A DNA stretch of 63,164 bases, counting the filler, from Stramenopiles sp. TOSAG23-2 (Eukaryota): the NCBI GenBank assembly GCA_900128395.1. It is 15 parts of 15 records of this genome, joined end to end, with 100 filler letters (N's around TTAATTAATTAA, not from the genome) between each part and the next. Parts side by side here need not be neighbours in the genome. Positions count along the whole stretch, not along the records: positions 1 to 4,147 come from LT650978.1; 14 more parts are not named here. One strand, 5' to 3'. Below are positions 1-63,164 of the stretch, piece by piece. Made by a program: the position numbers and the translations under genes. Under the pieces are notes generated by a model. The model was not told the DNA's origin. It searched no databases and saw nothing but the letters and a program-made list of their open reading frames with translations. Numbering within the stretch: the stretch's first letter is position 1; the number at the start of each line of letters is the position of its first letter.

Positions 1-1637
1 TCTGTACCATAAAACGTTGTATCATCAACACTTTCAAAATTAGATGGCAATACAGTGGAAAGAAATTTATGATTTACTAACGTATGATTAATCATATGCA
101 ATACCCTCAATGGAGCATATGCAGGTGTCATATGACCTGAATCCCTTACAGTTACAAAGTGAAAATCAACATTGCAAGTTGTATTGAAATTACGTGTAAA
201 CCCGCCAATTTGTGGTCCGGAATTTTTAGTATGTAACGTTTGTCCCCATGCCCATGGTTTTTCTACAATAGTTCCCATGTCAGTACCAGTTCCATTGAAA
301 AACCATGGTCTACGTACTCCTCCATTAACTTCCGTCAAGTTTAATGCTTCAATTGCTTTTTCTGTACCATGAAGATTGACGACTGGATCAATATCTCCGC
401 TAGAAACAATAATTGTTTTAAAATTTAATGTACTTGGCTTTTGCTCTTTACTCATCATTATTATTTCTTTGTAAATGTCTAACATATCTGATGTCTTACG
501 ATCTGGATTGTTATTACATGCACTGTATTCTGAATGGTAATTTGGATATCCATTATTACCAATTTCAATATGATATACTTTGTTTTTACTTCCATTTGCA
601 TTTAATGCTGTTTTTACATCTTGTAAATTTAAATAACCAGGCAGGTTTACACCGCCAGATGGGCCAAAGGCATTCAAAGGATCGATATACATTGGTAAAT
701 TATATATTGGATTTGGCTGTACAGCATTTCCAATACCAGCTAATGCAATATCGTACATTCTCCATGCCTTGCGACAATCTACCGTCTTTACTTGCCGTCT
801 ATAATCACCAACAGATGTACGCCCGCTTGAACATGCTTTGCTTTCAATTGTATTTAATGTTCCCATTGATATAATACCTTTCTCATATGCAAAGCGTGGA
901 TTTAAATCAAGCCATCCAAATTGATATTTATTAGAAGTGCAAGGATCTGTAACAAAAATTCCATTTAAATTAATATCTTTGACATTTTCAACAGTTTCCA
1001 ATAGTAATTGTGTAAATGTTGGGATATAAACTCCAGCGTATGATTCTCCTGCTATATATAATGGACGGCCTTTGTATTCTGGAAACAATGGTTGGTTTTT
1101 ATTATCTCCAATAATAAAAGATTGTAAAAATTTTAAATTCTGTTCAGCAACTAAAGTATCTGATGTATTACAAGGTGAACAAGATCCAGATGTTTGTGGG
1201 CATGGTGATGTACCATCGTAACTTGATTTACAGTAAGAATAGCCAATGCCAGGTGCAAATTCAACGTATAAAACGTTTGCAATATTATTCCATGAATATG
1301 GATTTCGTAATAGCTTCATATCAGATTTCAAAAGATATGGGCCGTTCTCACCAAACAAACCAGCAAAACTAGAAGCACCTGGTCCACCGTTCATCCACCA
1401 TATTAATGGTTTATCCATAGGATTTTCTTCTGCTTCTACTAGCATATAAAATAAATTTGTATCAGTAGCTTGATCAACATTTACAAATCCAGTATACATA
1501 TTACTAGTTGATCGTTTACTATATGCTGGCATCCCAGGCAAATGATTCACTTTCTTTTTCGTATTATGTCCATTAACTGTAAATGTACATATTATTAATA
1601 ATACAGTTAAAAATACGAGGATGTTAGATAAATTCAT
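1..1637 (-). CDS. Serine carboxypeptidase, peptidase family S10, secreted; 3' end runs off the contig
   Basis: Missing from the ORF track because there is no stop in the window. Manual translation from ATG 1637 gives signal peptide MNLSNILVFLTVLLIICTFTVNG, then WMNGGPGASSFAGLFGENGP, catalytic Ser motif GESYAG, SGDIDPVV (Asp) and FVTVRDSGHMTPAYAP (His). Confidence 0.92.
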   Translation of the reverse strand, partial: MNLSNILVFLTVLLIICTFTVNGHNTKKKVNHLPGMPAYSKRSTSNMYTGFVNVDQATDTNLFYMLVEAEENPMDKPLIWWMNGGPGASSFAGLFGENGPYLLKSDMKLLRNPYSWNNIANVLYVEFAPGIGYSYCKSSYDGTSPCPQTSGSCSPCNTSDTLVAEQNLKFLQSFIIGDNKNQPLFPEYKGRPLYIAGESYAGVYIPTFTQLLLETVENVKDINLNGIFVTDPCTSNKYQFGWLDLNPRFAYEKGIISMGTLNTIESKACSSGRTSVGDYRRQVKTVDCRKAWRMYDIALAGIGNAVQPNPIYNLPMYIDPLNAFGPSGGVNLPGYLNLQDVKTALNANGSKNKVYHIEIGNNGYPNYHSEYSACNNNPDRKTSDMLDIYKEIIMMSKEQKPSTLNFKTIIVSSGDIDPVVNLHGTEKAIEALNLTEVNGGVRRPWFFNGTGTDMGTIVEKPWAWGQTLHTKNSGPQIGGFTRNFNTTCNVDFHFVTVRDSGHMTPAYAPLRVLHMINHTLVNHKFLSTVLPSNFESVDDTTFYGT

Positions 1638-2185
1638 TATATTATATATGATGTATATACCTTTTTTTATTCGGTTGTGGATTTTCTTTTGTATCTATAT
1701 ATAATTATTATTAATAGTATTAAAAAATATAGATATTACGATGTTGTTGTATATTTAATAATTAATTCAAAAAAATAAACTATGTGACATAATAGTGCAA
1801 TATGTATAAATACATGTACTAGACAGTGTCTGCACGTCGTCTAGCTCTAATAATAATAATAATTTTTAACAATATATATTTTAATTTGTGTGGTGGACCT
1901 TAAAGACGACCACGCACCTAATAGTACGCGTCTAATACGAGACAAAACGATTAAGGATTATTGGATTACAAATAAGCCGGTCAATTCTCTCCTCCTCCTC
2001 AGGTCAACCTCTTCTACATTAACATATACACATGTACGTATACAATAACAAAAAGATATGTCGTATACGTCAAAGTAAAGAGAACAAGACATATATCTAT
2101 AGAGAGAAACTATATAAACCTACATATTAGTATCAAAAAAAACACAAAAAATATTATATATATATATATATATAAGTTTAATATC

Positions 2186-3650
2186 ATGAAAATTACAATT
2201 TTATTTTTACTGCTAGCTGCAGCAACCACTGCATATGGAGCATCATGGAAGAAACCTGAAACAGCTTTTGCTTCCGCTTTGATAGGAGTTGCAACCCCAG
2301 AAGCAAAATCCGCATTTATCACAGGTGGTAGCAATGGGCAGGGTGCAGAAGCATTGAGTTCCGGTGATGGTGGAAAAACTTGGGCCAACATGGAAATCGG
2401 TAAATGTTTTTTGCTTTTAGACACTGGGGCTAACTCAGATACATCGATTGTTATCAATGGTTTATTTGGTGCACAGTATAGTACAGATGGAAAATCCTTT
2501 CAAGCCGCACGTGGCGGAGGTGGACGTACGTAAAAAAACTCCCCTAAACCTTACAAAAGATATACCCTCTAACACACTCATTCCTACGCTACGTTCCACA
2601 GAGGGTCAAAGTGTTGAAGGCTTCGGCAAAAGTTCCTACGGTATAGTAGGAGCATTTGGTGGTGTTGCTGGTGGAGTTGCTATATCAAATGATGGCGGCA
2701 AAACATTTGAATCAAATGCTGTGTCTGTTTTAGATGCAAATCATCCAGTCAGATACGGAGCTTATCCAACAGCAGATACATGGTTTGTCTCAGCTGGATC
2801 TTGGCCTTCTAATTCTAATTTTGGCAGTGATGAAAAGACTGTATTGATTAAGCAGGTGAGCGAAACCATACAGGTTCGTCAAGATCGTAAAACTGGTGAA
2901 GTTTTCTATCATTACATTAATCCAAAAGAGTTAAGAAGCAACCCATCTTCTAATAATATCACTGCATACCATGCTGCTATTACCAAAACGACGTAAGTAA
3001 ATTCAATTCCCCTAAACCTAAAAAAGATATACCCTCTAACACGTCGCATACGCTACGCTCCACAGTGATGGTGGCAAAACATTTGAGAAATTATTTGAGA
3101 AAGACAATGCATGTTTCTATTTCAATGGCATTGATTGTTTTGATGATATGAGTTGCATTGCAGCTGCTGAAGGCCATAATTGTGCTAATCCTGGTGCATA
3201 CTTTTATGTGACCCATGATGGTGGCAAGACATGGAATGTGACAGGATCAGATGCAGGTGGTGGTGCCATGGGAGCTCGCATGGTCTCGAAAACTGAAGGT
3301 TGGATTGCTGGAGGTGGGGCAAATAAACTTGGACGTAAGTAAATTCTATTCTCGTAGATCTAAAATAGATATAACTTCTAACACATCACGCATTCATATG
3401 CTACGCTACACAGTTATGGAAGGAAGAATGTTCCATACAACAGTAAGTAAAATTCCCCTAAACAACCTAAAAAATTTATCCTCTCTAACACATCACTTAT
3501 TCTTATATACGTCAGGATGGAGGTTCGACTTGGGAGAAAGTTATTATTGATGGTGTCATCCCATTGGGCCTTGATTGTGCAGATGCGGATAATTGTGTTG
3601 CTACCGCTGTAACAAACACAAGACAAGCAACGGTTGCTCTTTATAATTAA
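2186..3650 (+). CDS. Secreted Asp-box/BNR-repeat beta-propeller protein (YCF48/VPS10-like fold); 5 exons: 2186-2525, 2602-2992, 3066-3334, 3414-3442, 3516-3650
   Basis: Signal peptide MKITILFLLLAAATTAYGA. Removing four GT-AG introns joins the fragmentary ORFs into one frame with repeated Asp-boxes (SGDGGKTW, STDGKSF, SNDGGKTF, TTDGGKTF, THDGGKTW, TTDGGSTW), ending ALYN-TAA at 3648-3650. Confidence 0.88.
2526..2601 (+). other. Spliceosomal intron 1 (76 nt, phase 1), introner-like
   Basis: GTACGT...CTAAC...CCACAG. Removal restores the frame (C+AG = Gln). Similar in sequence to introns 2-4. Confidence 0.88.
2993..3065 (+). other. Spliceosomal intron 2 (73 nt, phase 2), introner-like
   Basis: GTAAGT...CTAAC...CCACAG. 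Removal gives KTT-DGGKTF and completes an Asp-box. Confidence 0.92.
3335..3413 (+). other. Spliceosomal intron 3 (79 nt, phase 1), introner-like
   Basis: GTAAGT...CTAAC...ACACAG. Removal restores the frame into a 29-nt micro-exon. Confidence 0.88.
3443..3515 (+). other. Spliceosomal intron 4 (73 nt, phase 0), introner-like
   Basis: GTAAGT...CTAAC...GTCAG. Removal gives HTT-DGGSTW and completes an Asp-box. Confidence 0.9.
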
Positions 3651-3917
3651 ATTGCAGCATATGTAAAATATATAGAGAGAGATATACAAACCGCGATCAT
3701 TAAAACTTGCGCTTACAATAATCGTTTTGCTTTAAAATGTGCATTTGGCAAGTCGTATTATAAGTTGTTGTAACCCGGTACAATTTATTCTCCGCCTTCA
3801 TATGATGTCCGTTTTTCATCAACTGCAAGTTGATACCATCTATTTACCTTCTCATTGGTGTGAGATAGATACTTATTGTCTCAGTTATTGTATTCTTTCT
3901 GGAGAGTAGGAATTATC

Positions 3918-4038
3918 ATGAGTATAAATTAAAAAATAAATTATGCGTAAACTTAAAATTTTAAAATATAAAAATATCATATAATATTGTATTTTAATTA
4001 ATTAGATTAATGCATAACTTATTTTTTAATTTACTCAT
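3918..4038. mobile_element. Possible AT-rich MITE with imperfect ~32-bp terminal inverted repeats
   Basis: ATGAGTATAAATTAAAAAATAAATTATGCGTAAA (3918-3951) matches the reverse complement of 4007-4038 (ATGAGTAAATTAAAAAATAAGTTATGCATTAA). Related end sequences lie on other contigs at ~5328-5353, ~13146-13175 and ~54940-54960. No clear target-site duplication (TSD). Confidence 0.4.
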
Positions 4039-4147
4039 ATTTATAATATTTCGTGTATTTTAAAGAAACAGGACACCACACACACACTTTAAGAAACTTA
4101 ACGCTTTTTTAAAACGCTAAAAAATGTATTAGCCGCCAATATTAGAC

Positions 4148-4247
4148 NNNNNNNNNNNNNNNNNNNNNNNNNNNNNNNNNNNNNNNNNNNNTTAATTAAT
4201 TAANNNNNNNNNNNNNNNNNNNNNNNNNNNNNNNNNNNNNNNNNNNN
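4148..4247. other. Artificial contig linker (N44-TTAATTAATTAA-N44), first of 14
   Basis: The same 100-nt linker, with stops in all six frames, also occurs at 8382, 12613, 16840, 21066, 25292, 29509, 33720, 37931, 42141, 46349, 50557, 54762 and 58964. The contigs between them never increase in length (4147 down to 4101 bp). Confidence 0.98.
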
Positions 4248-4248
4248 C

Positions 4249-4995
4249 GTTTCATCATCAATATCTGTTGAATCTATTTATCGAGAAAAATTACTAGATA
4301 CAAATCCATTAACATGGCTTTTACAACGGCAAATAAAACGAAATATAGAAAGAATGCCACGTTTAATTGCCATTATTCGTGCAAAAAATGCAAGAATGGC
4401 AATACAACGTGGTATTGAATTAGTTGAAATGGGGTGTAAAGCTGTTGAAGTGACATTTGATACTGCTGATTTTGAAAATGTCTTACGAACACTTGTTAAT
4501 CGTTGTGGTAGCCGCGCACTTGTTGGTGTTGGTACAGCTATGTCAGTAGAAGATGTACGTATAGCAGCCAAACTAGGTGCTCAATTTGCATTATCACCAA
4601 TTAATCCTCCTGGTTTTGTTCAAGAATGCATTCGTTTAGGATTGTTAGCTGTACCTGCTGCATTTACACCTACTGAAGTATGGCGTGCACATTGCGAAGG
4701 TGCTCATTTCGTAAAACTATTTCCTGCACATTTATGGAATGCATCAACATTAAAAGCAATGTTGACTACTGGTAAATTAGCAAATGTCAGAGTTATGCCA
4801 AGTGGTGGTATATCACCAGAAACAGCGGAAAGTTGGTTCAATGCCGGTGCTGCTGGCGTTGGTATGGGTTCATGTTTATGTGGTAAAGATATTAAAATTG
4901 CAGATGAAAATAGTGAAGAATTTAAGAAAGCACGTGATGCATGGGATAGTAATGGGAAACATGTTGCAAAGAAAGCATTTGCAGAGTTGAATTGA
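4249..4995 (+). CDS. eda: KDPG/KHG aldolase family protein; frame stays open upstream of Met 4354 to the contig edge
   Basis: Family motifs LIAIIR, AVEVTF, LVGVGT, GAQFALSP, PAAFTPTE, Schiff-base Lys in VKLFPA, MPSGGI and AGVGMGS. Confidence 0.88.
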   Translation, partial: VSSSISVESIYREKLLDTNPLTWLLQRQIKRNIERMPRLIAIIRAKNARMAIQRGIELVEMGCKAVEVTFDTADFENVLRTLVNRCGSRALVGVGTAMSVEDVRIAAKLGAQFALSPINPPGFVQECIRLGLLAVPAAFTPTEVWRAHCEGAHFVKLFPAHLWNASTLKAMLTTGKLANVRVMPSGGISPETAESWFNAGAAGVGMGSCLCGKDIKIADENSEEFKKARDAWDSNGKHVAKKAFAELN

Positions 4996-5244
4996 AGGAG
5001 AGTGTGATTTAAATGTGTACGTACATTAGAGTGGTGTAAATATATTCGTAACATATCATATATATCATAATACAGAGTTCATTTTTCATTTTTTATTACA
5101 CGACTGCAAAGAAAGCATTTGCAGAGTTGAATTGAAGGAGAGTGTGATTTAAATGTGTACGTACATTAGAGTGGTGTAAATATATTCGTAACATATCATA
5201 TATATCATAATACAGAGTTCATTTTTCATTTTTTATTACACGAC
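4965..5244 (+). repeat. Perfect 140-bp tandem duplication covering the aldolase stop codon and 3' UTR
   Basis: 4965-5104 is identical to 5105-5244 (TGCAAAGAAAGC...TTACACGAC). Confidence 0.95.
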
Positions 5245-5429
5245 TTATATTTTACGAATATTTTTAACCACACAGTATATATGTTGTATGTATATTATAT
5301 ATACCACAATAAATATATCGGAGATCTAAAAATAAGTTAGTTATGCATTAATTAAATATATCGGAGATCTATATTTAAGAACGCAGTTGGAAAAATGATA
5401 TGCAAAGTAAATATATTTTACACTTGCTC

Positions 5430-6206
5430 TTACACCATAAAAACCTCATTGATTCTATTATTTTTATATACACTATAACGATCTAAATGCAATGCCCCAC
5501 CTTTTGCTACATATTTATAATCTATCAACAGTTCATATCTTAAATATTCTTCTACTACACGTCGAATATTTGCTTTTTTATTATTACTATGATTTCCTCT
5601 ACCAAGTATTACAATTAGATTTTGTTGACGATTTTCAATTTGAATTGTATGTAATACATATCGTATTCCACTTAATACAGAATATCTATTATGTTGATGT
5701 AAATCAAAAATGTAGTTAGAAAGTTTTCTCTCGTTTGCTTCTCCACCGTGTTTCTTTATCCATTTATTATTGTTGTTATTATTGTTGTTATTATTATTAA
5801 GCGGTTTTTCAATATTCATTTTATTTTGTTGTAACATTTGAAAATATAATAAATCACTAATATTTTCAGAAATGTTAAAATTTTCATTATTATTATGGTT
5901 TATAGCATAAATTAACGAATGATATGAACTAGCATTTAACTGATCAATATTTTCATTGCATATATTTACAATTTCTTTCTTTATCACTGTTTCATTATTA
6001 TCACAATTATCATTATTATTAGTCAACATCAATTCAAATATGTTATGTTTAATTTTATTCACGTCCTCATTATCATCCTTTGCAAAATTTGAAAATAATT
6101 TTGAATAATTACTTTGGATCCTATTTTGTTGATAACAACAACCTGCTATTGTATATTGTTTCTTATTTACATTTTTTATATTATTGATTATTATTTTTTT
6201 CCACAT
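5430..6206 (-). CDS. Smr (small MutS-related) domain protein, possibly organelle-targeted
   Basis: C-terminal Smr pattern FDLHQ...LIVILGRGNHS...IRRVVEEYL...GGAL. The N-terminus is basic and nearly free of acidic residues (...SKLFSN). Confidence 0.7.
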   Translation of the reverse strand: MWKKIIINNIKNVNKKQYTIAGCCYQQNRIQSNYSKLFSNFAKDDNEDVNKIKHNIFELMLTNNNDNCDNNETVIKKEIVNICNENIDQLNASSYHSLIYAINHNNNENFNISENISDLLYFQMLQQNKMNIEKPLNNNNNNNNNNNKWIKKHGGEANERKLSNYIFDLHQHNRYSVLSGIRYVLHTIQIENRQQNLIVILGRGNHSNNKKANIRRVVEEYLRYELLIDYKYVAKGGALHLDRYSVYKNNRINEVFMV

Positions 6207-6965
6207 TTCTTATATATCGACACACCGAGAAAGAGAGAGAGATAAATCAATCAAAATTATTATTCTTACTATTTACTATAATACAAAACTATCTAAATCA
6301 TCATCCACATAGGTATGTATATTTTTTTGTTTTCACGGTCAATTTATGATATTTATATATATAGTGGGTTATGCTTGGTATAGTGTATAGTATCCTATAG
6401 GGGCAGAAAATGGCCAAATAATGGCCACGAAATAGCATCACACAGCACTCACTACAATTTTCTAGCACGTACACACCATTAGTAATGCTATTCCATCCTA
6501 AGTTCAAAATTGGCCGGAGCAGGCACACAGGATGGGTTAAAAAACATCAATAAATTATATCGATACACTATAGGAAAATGGGTCTCACTATTTCCATTAG
6601 CATGACATAGCATTACATCGTATTGTATAGGTAATCAGTAGTAATTAGTCTACATAAAGTACAAGTGGCCATTCGACCACCCCCTACACTACAGGACAGG
6701 ATACTTCAGCTGGTCATGACTTCATCATCACATCATCACATTCAAAAAAAAGATAGTAGTAGTATAGTAGTGCTATAGCCATAATTTTTTTATTATTATT
6801 TATATATATATATATATTTTATCATTTTTTACATATACATGGAGAGATATAGGATGGAAGGCGACAAGGAGAAATAGAATAGACCAGATATATTATTATT
6901 ATTCATACATTTCTAATATTATCATTACGTATATTGAGAGAAAGTGTGATATATAGAAAAACAAA

Positions 6966-7795
6966 ATGAAAGTGTTATTTGTAATTGCAATCGCATTGTG
7001 CGCAATGGTTTATGCATCAGCACAAGTTGCACATTATTTGTAATTGCAATCGCATTGTGCGCAATGGTTTGTGATGCACAAGTTGCACCACAAGAATTAA
7101 AAAAAGCATTATTGGATTTATATAAAGCAACAAATGGTGATACGTGGACTACGAAGACAAATTGGAATACGGGGAATGATATATGTACATGGTATGGTGT
7201 GAAATGCCTTGAACATATGCAAAATGTTACTACCGACTTAGTTTTAAAATCAAACAATTTAGTTGGATCGATCCCAGCATCAATTAGTGTCTTGAAAGAT
7301 TTAAAAACATTGGATTTATCAGGTAATAAACTAACTGGCGTAATTCCATCAACTATTTCTGATTTGTATGTTTTACGGTTTTTATATTTAAATAACAATA
7401 TGCTTGAAGGACCATTGCCAGCTATGATATATAATCAAAATGTAACATTTCCAGTTGGAACCTATTTGCGTGAATTGAATTTAGAGCAAAATAAGCTTAG
7501 TGGTGATATTCCAAATACATGGTTTGGTCCAAGCCAAGCACCTACATTCCCCCCACCCGTAAATTTACAAGTCATCAACATGCGTTATAATAATTTGACT
7601 GGGACGATACCAGATTCGATAAGCAATGCACATGATTTAACTACATTATTATTAAGTTATAATGATATGACTGGTGATTTAAATGCATCAAAAGTATTGG
7701 ATTCCTGGCTTGGTACTCGTAAATATTGTGATTTAAATGGTAACAATTGGAAAGGCGATGTTCCAGATGCTGTTAAAAAAGCATGCTTTCCATAA
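6966..7795 (+). CDS. Secreted plant-type LRR protein (PGIP/LRR-receptor ectodomain-like); signal-peptide region disrupted by a 59-bp duplication
   Basis: N-cap ALLDLYKATNGDTW...NW...ICTWYGVKC, then LxLxxNxLxGxIP repeats. The natural ATG at 6966 (MKVLFVIAIALCAMV) reaches TAA at 7041 because 6975-7033 is repeated from 7034. Confidence 0.85.
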
Positions 7796-8481
7796 AATCA
7801 AGAAACCCAAACCAAGCAAACACAATCTATTATTATTGAAATCTAAATCTATATACAAAAATATATTTCATGTCGGAAAGTGCACAAGTCCAGAAGTCGG
7901 AAAACAAAGTAAAAGTAGAGAGGATCCTCTCTAAGTAAAAGGTAAAAAAAGAATAACTATAAACCACTAGAAATATTAGGACTGAAGACTGAATATAAAA
8001 AATTCCTTAATTCAATTGTAATATATATATAGGCATTTTATTATATTTAGATTACCTTATTAGCTATAATAAGTATAATTTCTTCGGGGCTACGTGCTAT
8101 ACACTAATACGGTCTTTTTTTTTTGTTTTTTTTTGTTGTTGTTGAATAATCAGTAGAATCAGGGTACCTGTGGTAATCCACCACCAGGTATAATAATAAT
8201 GGCAAAATGCACTAATATAAATAAAAAAATATATATTATTGCAAGTCGTTTTTTAGTAATTATTTATACAGAGGTATTATACTTTCGTATAATATATATT
8301 ATATATAATAAAACTTCAAAAAAAACAAATAAATGGGAAATAAAACATCGAAAATTATCGTACGTAAACAATATATAAGAANNNNNNNNNNNNNNNNNNN
8401 NNNNNNNNNNNNNNNNNNNNNNNNNTTAATTAATTAANNNNNNNNNNNNNNNNNNNNNNNNNNNNNNNNNNNNNNNNNNNN

Positions 8482-10302
8482 TTGCTGCATCATGTTGTTG
8501 TTGTTTAACATCATCATTATGTTCACATACAAAATGTTCTAGACGTGTATCAACATTTATGGTAAGTAAATAATGTATAATATAATAAATAATGAAATAA
8601 ACACAAAATAAAAACAACATTTATCATACTAACAATTTATATATAAATACAGTATGTATTAATCACTATATTTACATGTATTTTAGCTGCAATATTAAAA
8701 GTATACGTAGCACCTGAACATATAAAATCTGCAAAAGCTATTGCTGGCGAAGACGTATGGAATACAAAAGAAGGTGCAGAAAAACATTTATATTATGCAG
8801 TAAATGATTGTGCATTACGTGCAACAAATATATTAAATGTTACAACAAATAGTGTAAGCAATAATGCAGCTGATGCAGTATATGACGAAAAAGTTATGCT
8901 AAAACCTGATGGTACAATTGTGACACGTGATGATATTATCATTGAATGTGTTGGTAATTACTTTGTCTATCGCGCATCGTTTACGTTAACAATATTTTAT
9001 ATTGTATTGGTATTTGCAACTGCTGCATTAACTGTTGCGCATAACGGTTGTTGGGCATTTAAATTTGGTATATATGGTATAGGTTTTGTATTGACATTTT
9101 TTTTACCAAATCCAATTTTTTATATCTTTGCTGGTTTTGCACGTGCATTTTCCATCATATTTATATTGTTGCAAATATTTATATTAGTTGATTTTGCATT
9201 TGAATGGTGGGAAGATTTTATGAAGAAAATCAAAACATCAGCAGATGAACCAATCCCATTTCTATGTTGTCACGTAACATCACTTGGTTTGAAATGTTTA
9301 TTTATAACAAGTTGTATTGGTTTGTTTTTATGTGGAATAATTGGTAGTATATTATTATATGCACTTTATAGTGGTGGTAAAAATGATGTGACTGGGGAAG
9401 ATGAATCATGTGGTTTGAATATATTATTTACTACAATTACATTATTACTTGGTATTCTTGCAATTGTATGTGGTGTGATTGATTTAAAAGGTGCACCATC
9501 AATTGGATTACTTGTACCAAATGTTGTTTTTTCATATTGTGTTTACATCACATGGACTGCAGCAATCAATAATCCAGAAAAAGGTTGTAATCCAACTGCT
9601 GGTTCATTTGGTAGTGATGGCGGGATGATCTTTTTTGGTATTTGTGTAACTGCATTTTCATTGGCATGGGCAAGTTTAAGAACTGCATGGGCGACACAAG
9701 ATCTTGTAAAATCAACCTCATCAGCAGATGTAACACTTGAAGATATTGAAGCAACGATGGACGATGATGATGATAGTAAAGAAGGCAAACGTCGTAAACG
9801 ACAAAAAGAACGGGAACGAAAGAAAAAAGAACGGGAAGAAAAGAGAAAAAAGAAGAAAAAGAAGAAAAAAGATGATGATGATGATGCAAATATGATTTCA
9901 CAAGATGATGATAATGATGTTGAACAACGTAATAATAAAAAAAAGAAAGATGATGATGATGATGAAAATGGTAACGCATTGCAACATTCAGATGATGATT
10001 CAGATGATGAGGGAAAAGGTGAAGATAAAGATTTAACAAAAGAAGATGAAGATGATAAAGATCGTTATCATTGGTTATTTCATTTAATCATGGCATTTGG
10101 TGCTGTATATGTTGCGATGTTATTAAGTGATTGGGGTAATGGTACTGGTATGACACGTGAAGAAAACGATGCGACTGCATATACAGCTATGTGGGTAAAT
10201 GCAATTGGATCATGGTGTGCATATTTCTTATTTATGTGGATACGTTTTGCACCTATTTGTTGTCCAGGTAGAGATTTCAATATGGAACGAGAGAATTTTT
10301 AG
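8482..10302 (+). CDS. SERINC: SERINC/TMS1 (serine incorporator) family membrane protein; 5' truncated, intron 8562-8652
   Basis: Cys-rich start AASCCCCLTSSLCSHTKCSRRVSTFM, then GTAAGT...TACTAAC...TACAG, then YVLITIF in frame with ORF 8896. Motifs VYRASF, HNGCWAFK, FILLQIFILVDFA, FHLIMAFGAVYVAMLLSDW and APICCPGRDF. Confidence 0.92.
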
Positions 10303-10794
10303 AAAGATGTTCGTTGTATTACGTAGGTCGTAGATGAGATACGAACTCGTATATAAAAATGGTAAATGTGTGTACGAGCCGACGAGCCGTCAGTATTGAA
10401 ATACGACGCGTATAAATTTTAGAGTGTGATATTTGTTCAATATATTAATATTAAAAGTGTAAGGAAGACATTTAACTTTTTTTTATAAAAAAATAAGCAC
10501 CGCACCCACACACACAGTATAATTAGTCGAGCTAGCTCTTACACCACACGCTCCCTAATCTCTGTCTCCCACTACTGTCTCTCCGTCAATAAATAATTTA
10601 GGCATATATATATATGTATATCTCTTTTCAATCCATCTTTCTTGCATATATACATCATATATATTATATAATAATAATAATCAAATGTGTCGCGCGTGGC
10701 AATCAAGTTTTTTAACACACACACATTGTTATATCATTTCTCTTGTTTCATCTTTTCAGTTCCATTCAAGTTCAAATTACGTATCATATATTCT

Positions 10795-11607
10795 TTAAAT
10801 TTCTCTTGAACGTTTTTTTTTAGCACCATCATTGTAATATTCATCTTCATCATCTTTTTTTCTTTTATTACCTGCTGCTTGTTGTGCTCCTCCTGATAAT
10901 TTTTTGCCAGTATATTTGGCAAGACGTTTTTTGTATCTCGTCTCTATAGTTGAGATTTTGTCTTCGTATTTTTTCTTTTGTTTTTCTAATTGTCCTTTGA
11001 CAGCTTCAAATGCAACTTTTAATTTGTAAATTTCCATTTTGTGTCCTTTTTTAAGACGACGAATATGTGTTTCCAATGCACTTGACGTGCCGAAACTTTC
11101 TCCTGTCCATTGACATTGCCATTTCGTATTGCTTTTCTCGTGTACACGTTTGATGTGGCGTTTCAATGTTTTGCGAGCACCTAAAAGTTTACCACAGATA
11201 TCACATTTAAACTTTACACCATCATGAATCAATGTATGTGCTTTCAAAGCACCACTATCATGAAAAGCTTTTCCACACGTAAGACATTTAAATGGTCGTT
11301 CACCAGTATGTGCACGTCGAATATGCAAACGTCTTGAACTGGAATAATTGAATGATCGAGTGCATCCTTCGTAAGTACATTTGTATTTACCATTTTGGAT
11401 CGTAGGTTGATTCGCAGTATTGCCAATTTTTTTCACATAGGTCGATACATCCCATTCTTGTGAAACAGATTTTGGTACCCGTTGTAATTTTCTTTTTGAT
11501 ATTTTTACTTTCACACCTTCCGTACCAGTAATTTGTTCTACAATTTGATTGGCAGTTTGTGGTGGAGGTGATTTTGCTGGGGAAGCAGTTGTCGTAACTT
11601 TTGGCAT
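10795..11607 (-). CDS. C2H2 zinc-finger transcription factor with C-terminal coiled coil
   Basis: CTYEGC...HIRRAH, TGERPF linker, CLTC...HTLIH, CDIC...HIKRVH and a fourth degenerate finger, followed by a heptad-rich basic tail. Confidence 0.92.
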   Translation of the reverse strand: MPKVTTTASPAKSPPPQTANQIVEQITGTEGVKVKISKRKLQRVPKSVSQEWDVSTYVKKIGNTANQPTIQNGKYKCTYEGCTRSFNYSSSRRLHIRRAHTGERPFKCLTCGKAFHDSGALKAHTLIHDGVKFKCDICGKLLGARKTLKRHIKRVHEKSNTKWQCQWTGESFGTSSALETHIRRLKKGHKMEIYKLKVAFEAVKGQLEKQKKKYEDKISTIETRYKKRLAKYTGKKLSGGAQQAAGNKRKKDDEDEYYNDGAKKKRSREI

Positions 11608-13482
11608 GTTGTACTTGATTCGTTGTTGTTAATCACTCTGTCTGTCTCTTTCTCTCTGAATTGCTTTTTTTTTTTTGTTCTTTGTATTAAATGATTCCAC
11701 TCTGTCCTCTTGAACCTCTTGTACTTTCTTGTATGTATTTCGGCAGTTTAAATCTATATATATGTGTGTTTTCGCAATGTGTCAGTCGCTCAAAATATAT
11801 ATTAACAAGTATATATTTTAAAATATACCTATCAGATCGGATCACGTTTAAAAATACAATGCTATGCCAATACTAATTGCCCCATCTTTCGTTCAATTTT
11901 CTTCACATTGCTGATTAAAGTGTCCAGTTTAATCATTTCTATTGATGGAAAACCAAATAACGATGAAACCTACTCTTTACTTGTGTGTATAGTAATTTAT
12001 ATAAAGTTCCTATATGTTTTAGTGAAGTGTGGACCTAAATATTTGATTCCATTTCTTGTTTATGCATTGATGCCCCTCTGTTTTTATGGCCTTAAAGAAA
12101 TTTCATAAAGTGATTTTCTTCCTCGATTTGGGTTGTGTTGCAAAGCAAAAAGAACTTTTTGTGCAAAGTTTGAAAATTAGATTCCATGTTCAAAATAAAC
12201 ACAATTGCACAATTCATAAATTTTGTTAGGATGTTATTTGGATGCCCAGTATAATTATTCGTAATGTTGATGCTCATAATTTTCCCTAATACCTTAACAC
12301 CCAACAAGACAAATACCTTAACATTTTTATAAAAAACCAAAATAATTTCCAATTTAAATTAAACTAAACTAATATATATATATACAAAATCGAATGAGCA
12401 GAACAAACATATCATGAGAGAAGAAAAGATGAAAAATATTTTGTGTGAAAATATTAAGAGGTATAACGAGAACATATAAATTTACCTTCAAGACATTGTG
12501 AACAATTATTCAAACAAAAAAAACATAAAATTAATTATTTATAAGAAACAATAGTATTTTATAGAATCATTTTTTAATTAACACATTTTGACGTTTATTT
12601 AAATACAAATATNNNNNNNNNNNNNNNNNNNNNNNNNNNNNNNNNNNNNNNNNNNNTTAATTAATTAANNNNNNNNNNNNNNNNNNNNNNNNNNNNNNNN
12701 NNNNNNNNNNNNGTAATATTTGGTATCAAAACTTTGTTTATTTCGATCAAAACTCCTAAAAATTAAATCTTAATGATGTTCCTTATAAATTAAATATTAT
12801 ACTATTAGAACTATTATACTATTTGAAATCTACTTTTTTGATAGCAGGAACTAATAGTATAATTGCCGCATAAGTACCACATTGGTATTTTATACTTGAA
12901 AAGTGTTTTAGAATACATAGTTTCTTAGATGGTTCTCCTTAAAGCTCCTTAACTTTTTATATGGAACACTTCTTTTGAATCAATATCTATAGTTCTAATA
13001 GTTTGATTTTACAGACAAATTTTTTTTCTAATTAAGGATTATATCAACAAATTCCTAAAGTTGATGTTGCAAGTTAAATACATTTAATAAAAATAGATAA
13101 TATAAAATAGGACATTACGAAACATTTTTAAATTATAATTTATTCTATGCATTAATTTATTTTTAATTTACTCATGCATTTATATATGTAGAGATCTTTA
13201 CCCTATGATGTATTAACATAATAAATTGCCATCCTTGCCGCGTTGTACAAGCTTCCGTTGACCATCTTTATTGTTTATCACTTGAAACATCTCTGTAAAG
13301 CTGTATCGATAAATAATAATCAAAAAGCTGGAAAGAAAGTTTGGGTTTTAATTGTATTTGCATGCTTTTTTAATCAAAAAGCTGGAAAGAAAGTCGCCAA
13401 GCCCCCCCTTTTTTACACAAAAATAATCTTAAGATTCCTTATTTTACAAATAGCTCTTTTTGGTGCCGTAAAGCATAAATGG

Positions 13483-13703
13483 TTGCCGGCACGTCTTGCC
13501 GGCATGCAGGCAAAGTTTTAAGGGATGCCGGCAACTTTTTATATGGATATAGCACTGGTGCCGTTAAAGTTGCCGGCATGCCGGCAAGTTGCCGGCATTT
13601 GAATAGGGAGAGAATAGCATTAGAGAGATTTTTGCTCGCCGGCATGAGATGGATTTCAGAATTTGCCGGATCGGGCTTTGCCGGCATGCCGTGGCCATCC
13701 CTG
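13483..13703 (-). mobile_element. Probable DNA-transposon terminus (hAT-like) with subterminal GCCGGCA repeats
   Basis: Eight GCCGGCA copies in ~200 bp of GC-rich DNA ending sharply in CCATCCCTG. The reverse complement CAGGGATGG resembles the Ac/Ds terminal inverted repeat start CAGGGATG. The other end was not found. Confidence 0.55.
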
Positions 13704-13923
13704 TAAATCAGCAACAAAAGTAAGGTGTCAAGCATGCATATAGTATACTAATAGGTAAAGATATTGGCAATCCACTTTAAGGAGTCAAAAAAGTAAATTG
13801 TTTTTATGAGAATCACGGCCTGAAATTTAACATAGATATACCATATCAGTCGTTCATAAATCAGCAACTAAAGTAAGGTGTCCAGTGTCCAGTATGCATA
13901 TAGTATACTAATAGTTAAAGATA
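13704..13923 (+). repeat. Imperfect ~60-bp direct repeat
   Basis: TAAATCAGCAAC.AAAGTAAGGTGTC...ATGCATATAGTATACTAATAG.TAAAGATA occurs at 13704 and 13857. Confidence 0.8.
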
Positions 13924-14642
13924 CAGGCAAATATGGTATTGAACCAACATTTCCTAAAACATTGCAGCGTTGTAATGTCAAATTGTTCGAATTTTATACT
14001 CAAACTGGATTTATTACATACATTCAATAAGTTGGTTTAATAGCATGGACATATAATAAGTTTACATGCTCAGGTACCCGGAGTAGCATGGACACAGTGC
14101 CAGTTCAAGGATGTGAATTTAGTGATTAGTGATTAGGGAGTACACAAGGTTAACATGTTGTTTTCTTTCATATTATTTTTGTGTTCCCAGAGAATGGAAA
14201 TGCGGATAATTTTCATCAAATGGTTGATATTTCCAAGGAATCGGACGACGACTCGAAGAGGACCAACATTCTGGCGAAAAATCATGTTGAATTTGTGGAA
14301 TTTGGCAGTTAAATACAAAAATATGAAGCTATCGACAGCAATTGGGAGAGGAAAACAGAAAAGAAATTACAAGAAACACATATAAAAAAGAATAGAAGAC
14401 ACCAACAAAAGTACTATTAAGTTGTTTTGACAGGTATATTAATAATAATTTCTTATTTGTTAGCTAAGAGATTTTTTTTTTGTATATTATTACAAAAAAA
14501 CAAAAAAAACATTTTTTTTTTTTTTTAATTTTAAGCTTATAAATAATTACATACTACGAAAAAAATATATATAATTCCAAAATTATAAAGAGAAAAAAAA
14601 ATAAAATAAACAACCCGACAATATACATACAAAAGAGTAAAT

Positions 14643-16139
14643 ATGAAGAAAACAAACAAGATTTCCACGCTTGAAAACGTACCATCAAATGTATCACAAA
14701 AAATGATTCAACGATTAAAACAGCAACCATTAAGTAAAAATCGATTTAGGTATGAAACTAGTAAATTACCAAAAAACATACAAATTCCAAATAATATATC
14801 AAACAAAGCAGCATTATCGTTGTATTATAGTATTGCTGAATCAAAAAATTGTTATATGGATGATGAGTCAAAATTAAACGAAGATTATATAAAAAATTCC
14901 AGAAGTATTAAATTTTATGCAAGTGAAAAATATAACAAATTAAGAAATAAATTGTTGAGTGATGAATTGAAAAAAGATAAAGCAAGTGGTAAGCATTTAA
15001 TCAACACTTCGTTATTAGCGTTACAAGAACATATTATTGATTTGAAAAAAAAATCACAAGCAGTTAGAGATTATCAACCATCATCTATAATAGGAGAGGA
15101 AGAAACTGTCGTGGAAGTAATAAAACCAAAAAAGAGTAATACCCCAAATAGTAATATGCTTGCACTTGTTAAAGAAGAAGAAAATGATAATAATAATAGC
15201 AATGACTTGTTAAGATTGAAAGAGACATCGTCAATTTTGAAAATGTCCTTTATACCTACAAATATTGAAGCATTATGTACTGTTGCAAAGGAAGCTAATG
15301 TATTAATTGAATCAAAAACACGTGATAAAAAATTATCAAAATTATCACATTTGCCATCGAAATTTGGTTTATGTCCAGCTTCATTAAACCCAGATGATAC
15401 TATTCTATCCAAAATTGCTAAACGTACTTCTAAAGGCTTAGAATCTGTTTCAAATGAATATTTTGCAGTTATTAATGATAATAATATGCCACTCGGCGGT
15501 GGTTCACAAGGCCCAAATGGTGTTTTACATTGTTGTAATTCTGTTAAATATGGTAGAAATAGAATCAACCTTTTTGGACGTGATGTTGATACAACATTGC
15601 AATTAGCAAATGATTATATTGAATTTCGTGATGCAAATTTAATCAACATTTTTCGTATGTATGTATCTAAATTAAATAGCTATGTTGGTAATTGGAAATT
15701 ACATCCAACAAAAGATGGGACTCTTCCAGAAAATATACGTGATGCGTATACGTCTACATGTGGATTTTTATCTGCTATTGTAAATAAATTACCAACTAAT
15801 CCAACTGCAAATGATTTAAATGAACTTGGTGTATCTGTAGTTTCATTCTGTCAAACATGGCAGAAAGGTCATAGTATTGGAGAGGCACAATTTTCTGTTA
15901 TGTCACCACATTTTCAAACGCGTTTTTATGTTTCTGATAGCAATAAATTGCCAGAGCAATCATTTAAATTAATTGATGATTATGGGAAAATGATTGATTA
16001 TTTCACTAATGATATGTTAGCAAAAGGTTATGAAAAAGCATTTGTAAATATTGATAAAATGTTGCAGAATATGATGAACAAGAGTACTGCTATTAAAAAT
16101 GAAACGATGGTGACACAACGTTTGAAGAGCAATGTGTGA
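14643..16139 (+). CDS. Hypothetical protein, 498 aa
   Basis: Long uninterrupted ORF in AT-rich DNA with a low-complexity N-terminal half and a globular-looking C-terminal half. No family recognised. Confidence 0.8.
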   Translation: MKKTNKISTLENVPSNVSQKMIQRLKQQPLSKNRFRYETSKLPKNIQIPNNISNKAALSLYYSIAESKNCYMDDESKLNEDYIKNSRSIKFYASEKYNKLRNKLLSDELKKDKASGKHLINTSLLALQEHIIDLKKKSQAVRDYQPSSIIGEEETVVEVIKPKKSNTPNSNMLALVKEEENDNNNSNDLLRLKETSSILKMSFIPTNIEALCTVAKEANVLIESKTRDKKLSKLSHLPSKFGLCPASLNPDDTILSKIAKRTSKGLESVSNEYFAVINDNNMPLGGGSQGPNGVLHCCNSVKYGRNRINLFGRDVDTTLQLANDYIEFRDANLINIFRMYVSKLNSYVGNWKLHPTKDGTLPENIRDAYTSTCGFLSAIVNKLPTNPTANDLNELGVSVVSFCQTWQKGHSIGEAQFSVMSPHFQTRFYVSDSNKLPEQSFKLIDDYGKMIDYFTNDMLAKGYEKAFVNIDKMLQNMMNKSTAIKNETMVTQRLKSNV

Positions 16140-16759
16140 AAATCTTATGTCTGATTGGTAATGATGAGAGCATTCACACACAGTACTTGGTATTTTTCAC
16201 TTTTCGCACAAATTCGGGGGACAGGTGTTGCACGTGGCTCCGAATTCAGAGAGGAGAGAGACAGAGAGAGAGACATTTTTAAAAAAAATTTTAAAAAATA
16301 ACCAATATACGATATATATAATTTAATTTACGATATATATAAATGATGGTTAAAATCTAAGTCATAAATCTAGAGAATAAAATAATTACGTGGAGAGACT
16401 CGGAGAAAAGGTGTGAAATTTTTTAATGTCCAAGATTGTAGATGATTAGAGAGAGTGATTTTAAAAAAAACCATGTGTGTATTATTTTATATAAATTTAC
16501 ATTAAATTGTTGTTTCCAAACTATTGTGCTATTCGCTATTCAAAAATGTTAAAATACAACACAAATTTTTACTGCTCTCTTCTTGTCTCTCCGTGTGAGT
16601 GACTTTAAAATTTTACTAAAATCATCTGAATCTTTATCAATCTATTTCGGATTACCGTTTTCATCGTATTCACTTTCACTCTCCGGCACGTTTTCCACCT
16701 TTTAAACGTATAAGATCAATGATCTTTTGTTGAATTGGACTTTTATTATGATATGCCTG

Positions 16760-16803
16760 GTCCAGGGGAGTGGTTCCCCTGGACGTCTTCTTATTAATGC
16801 TAG
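16760..16803 (+). mobile_element. Helitron-like 3' terminus (GC-rich hairpin then CTAG|T)
   Basis: Perfect 10-bp stem GTCCAGGGGA-gtggt-TCCCCTGGAC (16760-16784), a 15-nt gap, then CTAG (16800-16803) followed by T. Confidence 0.6.
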
Positions 16804-16939
16804 TAAGAGACATATTAGTTAATAACAACTCAATCAACTNNNNNNNNNNNNNNNNNNNNNNNNNNNNNNNNNNNNNNNNNNNNTTAATTAATTAANNNNN
16901 NNNNNNNNNNNNNNNNNNNNNNNNNNNNNNNNNNNNNNN

Positions 16940-18015
16940 TTATGATATTAGGTTTTTTATCAGTTGTTACACCAAAATATTTTTGCCAAGGGAAACCTTT
17001 TTGGTTTAGTGTCGGTAACATGTTTAGTGCAGGCGTATTACTATCAGCGGCTATTGTGCATAGTTTAAGTGATGCAAGTGCAACTACTTTTTACCAAAGT
17101 TACAAAGTACCATATGTAAATATGATTTGTGGTATAAGTTTTTTAGTTATGTTATTAGTAGAAGAAATTGGTCATACTGCACATGATAGTAGCAATAGTC
17201 ACCATCACCATTACTTAGAAGAAGGTGATGGAGATGAGCAAAACGAGGAATTTCATGATAAGAATCAAAGCAATACAACGAAACAAGGCCGACAAGTGAC
17301 ACCAGAAAGTGAAAGACGTGGACGTAGTCATAGCCATGGCCATGAGCATGGCCATGACAACCATTCGCATTACGATCATAATCATTCACATGGAATGGAT
17401 AAAAATAATGATGATTATGGAACTCTAAAAGCGCCTATTTTATTACGTTTACATTCATCATCATCATCAACTGGAGGGGCATCGCCGCACCCAAATAGAC
17501 ACCATCATCATGCAAAGCATTTAGAAGAACATCTTGAAAGCTCCATTAAATCAGTGATGACGTTATTATTTGCATTGATAATACATTCTGTCATTCTTGG
17601 AATATCGATTGGTGTGGCAGATGCATTTTCCGCATTTTTGGAATTAACGTTGGCTGTGCTTAGTCATAAATTATTTGCTGGATTTGCATTGGGAAGTACC
17701 ATGAAAGCGGCAAATATTGAAAACAAAAAGCGATTGTTTTCAACAGCTGCAGGTTTTGCAATTAGCACACCACTTGGAATTGTAATTGGTATGAATATGA
17801 AATTAAACGATGATACTTCTTCCGTATTTAGTGGGACTATTAAAGCAGTTGTTGCTGGATTGTTTTTATATATTTCAATTATCGAAATTTGTATGAAAGA
17901 ATTACTTATTTGTCGTGAAAATGCAAAGAAATTCGGCATTGGTAATGAAACTGCAAAATTATTAGGAATTGTTTTTGGATTTATATGCATGAGTTTACTT
18001 GCATTTTGGTTATAA
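16940..18015 (+). CDS. ZIP (SLC39) zinc/iron transporter, probably 5' truncated
   Basis: GNMFSAGVLLSAAIVHSL, a long His-rich loop (HSHGHEHGHD...), LIIHSVILGISIG, LSHKLFAGFALG, STPLGIVIG and AGLFLYI. Confidence 0.93.
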
Positions 18016-18157
18016 AATGGATTTTTTAAAACAATGTGTGTGTGTGTGTGTGTGTGTGTAGAATTTATTAAATTCGTACGCGAATATTTATTTTTAATGT
18101 GTTTATTTCATGTGGTGCGTGTATATCATATGAATGTATTTAGCATCATAATTTTTT

Positions 18158-19027
18158 TTATATTTTCTTTACTAATGCCAACACACTAAATTGAATCAAT
18201 TCAGGATTTTTATTCATAAAATTTGTTTGAATGACATGGAATGCATCTTGTACAAAGGTCTCTTGACTTGTATTTCCATGTAAAATTGGCCCGAACTTTG
18301 TACCATCTAATTCAAATAAACAATTGTCATCATCACGTATGAACGCGACGAAATGATGGTCTAAATCAGGACCATCGCGATCGGGGCAATTTGTTTGCGC
18401 ATTACCACTTTGTGCACTGTTATCGGATTGACATTTCAATGATTTTGTATTTGATAAAACTTTTCCACGTGTCGATGGATTGCAAGTTAGTGTTTTATCT
18501 TTAAAATGTTTAATAGCTGATTTCTCCTCAATACTTTCATCTAGATTACATAAGACGTGCAAAGTTGCTATTGTCCCACATGCATTTCCAAAGCTAGCAA
18601 CTTGCTCTAAAAAAAATAAATGCTTTGTCTTTTCTAAATATGTTTTAGTTTTTCCATTCCCATATTTCTGTATAATCTCTTTTTGTTCAATTTCACGATA
18701 TGAATATATCTCATCAGTACAAGGGAATAATAATACAAGTGCAAGTACATTTGATGGGTTTGGTAATAAGGATGGATGTAGTACATCAATAAATTCATAA
18801 GATTTACTCATACCAATTGACAACGAGAATTCATTTAGGACTTCCGGGTTACTTTCTAAAGCCAACCAAGGTGTATCTTCATTAAAACCATCTCCATTTT
18901 TATCATAATCACCATTTTCTCTCACGGTTTTATTTATAATTTTCAATCTGTCAACAGGTTGTTCTTCCAAGTTGTTGTTATTATTGTTGTTGTTATTGGA
19001 ATTACTTTGCCCCATCTTTTCTGACAT
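18158..19027 (-). CDS. Ubiquitin C-terminal hydrolase, peptidase C12 (UCH-L1/L3-like)
   Basis: WLALESNPEVLN, LVLLFP, Q...NACGTIA (Cys), HHFVAF (His), FELDG (Asp) and C-terminal FSVLAL. Confidence 0.93.
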   Translation of the reverse strand: MSEKMGQSNSNNNNNNNNNLEEQPVDRLKIINKTVRENGDYDKNGDGFNEDTPWLALESNPEVLNEFSLSIGMSKSYEFIDVLHPSLLPNPSNVLALVLLFPCTDEIYSYREIEQKEIIQKYGNGKTKTYLEKTKHLFFLEQVASFGNACGTIATLHVLCNLDESIEEKSAIKHFKDKTLTCNPSTRGKVLSNTKSLKCQSDNSAQSGNAQTNCPDRDGPDLDHHFVAFIRDDDNCLFELDGTKFGPILHGNTSQETFVQDAFHVIQTNFMNKNPELIQFSVLALVKKI

Positions 19028-19368
19028 TTTATATTATATATATATGGGAATGTAGATGTAAGGAGATTAATAAATTTGTTGATAAACATGTATACAATAT
19101 AATGTATATATATATATTATATTTATAAATATTTTTAATATTTAATAGCTATTACCATTTATTTTACGGGTCACACACTCAATTTATAATATCATATACT
19201 ATAGATACCAAAAAAAAATATTTACCCAGTATATATTCGAAGTATATGATAATATACATTACACACAAAATTTAACAAATAAAAAAATCTAGCTCTTATA
19301 TATATACACATACATAATAAATTTCATGGATAATGCCAAATTGCCAAAAAAGATTTTAAACGCAAGAT

Positions 19369-20823
19369 TTATAAAGACTTGTTTTGTAAAAAACGTGAAA
19401 CTAATTCCAATGCTTCCTTTGATTTATCAGTAGCAACCATATGTCCAGCCCCTCTAACTGTAGCAAAAGTAAGTGATGGTTTATAACTTTGTGTATAACC
19501 AGCAATCTGTTTGACTTTATTATCATCTTCTACCACCCATTTACGATATGTATCCAATGGCTCAAATCCTAATTCAGCAATGCGTTTCCTAGTACCAATA
19601 AATGGTACACATGAATCAACATCGCCACTAAAGACCAATATCCTTATATTTTCGTAATTTTTACCAAATTCTTCATAAATTAATGGAATTAACGATTTAT
19701 TGTAAGGATATAGCCAATTTAATGAAAAACCACATGTAGTCCACGTAACATTTGCTATTGTATCAGATACATGCAATGCTTTTCGTACAGATTTTAAATT
19801 TAAATAATGTTCAATATTTGTAAAATTATTGCAAGGTACAACAGTATGACCAATATTTACATCAAAAAATAATGATGATGATTTAGATGATGGTTGACGA
19901 TTGATAATTTCATCTGTGACAGCACAACCACCTTTCAGGCTTGGACCAAACCCAATACAAGGTCTATATATGTTGTAAGGATCGATGCCATACAAATTGC
20001 TTTCTGCGATATTTAACATTGCTGCTGTACATTCCTTTGGTGTATTACCGTCTTTACATACATGTTCTATTGCATCATATTGCATATCATCCATAAAGCC
20101 ATGGTTACGTATAAAATTTGCATAACCATCATTGTAACTTAATGGAGATAATCCGGATGGATTACCAACAAAAAATCCTTTTAAATTAATGTTATCATTC
20201 CTATTTCTATTATTTCCTTCAACAATTGCTTTTGCTAACATAGGAATATAAACACCTGCATGTGATTCGCCACTTAAATATAAATCCCGTCCAATATACT
20301 TAGGATGTTTTACATAAAAACCCTTTAAAAAATTATAATTATCAAGACAGGTAACATTATCACCAGTCTTGGCTGAGCCACCATAACTAAATCCAACTCC
20401 TGCTGGAGTTTCAAGGTAAATAATATTTGCATTTTTATTCCATGAATATATATTTTCAATTAGGGTCGTTCCATTTTCAGAAACTTTGAACGGACCGTGT
20501 TCTGTTAATAAACCTAATAAAGATGAGCATCCAGGACCCCCATTTAACCATAAAATTAAAGGATCTTTCAATGGATTGGTAGATTGAGATTCTACCAACC
20601 AATAAAATAGATTCGATGACGAATTCTCCTCCATACTTTCTACACTAATGTATCCAGAATACATTTTAAAATTTATTTTATAGTTTAACCCTGGCAAATG
20701 TTTAATGATATCATTTTCACCACTTTCACCATCATATTTACCAACCTTTGTATTGTAACTATTCACTAATGATAAACATATTGTTAAAGCAAAGATGTTA
20801 TTTACAAATAAGAAACGGTTCAT
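19369..20823 (-). CDS. Serine carboxypeptidase S10 (cathepsin A-like), secreted
   Basis: Likely start MNRFLF at 20823. Motifs YSGYI, LFYWLVES, PLILWLNGGPGCSS, GESHAG, SGDVDSCVP and ATVRGAGHMV. Confidence 0.95.
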   Translation of the reverse strand: MNRFLFVNNIFALTICLSLVNSYNTKVGKYDGESGENDIIKHLPGLNYKINFKMYSGYISVESMEENSSSNLFYWLVESQSTNPLKDPLILWLNGGPGCSSLLGLLTEHGPFKVSENGTTLIENIYSWNKNANIIYLETPAGVGFSYGGSAKTGDNVTCLDNYNFLKGFYVKHPKYIGRDLYLSGESHAGVYIPMLAKAIVEGNNRNRNDNINLKGFFVGNPSGLSPLSYNDGYANFIRNHGFMDDMQYDAIEHVCKDGNTPKECTAAMLNIAESNLYGIDPYNIYRPCIGFGPSLKGGCAVTDEIINRQPSSKSSSLFFDVNIGHTVVPCNNFTNIEHYLNLKSVRKALHVSDTIANVTWTTCGFSLNWLYPYNKSLIPLIYEEFGKNYENIRILVFSGDVDSCVPFIGTRKRIAELGFEPLDTYRKWVVEDDNKVKQIAGYTQSYKPSLTFATVRGAGHMVATDKSKEALELVSRFLQNKSL

Positions 20824-21486
20824 CTTTTTGATAACATTATGTTCTATCGAACTATACATATATATATATATATCTTTCACGAGTATGTATACACTTTCTT
20901 TCCATTTCTAAAAATTATATTATTTTCACATTATTTCCAGATTATTTCTTCTTCACCACATTTCAAATTTCAAAACCGGGTTTGATTTAAGTGCTAATTT
21001 AGTATTATATACACACCACACACCAGTTTATATTTTATACATATAGATTTAAAGCTACAGAGTCTNNNNNNNNNNNNNNNNNNNNNNNNNNNNNNNNNNN
21101 NNNNNNNNNTTAATTAATTAANNNNNNNNNNNNNNNNNNNNNNNNNNNNNNNNNNNNNNNNNNNNCCAGCTCCAATTTTAAACGCACGAAAGCCTAATTT
21201 CATATAAGGACCCATTTTTTTTTATTTATTTCTTCGCTCTTCTTCGCTTAGCACCTTATTCAACCCAAAAAAATAATAAAAAAGATATGTACTCGTATAT
21301 ACTCCTAATACATGTACTCCTGTTGAATAATAGATACATAAATATTATTCGTATTACGATATAAAGAAACCTCTTCTTCATTTGATATCATTGAAATACG
21401 TTAAAGTTAGAACATATATTATAAGAACTAATTCAATTTCGTAATTTTTCTTATATATGTATATAATATTAATTGAATAAACGGAA

Positions 21487-24045
21487 ATGGCTAATTTAAC
21501 TCAACGTAGTGATGGAACAATAACAAATGTAAAAACAATTTTATTAACTGGACCATGTTCTTTAGATCCATTTTTACTTCCTTGCCGTGCAATTCGTTCT
21601 GCTGCATTTATTGAAATACATACAAAATCAGGAATTATTGGATGTGGAGAGACCTATGCCGGTTATTTTGTACCTGAAATTGTTCCAGATATTGTTGAAT
21701 ATCATAAAAAAATATTAATAAATCAAAATATATTGGAAACTGATATTAAAGAAATAAGAGAACGTATGGAATATTGTACAGGTTTCTGGACAAGGAATGG
21801 TATTGGCGCTGCTGTATTAGCAGGAATTGAAGCTGCTCTTTGGGATTTAAAAGGAAAATTGTTAAAAGTGCCAGTATATCAATTATTATTGAATGGGAAT
21901 AAATCGAAGCATGAAAAGTTATTATGTTATGCAACAGGTGGGCCATCAAATTATCCACCAAAACGATTAAAAGAAAAAATGGATCATTATATGAAATTAG
22001 GCTTTCGTGCGTTTAAAATTGGAGCTGGATATTTAGCGGATGAAATAACAACCGCTAATGATAATAATAATAATAATGATAGTAGCAATAATAATAATAA
22101 TAATAATGTTAACGATGATGGTGGGATTAATGTTGCAAGAAGCAAGTCTGCAATGACGCCTGATGAAATTGCAATTCAAGAAGAAGAAAAATGGCGTATG
22201 ATGAGGGAACATTGTGGCCCAGATATTAAAATTGCTATGGATGCACATATGGCAAATCGCCAGCCTGGATCTCTCCCTTGGACGACTGAAACGGCATTAA
22301 AAGTCTGTAAAGCAATTGAGAAATATGATCCATTTTTTCTGGAAGAAGCTTTACCATATGAAAATGTTGAAGGATATTCAAAATTAGTTCATCAGACAAC
22401 AGTTCCTATTGCTGGTGGAGAATGTTTAACAAGTGTACGTGAATTTCAAAATTTTGCAAAATTAAATGCTTTTAACATTTGTCAACCAGATGCTGCATTT
22501 ACAAATGGTTTATTAGGATGTCTCGAAGTATCACCAATGTTTGAAAAATTAGCATTTCATAGTTGGGGTGCTGGTGGTGGATTGATGCAAAATATACATG
22601 CTGGGTTTGCATGTTCAAATACTTGCGTAATGGAATTAGTACCAAATCCAGGGCCATTGCATACGGAAATCTATGGAGCAAATAGTGTTCTTTTTAAAGA
22701 TGGTTATCTATACCCACCAACATCCTACGGTTTAGGTTTAAATATAACGGAGGAGGTGAAAGAAAAATATAAATTTATACCAGGTAGTGGTGAATTTAAT
22801 GATGTACCAGGAAAAGTATTAGATGATTCAAAATTAAATGTTGAATGGAATGGAATGTTAAAATTTAAGAAAAATGGTATACCATATCTAGATAATGATG
22901 ATGATGATGGTAGTGAAAATAATGAAAATGAGTTAACAACAATAGCTACTAATGTGCATTCCAATATAATAAACGTTGTATTAATTGCACCTAGTGATTA
23001 TAAACTTGGTGTTTTAATGAAATCATCAAAGAGAATTAATGATATGATAAGGACGACAACAGGAAAAGAATGGGTTATTCATTATCCTAAAACACATGAA
23101 GAATTATATGAAAAATTGAAAATATCAGAAATATGTATTTGGGTATGGCCACCAGATGCATTGAAATGTGATGACATTACCTGGACAGATCATAGCGGTG
23201 CTGATAAAATCATTAATAAATGGAACGAGGTTGGGACAAATGTGAAATGGGTTCATATAACATCACACGGAATTGATCATGTTCCATATAAAAAATTCCC
23301 TGAACATGTAACTGTAACAAATTCAAAAGGTGCATTTGGTTTTCAAGTGGCTGAATTTGTTATTTGGGGTATGTTGCATTGGGCGAAAAAAGGCGAAGAA
23401 ATGAGGAAAGCTCAATCTGAAAATAAATGGCATTGTCCATTAATAAAAAGTTTACGAGGTAGTAATGTCGGTATCATTGGTTATGGATCAATTGGAAGAA
23501 ATGTTGCAAATATGAGTCATGCAATGGGTATGAATATATGTGTTTTAAGACGACAACGTAAAAAAAAGGACGATAACAATGATCACGACGATAGTCATAT
23601 TGAGATAGTATATGGTGAAAAAGGCCTTGAACAAATCATGATAGAATCTGATTATGTAGTAATAGCTGCACCATTAACTGCTGCGACAAACTCAATGATT
23701 GGTAAAGCACAACTTGATTTGATGAAACCAACAAGTATTATAATCAATGTTGGACGTGGTGAAATTATTGATGAAGATGCATTAATAAAGTGCTTAAATG
23801 AACGCAAAATATTAGGTGCCGTATTAGAAGTATTTTCACAAGAACCATTACCAAATGATTCACCATTTTATCAAATGGATAATGTAATCGTAGCTGCACA
23901 TTGTGCGGATAATACTGCTGATCAATTAAATTATAGCTTGGAAATATTGGAAAATAATTTAATCCATTATTGCAGAGATGTAGAACATGGTGGTGATGGA
24001 AGAAAAGATTTAATTAATGTTGTTGATCGTGTGGAAGGGTATTAG
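21487..24045 (+). CDS. Fusion: mandelate racemase/enolase-superfamily (acid-sugar dehydratase-like) domain + D-isomer-specific 2-hydroxyacid dehydrogenase
   Basis: N-domain: GCGE, IEAALWDLKGK, metal ligands AMDAH / LEEAL / GGEC, QPD, FHSW, YPPTSYGLG. Acidic linker DDDDGSENNENE. C-domain: GIDHV, VAEFV, GIIGYGSIG, INVGRG, EVFSQEP, AAHCA. Single 852-aa frame. Confidence 0.92.
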   Translation: MANLTQRSDGTITNVKTILLTGPCSLDPFLLPCRAIRSAAFIEIHTKSGIIGCGETYAGYFVPEIVPDIVEYHKKILINQNILETDIKEIRERMEYCTGFWTRNGIGAAVLAGIEAALWDLKGKLLKVPVYQLLLNGNKSKHEKLLCYATGGPSNYPPKRLKEKMDHYMKLGFRAFKIGAGYLADEITTANDNNNNNDSSNNNNNNNVNDDGGINVARSKSAMTPDEIAIQEEEKWRMMREHCGPDIKIAMDAHMANRQPGSLPWTTETALKVCKAIEKYDPFFLEEALPYENVEGYSKLVHQTTVPIAGGECLTSVREFQNFAKLNAFNICQPDAAFTNGLLGCLEVSPMFEKLAFHSWGAGGGLMQNIHAGFACSNTCVMELVPNPGPLHTEIYGANSVLFKDGYLYPPTSYGLGLNITEEVKEKYKFIPGSGEFNDVPGKVLDDSKLNVEWNGMLKFKKNGIPYLDNDDDDGSENNENELTTIATNVHSNIINVVLIAPSDYKLGVLMKSSKRINDMIRTTTGKEWVIHYPKTHEELYEKLKISEICIWVWPPDALKCDDITWTDHSGADKIINKWNEVGTNVKWVHITSHGIDHVPYKKFPEHVTVTNSKGAFGFQVAEFVIWGMLHWAKKGEEMRKAQSENKWHCPLIKSLRGSNVGIIGYGSIGRNVANMSHAMGMNICVLRRQRKKKDDNNDHDDSHIEIVYGEKGLEQIMIESDYVVIAAPLTAATNSMIGKAQLDLMKPTSIIINVGRGEIIDEDALIKCLNERKILGAVLEVFSQEPLPNDSPFYQMDNVIVAAHCADNTADQLNYSLEILENNLIHYCRDVEHGGDGRKDLINVVDRVEGY

Positions 24046-24554
24046 AGAGAGAGAAAGAGAGAGAGAGAGAGGTTACATATGTGTGTATATACACGGCTAC
24101 TTTTGGTAAAATTATATAAAGAAGTTACTGCGGTTTGGTCAAATTGTATTTTTTATACAAGTCGTAATTTTTTTATAAAAAATTAATTCTGATATGATCT
24201 GATATAGGATATTGATAAATAAAAATGGTGCCGTAAAAAAGTACGCTGGTATAAATACCATGGGTATTTTCCTGTAAATGGGGTACACGTTCGTATTTAT
24301 TGACACACATTAAATGCGAGATCACAGAGATAAAATTTCGTTCTAAATTTATGGCTCAGTCACTGAATGTTTTGGGAGATTAGTAGGAACTACTGTGTAT
24401 CTCAAAATGTGATTTCAAAGAGTTTTTTTTACGTACGAACGTACTTTTTTTAAAAGAGCCTCTCTGTAAAAAAATAATATTACGACGCGTACAAAGCACG
24501 AGCATAATTATAAAACCAAACTTTTTCCTGTTGCGGACATGGTGAAATTTAATC

Positions 24555-25286
24555 TTATGACAAGTTTTCAAGCGCATCAATTGCTAACTGAAATTCTTGT
24601 TCTGCTGCTTTTGTATACCATTCAACTGCTTTTTTGTCATCCTTTGTAACACCATTACCATTTTTATACATTACACCAAGACTACATTGACCACGTGCAT
24701 ATCCTTGTTCTGCTGATTTTGTAACCGATTCAAATGTTTTTTTGTAATCCTTTGTAACACCATAACCAATAGAATACATACGGCCCATTAAATATTGTGC
24801 CAAACAGTCATCTTTCTTAGTCTTAATATATTTGTTAATTATATTATATCCTTTTTTCTGATCTTTGATAAATTTACCAAGTCCATATAAGTGACAATAT
24901 CCTATTGCAAGCTCAAATCCACCATATGCTGATGCTTCCATCATAGTTTGGTATTTTAATGGTATGAACAATTTTGAATTTATAACTACTGCATGATTAT
25001 ATCCATCTTCAAATAATTTATGAGCACCAAGTGACAAATCAACTTCATCATTGAAAGTATTACTATTCGTTTTACGTCGTTTGGTTTTTCTTGATGATCC
25101 ATTAATGTTTGATAAATTTCTTTTTCCATTGCTATTATTACTACTACTATTATCACAGACAATATTATTATTATTATTCATTTCTGAAATGGAATCTTTA
25201 ATTAAATCTGCCAACATTTCAATTTGTTTTGCATTCGTATCTTTTGCTTTTTTAACACGTTTTAATTCCAACTCATCATTATTCAT
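24555..25286 (-). CDS. Sel1-like repeat protein, possibly 5' truncated by the contig edge
   Basis: AQYLMGRMYSIGYGVTKDYKK and GQCSLGVMYKNGNGVTKDDKKAVEWYTKAAEQ. Confidence 0.88.
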   Translation of the reverse strand: MNNDELELKRVKKAKDTNAKQIEMLADLIKDSISEMNNNNNIVCDNSSSNNSNGKRNLSNINGSSRKTKRRKTNSNTFNDEVDLSLGAHKLFEDGYNHAVVINSKLFIPLKYQTMMEASAYGGFELAIGYCHLYGLGKFIKDQKKGYNIINKYIKTKKDDCLAQYLMGRMYSIGYGVTKDYKKTFESVTKSAEQGYARGQCSLGVMYKNGNGVTKDDKKAVEWYTKAAEQEFQLAIDALENLS

Positions 25287-25391
25287 CTTATNNNNNNNNN
25301 NNNNNNNNNNNNNNNNNNNNNNNNNNNNNNNNNNNTTAATTAATTAANNNNNNNNNNNNNNNNNNNNNNNNNNNNNNNNNNNNNNNNNNNN

Positions 25392-25570
25392 AAAGTTTCA
25401 TTTGATAATACGTTCTTTAAATTTCTGTTCTCTGTATTATCTACTTGTATGATTTTTCCTATTGCTTCTGATGGTACTGGTTTTGGTAAATTTTTAATTG
25501 CTATATTTTGTGACAACACGACCGTAACGGATGATGCAATTAACAATAAACCTATTAATATTGCTTGCAT
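25392..25570 (-). CDS. N-terminal fragment of a secreted protein, cut by the contig edge
   Basis: Signal peptide MQAILIGLLLIASSVTVVLS-Q; the frame is open to the contig end. Confidence 0.6.
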
Positions 25571-25943
25571 CTTGTTGTTCTTACTGGGATAGACGGTTTG
25601 CTTTTTGTTTTTCTTATATATATATATGTATATCTCTGCCTATATATGTTTTATAGACGAGTATCATTCTCTTTGTTCTTGTGTATCATATTATTATTGA
25701 GTTGATCCCCTTTTTTGATGTGTTGTTGTTGAGGTTTTTTCCTTGATTTTGGTCCGGCCTTTTTTATATTTTGATGTTGGTGTGGTGCTATTGCCCTACA
25801 ATATAATATGCCTAATGCTGTGTGATGTAATTTGTGGAGATGAGTTTATTTTAATTTATTATATTTTAGAATTATATAGAGGCAACATAGATTTAGAATC
25901 ATATATATATTAAATTACTTTAATAGATATACAATCATATTCA

Positions 25944-26354
25944 TTATAACTCTTCTTTCTTTGTTGCTTCAGCTTCTTCTTGCAATAATTTCAATTCCAA
26001 CGCTTTTTTTTGCTTTTCCACTTGTTCAACAACATGAGTATGAAATTCTGGATGCATTAAACGTTTATTATGCAATATATCTAACAAATCTTTCTTGTTT
26101 TTTGTACCTTTGATCAATAAATCAATGCCAGGCTGATCAATTAAAAATCGTATTACCTTTTCATGTTCTTTTTCAAGATGTCCATGATGTAATTCAACAG
26201 CTGCCATCATAATTGCAGAATATCCAAATCGATGATCAACTTCATTTAAGTTTGCACCATTCTTGACCAATAATTTCACAAATTCCAACCGTCCTTGATG
26301 TGCTGCTGCGATCAATGGGGTACGGCCTTCCATAGTTTTCACGTTAAATAACAA
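25944..26354 (-). CDS. Ankyrin-repeat protein, C-terminal part, ending in KEEL; start not resolved
   Basis: GRTPLIAAAHQGRLEFVKLLVKNGANLN and GYSAIMMA. The KDEL-like end suggests ER retention, but I could not identify an upstream signal-peptide exon. Confidence 0.8.
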   Translation of the reverse strand: MLFNVKTMEGRTPLIAAAHQGRLEFVKLLVKNGANLNEVDHRFGYSAIMMAAVELHHGHLEKEHEKVIRFLIDQPGIDLLIKGTKNKKDLLDILHNKRLMHPEFHTHVVEQVEKQKKALELKLLQEEAEATKKEEL

Positions 26355-27130
26355 AAAAATTATACGAACCCAGGTGATCTCCTATACACCCCTTGTTCAT
26401 GGTGGCATTCGACATATAATATAATACCACCAGACATAGTCGAGACGGAAAAAGATGATGTTGTAATCAGTGTTGTTTTTTCCTTTACATCAATTGGTGC
26501 TACTTTATTGAAAACGGCGCCAGCGTTTTATCCGTTGATGATATTTTGCATTATTTATCTTATTCTTTCAGAAATTCCTTTTTATATATGGTTGTTATTT
26601 ATCATATTAATTAGTACGGGAAAACTATTACGGGGAAACTAGTACGGAAAACTGCAGTTCCATGTATAATGAAGTTATAACCGAATTAACAATTGATTCA
26701 GCTTGATGATACTAGTGAGAGTGCAGGGCACTGAAAACAGATTTATGATATAAATTATAAATATCTTTATTATTATATTATTTTGTATGTATTTTGGGCT
26801 TTGGGCTGTCAAGCAAATTTATAGAGACAGTGTCAACCAAATTCTGAGTTTCATTCGAGGGCCTTCGGCTGTCTTTTCTTTGCTATGTCTATGGTAAAGA
26901 TAAGACTACAAAAATTATACTTAACTTTCATAGACGAAATGGCCCGAGATGTTTCGAGACGAGAGCCTTTTTATTTTTATTTCTTCTGTCTGCCAGTCTG
27001 AATCATTAATCGAACCAAAAGAAAATGAAAATACATATCCACAGATAGAAAGAGAAAACAGATAGAAAGAGAAAACAGATGGAACATATACATATAGATA
27101 CAAATACATGTCAAAATATTAAAGCAAAGG

Positions 27131-28600
27131 ATGAAGTCTATCGTCAAACAATTTCTACCATATCGTTACCACCACCCACGTCGTTTATTTTCAACAAATG
27201 TAGTGACGGATGTAAAAAATGGTGATGAAAATAATAATACGTTTACATTACATCGTGATATGTTTGGACAATCAGGTACTGTCAATGTAATATTAGAACA
27301 TCCTGGCAACGATGATGATGATGATGACACTACTACAACGACGGCAATAAATTCTATATCAGAAGATACAACACCAACACATAATAACAATAAACAAAAT
27401 GAAGTGCTTGTGAATACTACTTGGACTGATGTTATAGATATTCAATTAAGTTCTTCGAATAATAACTTCAATTTTAATAATAATAATAATAATAATACTG
27501 ACCAACCACATGTCATATTCAAGGAAACTGGCTCAAGTGATGCTAATTCATCACAATTAGATATTCATATTCACGGTTTTCCAGAAGACGATTCGTTCAA
27601 ATTAGAAATTAATTTACCAGAACATTCGAATTTTTCATTTTTGAATACGATTGAAGATTTACATACAAATATCAAGGTGCCTAGGAAATTGGAAGGCGAT
27701 GTGACGCTTGAAACATCAAAAGGCGATATTGAAATAAATAAATTACGTGGAGAAAATATACATGTGGAAACAGAAGATGGAGAACTTTCCGTATCTTCTG
27801 TAATTGAAGGCTCGCAATTTTTAATGGGAAATAACGTTAAAGCCAAACGATTAATGGGTAAAAATGTATATGTTGAAACCTGTTATGATCCATATTATAT
27901 GGACAATAATACAGCAACATCTGTTCCAGAAAATCTAACTAAAGGTAATATCGATATTGATGCGTTGTATGGTGGGTCATACCATTTAATGGGAAGTTAT
28001 TTTGGCAATATTAATGTTGGTACGGTGCAAGGTGCTATGAAAATTATTTCATACAATAATGTTAACGTAAGGGGAGTGGATGGTAATATAGAAGTAACGA
28101 CTAGTGGTGAAGTAAATGTTCATTTTGATCATGTTGGCGAACATCAAATTTCCAGTATATATTGTGATCCATGGAACGATTTAAGTACTATTAATGTATC
28201 TGTAGAAGACACGGCTGAAGCTGATGTTATCATTGCAAATAACTCGACATTTGATATACCTCTTGATCGTATAACTGTAAATGAAGAATCAAAAGCTGCT
28301 GATGAAAATGATCATGATAATAAAGTAGAAACTTATTTAAACTATTTTGAAGGTACACTATTACCAAGTAATGATACTTTGGATGGGAATAGTAGTGGCA
28401 ATCAATTTGAATCAGGTAAAATTCGTACATTAAAAGATTCTGGTTGGGATGAAGAAGATATTGGTAATGCAAGTGATGATGAATCGAAAGAGAAAAAAAA
28501 ACCACGAGCTCGTATATTTATGATTGGTGGTGAAAGCACCACATTTAAAATTGAATCGTGGATGGATAAAATTAAAAAAAAATACGATATGATGGAATAG
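27131..28600 (+). CDS. DUF4097/FAM185A-like beta-repeat protein with predicted mitochondrial presequence
   Basis: N-terminus MKSIVKQFLPYRYHHPRRLFST. Repeats KLEGDVTLETSKGDIEINKLRGENIHVETEDGEL and GVDGNIEVTTSGEVNV resemble DUF4097 adhesin-like repeats. Confidence 0.65.
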   Translation: MKSIVKQFLPYRYHHPRRLFSTNVVTDVKNGDENNNTFTLHRDMFGQSGTVNVILEHPGNDDDDDDTTTTTAINSISEDTTPTHNNNKQNEVLVNTTWTDVIDIQLSSSNNNFNFNNNNNNNTDQPHVIFKETGSSDANSSQLDIHIHGFPEDDSFKLEINLPEHSNFSFLNTIEDLHTNIKVPRKLEGDVTLETSKGDIEINKLRGENIHVETEDGELSVSSVIEGSQFLMGNNVKAKRLMGKNVYVETCYDPYYMDNNTATSVPENLTKGNIDIDALYGGSYHLMGSYFGNINVGTVQGAMKIISYNNVNVRGVDGNIEVTTSGEVNVHFDHVGEHQISSIYCDPWNDLSTINVSVEDTAEADVIIANNSTFDIPLDRITVNEESKAADENDHDNKVETYLNYFEGTLLPSNDTLDGNSSGNQFESGKIRTLKDSGWDEEDIGNASDDESKEKKKPRARIFMIGGESTTFKIESWMDKIKKKYDMME

Positions 28601-28802
28601 GTAAGAAGGAACATGGGTGTAATATTAATAATGAAGAAGGAGATGTGTTGTGTGTTTTTAAAAAATACTTGTGTAGAATGGTGGTTGTAATTTTTAATTT
28701 TTTTTATCATAAAAAAAACTTTTTTATAAAAAATACTTTACCATTTTTTTCACTCGCGTTCGATAAACATTTAAAACCTGCTATATTATTAAAATATATA
28801 TA

Positions 28803-29318
28803 TTACACATCCGTGCATTCATTCGTTTGATTGTTCCATTGCCTTTTAACTCCTTTCAGTGATGGAAAAATCTCAACTTGTTTGTAAGATGGACAAGTTG
28901 AGCAATCACCACTTGCGCAACAACTATTACCATCTAATGTACAAGTCGATTTAATTTTTGGTGAATTACAACATGGATTTTCCGTCGGTTTTCCACTTGT
29001 TCTATTTACTTGGCATAAAAGACCAGATCCTAAAGGTCCAGGAGAATAACATAAACTTTCTCCGCCTGGAAAATTCCACGTCGATGCGGTACATACAATA
29101 CAACCTGATGAAAAACATTGGCCAGTGCAATATTTTTCACATGGACAATTAACTGTTTCTGTTGATTTCATGAAATCAGAAGCACCTAATAATTTACTAG
29201 CAAATAATAATCGCTCTTCTAAATTTTTAATGACGTCTGTATTATCCGCATGTGTGAATTGGAAATGCGATATTATTATTATTAAAATGATGGGTAGGAA
29301 TGGTAGATAACGTTGCAT
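28803..29318 (-). CDS. Small secreted cysteine-rich protein (16 Cys), function unknown
   Basis: Signal peptide MQRYLPFLPIILIIIISHFQFTHA, then CPCEKYCTGQC...CC...CC...C. Confidence 0.8.
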   Translation of the reverse strand: MQRYLPFLPIILIIIISHFQFTHADNTDVIKNLEERLLFASKLLGASDFMKSTETVNCPCEKYCTGQCFSSGCIVCTASTWNFPGGESLCYSPGPLGSGLLCQVNRTSGKPTENPCCNSPKIKSTCTLDGNSCCASGDCSTCPSYKQVEIFPSLKGVKRQWNNQTNECTDV

Positions 29319-30257
29319 CTTGTTGGTTATTTATATATTCTTTACTTGTTATTGATTATTGACAACGACGATGGTGATGAAATTCCTTGTTCCTTTTTTG
29401 TACAAACTATTATATCCAATATACTATTATTTTTTTGTTTACTTGTTGTTATATTGATGATGACGGTGATGTGATTCTGTTTTCTACAAAAGCCTTCGGG
29501 CAATTTTGNNNNNNNNNNNNNNNNNNNNNNNNNNNNNNNNNNNNNNNNNNNNTTAATTAATTAANNNNNNNNNNNNNNNNNNNNNNNNNNNNNNNNNNNN
29601 NNNNNNNNTTTGAAGACGAAATGCAAATTTTATATATCTGATGAAATTTCTCAATTTTCGTACCCACTTTGGCGGAACTTTTAAAAATGAAAATAAAATT
29701 GGCAAAAATATTTGTGTTTGAGGTGTTATAGAAATGTAGTATAACTTTCGTAGTCTAATTTGCATAATTTTGTTAGAGTACTTAAAACTATAGTATGGAG
29801 ATTTTTTGCTAATTGATATTGTTTAGAAAATGGCCCTATCAATTTTTTTTGTATTAGTGCTGTGTTTATGGTAGATGTAAGCATAGGCACAGGCCTTAGA
29901 ACATTTTTACAATTGATTTCAATATACAAGTATAGCAGATTTGTAGTGTTTGATGTATTTGATAGACAAGGGAATTTTTCACCTCAATGTTATCTTCATG
30001 CTATCTGGCTAGAGCTAGTTTGCCAGTTTGCAAGGCGGGCAGGAAATCCAGCACTTTCCCATAAAAAACCTGTAGGTACGAAGTATTTGAAATGATGTTT
30101 AATCTTTATTATGATGAAATGGGTATGTTACTGAATGTTTTTTGACAAAAAGAATTAAAAAAAAAAGCAAAAAAAATATTTTTTATAAAACCGGGTATAT
30201 TTTAAAAGCTTTATAAAAATATCTTTAATTTGTCACAATTTATATATTTTTCATTTT

Positions 30258-31033
30258 TCAATATTGCTTCTGTTTTTTCTTCTTCTTCTTCTTCTTCTTT
30301 TTCTTTTTTCTACCCAATCCATCATCACCTTCCTCTTCCATGAGCTTTAAATCTACCATATACGACTTCATCAAAGTTAACAACGATATTTTTTTACCAG
30401 ATGTCAAATCATATCTTTTAGCAATATCAAATGCGTTTTCATTTGTTGACAATGTATTCCACAATGGATCCGCACCAACTCTTAACAACGTCAAGACTAT
30501 TTTAAAGCTTCCAGAAAGACATGCAATATGTAAAGCATTATTCCCATGTGTATTACAACATTTTAATAATTGCAACTTATTCCTCGTATCTTGAAATTCA
30601 GGCTCATTAATAATGCGTGTCAAATGTATTATGTCGTTGTCGCGCGTTGCTTTCCACCACCCCATTGCTTTTAATTTTTCGTTCAACGATGAAATTGTTA
30701 CGTTGATATTACTAACCTCTTCTGTCTTCTCAGACGCTTTCATACCCATTGCTAATGCAGCACTTTTATCATTTTGCACCTCTGGCACATTATTAGTATC
30801 AATCTTACACCTTTATCTATTGGCAATGATTTAGCTCCTGCGCTATTCCGAATGGTATTTTGCAACTTGTCCCATTCCTCCAGGTTTCTATACATGCTTT
30901 TCTTATAAACTCCATGAAAAAGTTTCGTTTGCTTTTTTGCAGGTAAGAATCTTTTATCATGTTCTTTAGCTAAATCATATACAGTGTACATTCTACAGTT
31001 TCGTTTCATTGGATCTCCATAATGCAGTATTTT
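30258..31033 (-). CDS. Ankyrin-repeat gene, 3' part, with an apparent frameshift near 30806 and a poly-Lys tail
   Basis: KILHYGDPMKRNCRMYTVYDLAK (ORF 30752-31120) and GNNALHIACLSGSFKIVLTLLRVGADP (ORF 30258-30788) join if one base is added near 30806, or if a 29-nt GTAAGA..AG intron is removed. Confidence 0.7.
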
Positions 31034-31277
31034 GAAAATATTGTTGGAACAAGAAAAAATAGATCCAAATGCATGTAATAAATATGGAAACCATGCGTTG
31101 AGTATAGCAACATATTTCAATCATGTAGAATGTGTTGGGTTACTTTTGGAACATCCACGCATTGATATTAATCAACCACATGCAGAAGGTGACACGGCAC
31201 TAAGCATTGCAAAAACAAAAGAATACAATGATATTTTAGAATTGTTCAATTATTATCATGAGACATTTGAGAAGTGA
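31032..31277 (+). CDS. Ankyrin-repeat gene, 3' fragment lacking a start
   Basis: KILLEQEKIDPNACNKYGNHALSIA...VGLLLEHPRIDINQPHAEGDTALSIA. Confidence 0.8.
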   Translation: MKILLEQEKIDPNACNKYGNHALSIATYFNHVECVGLLLEHPRIDINQPHAEGDTALSIAKTKEYNDILELFNYYHETFEK

Positions 31278-32009
31278 TTTGTCGCTTCTAGTAAAAATCT
31301 TAATCAAGTATAAAATAGAATAGCATAATAATGTACCTATCAACAATTTCAAAGCGGTAATGCCTGCTGTATCTATGCTAGCCAATACGCGGCGTAACAG
31401 ACTCTCGAAACATCGGACGACTGTTCCCGCCTTTCTTATACTTGTTAGTATGATAACAGCACTACTACCAAATATATTTATGTTTCGTTTCGAGAATAAC
31501 AGACTTTTTTGCTTTCTAGTCTTTTTTAGTTTTCTGTTAATTTTTTAAAAATCTCACTTTGCCAGAACTTACCATAGTAATAGCGTTAAAAGGCGTTCCA
31601 CGAAGATAAATTAAAAATATGGCTGTTATAAAAATAAAACGATCATATGCAATACTATTTATATAGTAAATTATATCAAATTTGATTTTCTTTAAAAACA
31701 ATTTAAAAAAAATTTACTATTGGTTTTAATGATGCTGAATGCCTACTATTATTAATAATTTGTTTAGCACTTTAACTTTACGTTAAGAAAAGAAACAACA
31801 GAATAGTAGTACGGCAATACCACTGTTTTCCCGTCTTTATTCAAAAAGTATAATATGTTTAACACTTTACCACCGATATACTGATATACTCACGAATACA
31901 TCTGATTACAAAAGTAAGAAGAGAAAAACAAAAAAAAAAATATACTTTTTTATTACATTGAGTAATCCATAATAATTATTAAACAAAATAAAAAAACAAT
32001 ACAGTAAAT

Positions 32010-44819: not shown

Positions 44820-45360
44820 ATAGGAAATAGGAAGAGGACAATACTTTGTATTCTGAAATTCACCTTCAAGTATAAACTTATAGGAGAAGAGGACAATACT
44901 TTGTATACTAAAACGAAATTCAAGTGCAACATGATAGGAAAAGAGGATAATACTTCGTACACTAAATCCACCTTCAAGTATAAATTGATAGTAGAAGAGG
45001 ACAATACATTGTATACTAAATACACCTTCAAGTACGAAATGATAGGAAAAGAGGACAATACTTCGTATACTAAAATCCCATTCAAGTACAAACGGATAGG
45101 AGAAGAGGATAATACATTGTATACTAAATCCACCTTCAAGTATGAAATGATAGGAAAAGAGGACAATACTTCGTATACTAAAATCCCATTCAAGTACAAA
45201 CGGATAGGAGAAGATGACAATACATTGTATACTAAAATCCCATTCAAGTACAAACTGATAGTGGAAGAGGACAATACTTCGTACACTAAAACCACATTCA
45301 AGTACGACATGATATTAGAAGAGGATAATACTTCGTACACTAAAACCAGCATCAAGTACA
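44820..45360. repeat. 54-bp minisatellite, ~10 diverged units, open reading frames on both strands
   Basis: GAGGA(C/T)AATAC anchor at 44834, 44889, 44943, 44997, 45051, 45105, 45159, 45213 (GATGAC variant), 45267 and 45321. Confidence 0.93.
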
Positions 45361-45485
45361 AAGAAATAGTAAAAGAAGTTCGTTCTTCCTTTTTCTTCCT
45401 TCGAGTTGTTGTTTTAAAAGGGGGGGAGCTGATGAAGTAGCGATGCATGCATAGGGGTGTTCAATGTATGAAATCGTGTTTACAC

Positions 45486-45707
45486 TCCATACCTGTTTAA
45501 TCCAGATAAATGTCATGTCAATCTACTACCAATAATATAACCACACACTATTGAAAAAGTAGTACATAAAATCAATGTCATTTTACATATATAAATAATT
45601 CCATCCATACGTGTTTAATCTCGATAAATGTCATGTCAATTTATACAAATACATAAATATACACTATTGAAAACACAGAGATAAAATCAATGTCATTTTA
45701 CATATAT
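45486..45707 (+). repeat. Imperfect tandem duplication, ~118-bp period
   Basis: TCCATAC..GTTTAATC..GATAAATGTCATGTCAAT...ACACTATTGAAAA...ATAAAATCAATGTCATTTTACATAT starts at 45486 and at 45604. Confidence 0.8.
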
Positions 45708-45896
45708 TAAAATAAATGATCATATATTAATTGACACAAATACATGGAGTATACACATCAAAATTATACATTAAAAATAATAGAATTATTAAACATATCA
45801 ACTGTAATGACAATACTTCAGATAAATATACGGTATATATATCTATATTTATTTATTTGGAAGAGATCAATTATTAAAGAAAATATATATATAACG

Positions 45897-46172
45897 ATGA
45901 AATTGACGTACGGATTGTTAACAATTATATGCATTGTGCTTGCTAGTAGTAGTAGTACCAGTCATGCAACATCTTTACGTGGTTCCCCAGATGTCGTATT
46001 AGCATCGATGAACTATGTATTAAAAGATGCGGAACAAGAAATTCGTTCCACGGAAAAAGATTTACAAGAAAAGAAAGATGCATTCAAAGGACGTGTTATC
46101 GATGAAAAGAAAGTAGCAGAAAAAGCGAAGAAAGTTGTAGGAATTGCAGAAGAATGTATTAAAGATGCAACC
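45897..46172 (+). CDS. First exon of a secreted coiled-coil protein
   Basis: Signal peptide MKLTYGLLTIICIVLASSSSTSHA, then TSLRG and charged heptads. GTAAGT donor at 46173, CTAAC branch-like motif near the contig end. Confidence 0.7.
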
Positions 46173-46258
46173 GTAAGTAATGAATAATAAAACTTAAAAC
46201 ATCTCTTTTTACACGCATATACAAAACAAAAATCATTATATTGCAAGAAACGATAAAT

Positions 46259-46304
<46 letters not shown>

Positions 46305-46448
46305 TATCAATCAACCAATCATCAATAATAACATATGCTAACACACATNNNNNNNNNNNNNNNNNNNNNNNNNNNNNNNNNNNNNNNNNNNNTTAATTAA
46401 TTAANNNNNNNNNNNNNNNNNNNNNNNNNNNNNNNNNNNNNNNNNNNN

Positions 46449-46662
46449 TATCTCGCGTTGTCCCTATAAAACTACTAACAGCACCACAACTTGAATCCAA
46501 TACCATTTGATAATATTCATTTATATTTAATTTATTACTTGATATAATTGCAATAATTTTTTCATCTTTTGTTTGTATCCGATGTATTTTTTCCACATGT
46601 TCCTCATTCCCCATTGGTACATTCGATTTCTTTTCTTCTGCATTGTTTGTTATTGATGCCAT
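46449..46662 (-). CDS. MOCS2B: Molybdopterin synthase catalytic subunit (MoaE/MOCS2B), 5' part
   Basis: IISSNKLNINEYYQMVLDSSCGAVSSFIGTTRD matches the MoaE CGA-x-x-x-F-x-GTTRD motif; cut by the contig edge. Confidence 0.88.
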
Positions 46663-47111
46663 GTTGTATATTATATATATATATATATATATTCTTCTTT
46701 ATTCACCAATATCAATTAGACGTAATGTATATATATGTTAGAATTCCAATTTTATTAATTGATGATGGAGTTGCTCTTTCTTGGAAACAACGAAAATGAC
46801 AAAAATCAAAATTATATTGGATTATATATTATATATCATTAGTACTAAAAATTTATTTTTTAACATTATTTATGATAACAAACAATATATGAAATAATGA
46901 TAAATATATCGGATATTTATAAATTATTTATTCATTATTTTTTTTTAAAAAAGCGTGGACCAAACAAAAATTAATAAAAAAAAGAGGTTACATAATAAAA
47001 AAAATATATTTAAATAGAAGAAAGGTGAAAAGATAGAAAGAAAAATATTTTGTGTGTGTGTATATATATATATGCTTTTTCTGTGTATTATATATTTTTT
47101 ATAGTAAAACA

Positions 47112-47939
47112 ATGGAATTGATGAAAGATGCAAATAATGTAAATAATTCGTCATCATCCTCTAAGAGTCTAAGCAGTAGTAATCAAAAACATAGTAATTA
47201 TAATAATCGTCGAACGTTTAATTTAAAAAATTATTGTGCTTTACAAATAGCGAAAAATATATTTACCGATATCATGAGCTATGAAGATATTGATGTTTTA
47301 AGTGATGATTTAAGAGCGTTGATATATTTCAACTTGTTGCTGATAAAATTCAAAGTAGAACATCCTGGAGGAACACCGTTAATAATTGCATGTGAAGAAG
47401 GTGAATTACACCATGTCGAATTGTATGTACAATTTCATTATTTAAACCCTGACTGTAAACATTTAACAGCGAAAGAAATGATAAATAGAGTGGGTAAATT
47501 AAGTGATGGTGTGAAAAGTACAAAGAGTACATGGACTGCATTATTAACAGCATGTGAAAACGGGCATTTGGATATTGTTAAATATTTACATGAACATGGT
47601 GGAGATTTGGAAATATGTGATGGTGGTGGATATAGTTGTTTAATGGCAGCAGTTAGTAATCGACATAACAAAGTTGTTGATTATCTCTTGAAACAAAAAG
47701 TAGATATAACACAATCTACAAAATATGGATTGACTGCATTACATTATGCTGTTATAAATAAGTGCCACAATGGGATTAAAATGCTATTAAAAGCGGATAG
47801 AATTACAGAAATAATAAATAAAAAAGATAGTCATGGACGTACTCCATTAGCATTAGCATCTCTCTCTGGATATAGAGATGAAATTGTGGAATTGATGCGT
47901 GATCAGGGGATCCTATTAAGTAAGAAACATAGTTCATAG
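47112..47939 (+). CDS. Ankyrin-repeat protein
   Basis: GTPLIIACEEG, WTALLTACENGHLDIVKYL, GYSCLMAA, GLTALHYA and GRTPLALA. First ATG at 47112. Confidence 0.9.
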   Translation: MELMKDANNVNNSSSSSKSLSSSNQKHSNYNNRRTFNLKNYCALQIAKNIFTDIMSYEDIDVLSDDLRALIYFNLLLIKFKVEHPGGTPLIIACEEGELHHVELYVQFHYLNPDCKHLTAKEMINRVGKLSDGVKSTKSTWTALLTACENGHLDIVKYLHEHGGDLEICDGGGYSCLMAAVSNRHNKVVDYLLKQKVDITQSTKYGLTALHYAVINKCHNGIKMLLKADRITEIINKKDSHGRTPLALASLSGYRDEIVELMRDQGILLSKKHSS

Positions 47940-48908
47940 TAAAAAATATATATATATGATATATGACATATCATATTTATATTATTAGTTTAATATTCAT
48001 TTTTTGAACCCAGTTAAGTTGTACGAAACAGAACGAGAATGTCAGAGAGTGCATGTGAACCAAGCAGTGTGTACTCGGTACTAGGTTGTATAAATTAATA
48101 TATGAAGAGTTCGTAAAAATTAATACGAAGCGTATATATATTTAGGGCAAATATATAAAAACATATTTTAATTTTTACAAAAATATAGTGTTGCCGAGGA
48201 AATCACACACACAGTGTACATCACACCTCCTGGACCGCGGTGTGTGTTGTAAAACTTTTTCTTTTTTTAGCTTCAGTATTCTAGAGAGTGTTCATAGATA
48301 TGATATGATATTCATTTTAGTAAAAATAAAATAATATAATTTTGTTTTGGTTTGCAGAGATGCATTAGAGCTTTACTATAGTAGGATAGAATATTATTCT
48401 TGCGATAGAGTATTGAGCATATTACTTAGCACGAGAAGAGTTGTAAAATTATTATAACTTTTAAATTAGATTTTAACCATCGTATTATTTTTATTTTGGT
48501 TTTAAATTTAATACGTATTTTTATATATAATTTTTTATTTTTTAATATTTTTTTTAAATTTCTTTTGGACAGAGACATTTTCACGGTAAACATTTTTGTT
48601 CGGTTTTTTCGTACTGAATATTCGCTCTCCTTTTGCTTGTTCTAATCTATATCTTCTTCTTTCATCTATTTCGTTTTTGTTTATATTCAATTCCATTTTA
48701 TTTTAATTTTATTTTTTTTTCTTATCATACATTCATTTTGTTTTGTTGTATACACATTTATAATTAATATTCTTTTTCTTTAACGTTATGTACAAAACCA
48801 TCATCATATTATCATCCCCACATCTATCATTTATCTTTATATTTTTATTCTTCTCTAGCGTTTTCTAGCTATTGTTTTCTTTTTCCTTTCTTACATCGTT
48901 CAAGATTC

Positions 48909-49796
48909 TTATTTTTTAGTACTACCACCAGACTGTTCTTCGCGTAATCTATTGTTTTCTTTTTCCAATTCTTCTAAACGTCTTGCTAAACGTGCATTTT
49001 CTTCTTTTAATTTATTTGTTGATTTTAAAGCAGTTTCTTTCTCTGCTTGTAATTCTGCAATACGTCTTACAAGCGTTAATTTGTTTTCCATCATTTTTTT
49101 CGAATCATCGAATTGTTTACGTACAATATCCATATCTATATGCCCACGCATTTCAAACACACTATATACTATGCCAATAATTTCAGGCGTATTGCAAATC
49201 CAACGTTTGAACTCTTCATATGATAATTTTCCATCTTCGTTAACATCTTGTTTACGAAAAGCGTCGTCTACCATAGCATTCACTTCTTTTTCAAACTCTG
49301 CTGGAATCAATGCGCTCACTTCAACCACCAGCCCTTGTTCCATTGCAACGGCTTGCAACAATGCGAATGATGCAAATGCCGTAGATGCTAAGCAACGGTG
49401 TAGCTCAGCACGATCTATATACCCATCACCAGACAAATCAAACATACTAAAACAAAATTTTAGTTTATCATTTAACTCACCACGACAACACATAGCAAGT
49501 CCACGCATAAACTCTTCACGATCTATAAGTCCATCTCCATTGGTATCGAATACTTTAAATATTTGCTCTCGCAACACTCCTGGGTAAGAAAAATATTCCC
49601 CAAACGTATCTATATCAATCCCAGCATGTGTTGAGTTTCTATCACCACCTCCTCCTTCACTAGTTTTAGACGAGGCTTCTTTATCAGCTTGTAAACGGTT
49701 GAATATTTCTATAATTTCACTGACCTCATGCGCTTCAAAATATTTCAACGCTTTTTCCATCGCCTCCTGTGGTAGGCGTGATTGTGCTTTTCCCAT
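48909..49796 (-). CDS. N-myristoylated calcineurin-B/NCS-like EF-hand calcium sensor with C-terminal coiled coil
   Basis: Likely start MGKAQS at 49796 (MGxxxS). EF loops DTNGDGLIDREE, DLSGDGYIDRAE and DVNEDGKLSYEE; DKLKFCFSMFD. Confidence 0.9.
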   Translation of the reverse strand: MGKAQSRLPQEAMEKALKYFEAHEVSEIIEIFNRLQADKEASSKTSEGGGGDRNSTHAGIDIDTFGEYFSYPGVLREQIFKVFDTNGDGLIDREEFMRGLAMCCRGELNDKLKFCFSMFDLSGDGYIDRAELHRCLASTAFASFALLQAVAMEQGLVVEVSALIPAEFEKEVNAMVDDAFRKQDVNEDGKLSYEEFKRWICNTPEIIGIVYSVFEMRGHIDMDIVRKQFDDSKKMMENKLTLVRRIAELQAEKETALKSTNKLKEENARLARRLEELEKENNRLREEQSGGSTKK

Positions 49797-51229
49797 ATTT
49801 GTAGTTGTCGTTGTTGTTGTTGTTGTTGTTGTATTGGGAAAGGTTGTTTGTTTATGATGTATATGGTATATATTCTTGTATGTATATATATATGTGAAAA
49901 CGTTGATGTATACTATTGATATATATATATTTTCTTCGATCAAATGTAACTTATCTACTCTAATGATATTGCAATGCTATTCCATTATACAGACCTAAAT
50001 TTATTACCAGGAGGTTTCCTCAACAGCTCTAAATTATAAAAGGGTGTTGTAACCCTAATTAGAACACTTATTTAGGAGGAGGAATCCATAGTACTGCTAT
50101 TGTACAGTACCAAGTGGTTAAATAATGCTCCATGGAGCGCGCCAAATGATATAGGCTTTCCAACGATGCAGTCAAACGTACGATTTCCATTACTCATTGT
50201 TATCTTATTTTTACAATTCTGTTTCGTGTTTGTTCTTTTTTTTTATAATTGTTATGTCGTTCGTTCTATATCGATAGTTTTTGTTACTATCGTTGTAAAT
50301 AAAATAATGTACAATATGTAAATATCTTTCTTTTCTTTATATGTGGCAATTAATAAAACATTAACAATGGCTACCGGTATGGGAGTGGCAAAAAGCCCAG
50401 GTTTGGTAGCTGCCCAGGCAATGGGGTACAATTCAGTCAAAGATCTTTTGTTGCTTGCCTTCTCTATATTTGCCTGTTATTTGCTATTCGCTTACTAACA
50501 CATCACACAGGGGAGCACAATGGAAGCTGATAAAGAAGCCTCGTCTAAAACTAGTGNNNNNNNNNNNNNNNNNNNNNNNNNNNNNNNNNNNNNNNNNNNN
50601 TTAATTAATTAANNNNNNNNNNNNNNNNNNNNNNNNNNNNNNNNNNNNNNNNNNNNGATATTACAAAAAATCCAAAAATAGCCAATAGTTATTTTGATGA
50701 ATAAACTAAGAATATCCGATTTTTTGTGTAATATCTAGTAAAGTTTGTCGCATCGTTTTGGCAATTAACAATATACACTGTAGTAAATAGCACAATACAA
50801 TGAAATATAATTTAAATTATTTAGCATGTTTTCGGGTTTAGTCAAAAAAGGGCTTAAGGTAATACCATGAGTTTCATCATCCCCTATAATCCAGTGTTAT
50901 ACTAATAAACCGAAGGAAGATTAAGATAATAATACCTTACTGTGCTATACGACCGTATTTCTTCTTATAATTTAATATTTTTTTATAGAATTTTTTTATA
51001 AAAAAGATACAATTTTTATAATACAAAAAATTGAATTCAGCAACTCCACTTCATAAAAGAACAAAAGTATATACCATTTTTGATATATCATAAACATATA
51101 TTTCTTGCGTTTGTGTGTATATATATATATTAGAAAGATATTGAATTGCGTTGAGAAACGGTAGAAGAGGAAAATTTATATATATATATGTAGACTATTT
51201 TAAAAAAAAATAAGAAGAAGAAAAAAAGA

Positions 51230-52144
51230 ATGACGGAAAAACAGGTTGATAATTTATTTTTCAAACAAGTATTATGTGGTGCTGGTGCTGGAGCATTTAC
51301 AAAAACAACGACAGCACCGTTAGAGAGAATTAAAATATTATACCAATTGCAAGGCATGCAAGCTGAAGGTGTTGGTAAGAATCGTAAATATAGAAATATA
51401 TTTCAAACGGCAAAAGTCATATTAAAAGAGGAAGGTATTCGAGCATTTTGGAAAGGTAACTTTGCAAATGTATTACGAGCATCACCAGTCTATGCTTGTA
51501 AGTTTACATTTAATGATCAGTTTAAACTGGCAATTGCAAAGTCATATAATAATAGTAATAACACATCGTCATTATCTGTCGCACAGAAAATGATGGCTGG
51601 TACCTGTTCTGGTTTCTGTACTACATTTTTAACATACCCATTGGAGGTTGTTCGTACTAGATTGGCATTAGGCCCAGGAATGGGAGTGAAATATACGGGT
51701 GTGTTTGATTGTTTAAAAAGGACATTTGTTGAAGAAGGTTTACGTGGATATTATAAAGGATTAGGCCCTACGTTATTATCAGGTCCATTTTATGTAGGAA
51801 TGCAAATGACATTTTATAGCGAAGGGAAGAAATATTTAAATGCAAATAATATATTATCCAATGATGTCATATTACAAGGTCTAATTACAGGTTCCATTTC
51901 TGGTATAGTTGCTCAAACCATTACGTATCCTGGTGATACAATACGAAGGCAAATGCAAAGTAATGGAATGGGTGGAAAAGATAAATTATATCGAACTTCA
52001 TGGCATTGTTTATCGTCTATATGGAAAAGAGAAGGTATAACTGGTATATTTCGTGGATTACCAATAAATGTCTTTAGAGCTATACCTGGTAGTGCTATAC
52101 AATTTGCTACGTATGGAAAATTAAAGGAAATGTTAGAATTGTAA
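51230..52144 (+). CDS. Mitochondrial carrier (SLC25), CoA/adenine-nucleotide carrier-like
   Basis: Three Px[DE]xx[KR] signatures (APLERIK, YPLEVVR, YPGDTIRR), plus EEGIRAFWKGNFANVLR. Confidence 0.93.
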   Translation: MTEKQVDNLFFKQVLCGAGAGAFTKTTTAPLERIKILYQLQGMQAEGVGKNRKYRNIFQTAKVILKEEGIRAFWKGNFANVLRASPVYACKFTFNDQFKLAIAKSYNNSNNTSSLSVAQKMMAGTCSGFCTTFLTYPLEVVRTRLALGPGMGVKYTGVFDCLKRTFVEEGLRGYYKGLGPTLLSGPFYVGMQMTFYSEGKKYLNANNILSNDVILQGLITGSISGIVAQTITYPGDTIRRQMQSNGMGGKDKLYRTSWHCLSSIWKREGITGIFRGLPINVFRAIPGSAIQFATYGKLKEMLEL

Positions 52145-52672
52145 TATATATACGTTTATCAATTTTTGAAATATGGAGTGATAAGAGCATCTTTTGTATA
52201 TTTTTTTGTTTTCTTTAATGCTTTTACAATTTTATATATATATATAAATAATTTGATTATGTTTTTTTATATGAAACAGATTAAAAGAAGAGTATAGAAC
52301 GTGTGTGTGATGAGAGATCCACACAGCATTTTCATTTTTATTTAAATCCTGTTTTATGCAAAAACTTTTTAATAACGCACACCGATGCGTGTGTCTTTTA
52401 TTTGTTGTTTGTTTAAAAACATTTATAATGCCACACTTACTCTCACAGAGAGTTCAATGATTATTTCAATATCTCACCGCTTTTTGCTTCCTTCCGTTTG
52501 CCTTTCCGGTTCTCAATTGAGTCTCGTCCATTGTGACCATCTCAAAATTAAATGAATATTATATATATGGATAGACAAACAATATATATTCAATATACCA
52601 AAATATATATATCCTGGCAAAAAAAAACATCCACAATAGTAATAGGAATATATAATAACATATTAATTGATT

Positions 52673-53347
52673 ATGGGAGTTACATCATCTACCCCAACTA
52701 TTTCGAAAGAAAAATATAATAAAGATATATATAATCTGAAAAGACATGTAAAACATCTACGTGAAATAAATGCAACAAATAATGAAAAAATAAATAATTT
52801 AAAATCAGAATATACGACATATGCGTTTATCGGTGGCGCTGCATGCATTGCTTTGGTTGGTGCGTCATATTTTGCATTTGGTAAAAGGTTAAGAATAAAA
52901 AATACAGAGTTGAAACTACAATTGAAGCGTGTACAAGAAGAAGCATTGCATATTAAAACAAGAGCTGATAAAGATGTTGCAATATCGAAAAAATATGGAC
53001 ATGCAAAATTGGCAAAAAGTTTATTAATTGTTTCTGATAATTTAGATCATGCAGTAGATCCAAAATTTAATATTGAGGATAATAATGAAGCAAATATGAA
53101 TAATATAAAGGATGGTATTCAAATTACACGTGATAATCTTCAGAAAATTTTACTTGAACATGGTATTGAAAAGATAAATCCATTAGGAGAAGTATTTAAC
53201 CCAACATTAGGACATGAAGCAGTACAAACTATTGAAAGCAAGAAAGCAAATTATCCATCAGATCATGTAAATGAAGTTTTACAATGTGGTTTTAGATTGT
53301 ATGATAGAGATTTAAGAGCTGCAAGTGTAATTGTTGTAAAGGATTGA
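52673..53347 (+). CDS. grpE: GrpE nucleotide-exchange-factor homologue with an internal hydrophobic segment
   Basis: KLAKSLLIVSDNLDHA, DGIQIT, HGIEKINPLGEVFNPTLGHEAV and VLQCGFRLYDRDLRAASVIV. Hydrophobic stretch YAFIGGAACIALVGASYFAFG lies upstream. Confidence 0.85.
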   Translation: MGVTSSTPTISKEKYNKDIYNLKRHVKHLREINATNNEKINNLKSEYTTYAFIGGAACIALVGASYFAFGKRLRIKNTELKLQLKRVQEEALHIKTRADKDVAISKKYGHAKLAKSLLIVSDNLDHAVDPKFNIEDNNEANMNNIKDGIQITRDNLQKILLEHGIEKINPLGEVFNPTLGHEAVQTIESKKANYPSDHVNEVLQCGFRLYDRDLRAASVIVVKD

Positions 53348-53382
53348 GAAATAAAACGAGGAGGTGTGTGGTTTAAAGTCGT

Positions 53383-54761
53383 GTGGAATTATTACATCAT
53401 ATAAAATATAATACGTCATTCGTTACTTTTTATATTTTTACGAAAAAACGTTCTCATTTTTCATATTCGTTTTTACGAAGAATTATTTTGCGCTTTTTGA
53501 TTTTTAATGATTTTAAATCACCATTACCTTCTCCTACATCTCTACCATTTTCATCAAAACAAAAATACGGGGAAAATTTTGATATAAATGGTAAATATTA
53601 TTTACATTTATTGTATTTTGGTGAGTTTACTGAAAGTTGGGTGCAATTTAATAACGTGATCCAACTTTATTCTTGTACGTTGCCGATAGGATTGAACATC
53701 ACATTTATACTTTTATTAATCATCGAATCATCTCATCGTGCAAAATTCATGTTTCAAAAACTATGGGGGGGGGAACGTATGATCAATTATAATGAACGCA
53801 ATTTTCAAATAATATTGGACATTGCGATCGATCTCTTTTTTTTAATTGTACCATTAATTATTTTATGGTTTGCATATAGTATACCAATGTCGATTATAGA
53901 AATTTTACAAGTAATTTTGATTCCAACTTTATCGTTACTTTTAAAATTACCAACAGTATTTGAGCAAAGTGTAAACAACAATATTGCCCAAGTAATTTCA
54001 TCAGAACAAGCGGAAGTGTCAGTAAAGATGGACCGAAAGCGGCGATCAATATTTGGTTTGTCAGTTAATGAAAGTATAGTAAACAATCAAAATAAATATT
54101 TCCCGCGTTGCATGAAATTAGTTGTTTTTTACATGAGTCTTGGTTACTCGTTAGGTTTGATAGCAATAGTAATCGTGCAATTAGCCAGCTTATCGTCATT
54201 GGATGCATGCAATACCACTTTAAACAGCACAAACATATGGGAAAATGGTTGCGCCATGAAAATTCCATTTTGTAAAAGAATATTTCAACCTCCAAAATGC
54301 AATTGTGCATATTTAAAAATTGAAAAAGATTATACATTAAAACAACTACCATACCAAGTAACGACAGAAATGGATGGTTTGCGAAAAGTTTACATTCGAT
54401 ATGGAAATCTAACCGAATTGCCAAGTAACATGGAAAATTTAGTAAATATGGTTGATTTTGAAATTTCATTTACAAAGCTACGAGAATTTAACGTGGACGT
54501 TGGAAAATGGGATAAATTAAACAAGTTGTATTTAATGCATAATAATCTTCAACAATATAATGAAAATGCTTTGTGGGAGCATCAAAATGTTGCAGGTATT
54601 AGTTTAATGCATAACATTGGTTTAATGCCCCCGCGTATGCGAAGAAAAATGCCTTCGTTACAGTATCTTGAACTAAGCAACAATAATATAACAGGATTCA
54701 AAATGGATATTAGCAAAGAATTTTTCCCAAATTTGAAATTTTTATTTTTGAATGGCAACTA
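53383..54761 (+). CDS. Multi-pass membrane protein with C-terminal LRRs; start uncertain, 3' truncated
   Basis: Several TM-like segments, a Cys cap (GCAMKIPFC...CNCAYL), then LRRs (GNLTELPSNM, LNKLYLMHNNL, LQYLELSNNNI, LKFLFLNGN). Confidence 0.8.
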
Positions 54762-55357
54762 NNNNNNNNNNNNNNNNNNNNNNNNNNNNNNNNNNNNNNN
54801 NNNNNTTAATTAATTAANNNNNNNNNNNNNNNNNNNNNNNNNNNNNNNNNNNNNNNNNNNNTATTACGTAGAGAAACAAAGTGATGTTAATTATTTATTA
54901 GTAGCATGTGCAAATTAAAGTTAGGATTATTAATATATAAAGTTATGCGTAAATTAAATTATACGTATACGAACTCGTATCACATATATGATATTTTACA
55001 AACACCACGCACACACGCTCAACTTCCTTGTCCTTGTAACCATACTCACATACGTATCATATCCCTTTTGCAAATCAAATAATAATCCTCTGCATTCATA
55101 ATTCATATCCTCTGGATTAAGGTATTATAATCAAATTTTAAAAAATAAAAAATGAGATGTATTTATTTTTATACAGTACCTGTATATGCATCATCACAAA
55201 TATAGTTAAAGTATTTATTGGCATACCACTGGTAGATAAATGTAAAGGGAAAATCTATGTATACGTATACTTCATACTATTTAAATAATAATAATAACAA
55301 TAATAATAGCAACAACTTCCAACTACAAAACAATAATATAATAACACATATATAATC

Positions 55358-56692
55358 ATGGCATCAATAGCAAGTGATACGAATCCAAAAATTAAAAAAC
55401 GTACGTGTTTTTATGATTTATTAGAAGTTCCACGGGATGTAACACCAGCGAAATTGAAAAAAGCATATTATTTAGTAGCTCGTGTTCACCACCCTGATAA
55501 GAAAGGAAATACGAAAGAGGCGACAGCATATTTTCAAGAGATACAACACGCATATGAAGTATTATCAGATAAGAATGAGCGAGCATGGTATGATGCTCAT
55601 AGGGAAGAAATTTTAAGGGGTGGAACTGGCGGTGGAGATAATAATGCAGATAATTATGCAGATGAATTAGATTTAAATAAATTTCCAACACCTGGTCCAT
55701 TTTTTACTGGAGATTTTTATAAGGTATTTGGGAAAATGTTTTGTGAAATAGATTCGTTTGAAAAAAAAGCATATGATCGTGCAGGGGAACAGAAGAAATA
55801 TAAAGAAGCGCCGTTATTTGGTGATGATAGTTCAGATAGTAATGCTGTTTTATCTTTTTATAATTGGTGGTCTGGCTTTACAACAAAGCAAACATTTGCA
55901 TGGAGAGATAAATATAATATTACACAAGCTGAAAATCGTCGAGTTAGACGTGCTATGGAAAAAGAAAATTCAAAAATACGTGGTAATCATAGAACATCAT
56001 ATGCATTCAATGTCAGGCGGATAGTAAGCTCAGTGAAATATAATGACAGACGTTATGAAAAAATATTAAAAGAAGAGGAAGAAAAGAAAGAACAAGCTAA
56101 AATTGCCAGGATGGAAGAACAAAAAAGAGTGAAAGAGGAAAATGCATTGAAAAAGCAACAGTGGTTAGCAGAACGGGAGGAAGAAGCAAGAGCATTGCAA
56201 GAAGCAAGAGATGCTGGATTGTTATCAGATGAAGAAGTTGAATTTCGTTTAGCTGAAGATGATGGTTATTACGGCAATAATAAAAAGAACAAAAAAAAGA
56301 AAAAACGTAATAAAAAAAAGAAAAAAAAGAAACAACAACATGATAATGATGATTCCGTAAATAATATATCCAATAATGTAAATAATATTAATTTAAAACA
56401 AGAAGAAGGAAATATCGATGTGGATAATGATAATAATAATGATAATAATAATAATAATAATAACAAAAATGATGATGAAGATGATGATCGCTTGGATGTT
56501 CAGAAAAAACGAGCAATAATGATAGATGACAAAGAAGGTAAAGAGGAAGAGGAAGACGAAGAAGTTGTTGTTGCACCTGAAAAAATGGAATGTAAAGTAT
56601 GTAAAAAAAAGTTTAAATCTCATGCAATGTATAAAACTCATGAACGATCAAAAAAACATATTCAAAAGATGAAGAAATTAGGATTTGCATAA
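55358..56692 (+). CDS. DNAJC21: J-domain co-chaperone, DNAJC21/Jjj1-like
   Basis: J domain with HPD, ERAWYDAHREEIL, FYNWWSGFTT, AENRRVRRAMEKEN and a C-terminal C2H2 finger CKVCKKKF...HERSKKH. Confidence 0.93.
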   Translation: MASIASDTNPKIKKRTCFYDLLEVPRDVTPAKLKKAYYLVARVHHPDKKGNTKEATAYFQEIQHAYEVLSDKNERAWYDAHREEILRGGTGGGDNNADNYADELDLNKFPTPGPFFTGDFYKVFGKMFCEIDSFEKKAYDRAGEQKKYKEAPLFGDDSSDSNAVLSFYNWWSGFTTKQTFAWRDKYNITQAENRRVRRAMEKENSKIRGNHRTSYAFNVRRIVSSVKYNDRRYEKILKEEEEKKEQAKIARMEEQKRVKEENALKKQQWLAEREEEARALQEARDAGLLSDEEVEFRLAEDDGYYGNNKKNKKKKKRNKKKKKKKQQHDNDDSVNNISNNVNNINLKQEEGNIDVDNDNNNDNNNNNNNKNDDEDDDRLDVQKKRAIMIDDKEGKEEEEDEEVVVAPEKMECKVCKKKFKSHAMYKTHERSKKHIQKMKKLGFA

Positions 56693-56793
56693 AAAAATTT
56701 AACACACCAATATTTTAAAATATACGAGTAATGTAAAAATGGTATATGCATCGTATATATACACGTATAATTAAATTTCCTCTCTCTCCTTTT

Positions 56794-58335
56794 TTAAAAT
56801 ACAGTTTTCTTATCTCCATAAGCAGGCGTCCATCTAACTCCAGCGGGAGTTTTTAATGGCCTATTATCACTATCCATAAAATCATCAGCTTCTGATACCA
56901 TTAATTTATTGTAATCCATGCCATCCACATTTTTTCTTATATCCTCTTTCTCGGTAGCTTTTGTTTCTGGTAATAAAAAGTATACAAATGCCGCACCAAT
57001 CAATGACATGAAGCCATAGAAGAAAAAAACGTTTCCAATGCCCATAGCACCTTTTAATAATGGAAACATAAAACTAGTAAAAATATTCATAGCGTTGCAT
57101 AAAAAGTTACTTAATGCCAATCCTTCATTTCGTACATCTTGAGGAAAGGCTTCACTTGCCATCAAAAAAAATAAAGGCCCAGGCCCAGTTTCAAATCCAG
57201 CTAAGTAGATCATCATAGCTAGTACTGGTAAAATTGGGGATGTTAAATCCATATTAGCATTTATACCCATTAATATACATGCTACAAGCATTGCGCCTAA
57301 TCCTCCTAACATTAATACTCTTCTTCCTAAACGATCGATTAAATAAATACTAATACCAACTGCTAAGGTATTCCATAGACCAACTACAAACATATCGATC
57401 AATAGTGGATTTGACATATGCTGTCCTTGAAAAATTTGAGGTCCATAAAACATTACAGCATTAATACCAGTCATTTGTTGGCATAATGGTAAACCGATGC
57501 ATATAATAAGCCATTTGAAACCTTTCCTTGAACATAGCAATTTGTAACCACCAGCTCTATTCATACCATTGCCTTGGGAAAGCCCAGTTTCATCAATCGT
57601 ATCCATCATACCATAATTATTTTTCACATCATCATCATTAAGAAGTTTATCTGTCAACCATCCATCACTTTCCGGCATAAAAAATATTGTATATAATAAT
57701 GATAATCCACCAGGGAAAACCCCAAAACCGAATTGGAGCATCCATGAAAGTGGTTCAAAACATCCAAGATTGTTTGGGTTGAATGTATAATTAATTGTTT
57801 CTGCAACGAAAATTGACAAACAAATGTTTGCTTGAAATATCACACCCAAAGTTCCTCTTTTTGCTGGCGGTGCCATCTCGGTGACAAACATTGGGCAAAT
57901 TGTCGCGACTGCACCAATTGCAATCCCTAAAATAAAACGCAAAAGCACTTGAATTACAAAGTTATTAATTAAACCCATAAGTAAAGGGCATATTGTAGCC
58001 AAGAGGGAAATACATATCATCCCAATTCGTCTTCCTTTTGCTTTTGCAAGCACTGGTCCAACAAATGCACCTAATAACATACCGACTAAAATATCAGAAA
58101 CAAATAAACCTTCAAATGCTGCCATATTACTTTCACTTGTTGTTTCCACCATAACACCAGGATGATCCTTAATTTTAACACATGTTTTTTTCTCCGGATC
58201 ATAAAATGTTGCATTAAAAAATCCTTCAAGAGCAGGCTTTGATATACCAGCTACAATTGCTGTATTATATCCATACATGAAGCCAGAAAAAATAGATACA
58301 ATAACGCAATGTATTATTGAAGATTCAATTACCAT
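56794..58335 (-). CDS. MFS sugar porter family transporter
   Basis: GFMYGYNT, GRR, EMAPPAKRG, PES, QQMTGINAVMFY, DRLGRR, SEAFP and PETK. Confidence 0.95.
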   Translation of the reverse strand: MVIESSIIHCVIVSIFSGFMYGYNTAIVAGISKPALEGFFNATFYDPEKKTCVKIKDHPGVMVETTSESNMAAFEGLFVSDILVGMLLGAFVGPVLAKAKGRRIGMICISLLATICPLLMGLINNFVIQVLLRFILGIAIGAVATICPMFVTEMAPPAKRGTLGVIFQANICLSIFVAETINYTFNPNNLGCFEPLSWMLQFGFGVFPGGLSLLYTIFFMPESDGWLTDKLLNDDDVKNNYGMMDTIDETGLSQGNGMNRAGGYKLLCSRKGFKWLIICIGLPLCQQMTGINAVMFYGPQIFQGQHMSNPLLIDMFVVGLWNTLAVGISIYLIDRLGRRVLMLGGLGAMLVACILMGINANMDLTSPILPVLAMMIYLAGFETGPGPLFFLMASEAFPQDVRNEGLALSNFLCNAMNIFTSFMFPLLKGAMGIGNVFFFYGFMSLIGAAFVYFLLPETKATEKEDIRKNVDGMDYNKLMVSEADDFMDSDNRPLKTPAGVRWTPAYGDKKTVF

Positions 58336-60251
58336 TTTCTGTATTTGAAAAATATTACTATTGTTATTATTATTATTATCGGTTCCGTGTGTATTTTCGT
58401 CCGATTATACGTTTCTCTATTTTAATATAGATATATATATACTGTATATATTTATGTATGTATGTATGTATATGGATGTAATGATGGTGATATATACTGT
58501 CTCTAGTATTTTTTGAGTTTTATTTATTATTATTTAAATTTAAATTTCAACAAACAACAAAAAAAATGATGTTGGTAATGGGCACATCATGGTGGTCGTA
58601 AAAAAAATAATTATAAATTGTGGTGGTGCAGTTTTCATATTCTAGTGCTATACTTAAAATTTAAATTTACCTATATAATTTTTTATTTTGTTAAGGTATT
58701 ATATGTTTGTCCGCATTGTCTTTTTCGAAAGAATCTGACGTGCTGACGTCAGACTTAGACTATCGCGTCTTTTTAGAAAGAGTCTGACGACGTAGACGCA
58801 GACGACAATCGTCTTTTCTTTTTTCTTTTCTGTGACCTAAGTTAAAGTGCCTATAATGTTGCTAATCTTGGAAAAGTCTAGGACCTAGACCTAGATTACG
58901 TCTAATCTAACCACTATAATAACCACTAACCAGCTAAATCTAAATCTGTGGTTCTGTGTGGAGNNNNNNNNNNNNNNNNNNNNNNNNNNNNNNNNNNNNN
59001 NNNNNNNTTAATTAATTAANNNNNNNNNNNNNNNNNNNNNNNNNNNNNNNNNNNNNNNNNNNNTGGACATTATAATATTTATACACGCATCCGGTTGTAA
59101 CAAAACCGGCTGCACTAAAGAGTGCCACCACATGAGAAAAACATATCTATCGCATCCTCTAACATGCCAAAAAGTTATGAAAAAATGTTTTCATCACGCA
59201 AAAAAGTCTCGATGTTCCCTTTCCAAAAAAAATGTGCGACGGCCAGTATTGGGGAAAAAATACAACGGAGGAAAATCCACGCCCAAAACGCTTTGCGCAA
59301 GCACGTCGGACAATCTTTCACCTCTGACAACGGGCATCGATCGTAAAAACATAAAAAAAATATAGTTGCTAAATATTGTCAATATTTTAAAATAACATTA
59401 TTTACCAATCTCGCAATGCCTCTTTGGCATTTTCAATTTCTTCCATTCGCCTGCTTGGACTCGGAAGTCGTTCTTGGCTAGCACCCAGTAAAAATACCCA
59501 GTAAAAATAACCAACCACCTAAATTCCAAACACGTAACAGATTTAAACTTGTATTAACATGTAAATAAGTAAAATATATTTCATTTTTTTACTGTTTTTC
59601 TTCCATCGTAAATTAGTTAATTAATTATTGATTCAATATATCCCCCTAATATCTGTTGGCGCGTCATTACCATCTTAGACAGATGCCGCAACAGATTCCG
59701 CAAGCACATGAAAGGTACAGAACGTTGTTGAGTGCCATGTTGAGTCTTGAGTCTTGAGTGTGAGGAGAGCATCTGAAATGAGTTAATTTACATTCAATTT
59801 TAGATTATGTCCATTCATTTATGTTATTCGAAGCCTTAGATGTTTTTCGTTTTTTCCACTTCTTTAACGATTCTGGGGCAACCGGGTAGGACGGTGGAAA
59901 CAACGAGCGCCGGTCCGGATTTAATTGGTACCTGCCATTTTTTACAATGTAATGAGGAATGTTCTTGGAAGTAGAAAAGAGTCGAATCATTTTTTTTTTC
60001 AATAATAGAAGACAATATATTTACTTGTTTAACCACACAATCGCTTTTATTTTTTTCTTAAATATATCCATGATACCTACCAGGTAGTACAATTTAAGGA
60101 AAAATTCAATATATTCCCTTATTGGCGCGTTGGGACCCTGGGAGAATTTTGCACGGCGTACGTAATGACCCGGCAACGGAGTCAACGAATTGAAATTGAA
60201 TAAAGTTGTTAAAGTTGAAGAACACCATCAACGTATGGAAGGAAGAGGGAG

Positions 60252-60551
60252 ATGGCAATCCCCGTACCGATTCCCAGTACTGGACAATCTTGCAACAACA
60301 AGAAGGGATTATGCGAACCTAAAGAAGAGCCAAAGACGACTCCAACACCAAGACCACGTCCAATGCCGACCCCACGTAACAAGATAAAGACATGTTCAAA
60401 ACATCATCGCCAAGATTGGAATCATCGATTGAATTGGAAACAGTGTCCTGACTGTTCTGACCTAAAAACGGAAGAAGCATGTTTACAACCTAAAGGATTT
60501 GACGATATAGAAAAAAAACCAGGTAATGCTACTTGTTGTTCTTGGAAATAA
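60252..60551 (+). CDS. Short Cys-rich ORF with Pro/Thr linker, possibly a gene fragment
   Basis: 99 aa, TTPTPRPRPMPTP spacer and 8 Cys; no signal peptide in this frame. Confidence 0.35.
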   Translation: MAIPVPIPSTGQSCNNKKGLCEPKEEPKTTPTPRPRPMPTPRNKIKTCSKHHRQDWNHRLNWKQCPDCSDLKTEEACLQPKGFDDIEKKPGNATCCSWK

Positions 60552-61826
60552 TCCAATATTATAATGTGTTGACCACGCAGTATTTTTTTTCCTAATATAA
60601 AGCAAAGGCCTTATGTGGAAGCGAGGCTTCCGTGGAAAATAACTTTGTACTTGAAGAGCCGAAACTTGTCATTTTTTTTTTGTTTTGGTAATTGTTTATA
60701 TACGATTTATCTATCTGTAACAATTATTCTGCTTTTGTGGTCAATAATAATATGTCTATATATATATCAGAAAAAATCTTAATCGTCTACTGGTCGTCTA
60801 CTGCATAATATAAACTATATTATTTCAATTATATAAATTTTTTAGAAGAAGAAGACTTTTAGACTTCTAAATCTTAGCATGCACGTACCTGGTATTATTA
60901 TGCACAGCATTCCAGGAATTGAAGAAGAAATTGGTAAAGTGCAGGCATGTCGTAAAGTCTAGAAAACTGTATACTGTAGGTGCGTAGCAAGGATAAAGGC
61001 CGGACAAAAGTTTTTTTTGCGTTGCAATTATTAATACTAATACTATTATACTATGTTTTTATATTACAGGTATTAATAATACTTAACTTTTGTAAATAGT
61101 GTTCCTATCAAAATGGGGAAAAGTGAAAAAAGGGACAAAAGTTAAAAGTTAAAATATATATATAAAATTTAATATGGGGTGGGGGAATGTGCATATGTGC
61201 ATTTGATAAAAATACAAATCAGAAGAGCACAGATGTGACTAGATATTTCGTGGAAAACAGAGTACATTGACAAAACTATATATATATATATATATATATT
61301 CGTATTATACGACAAATACTAGAACAGATCAACAAACATGCATTCGTATATCAAGACTGGAAGTAAAAAGTCAATTGAAGACGATGAAAACAACAACCAA
61401 AAATCCACAACCATCAACCCATTAATATGTAAGTGTATATTTATATATTCATATACTAGCGTTGCTGGTATATTAAATGGAGACAAACTTTTCATATAAT
61501 TATCTATTTTTGTACAAACATCCAAATAATTGTTGTCATTATACCTCTCTGATCGAAGATTTCTCTCCACTTTCATTCTTCCCCTTCCCTTTTCCATATT
61601 TTAAGAATTTCTTCAGGTGAAACAAAAGATAAATACAAAAGGGATGCACCAATATAAATACAAGTTGTTTTATGTATTCCGACTTTTTCAATGTCAAATC
61701 AATACAAACATGTGGATAATTGGTTATTTACTTGCAAATTTTGTCCAATTTAATGCATATTTCGATCCATTTTTGCATAAAAAACCACTAGTGTTTAACC
61801 GTAGTATGGACATAGCATTGAACCAT

Positions 61827-62781
61827 ATCACAGATTCTGTGATTGCTTTCGCCACTTATACAGATCAAATTGGTTTGTTACTAGCAATTAAATGTAATTG
61901 TTATTAGTTATAAAAATCATTTTGTTGATATTTGTCTTCATAGATGAAATTTACACTGGCCATTTTAAAATGGATTCTTGTTTTGAAATAAGCAGAATAA
62001 GCCTGTGTTCACTGTAATGTGAAAAGACATGCACATACTATGGCATTTTTAAAACATGTTTTGAAATAAGCAGAATAAGCCTGTGTTCACTGTAATGTGA
62101 AAAGACATGGACATACTATGGCATTTTTAAAACAATCACAGATTTTGTGATCACCAAGCATAGTTCTATTTCCTTGTAAAATGCAAATGTCGATCAGAGG
62201 ATGATGTAACTTTTGAAAATAATTGCGGATATTTTTCACTCCGTAAAAGCTTCATTTGGATTGTTGATTAGTATGTAAATACAATGGCAACAGATCACAG
62301 ATTCTGTGATGAAAATTGGACTTTTTACATTTTCCTTAAACTTGCCAGAGGATTAAAGATGTCCCTTTTATGTTCATTCAAACTGTATATTAAATGCTTC
62401 ATGCTAGAGATAATATGTTCATAAAATAAGGAAATAGGCTAAAATCTAATTCTGATTCAACTCCATCACAGAATCTGTGATCTAAATTTTTAGTTCATTC
62501 TGTGTCGGTGCTAATATTCTATAGTAGGCACACAGTATGCAATTTGATGTTATTGTCATGTTAATTTTCCTCGCAACCCTACCCCAAACACTGAACGTAA
62601 TTTTCTCTATGGAAATAGCATTACGCCATCACAGATTCTGTGATTTTAAATATTCAAATTTGGAGTGGGCAACGAGTAACCTGGTATTAAGCCCACATCA
62701 TTTATTACACCACCAATACCCCAAACACTGAACGTAATTTTCTCTATGGAAATAGCATTACGAGTTCACAGATTCTGTGAT
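61827..62781. repeat. Six dispersed copies of the 17-bp palindrome ATCACAGA(W)TCTGTGAT
   Basis: Copies start at 61827, 62135 (1 mismatch), 62294, 62465, 62628 and 62765 (1 mismatch). Confidence 0.92.
61979..62134 (+). repeat. 78-bp tandem duplication (1 mismatch)
   Basis: 61979-62056 vs 62057-62134. Confidence 0.93.
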
Positions 62782-62817
62782 TTTAAATATTCAAATTTGG
62801 AGTGGGCAACGAGTAAC
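62580..62817 (+). repeat. ~101-bp direct repeat with 137-bp period
   Basis: TACCCCAAACACTGAACG...GGGCAACGAGTAAC at 62580-62680 and 62717-62817; each copy carries one 17-bp palindrome. Confidence 0.92.
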
Positions 62818-62875
62818 TTTATTATGGTACTCTGTATTTATGTATTTTTGATTCCGCCACTATTATGTCCAGGAA

Positions 62876-62915
62876 ATCTCTTATTATGTCCAGGCGCCTG
62901 GACATAATAAGAGAT
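62876..62915. repeat. Perfect 40-bp palindrome centred on GGCGCC
   Basis: ATCTCTTATTATGTCCAGGC|GCCTGGACATAATAAGAGAT, with further TATTATGTCCAG copies at 62861 and ~62978. Confidence 0.93.
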
Positions 62916-63164
62916 ATTTTCCAGTTCTGCTAGCATGACACAGCGTTAGAGAACTCAGAAAACTCAGTTCTTGCTGTTATTATGTCCAGTTTGGGGGACA
63001 TGATAATTATAATATTAGCACTGGTTCACCTTATAAATACCGGATAGTTTTAATAGTGAATAATTGATAATTGATATGTATTTTAAGGATAGTTTATTAT
63101 CACACGTATTATTTTTAGTAGAATAGCAAGTATAAAAGAAATCATTCATTGTACCAGCAGTTTC

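Follow-up and report, generated by a model that had tools for sequence, protein, structure and literature searches.

Where new spliceosomal introns come from is a long-standing question, and the locus described here poses it for a single gene: why should four introns interrupting one reading frame resemble one another? The initial annotation had read them as an introner-like element family and proposed that the introns had been gained recently. The DNA analysed (the whole stretch, 63,164 bases, is referred to as the window) consists of 15 pieces of ∼4.1 kb each, joined by N44-TTAATTAATTAA-N44 linkers; the gene lies in piece 1 (positions 1–4147). The window DNA is eukaryotic, with ∼30% G+C, and its genes include those for a tubulin, SERINC, a serine carboxypeptidase and a sugar transporter. 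The gene was found in public metagenomes and metatranscriptomes labelled marine or seawater, and also in a few runs of very small size from coded organisms.

Four introns of one gene are similar from end to end

The coding sequence starts at an ATG at position 2186 and is made up of five exons, which together encode a secreted-looking BNR/Asp-box repeat protein of 387 aa (Table 1). The spliced model was colinear with database homologues of 381–388 aa, and all four junctions were free of indels when compared with the closest three of them. Direct reading of the sequence confirmed the coordinates and lengths of the introns (76, 73, 79 and 73 nt) and the strings that the initial annotation had found them to share, including the 21-mer of introns 1 and 2. 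The four phases (1, 2, 1 and 0) and the dissimilarity of the exon flanks were likewise borne out.

Table 1. Exons and introns of the BNR/Asp-box repeat protein gene (window coordinates)
Feature	Position	Strand	Description
Exon 1	2186–2525	+	Starts with ATG at 2186; N-terminus signal-peptide-like; secreted BNR/Asp-box repeat protein gene
Intron 1	2526–2601	+	76 nt, phase 1, GTACGT..ACAG, CTAAC at 2569–2573; nhmmer E = 4.8e-18; 13.2% from family consensus
Exon 2	2602–2992	+	Covered by RNA contigs
Intron 2	2993–3065	+	73 nt, phase 2, GTAAGT..ACAG, CTAAC at 3036–3040; nhmmer E = 1.3e-19; 9.3% from family consensus
Exon 3	3066–3334	+	Weak Pfam BNR match
Intron 3	3335–3413	+	79 nt, phase 1, CTAAC at 3378–3382; nhmmer E = 6.4e-19; 14.8% from family consensus
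Exon 4	3414–3442	+	29-nt micro-exon between two family copies; present in RNA contigs; colinear with homologues
Intron 4	3443–3515	+	73 nt, phase 0, ends in TCAG, CTAAC at 3485–3489; nhmmer E = 1.8e-10; 13.3% from family consensus
Exon 5	3516–3650	+	Stop codon at 3648–3650; colinear with homologues

Alignment of the four introns with MAFFT gave 82 columns, 38 of them invariant, with a mean column identity of 80% that extended from end to end. When an nhmmer profile built from the four was run against the 63,164-base window, it recovered them at E-values of 1.3e-19 to 1.8e-10; the next best match had E = 3.7, so that the other ∼59 kb of the window contained no copy. Conservation was not confined to the splice signals, but included the ∼50 nt lying between them.

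The intron of the SERINC gene (8562–8652, 91 nt) had only GTAAGTAAAT, the CTAAC branch motif and ACAG in common with the four, in agreement with the earlier statement that it does not resemble them. A frame-based heuristic applied to related contigs (described below) retrieved 38 family candidates and eight non-family introns; the latter were AT-rich, 86–114 nt long, and shared only the splice signals with the family. As ordinary introns share nothing but these signals, the ∼50 nt between them can be considered specific to the family. Two of the eight non-family introns were also observed to resemble decayed family copies. The earlier remark that most other genes lack introns was given a rough check, by a list of ORFs and by this heuristic.

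An intron-poor genome might impose such similarity through constraint on the splice signals, with no common descent involved, and the ordinary introns of this organism do use the same GTAAGTAAAT, CTAAC and ACAG. This explanation is nevertheless extremely improbable: the ∼50 nt between the signals are conserved as well, this stretch is missing from ordinary introns on the related contigs, the four-intron profile matches nothing else in the window, and two family copies at different loci proved to be 100% identical.

The four introns are spliced

The initial annotation had called for splicing to be checked in RNA. Contigs assembled from RNA runs of two studies (X15 and X16) skipped 76, 73, 79 and 73 nt at the four introns and retained the 29-nt micro-exon between the joints of introns 3 and 4. 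Neither DNA run (X1 or X6) yielded contigs with any of these skipping joints. The four introns of the window are thus spliced. The RNA joints 2992>3066, 3334>3414 and 3442>3516 could be placed at GT..AG boundaries, the first of them in two runs. The joint of intron 1 was placed 2 nt to the left, at AC..AC. A C>G variant at position 2525 in the expressed lineage would explain this shift; the codon split by intron 1 corresponds to Gln in the window but to Glu in the homologue P0048.

[quoted passage not shown]

In the DNA runs, read depth over the bin containing intron 2 was 54 versus about 6.5 (run X1) and 366 versus 17 (run X6), indicating that many other contigs match this intron. Some DNA-run contigs started exactly at position 2993 with dissimilar upstream sequence; others brought together segments of introns 2, 3 and 4, separated by foreign letters. 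Metagenome contigs were scanned once with an internal two-block pattern, which identified 56 loci; since one of the two internal motifs required is the branch site, the scan favours copies kept alive by splicing. The four-intron profile gave 56 matches with E < 1e-3 in 41 of the 56 loci, most of them spanning the full model (positions 1–76), and all family-bearing contigs had a G+C content of 31–37%. The remaining 15 loci, mostly of 45–54% GC, were set aside as chance matches to the pattern. Scanning of IMG/VR with the same internal pattern returned a single match, in a phage-like contig without family signal, which was also attributed to chance.

Together with the four of the window, 60 copies were obtained, corresponding to 47 distinct sites after clustering by flanks; 43 of these lie beyond the window, on marine metagenome contigs from several related lineages (duplicates being 96–99% identical) rather than in one genome. 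One of these loci (L011) represents the gene of the window itself at 95–96% identity, with all four introns present. Five copies were found on contig L006 alone, as compared with four in the 63 kb of the window. One of the 47 sites falls at a contig end and was left out, leaving 46 that could be evaluated.

Cutting at the GT..AG of the family restored an open frame at all 46 sites, with at least 58 codons open on both sides at 39 of them; for the 42 sites other than those of the window, this restoration of the frame is the sole evidence of splicing. The copies measured 61–98 nt, and phases 0, 1 and 2 were represented by 19, 11 and 16 of them. Similarity among copies ended exactly at the GT and the AG. 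The flanking proteins were unrelated, except for overlaps within the same gene and three paralogue pairs. Pfam assigned the host genes to family-3 GPCR, EF-hand, LRR, EML WD40, GH35, GH38, DegV/Dak2, GT1, DAO, lipase plus FYVE, sulfatase, CoA-transferase, ABC, MFS, RPE65 and desaturase families. Two loci (L002 and L024) had ∼15 nt upstream and 63 nt downstream of the copy in common, and two others (L057 and L026) are paralogues carrying a copy at the same site. A profile built from the 46 copies added one further decayed copy on the related contigs, and none that was intergenic. Its two marginal matches (E about 0.008) in loci already classed as chance were read as products of the scan pattern.

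These results show that the four introns are homologous, that their family is dispersed, and that its boundaries are intron boundaries. A lack of copies outside this gene, the outcome that would have spoken against an introner family, was looked for and not found: 43 further sites on metagenome contigs, bounded by GT..AG and with unrelated flanks, were found instead. Gozashti et al. (2022; PMC9860276) describe introners as similar introns, real and spliced, whose similarity comes near both splice boundaries but does not run into the flanking exons, present in five or more copies within one genome. In the family described here, similarity extends to both splice boundaries, the flanks are unrelated apart from those of L002/L024 and L057/L026, and the copies of the window are spliced.

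The four copies in this gene are not each other's closest relatives

Divergence from the family consensus ranged from 2.5 to 22% (median, 9.5%), and was 9–15% for the four copies of the window. The copies at L029 and L033 were 100% identical despite having unrelated flanks, which was counted in favour of recent activity of the family.

A quite different origin for the four introns would be local duplication, or gene conversion between introns, inside this one gene. In its favour are the 21-mer that introns 1 and 2 have in common, the two sister copies in gene L057 that share a unique 5′ indel, and the near-identical copies occupying the same position in two diverged paralogue pairs. However, 43 other sites lie in unrelated genes, the phases of the four introns differ and their exon flanks are dissimilar. 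Further, the best same-gene partners of introns 1 to 4 ranked only 33rd, 11th, 32nd and 5th of 45. Since the copies in the window are not mutual nearest relatives, they point to four separate insertions and not to local duplicates or conversion products, and an origin within the gene is very improbable. Nor does local copying hold as a general rule. In multi-copy genes, the mean similarity was 0.769 for same-gene pairs and 0.756 for between-gene pairs (p = 0.26), an event-based distance did not separate same-gene from other pairs (p = 0.82), and the nearest neighbour resided in the same gene for three of 20 copies (p = 0.09). Local copying within genes was therefore rejected as a rule, same-gene pairs being no more alike than others. 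It is thus likely that the four introns are independent insertions of one short mobile spliceosomal intron, that is, an introner or introner-like element; the host is an uncultured, AT-rich marine protist.

The initial annotation considered the family to be oddly concentrated in one gene. Among the 32 other contigs, 25 carried one copy, six carried two and one carried five. Over a total of 58.5 kb, six extra copies were located no more than 1 kb from an index copy, as against at most 2.98 expected (p = 0.08; the expected figure is derived from the copy-free 59 kb of the window). The excess is suggestive, and clustering is plausible, but at this p-value it is not established.

Homologues of the gene have uninterrupted reading frames

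The homologue P0021 shows 82% protein identity and corresponds to an uninterrupted ORF of 424 aa on a contig of 35.6 kb; the N-terminal extension that it carries is spurious and indicates a plain ORF call, and not a spliced gene model. P0028 (about 69% identity, 32-kb contig) and P0006 and P0040 (56–60% identity, 15.6- and 9.1-kb contigs) are also uninterrupted. That these homologues are intronless is judged from database ORF calls and from the sizes of their contigs; short contigs with uninterrupted ORFs may be transcripts. Two other database ORFs touch the introns themselves. P0017 ends by reading into intron 3. P0051 (705-nt contig) has its start within the 3′ end of this intron and continues without a break across the site of intron 4; it derives from an allele lacking intron 4 or from a transcript only partly spliced.

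The presence of uninterrupted ORFs on contigs of 9–36 kb suggests that the four introns were probably gained recently. The comparison with orthologues, proposed at the outset, thus gave uninterrupted frames both in the 82%-identical homologue and in those of lower identity, and introns at the same positions were not found in them. Taking the homologues and the family evidence together, gain in the lineage of the window is the simplest reading. The initial proposal of an introner family and of recent intron gain is therefore supported by the dispersed copies and the uninterrupted homologues, and we consider it very probable that this is a mobile intron family recently gained in this gene.

The element carries its splice signals but no transposon hallmarks

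The consensus is 80 nt long, non-coding, and composed of 35% A, 28% C, 8% G and 28% T. Its splice signals are an extended GTAAGTAAAT donor, a CTCTAACAC branch site and a CCACAG 3′ end. GTAAGT was present in 37 of the 46 copies and ACAG in 38, and CTAAC was most often located 32 nt from the 3′ end of the element. A telomere-like CCCTAAAC motif was noticed within the element; no telomere arrays were present in the sequences examined.

No target-site duplication (TSD) of 2–8 nt was detected at any junction offset in the 46 copies, the best excess being three of 46 versus 0.82 expected, in a test that is blind to duplications composed of the invariant ends of the element. Inverted termini, judged by RNA folding prediction, were also absent: the consensus-like copy L039:1624-1702(-) had a minimum free energy of 0 kcal/mol (z = +1.2), and folding z-scores for six copies ranged from −1.1 to +1.2. 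The junction test and the folding predictions therefore agree with the initial observation that terminal inverted repeats (TIRs) and a clear TSD were missing, and the RNA structure also asked about was not predicted for the consensus-like copy. A search of Rfam with positions 1–4147 of the window (E up to 1) returned no match, so that neither a snoRNA nor any other known RNA was indicated in the introns.

All 46 copies that could be evaluated were in sense orientation within coding sequence. No intergenic or antisense copy was found, even though long ORFs leave about 19% of the sequence of the family-bearing contigs uncovered; by simple arithmetic, the chance of finding no copy in this share is 0.81^46, about 6e-5. 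The only exon preference was for G at −1 (20 of 46 copies, versus a background of 21%). The flanks of the insertion sites were slightly richer in GC than the rest of the host exons (36.8% versus 34.6%, p = 0.009), while G/C skew, used as a proxy for R-loops, did not differ between the two (p = 0.76).

Possible routes of insertion

As each copy holds all three splice signals inside it, the whole insert is excised precisely from the mRNA, leaving the host protein unchanged. The four copies of this gene probably entered after the split from the sister lineage, in which the gene is intron-free. [quoted passage not shown] Introners of less than 200 nt that lack TIRs and TSDs are a published class, as set out in a section of PMC10996645, and reverse splicing by the spliceosome has been proposed for such elements, with either mRNA or the DNA strand displaced in R-loops as the target (parts of PMC10996645 and PMC4540971); the same texts note that the R-loop route would also account for sense orientation and for insertion hot-spots.

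The alternative that deserves most attention is a non-autonomous, MITE-like DNA transposon served by a transposase encoded elsewhere, of which selection left only sense, spliceable copies in exons. Such selection, acting after unbiased insertion into DNA, could produce both the sense-only and the exon-only placement. The GC-richer flanks are in keeping with a bias also reported for DNA-type introners, and in the survey portion of PMC9860276 most introner families outside the ascomycetes (78.5% of those that could be scored) carry a TSD or TIR and are interpreted as DNA elements. Against this origin, no TSD of 2–8 nt appeared at any offset, inverted termini were lacking and the consensus-like copy had no predicted pairing, none of the 46 copies fell in the ∼19% of contig sequence outside long ORFs, and the ends of similarity coincided exactly with GT and AG. 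A DNA transposon of this kind is thus unlikely, if far from negligible. The absence of transposon hallmarks, combined with the sense-only placement in exons, makes a spliceosome-dependent route the most likely one; insertion by reverse splicing, with no transposase involved, is accordingly put forward as a tentative proposal that may well be right, judging from the features of the copies themselves.

Significance

Introners are the main known source of ongoing intron gain, and are concentrated in aquatic protists, as stated in parts of PMC9860276. The present family is compact and easy to read: it offers spliced copies, an intronless sister gene and identical copies at different loci. Lacking the marks of a DNA transposon, it brings an example from beyond the fungi and green algae to the few elements that the spliceosome itself might move. 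In public marine metagenomes and metatranscriptomes its host is abundant, which opens insertion polymorphism and splicing to study without cultures. A stronger view, that this is a currently active, spliceosome-transposed introner devoid of all structural features put forward to date for intron mobility (TIR, TSD, stable fold or a stem at the 5′ splice site), its RNA being poor in G and unstructured and its splice signals close to ideal, is possible but rather doubtful. If it were true, mobility might require only an unstructured intron with optimal signals, and the patchy occurrence of copies in close lineages, such as the four introns of this gene and their absence from the 82%-identical sister, or the crossing of the intron 4 site by P0051, could let intron gain be tracked directly in ocean metagenomes.

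Comparison with known introners

The family was set against published introners by their descriptions in the papers cited here. The survey of Gozashti et al. (2022; PMC9860276) reports introners in 5.2% of 3,325 genomes, mostly of aquatic protists, and took in 520 partial genomes from Tara Oceans. The kind of element described here is already known, and the family itself may already have been catalogued there. Within that survey's scheme, it is of the minority class without TSD or TIR.

According to PMC9860276, the DNA-transposon introners of Micromonas pusilla, Aureococcus, Symbiodinium and others likewise create introns by insertion into exons, with an enrichment in genes and a mild bias towards GC-rich sites. 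They differ in having TSDs of 3–9 bp and/or TIRs, neither of which was found here, and in often recruiting one splice site from the TSD, whereas in the present family both are inside the element.

The introner elements of Micromonas (Simmons et al. 2015; PMC4540971), according to that account, also form families of spliceosomal introns with near-identical sequences, which occur in unrelated genes of a marine protist. These elements, and the families without TSD or TIR in Gozashti et al. (2022), resemble the present one in their similarity from splice site to splice site, their lack of transposon hallmarks, their exact copies and their absence from close relatives (portions of PMC4540971 and PMC9860276). 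Insertion hot-spots have been proposed for Micromonas too (PMC4540971, in part). The present family differs in being much shorter and AT-rich, and in belonging to a different host lineage. In addition, all Micromonas families are reported to have a stem in which the 5′ splice site pairs with sequence further downstream (PMC4540971); none is predicted here.

Finally, the introner-like elements (ILEs) of Dothideomycetes, in the parts of PMC3609843 and PMC4457414 that describe them, are longer than regular introns and have a stable predicted secondary structure; the present copies are 61–98 nt long, as opposed to 86–114 nt for ordinary introns, and are unstructured. Both groups lack TSDs and TIRs in those descriptions and carry all of their splice signals. 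Decay towards ordinary introns is another common trait, the copies of the present family being 2.5–22% diverged and some visibly decayed. The near-identical copies at homologous positions of paralogues, in turn, recall the ‘parallel gains’ to which the title of PMC4457414 refers.

Near-identical copies of the element in different genes

In each of two pairs of diverged paralogues on marine metagenome contigs (L057/L026 and L002/L024; see the table), both members carried a near-identical copy of the introner at a shared homologous site. In the DegV/Dak2-like pair (L057/L026) the introns were 95.8% identical, but the protein alignments showed only about 25–43% identity. The introns of the L002/L024 pair were 94.7% identical, and the sharing of their flanks was limited to 15 nt upstream (all that L024 offers) and about 63 nt downstream. 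The same-position copies in both pairs could have arisen either by parallel targeted insertion or by short-tract gene conversion.

Two further copies, each 80 nt long, were 100% identical to one another (L029:701-780 and L033:2056-2135); one of their host genes codes for a DAO oxidoreductase and the other for a lipase/FYVE protein. Contig L052 harboured a copy of this subtype whose 3′-end was altered. In a few copies (L004:2854-2939, minus strand; L017:2927-3024, minus strand; L049; and L051:1640-1720), the donor GT that restored the reading frame lay 7–10 nt upstream of the position of the family GTAAGT. The 5′ splice site of these copies therefore seems to have shifted after insertion.

Coordinates of the features compared
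Feature	Location	Characteristics
Family copy, DegV/Dak2-like gene	L057:558-629	
Family copy, DegV/Dak2-like paralogue	L026:614-683	
Family copy, second paralogue pair	L002:98-173	
Family copy, second paralogue pair	L024:3573-3646	
AT-rich inverted repeat	window 3918-4038	within the high-depth region 3′ of the BNR gene
SERINC gene intron	window 8562-8652	91 nt; GTAAGTAAAT, TACTAAC 20 nt from the end, ACAG

Intron positions in homologues of the BNR gene

Two database homologues of the BNR/Asp-box repeat protein gene concern the sites of introns 3 and 4. P0051, an ORF on a 705-nt contig, matched the window at about 3396-3650; it started within the 3′-terminal part of intron 3 and crossed the site of intron 4 uninterrupted. 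It could represent either a partly spliced transcript or an allele that contains intron 3 but lacks intron 4. P0011 (403 aa, on a 4.1-kb contig) was 45% identical to the BNR gene product. Its similarity was lost just past the position of intron 3, unrelated residues following thereafter, as if the ORF call had run into an intron. The distant relative encoding P0011 may thus be interrupted by an intron close to the intron 3 site.

Sequences flanking the BNR gene

The window strings together 15 pieces, each about 4.1 kb long, by means of N44-TTAATTAATTAA-N44 linkers, and contains an additional run of 108 N at 36669-36776; adjacent pieces are not necessarily neighbours in the genome. Contig L011, elsewhere 95–96% identical to the corresponding part of the window, contained an extra segment of about 2 kb (window 1877-1932 versus L011:2147-4128) that separates the BNR gene from the serine carboxypeptidase gene upstream of it and includes an aldo/keto reductase gene (363 aa). 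Close lineages thus differ in the presence or absence of this gene.

Directly 3′ of the BNR gene, at window 3615-4031, the summed contig depth rose to between about 400 and 12,800, versus 6–20 over the gene, in both public DNA runs (X1 and X6). A segment of some 70–100 nt from this region recurred elsewhere in the window (38355-38424 and 41747-41816) as well as in contigs L015 and L029. This segment may represent either a terminator-region element or a repeat common in intergenic DNA.

Sequence motifs of the element

The intron of the SERINC gene, used as the non-family reference for comparison with the family copies, shows the generic splice signals of the organism. No telomere arrays were present in any sequence examined. 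The 5′ part of the element contained CCCTAAAC followed by CTAAAA (window 2542-2549, 3010-3017 and 3456-3463, as well as most family copies), a stretch resembling the plant-type telomere repeat over almost two of its units.
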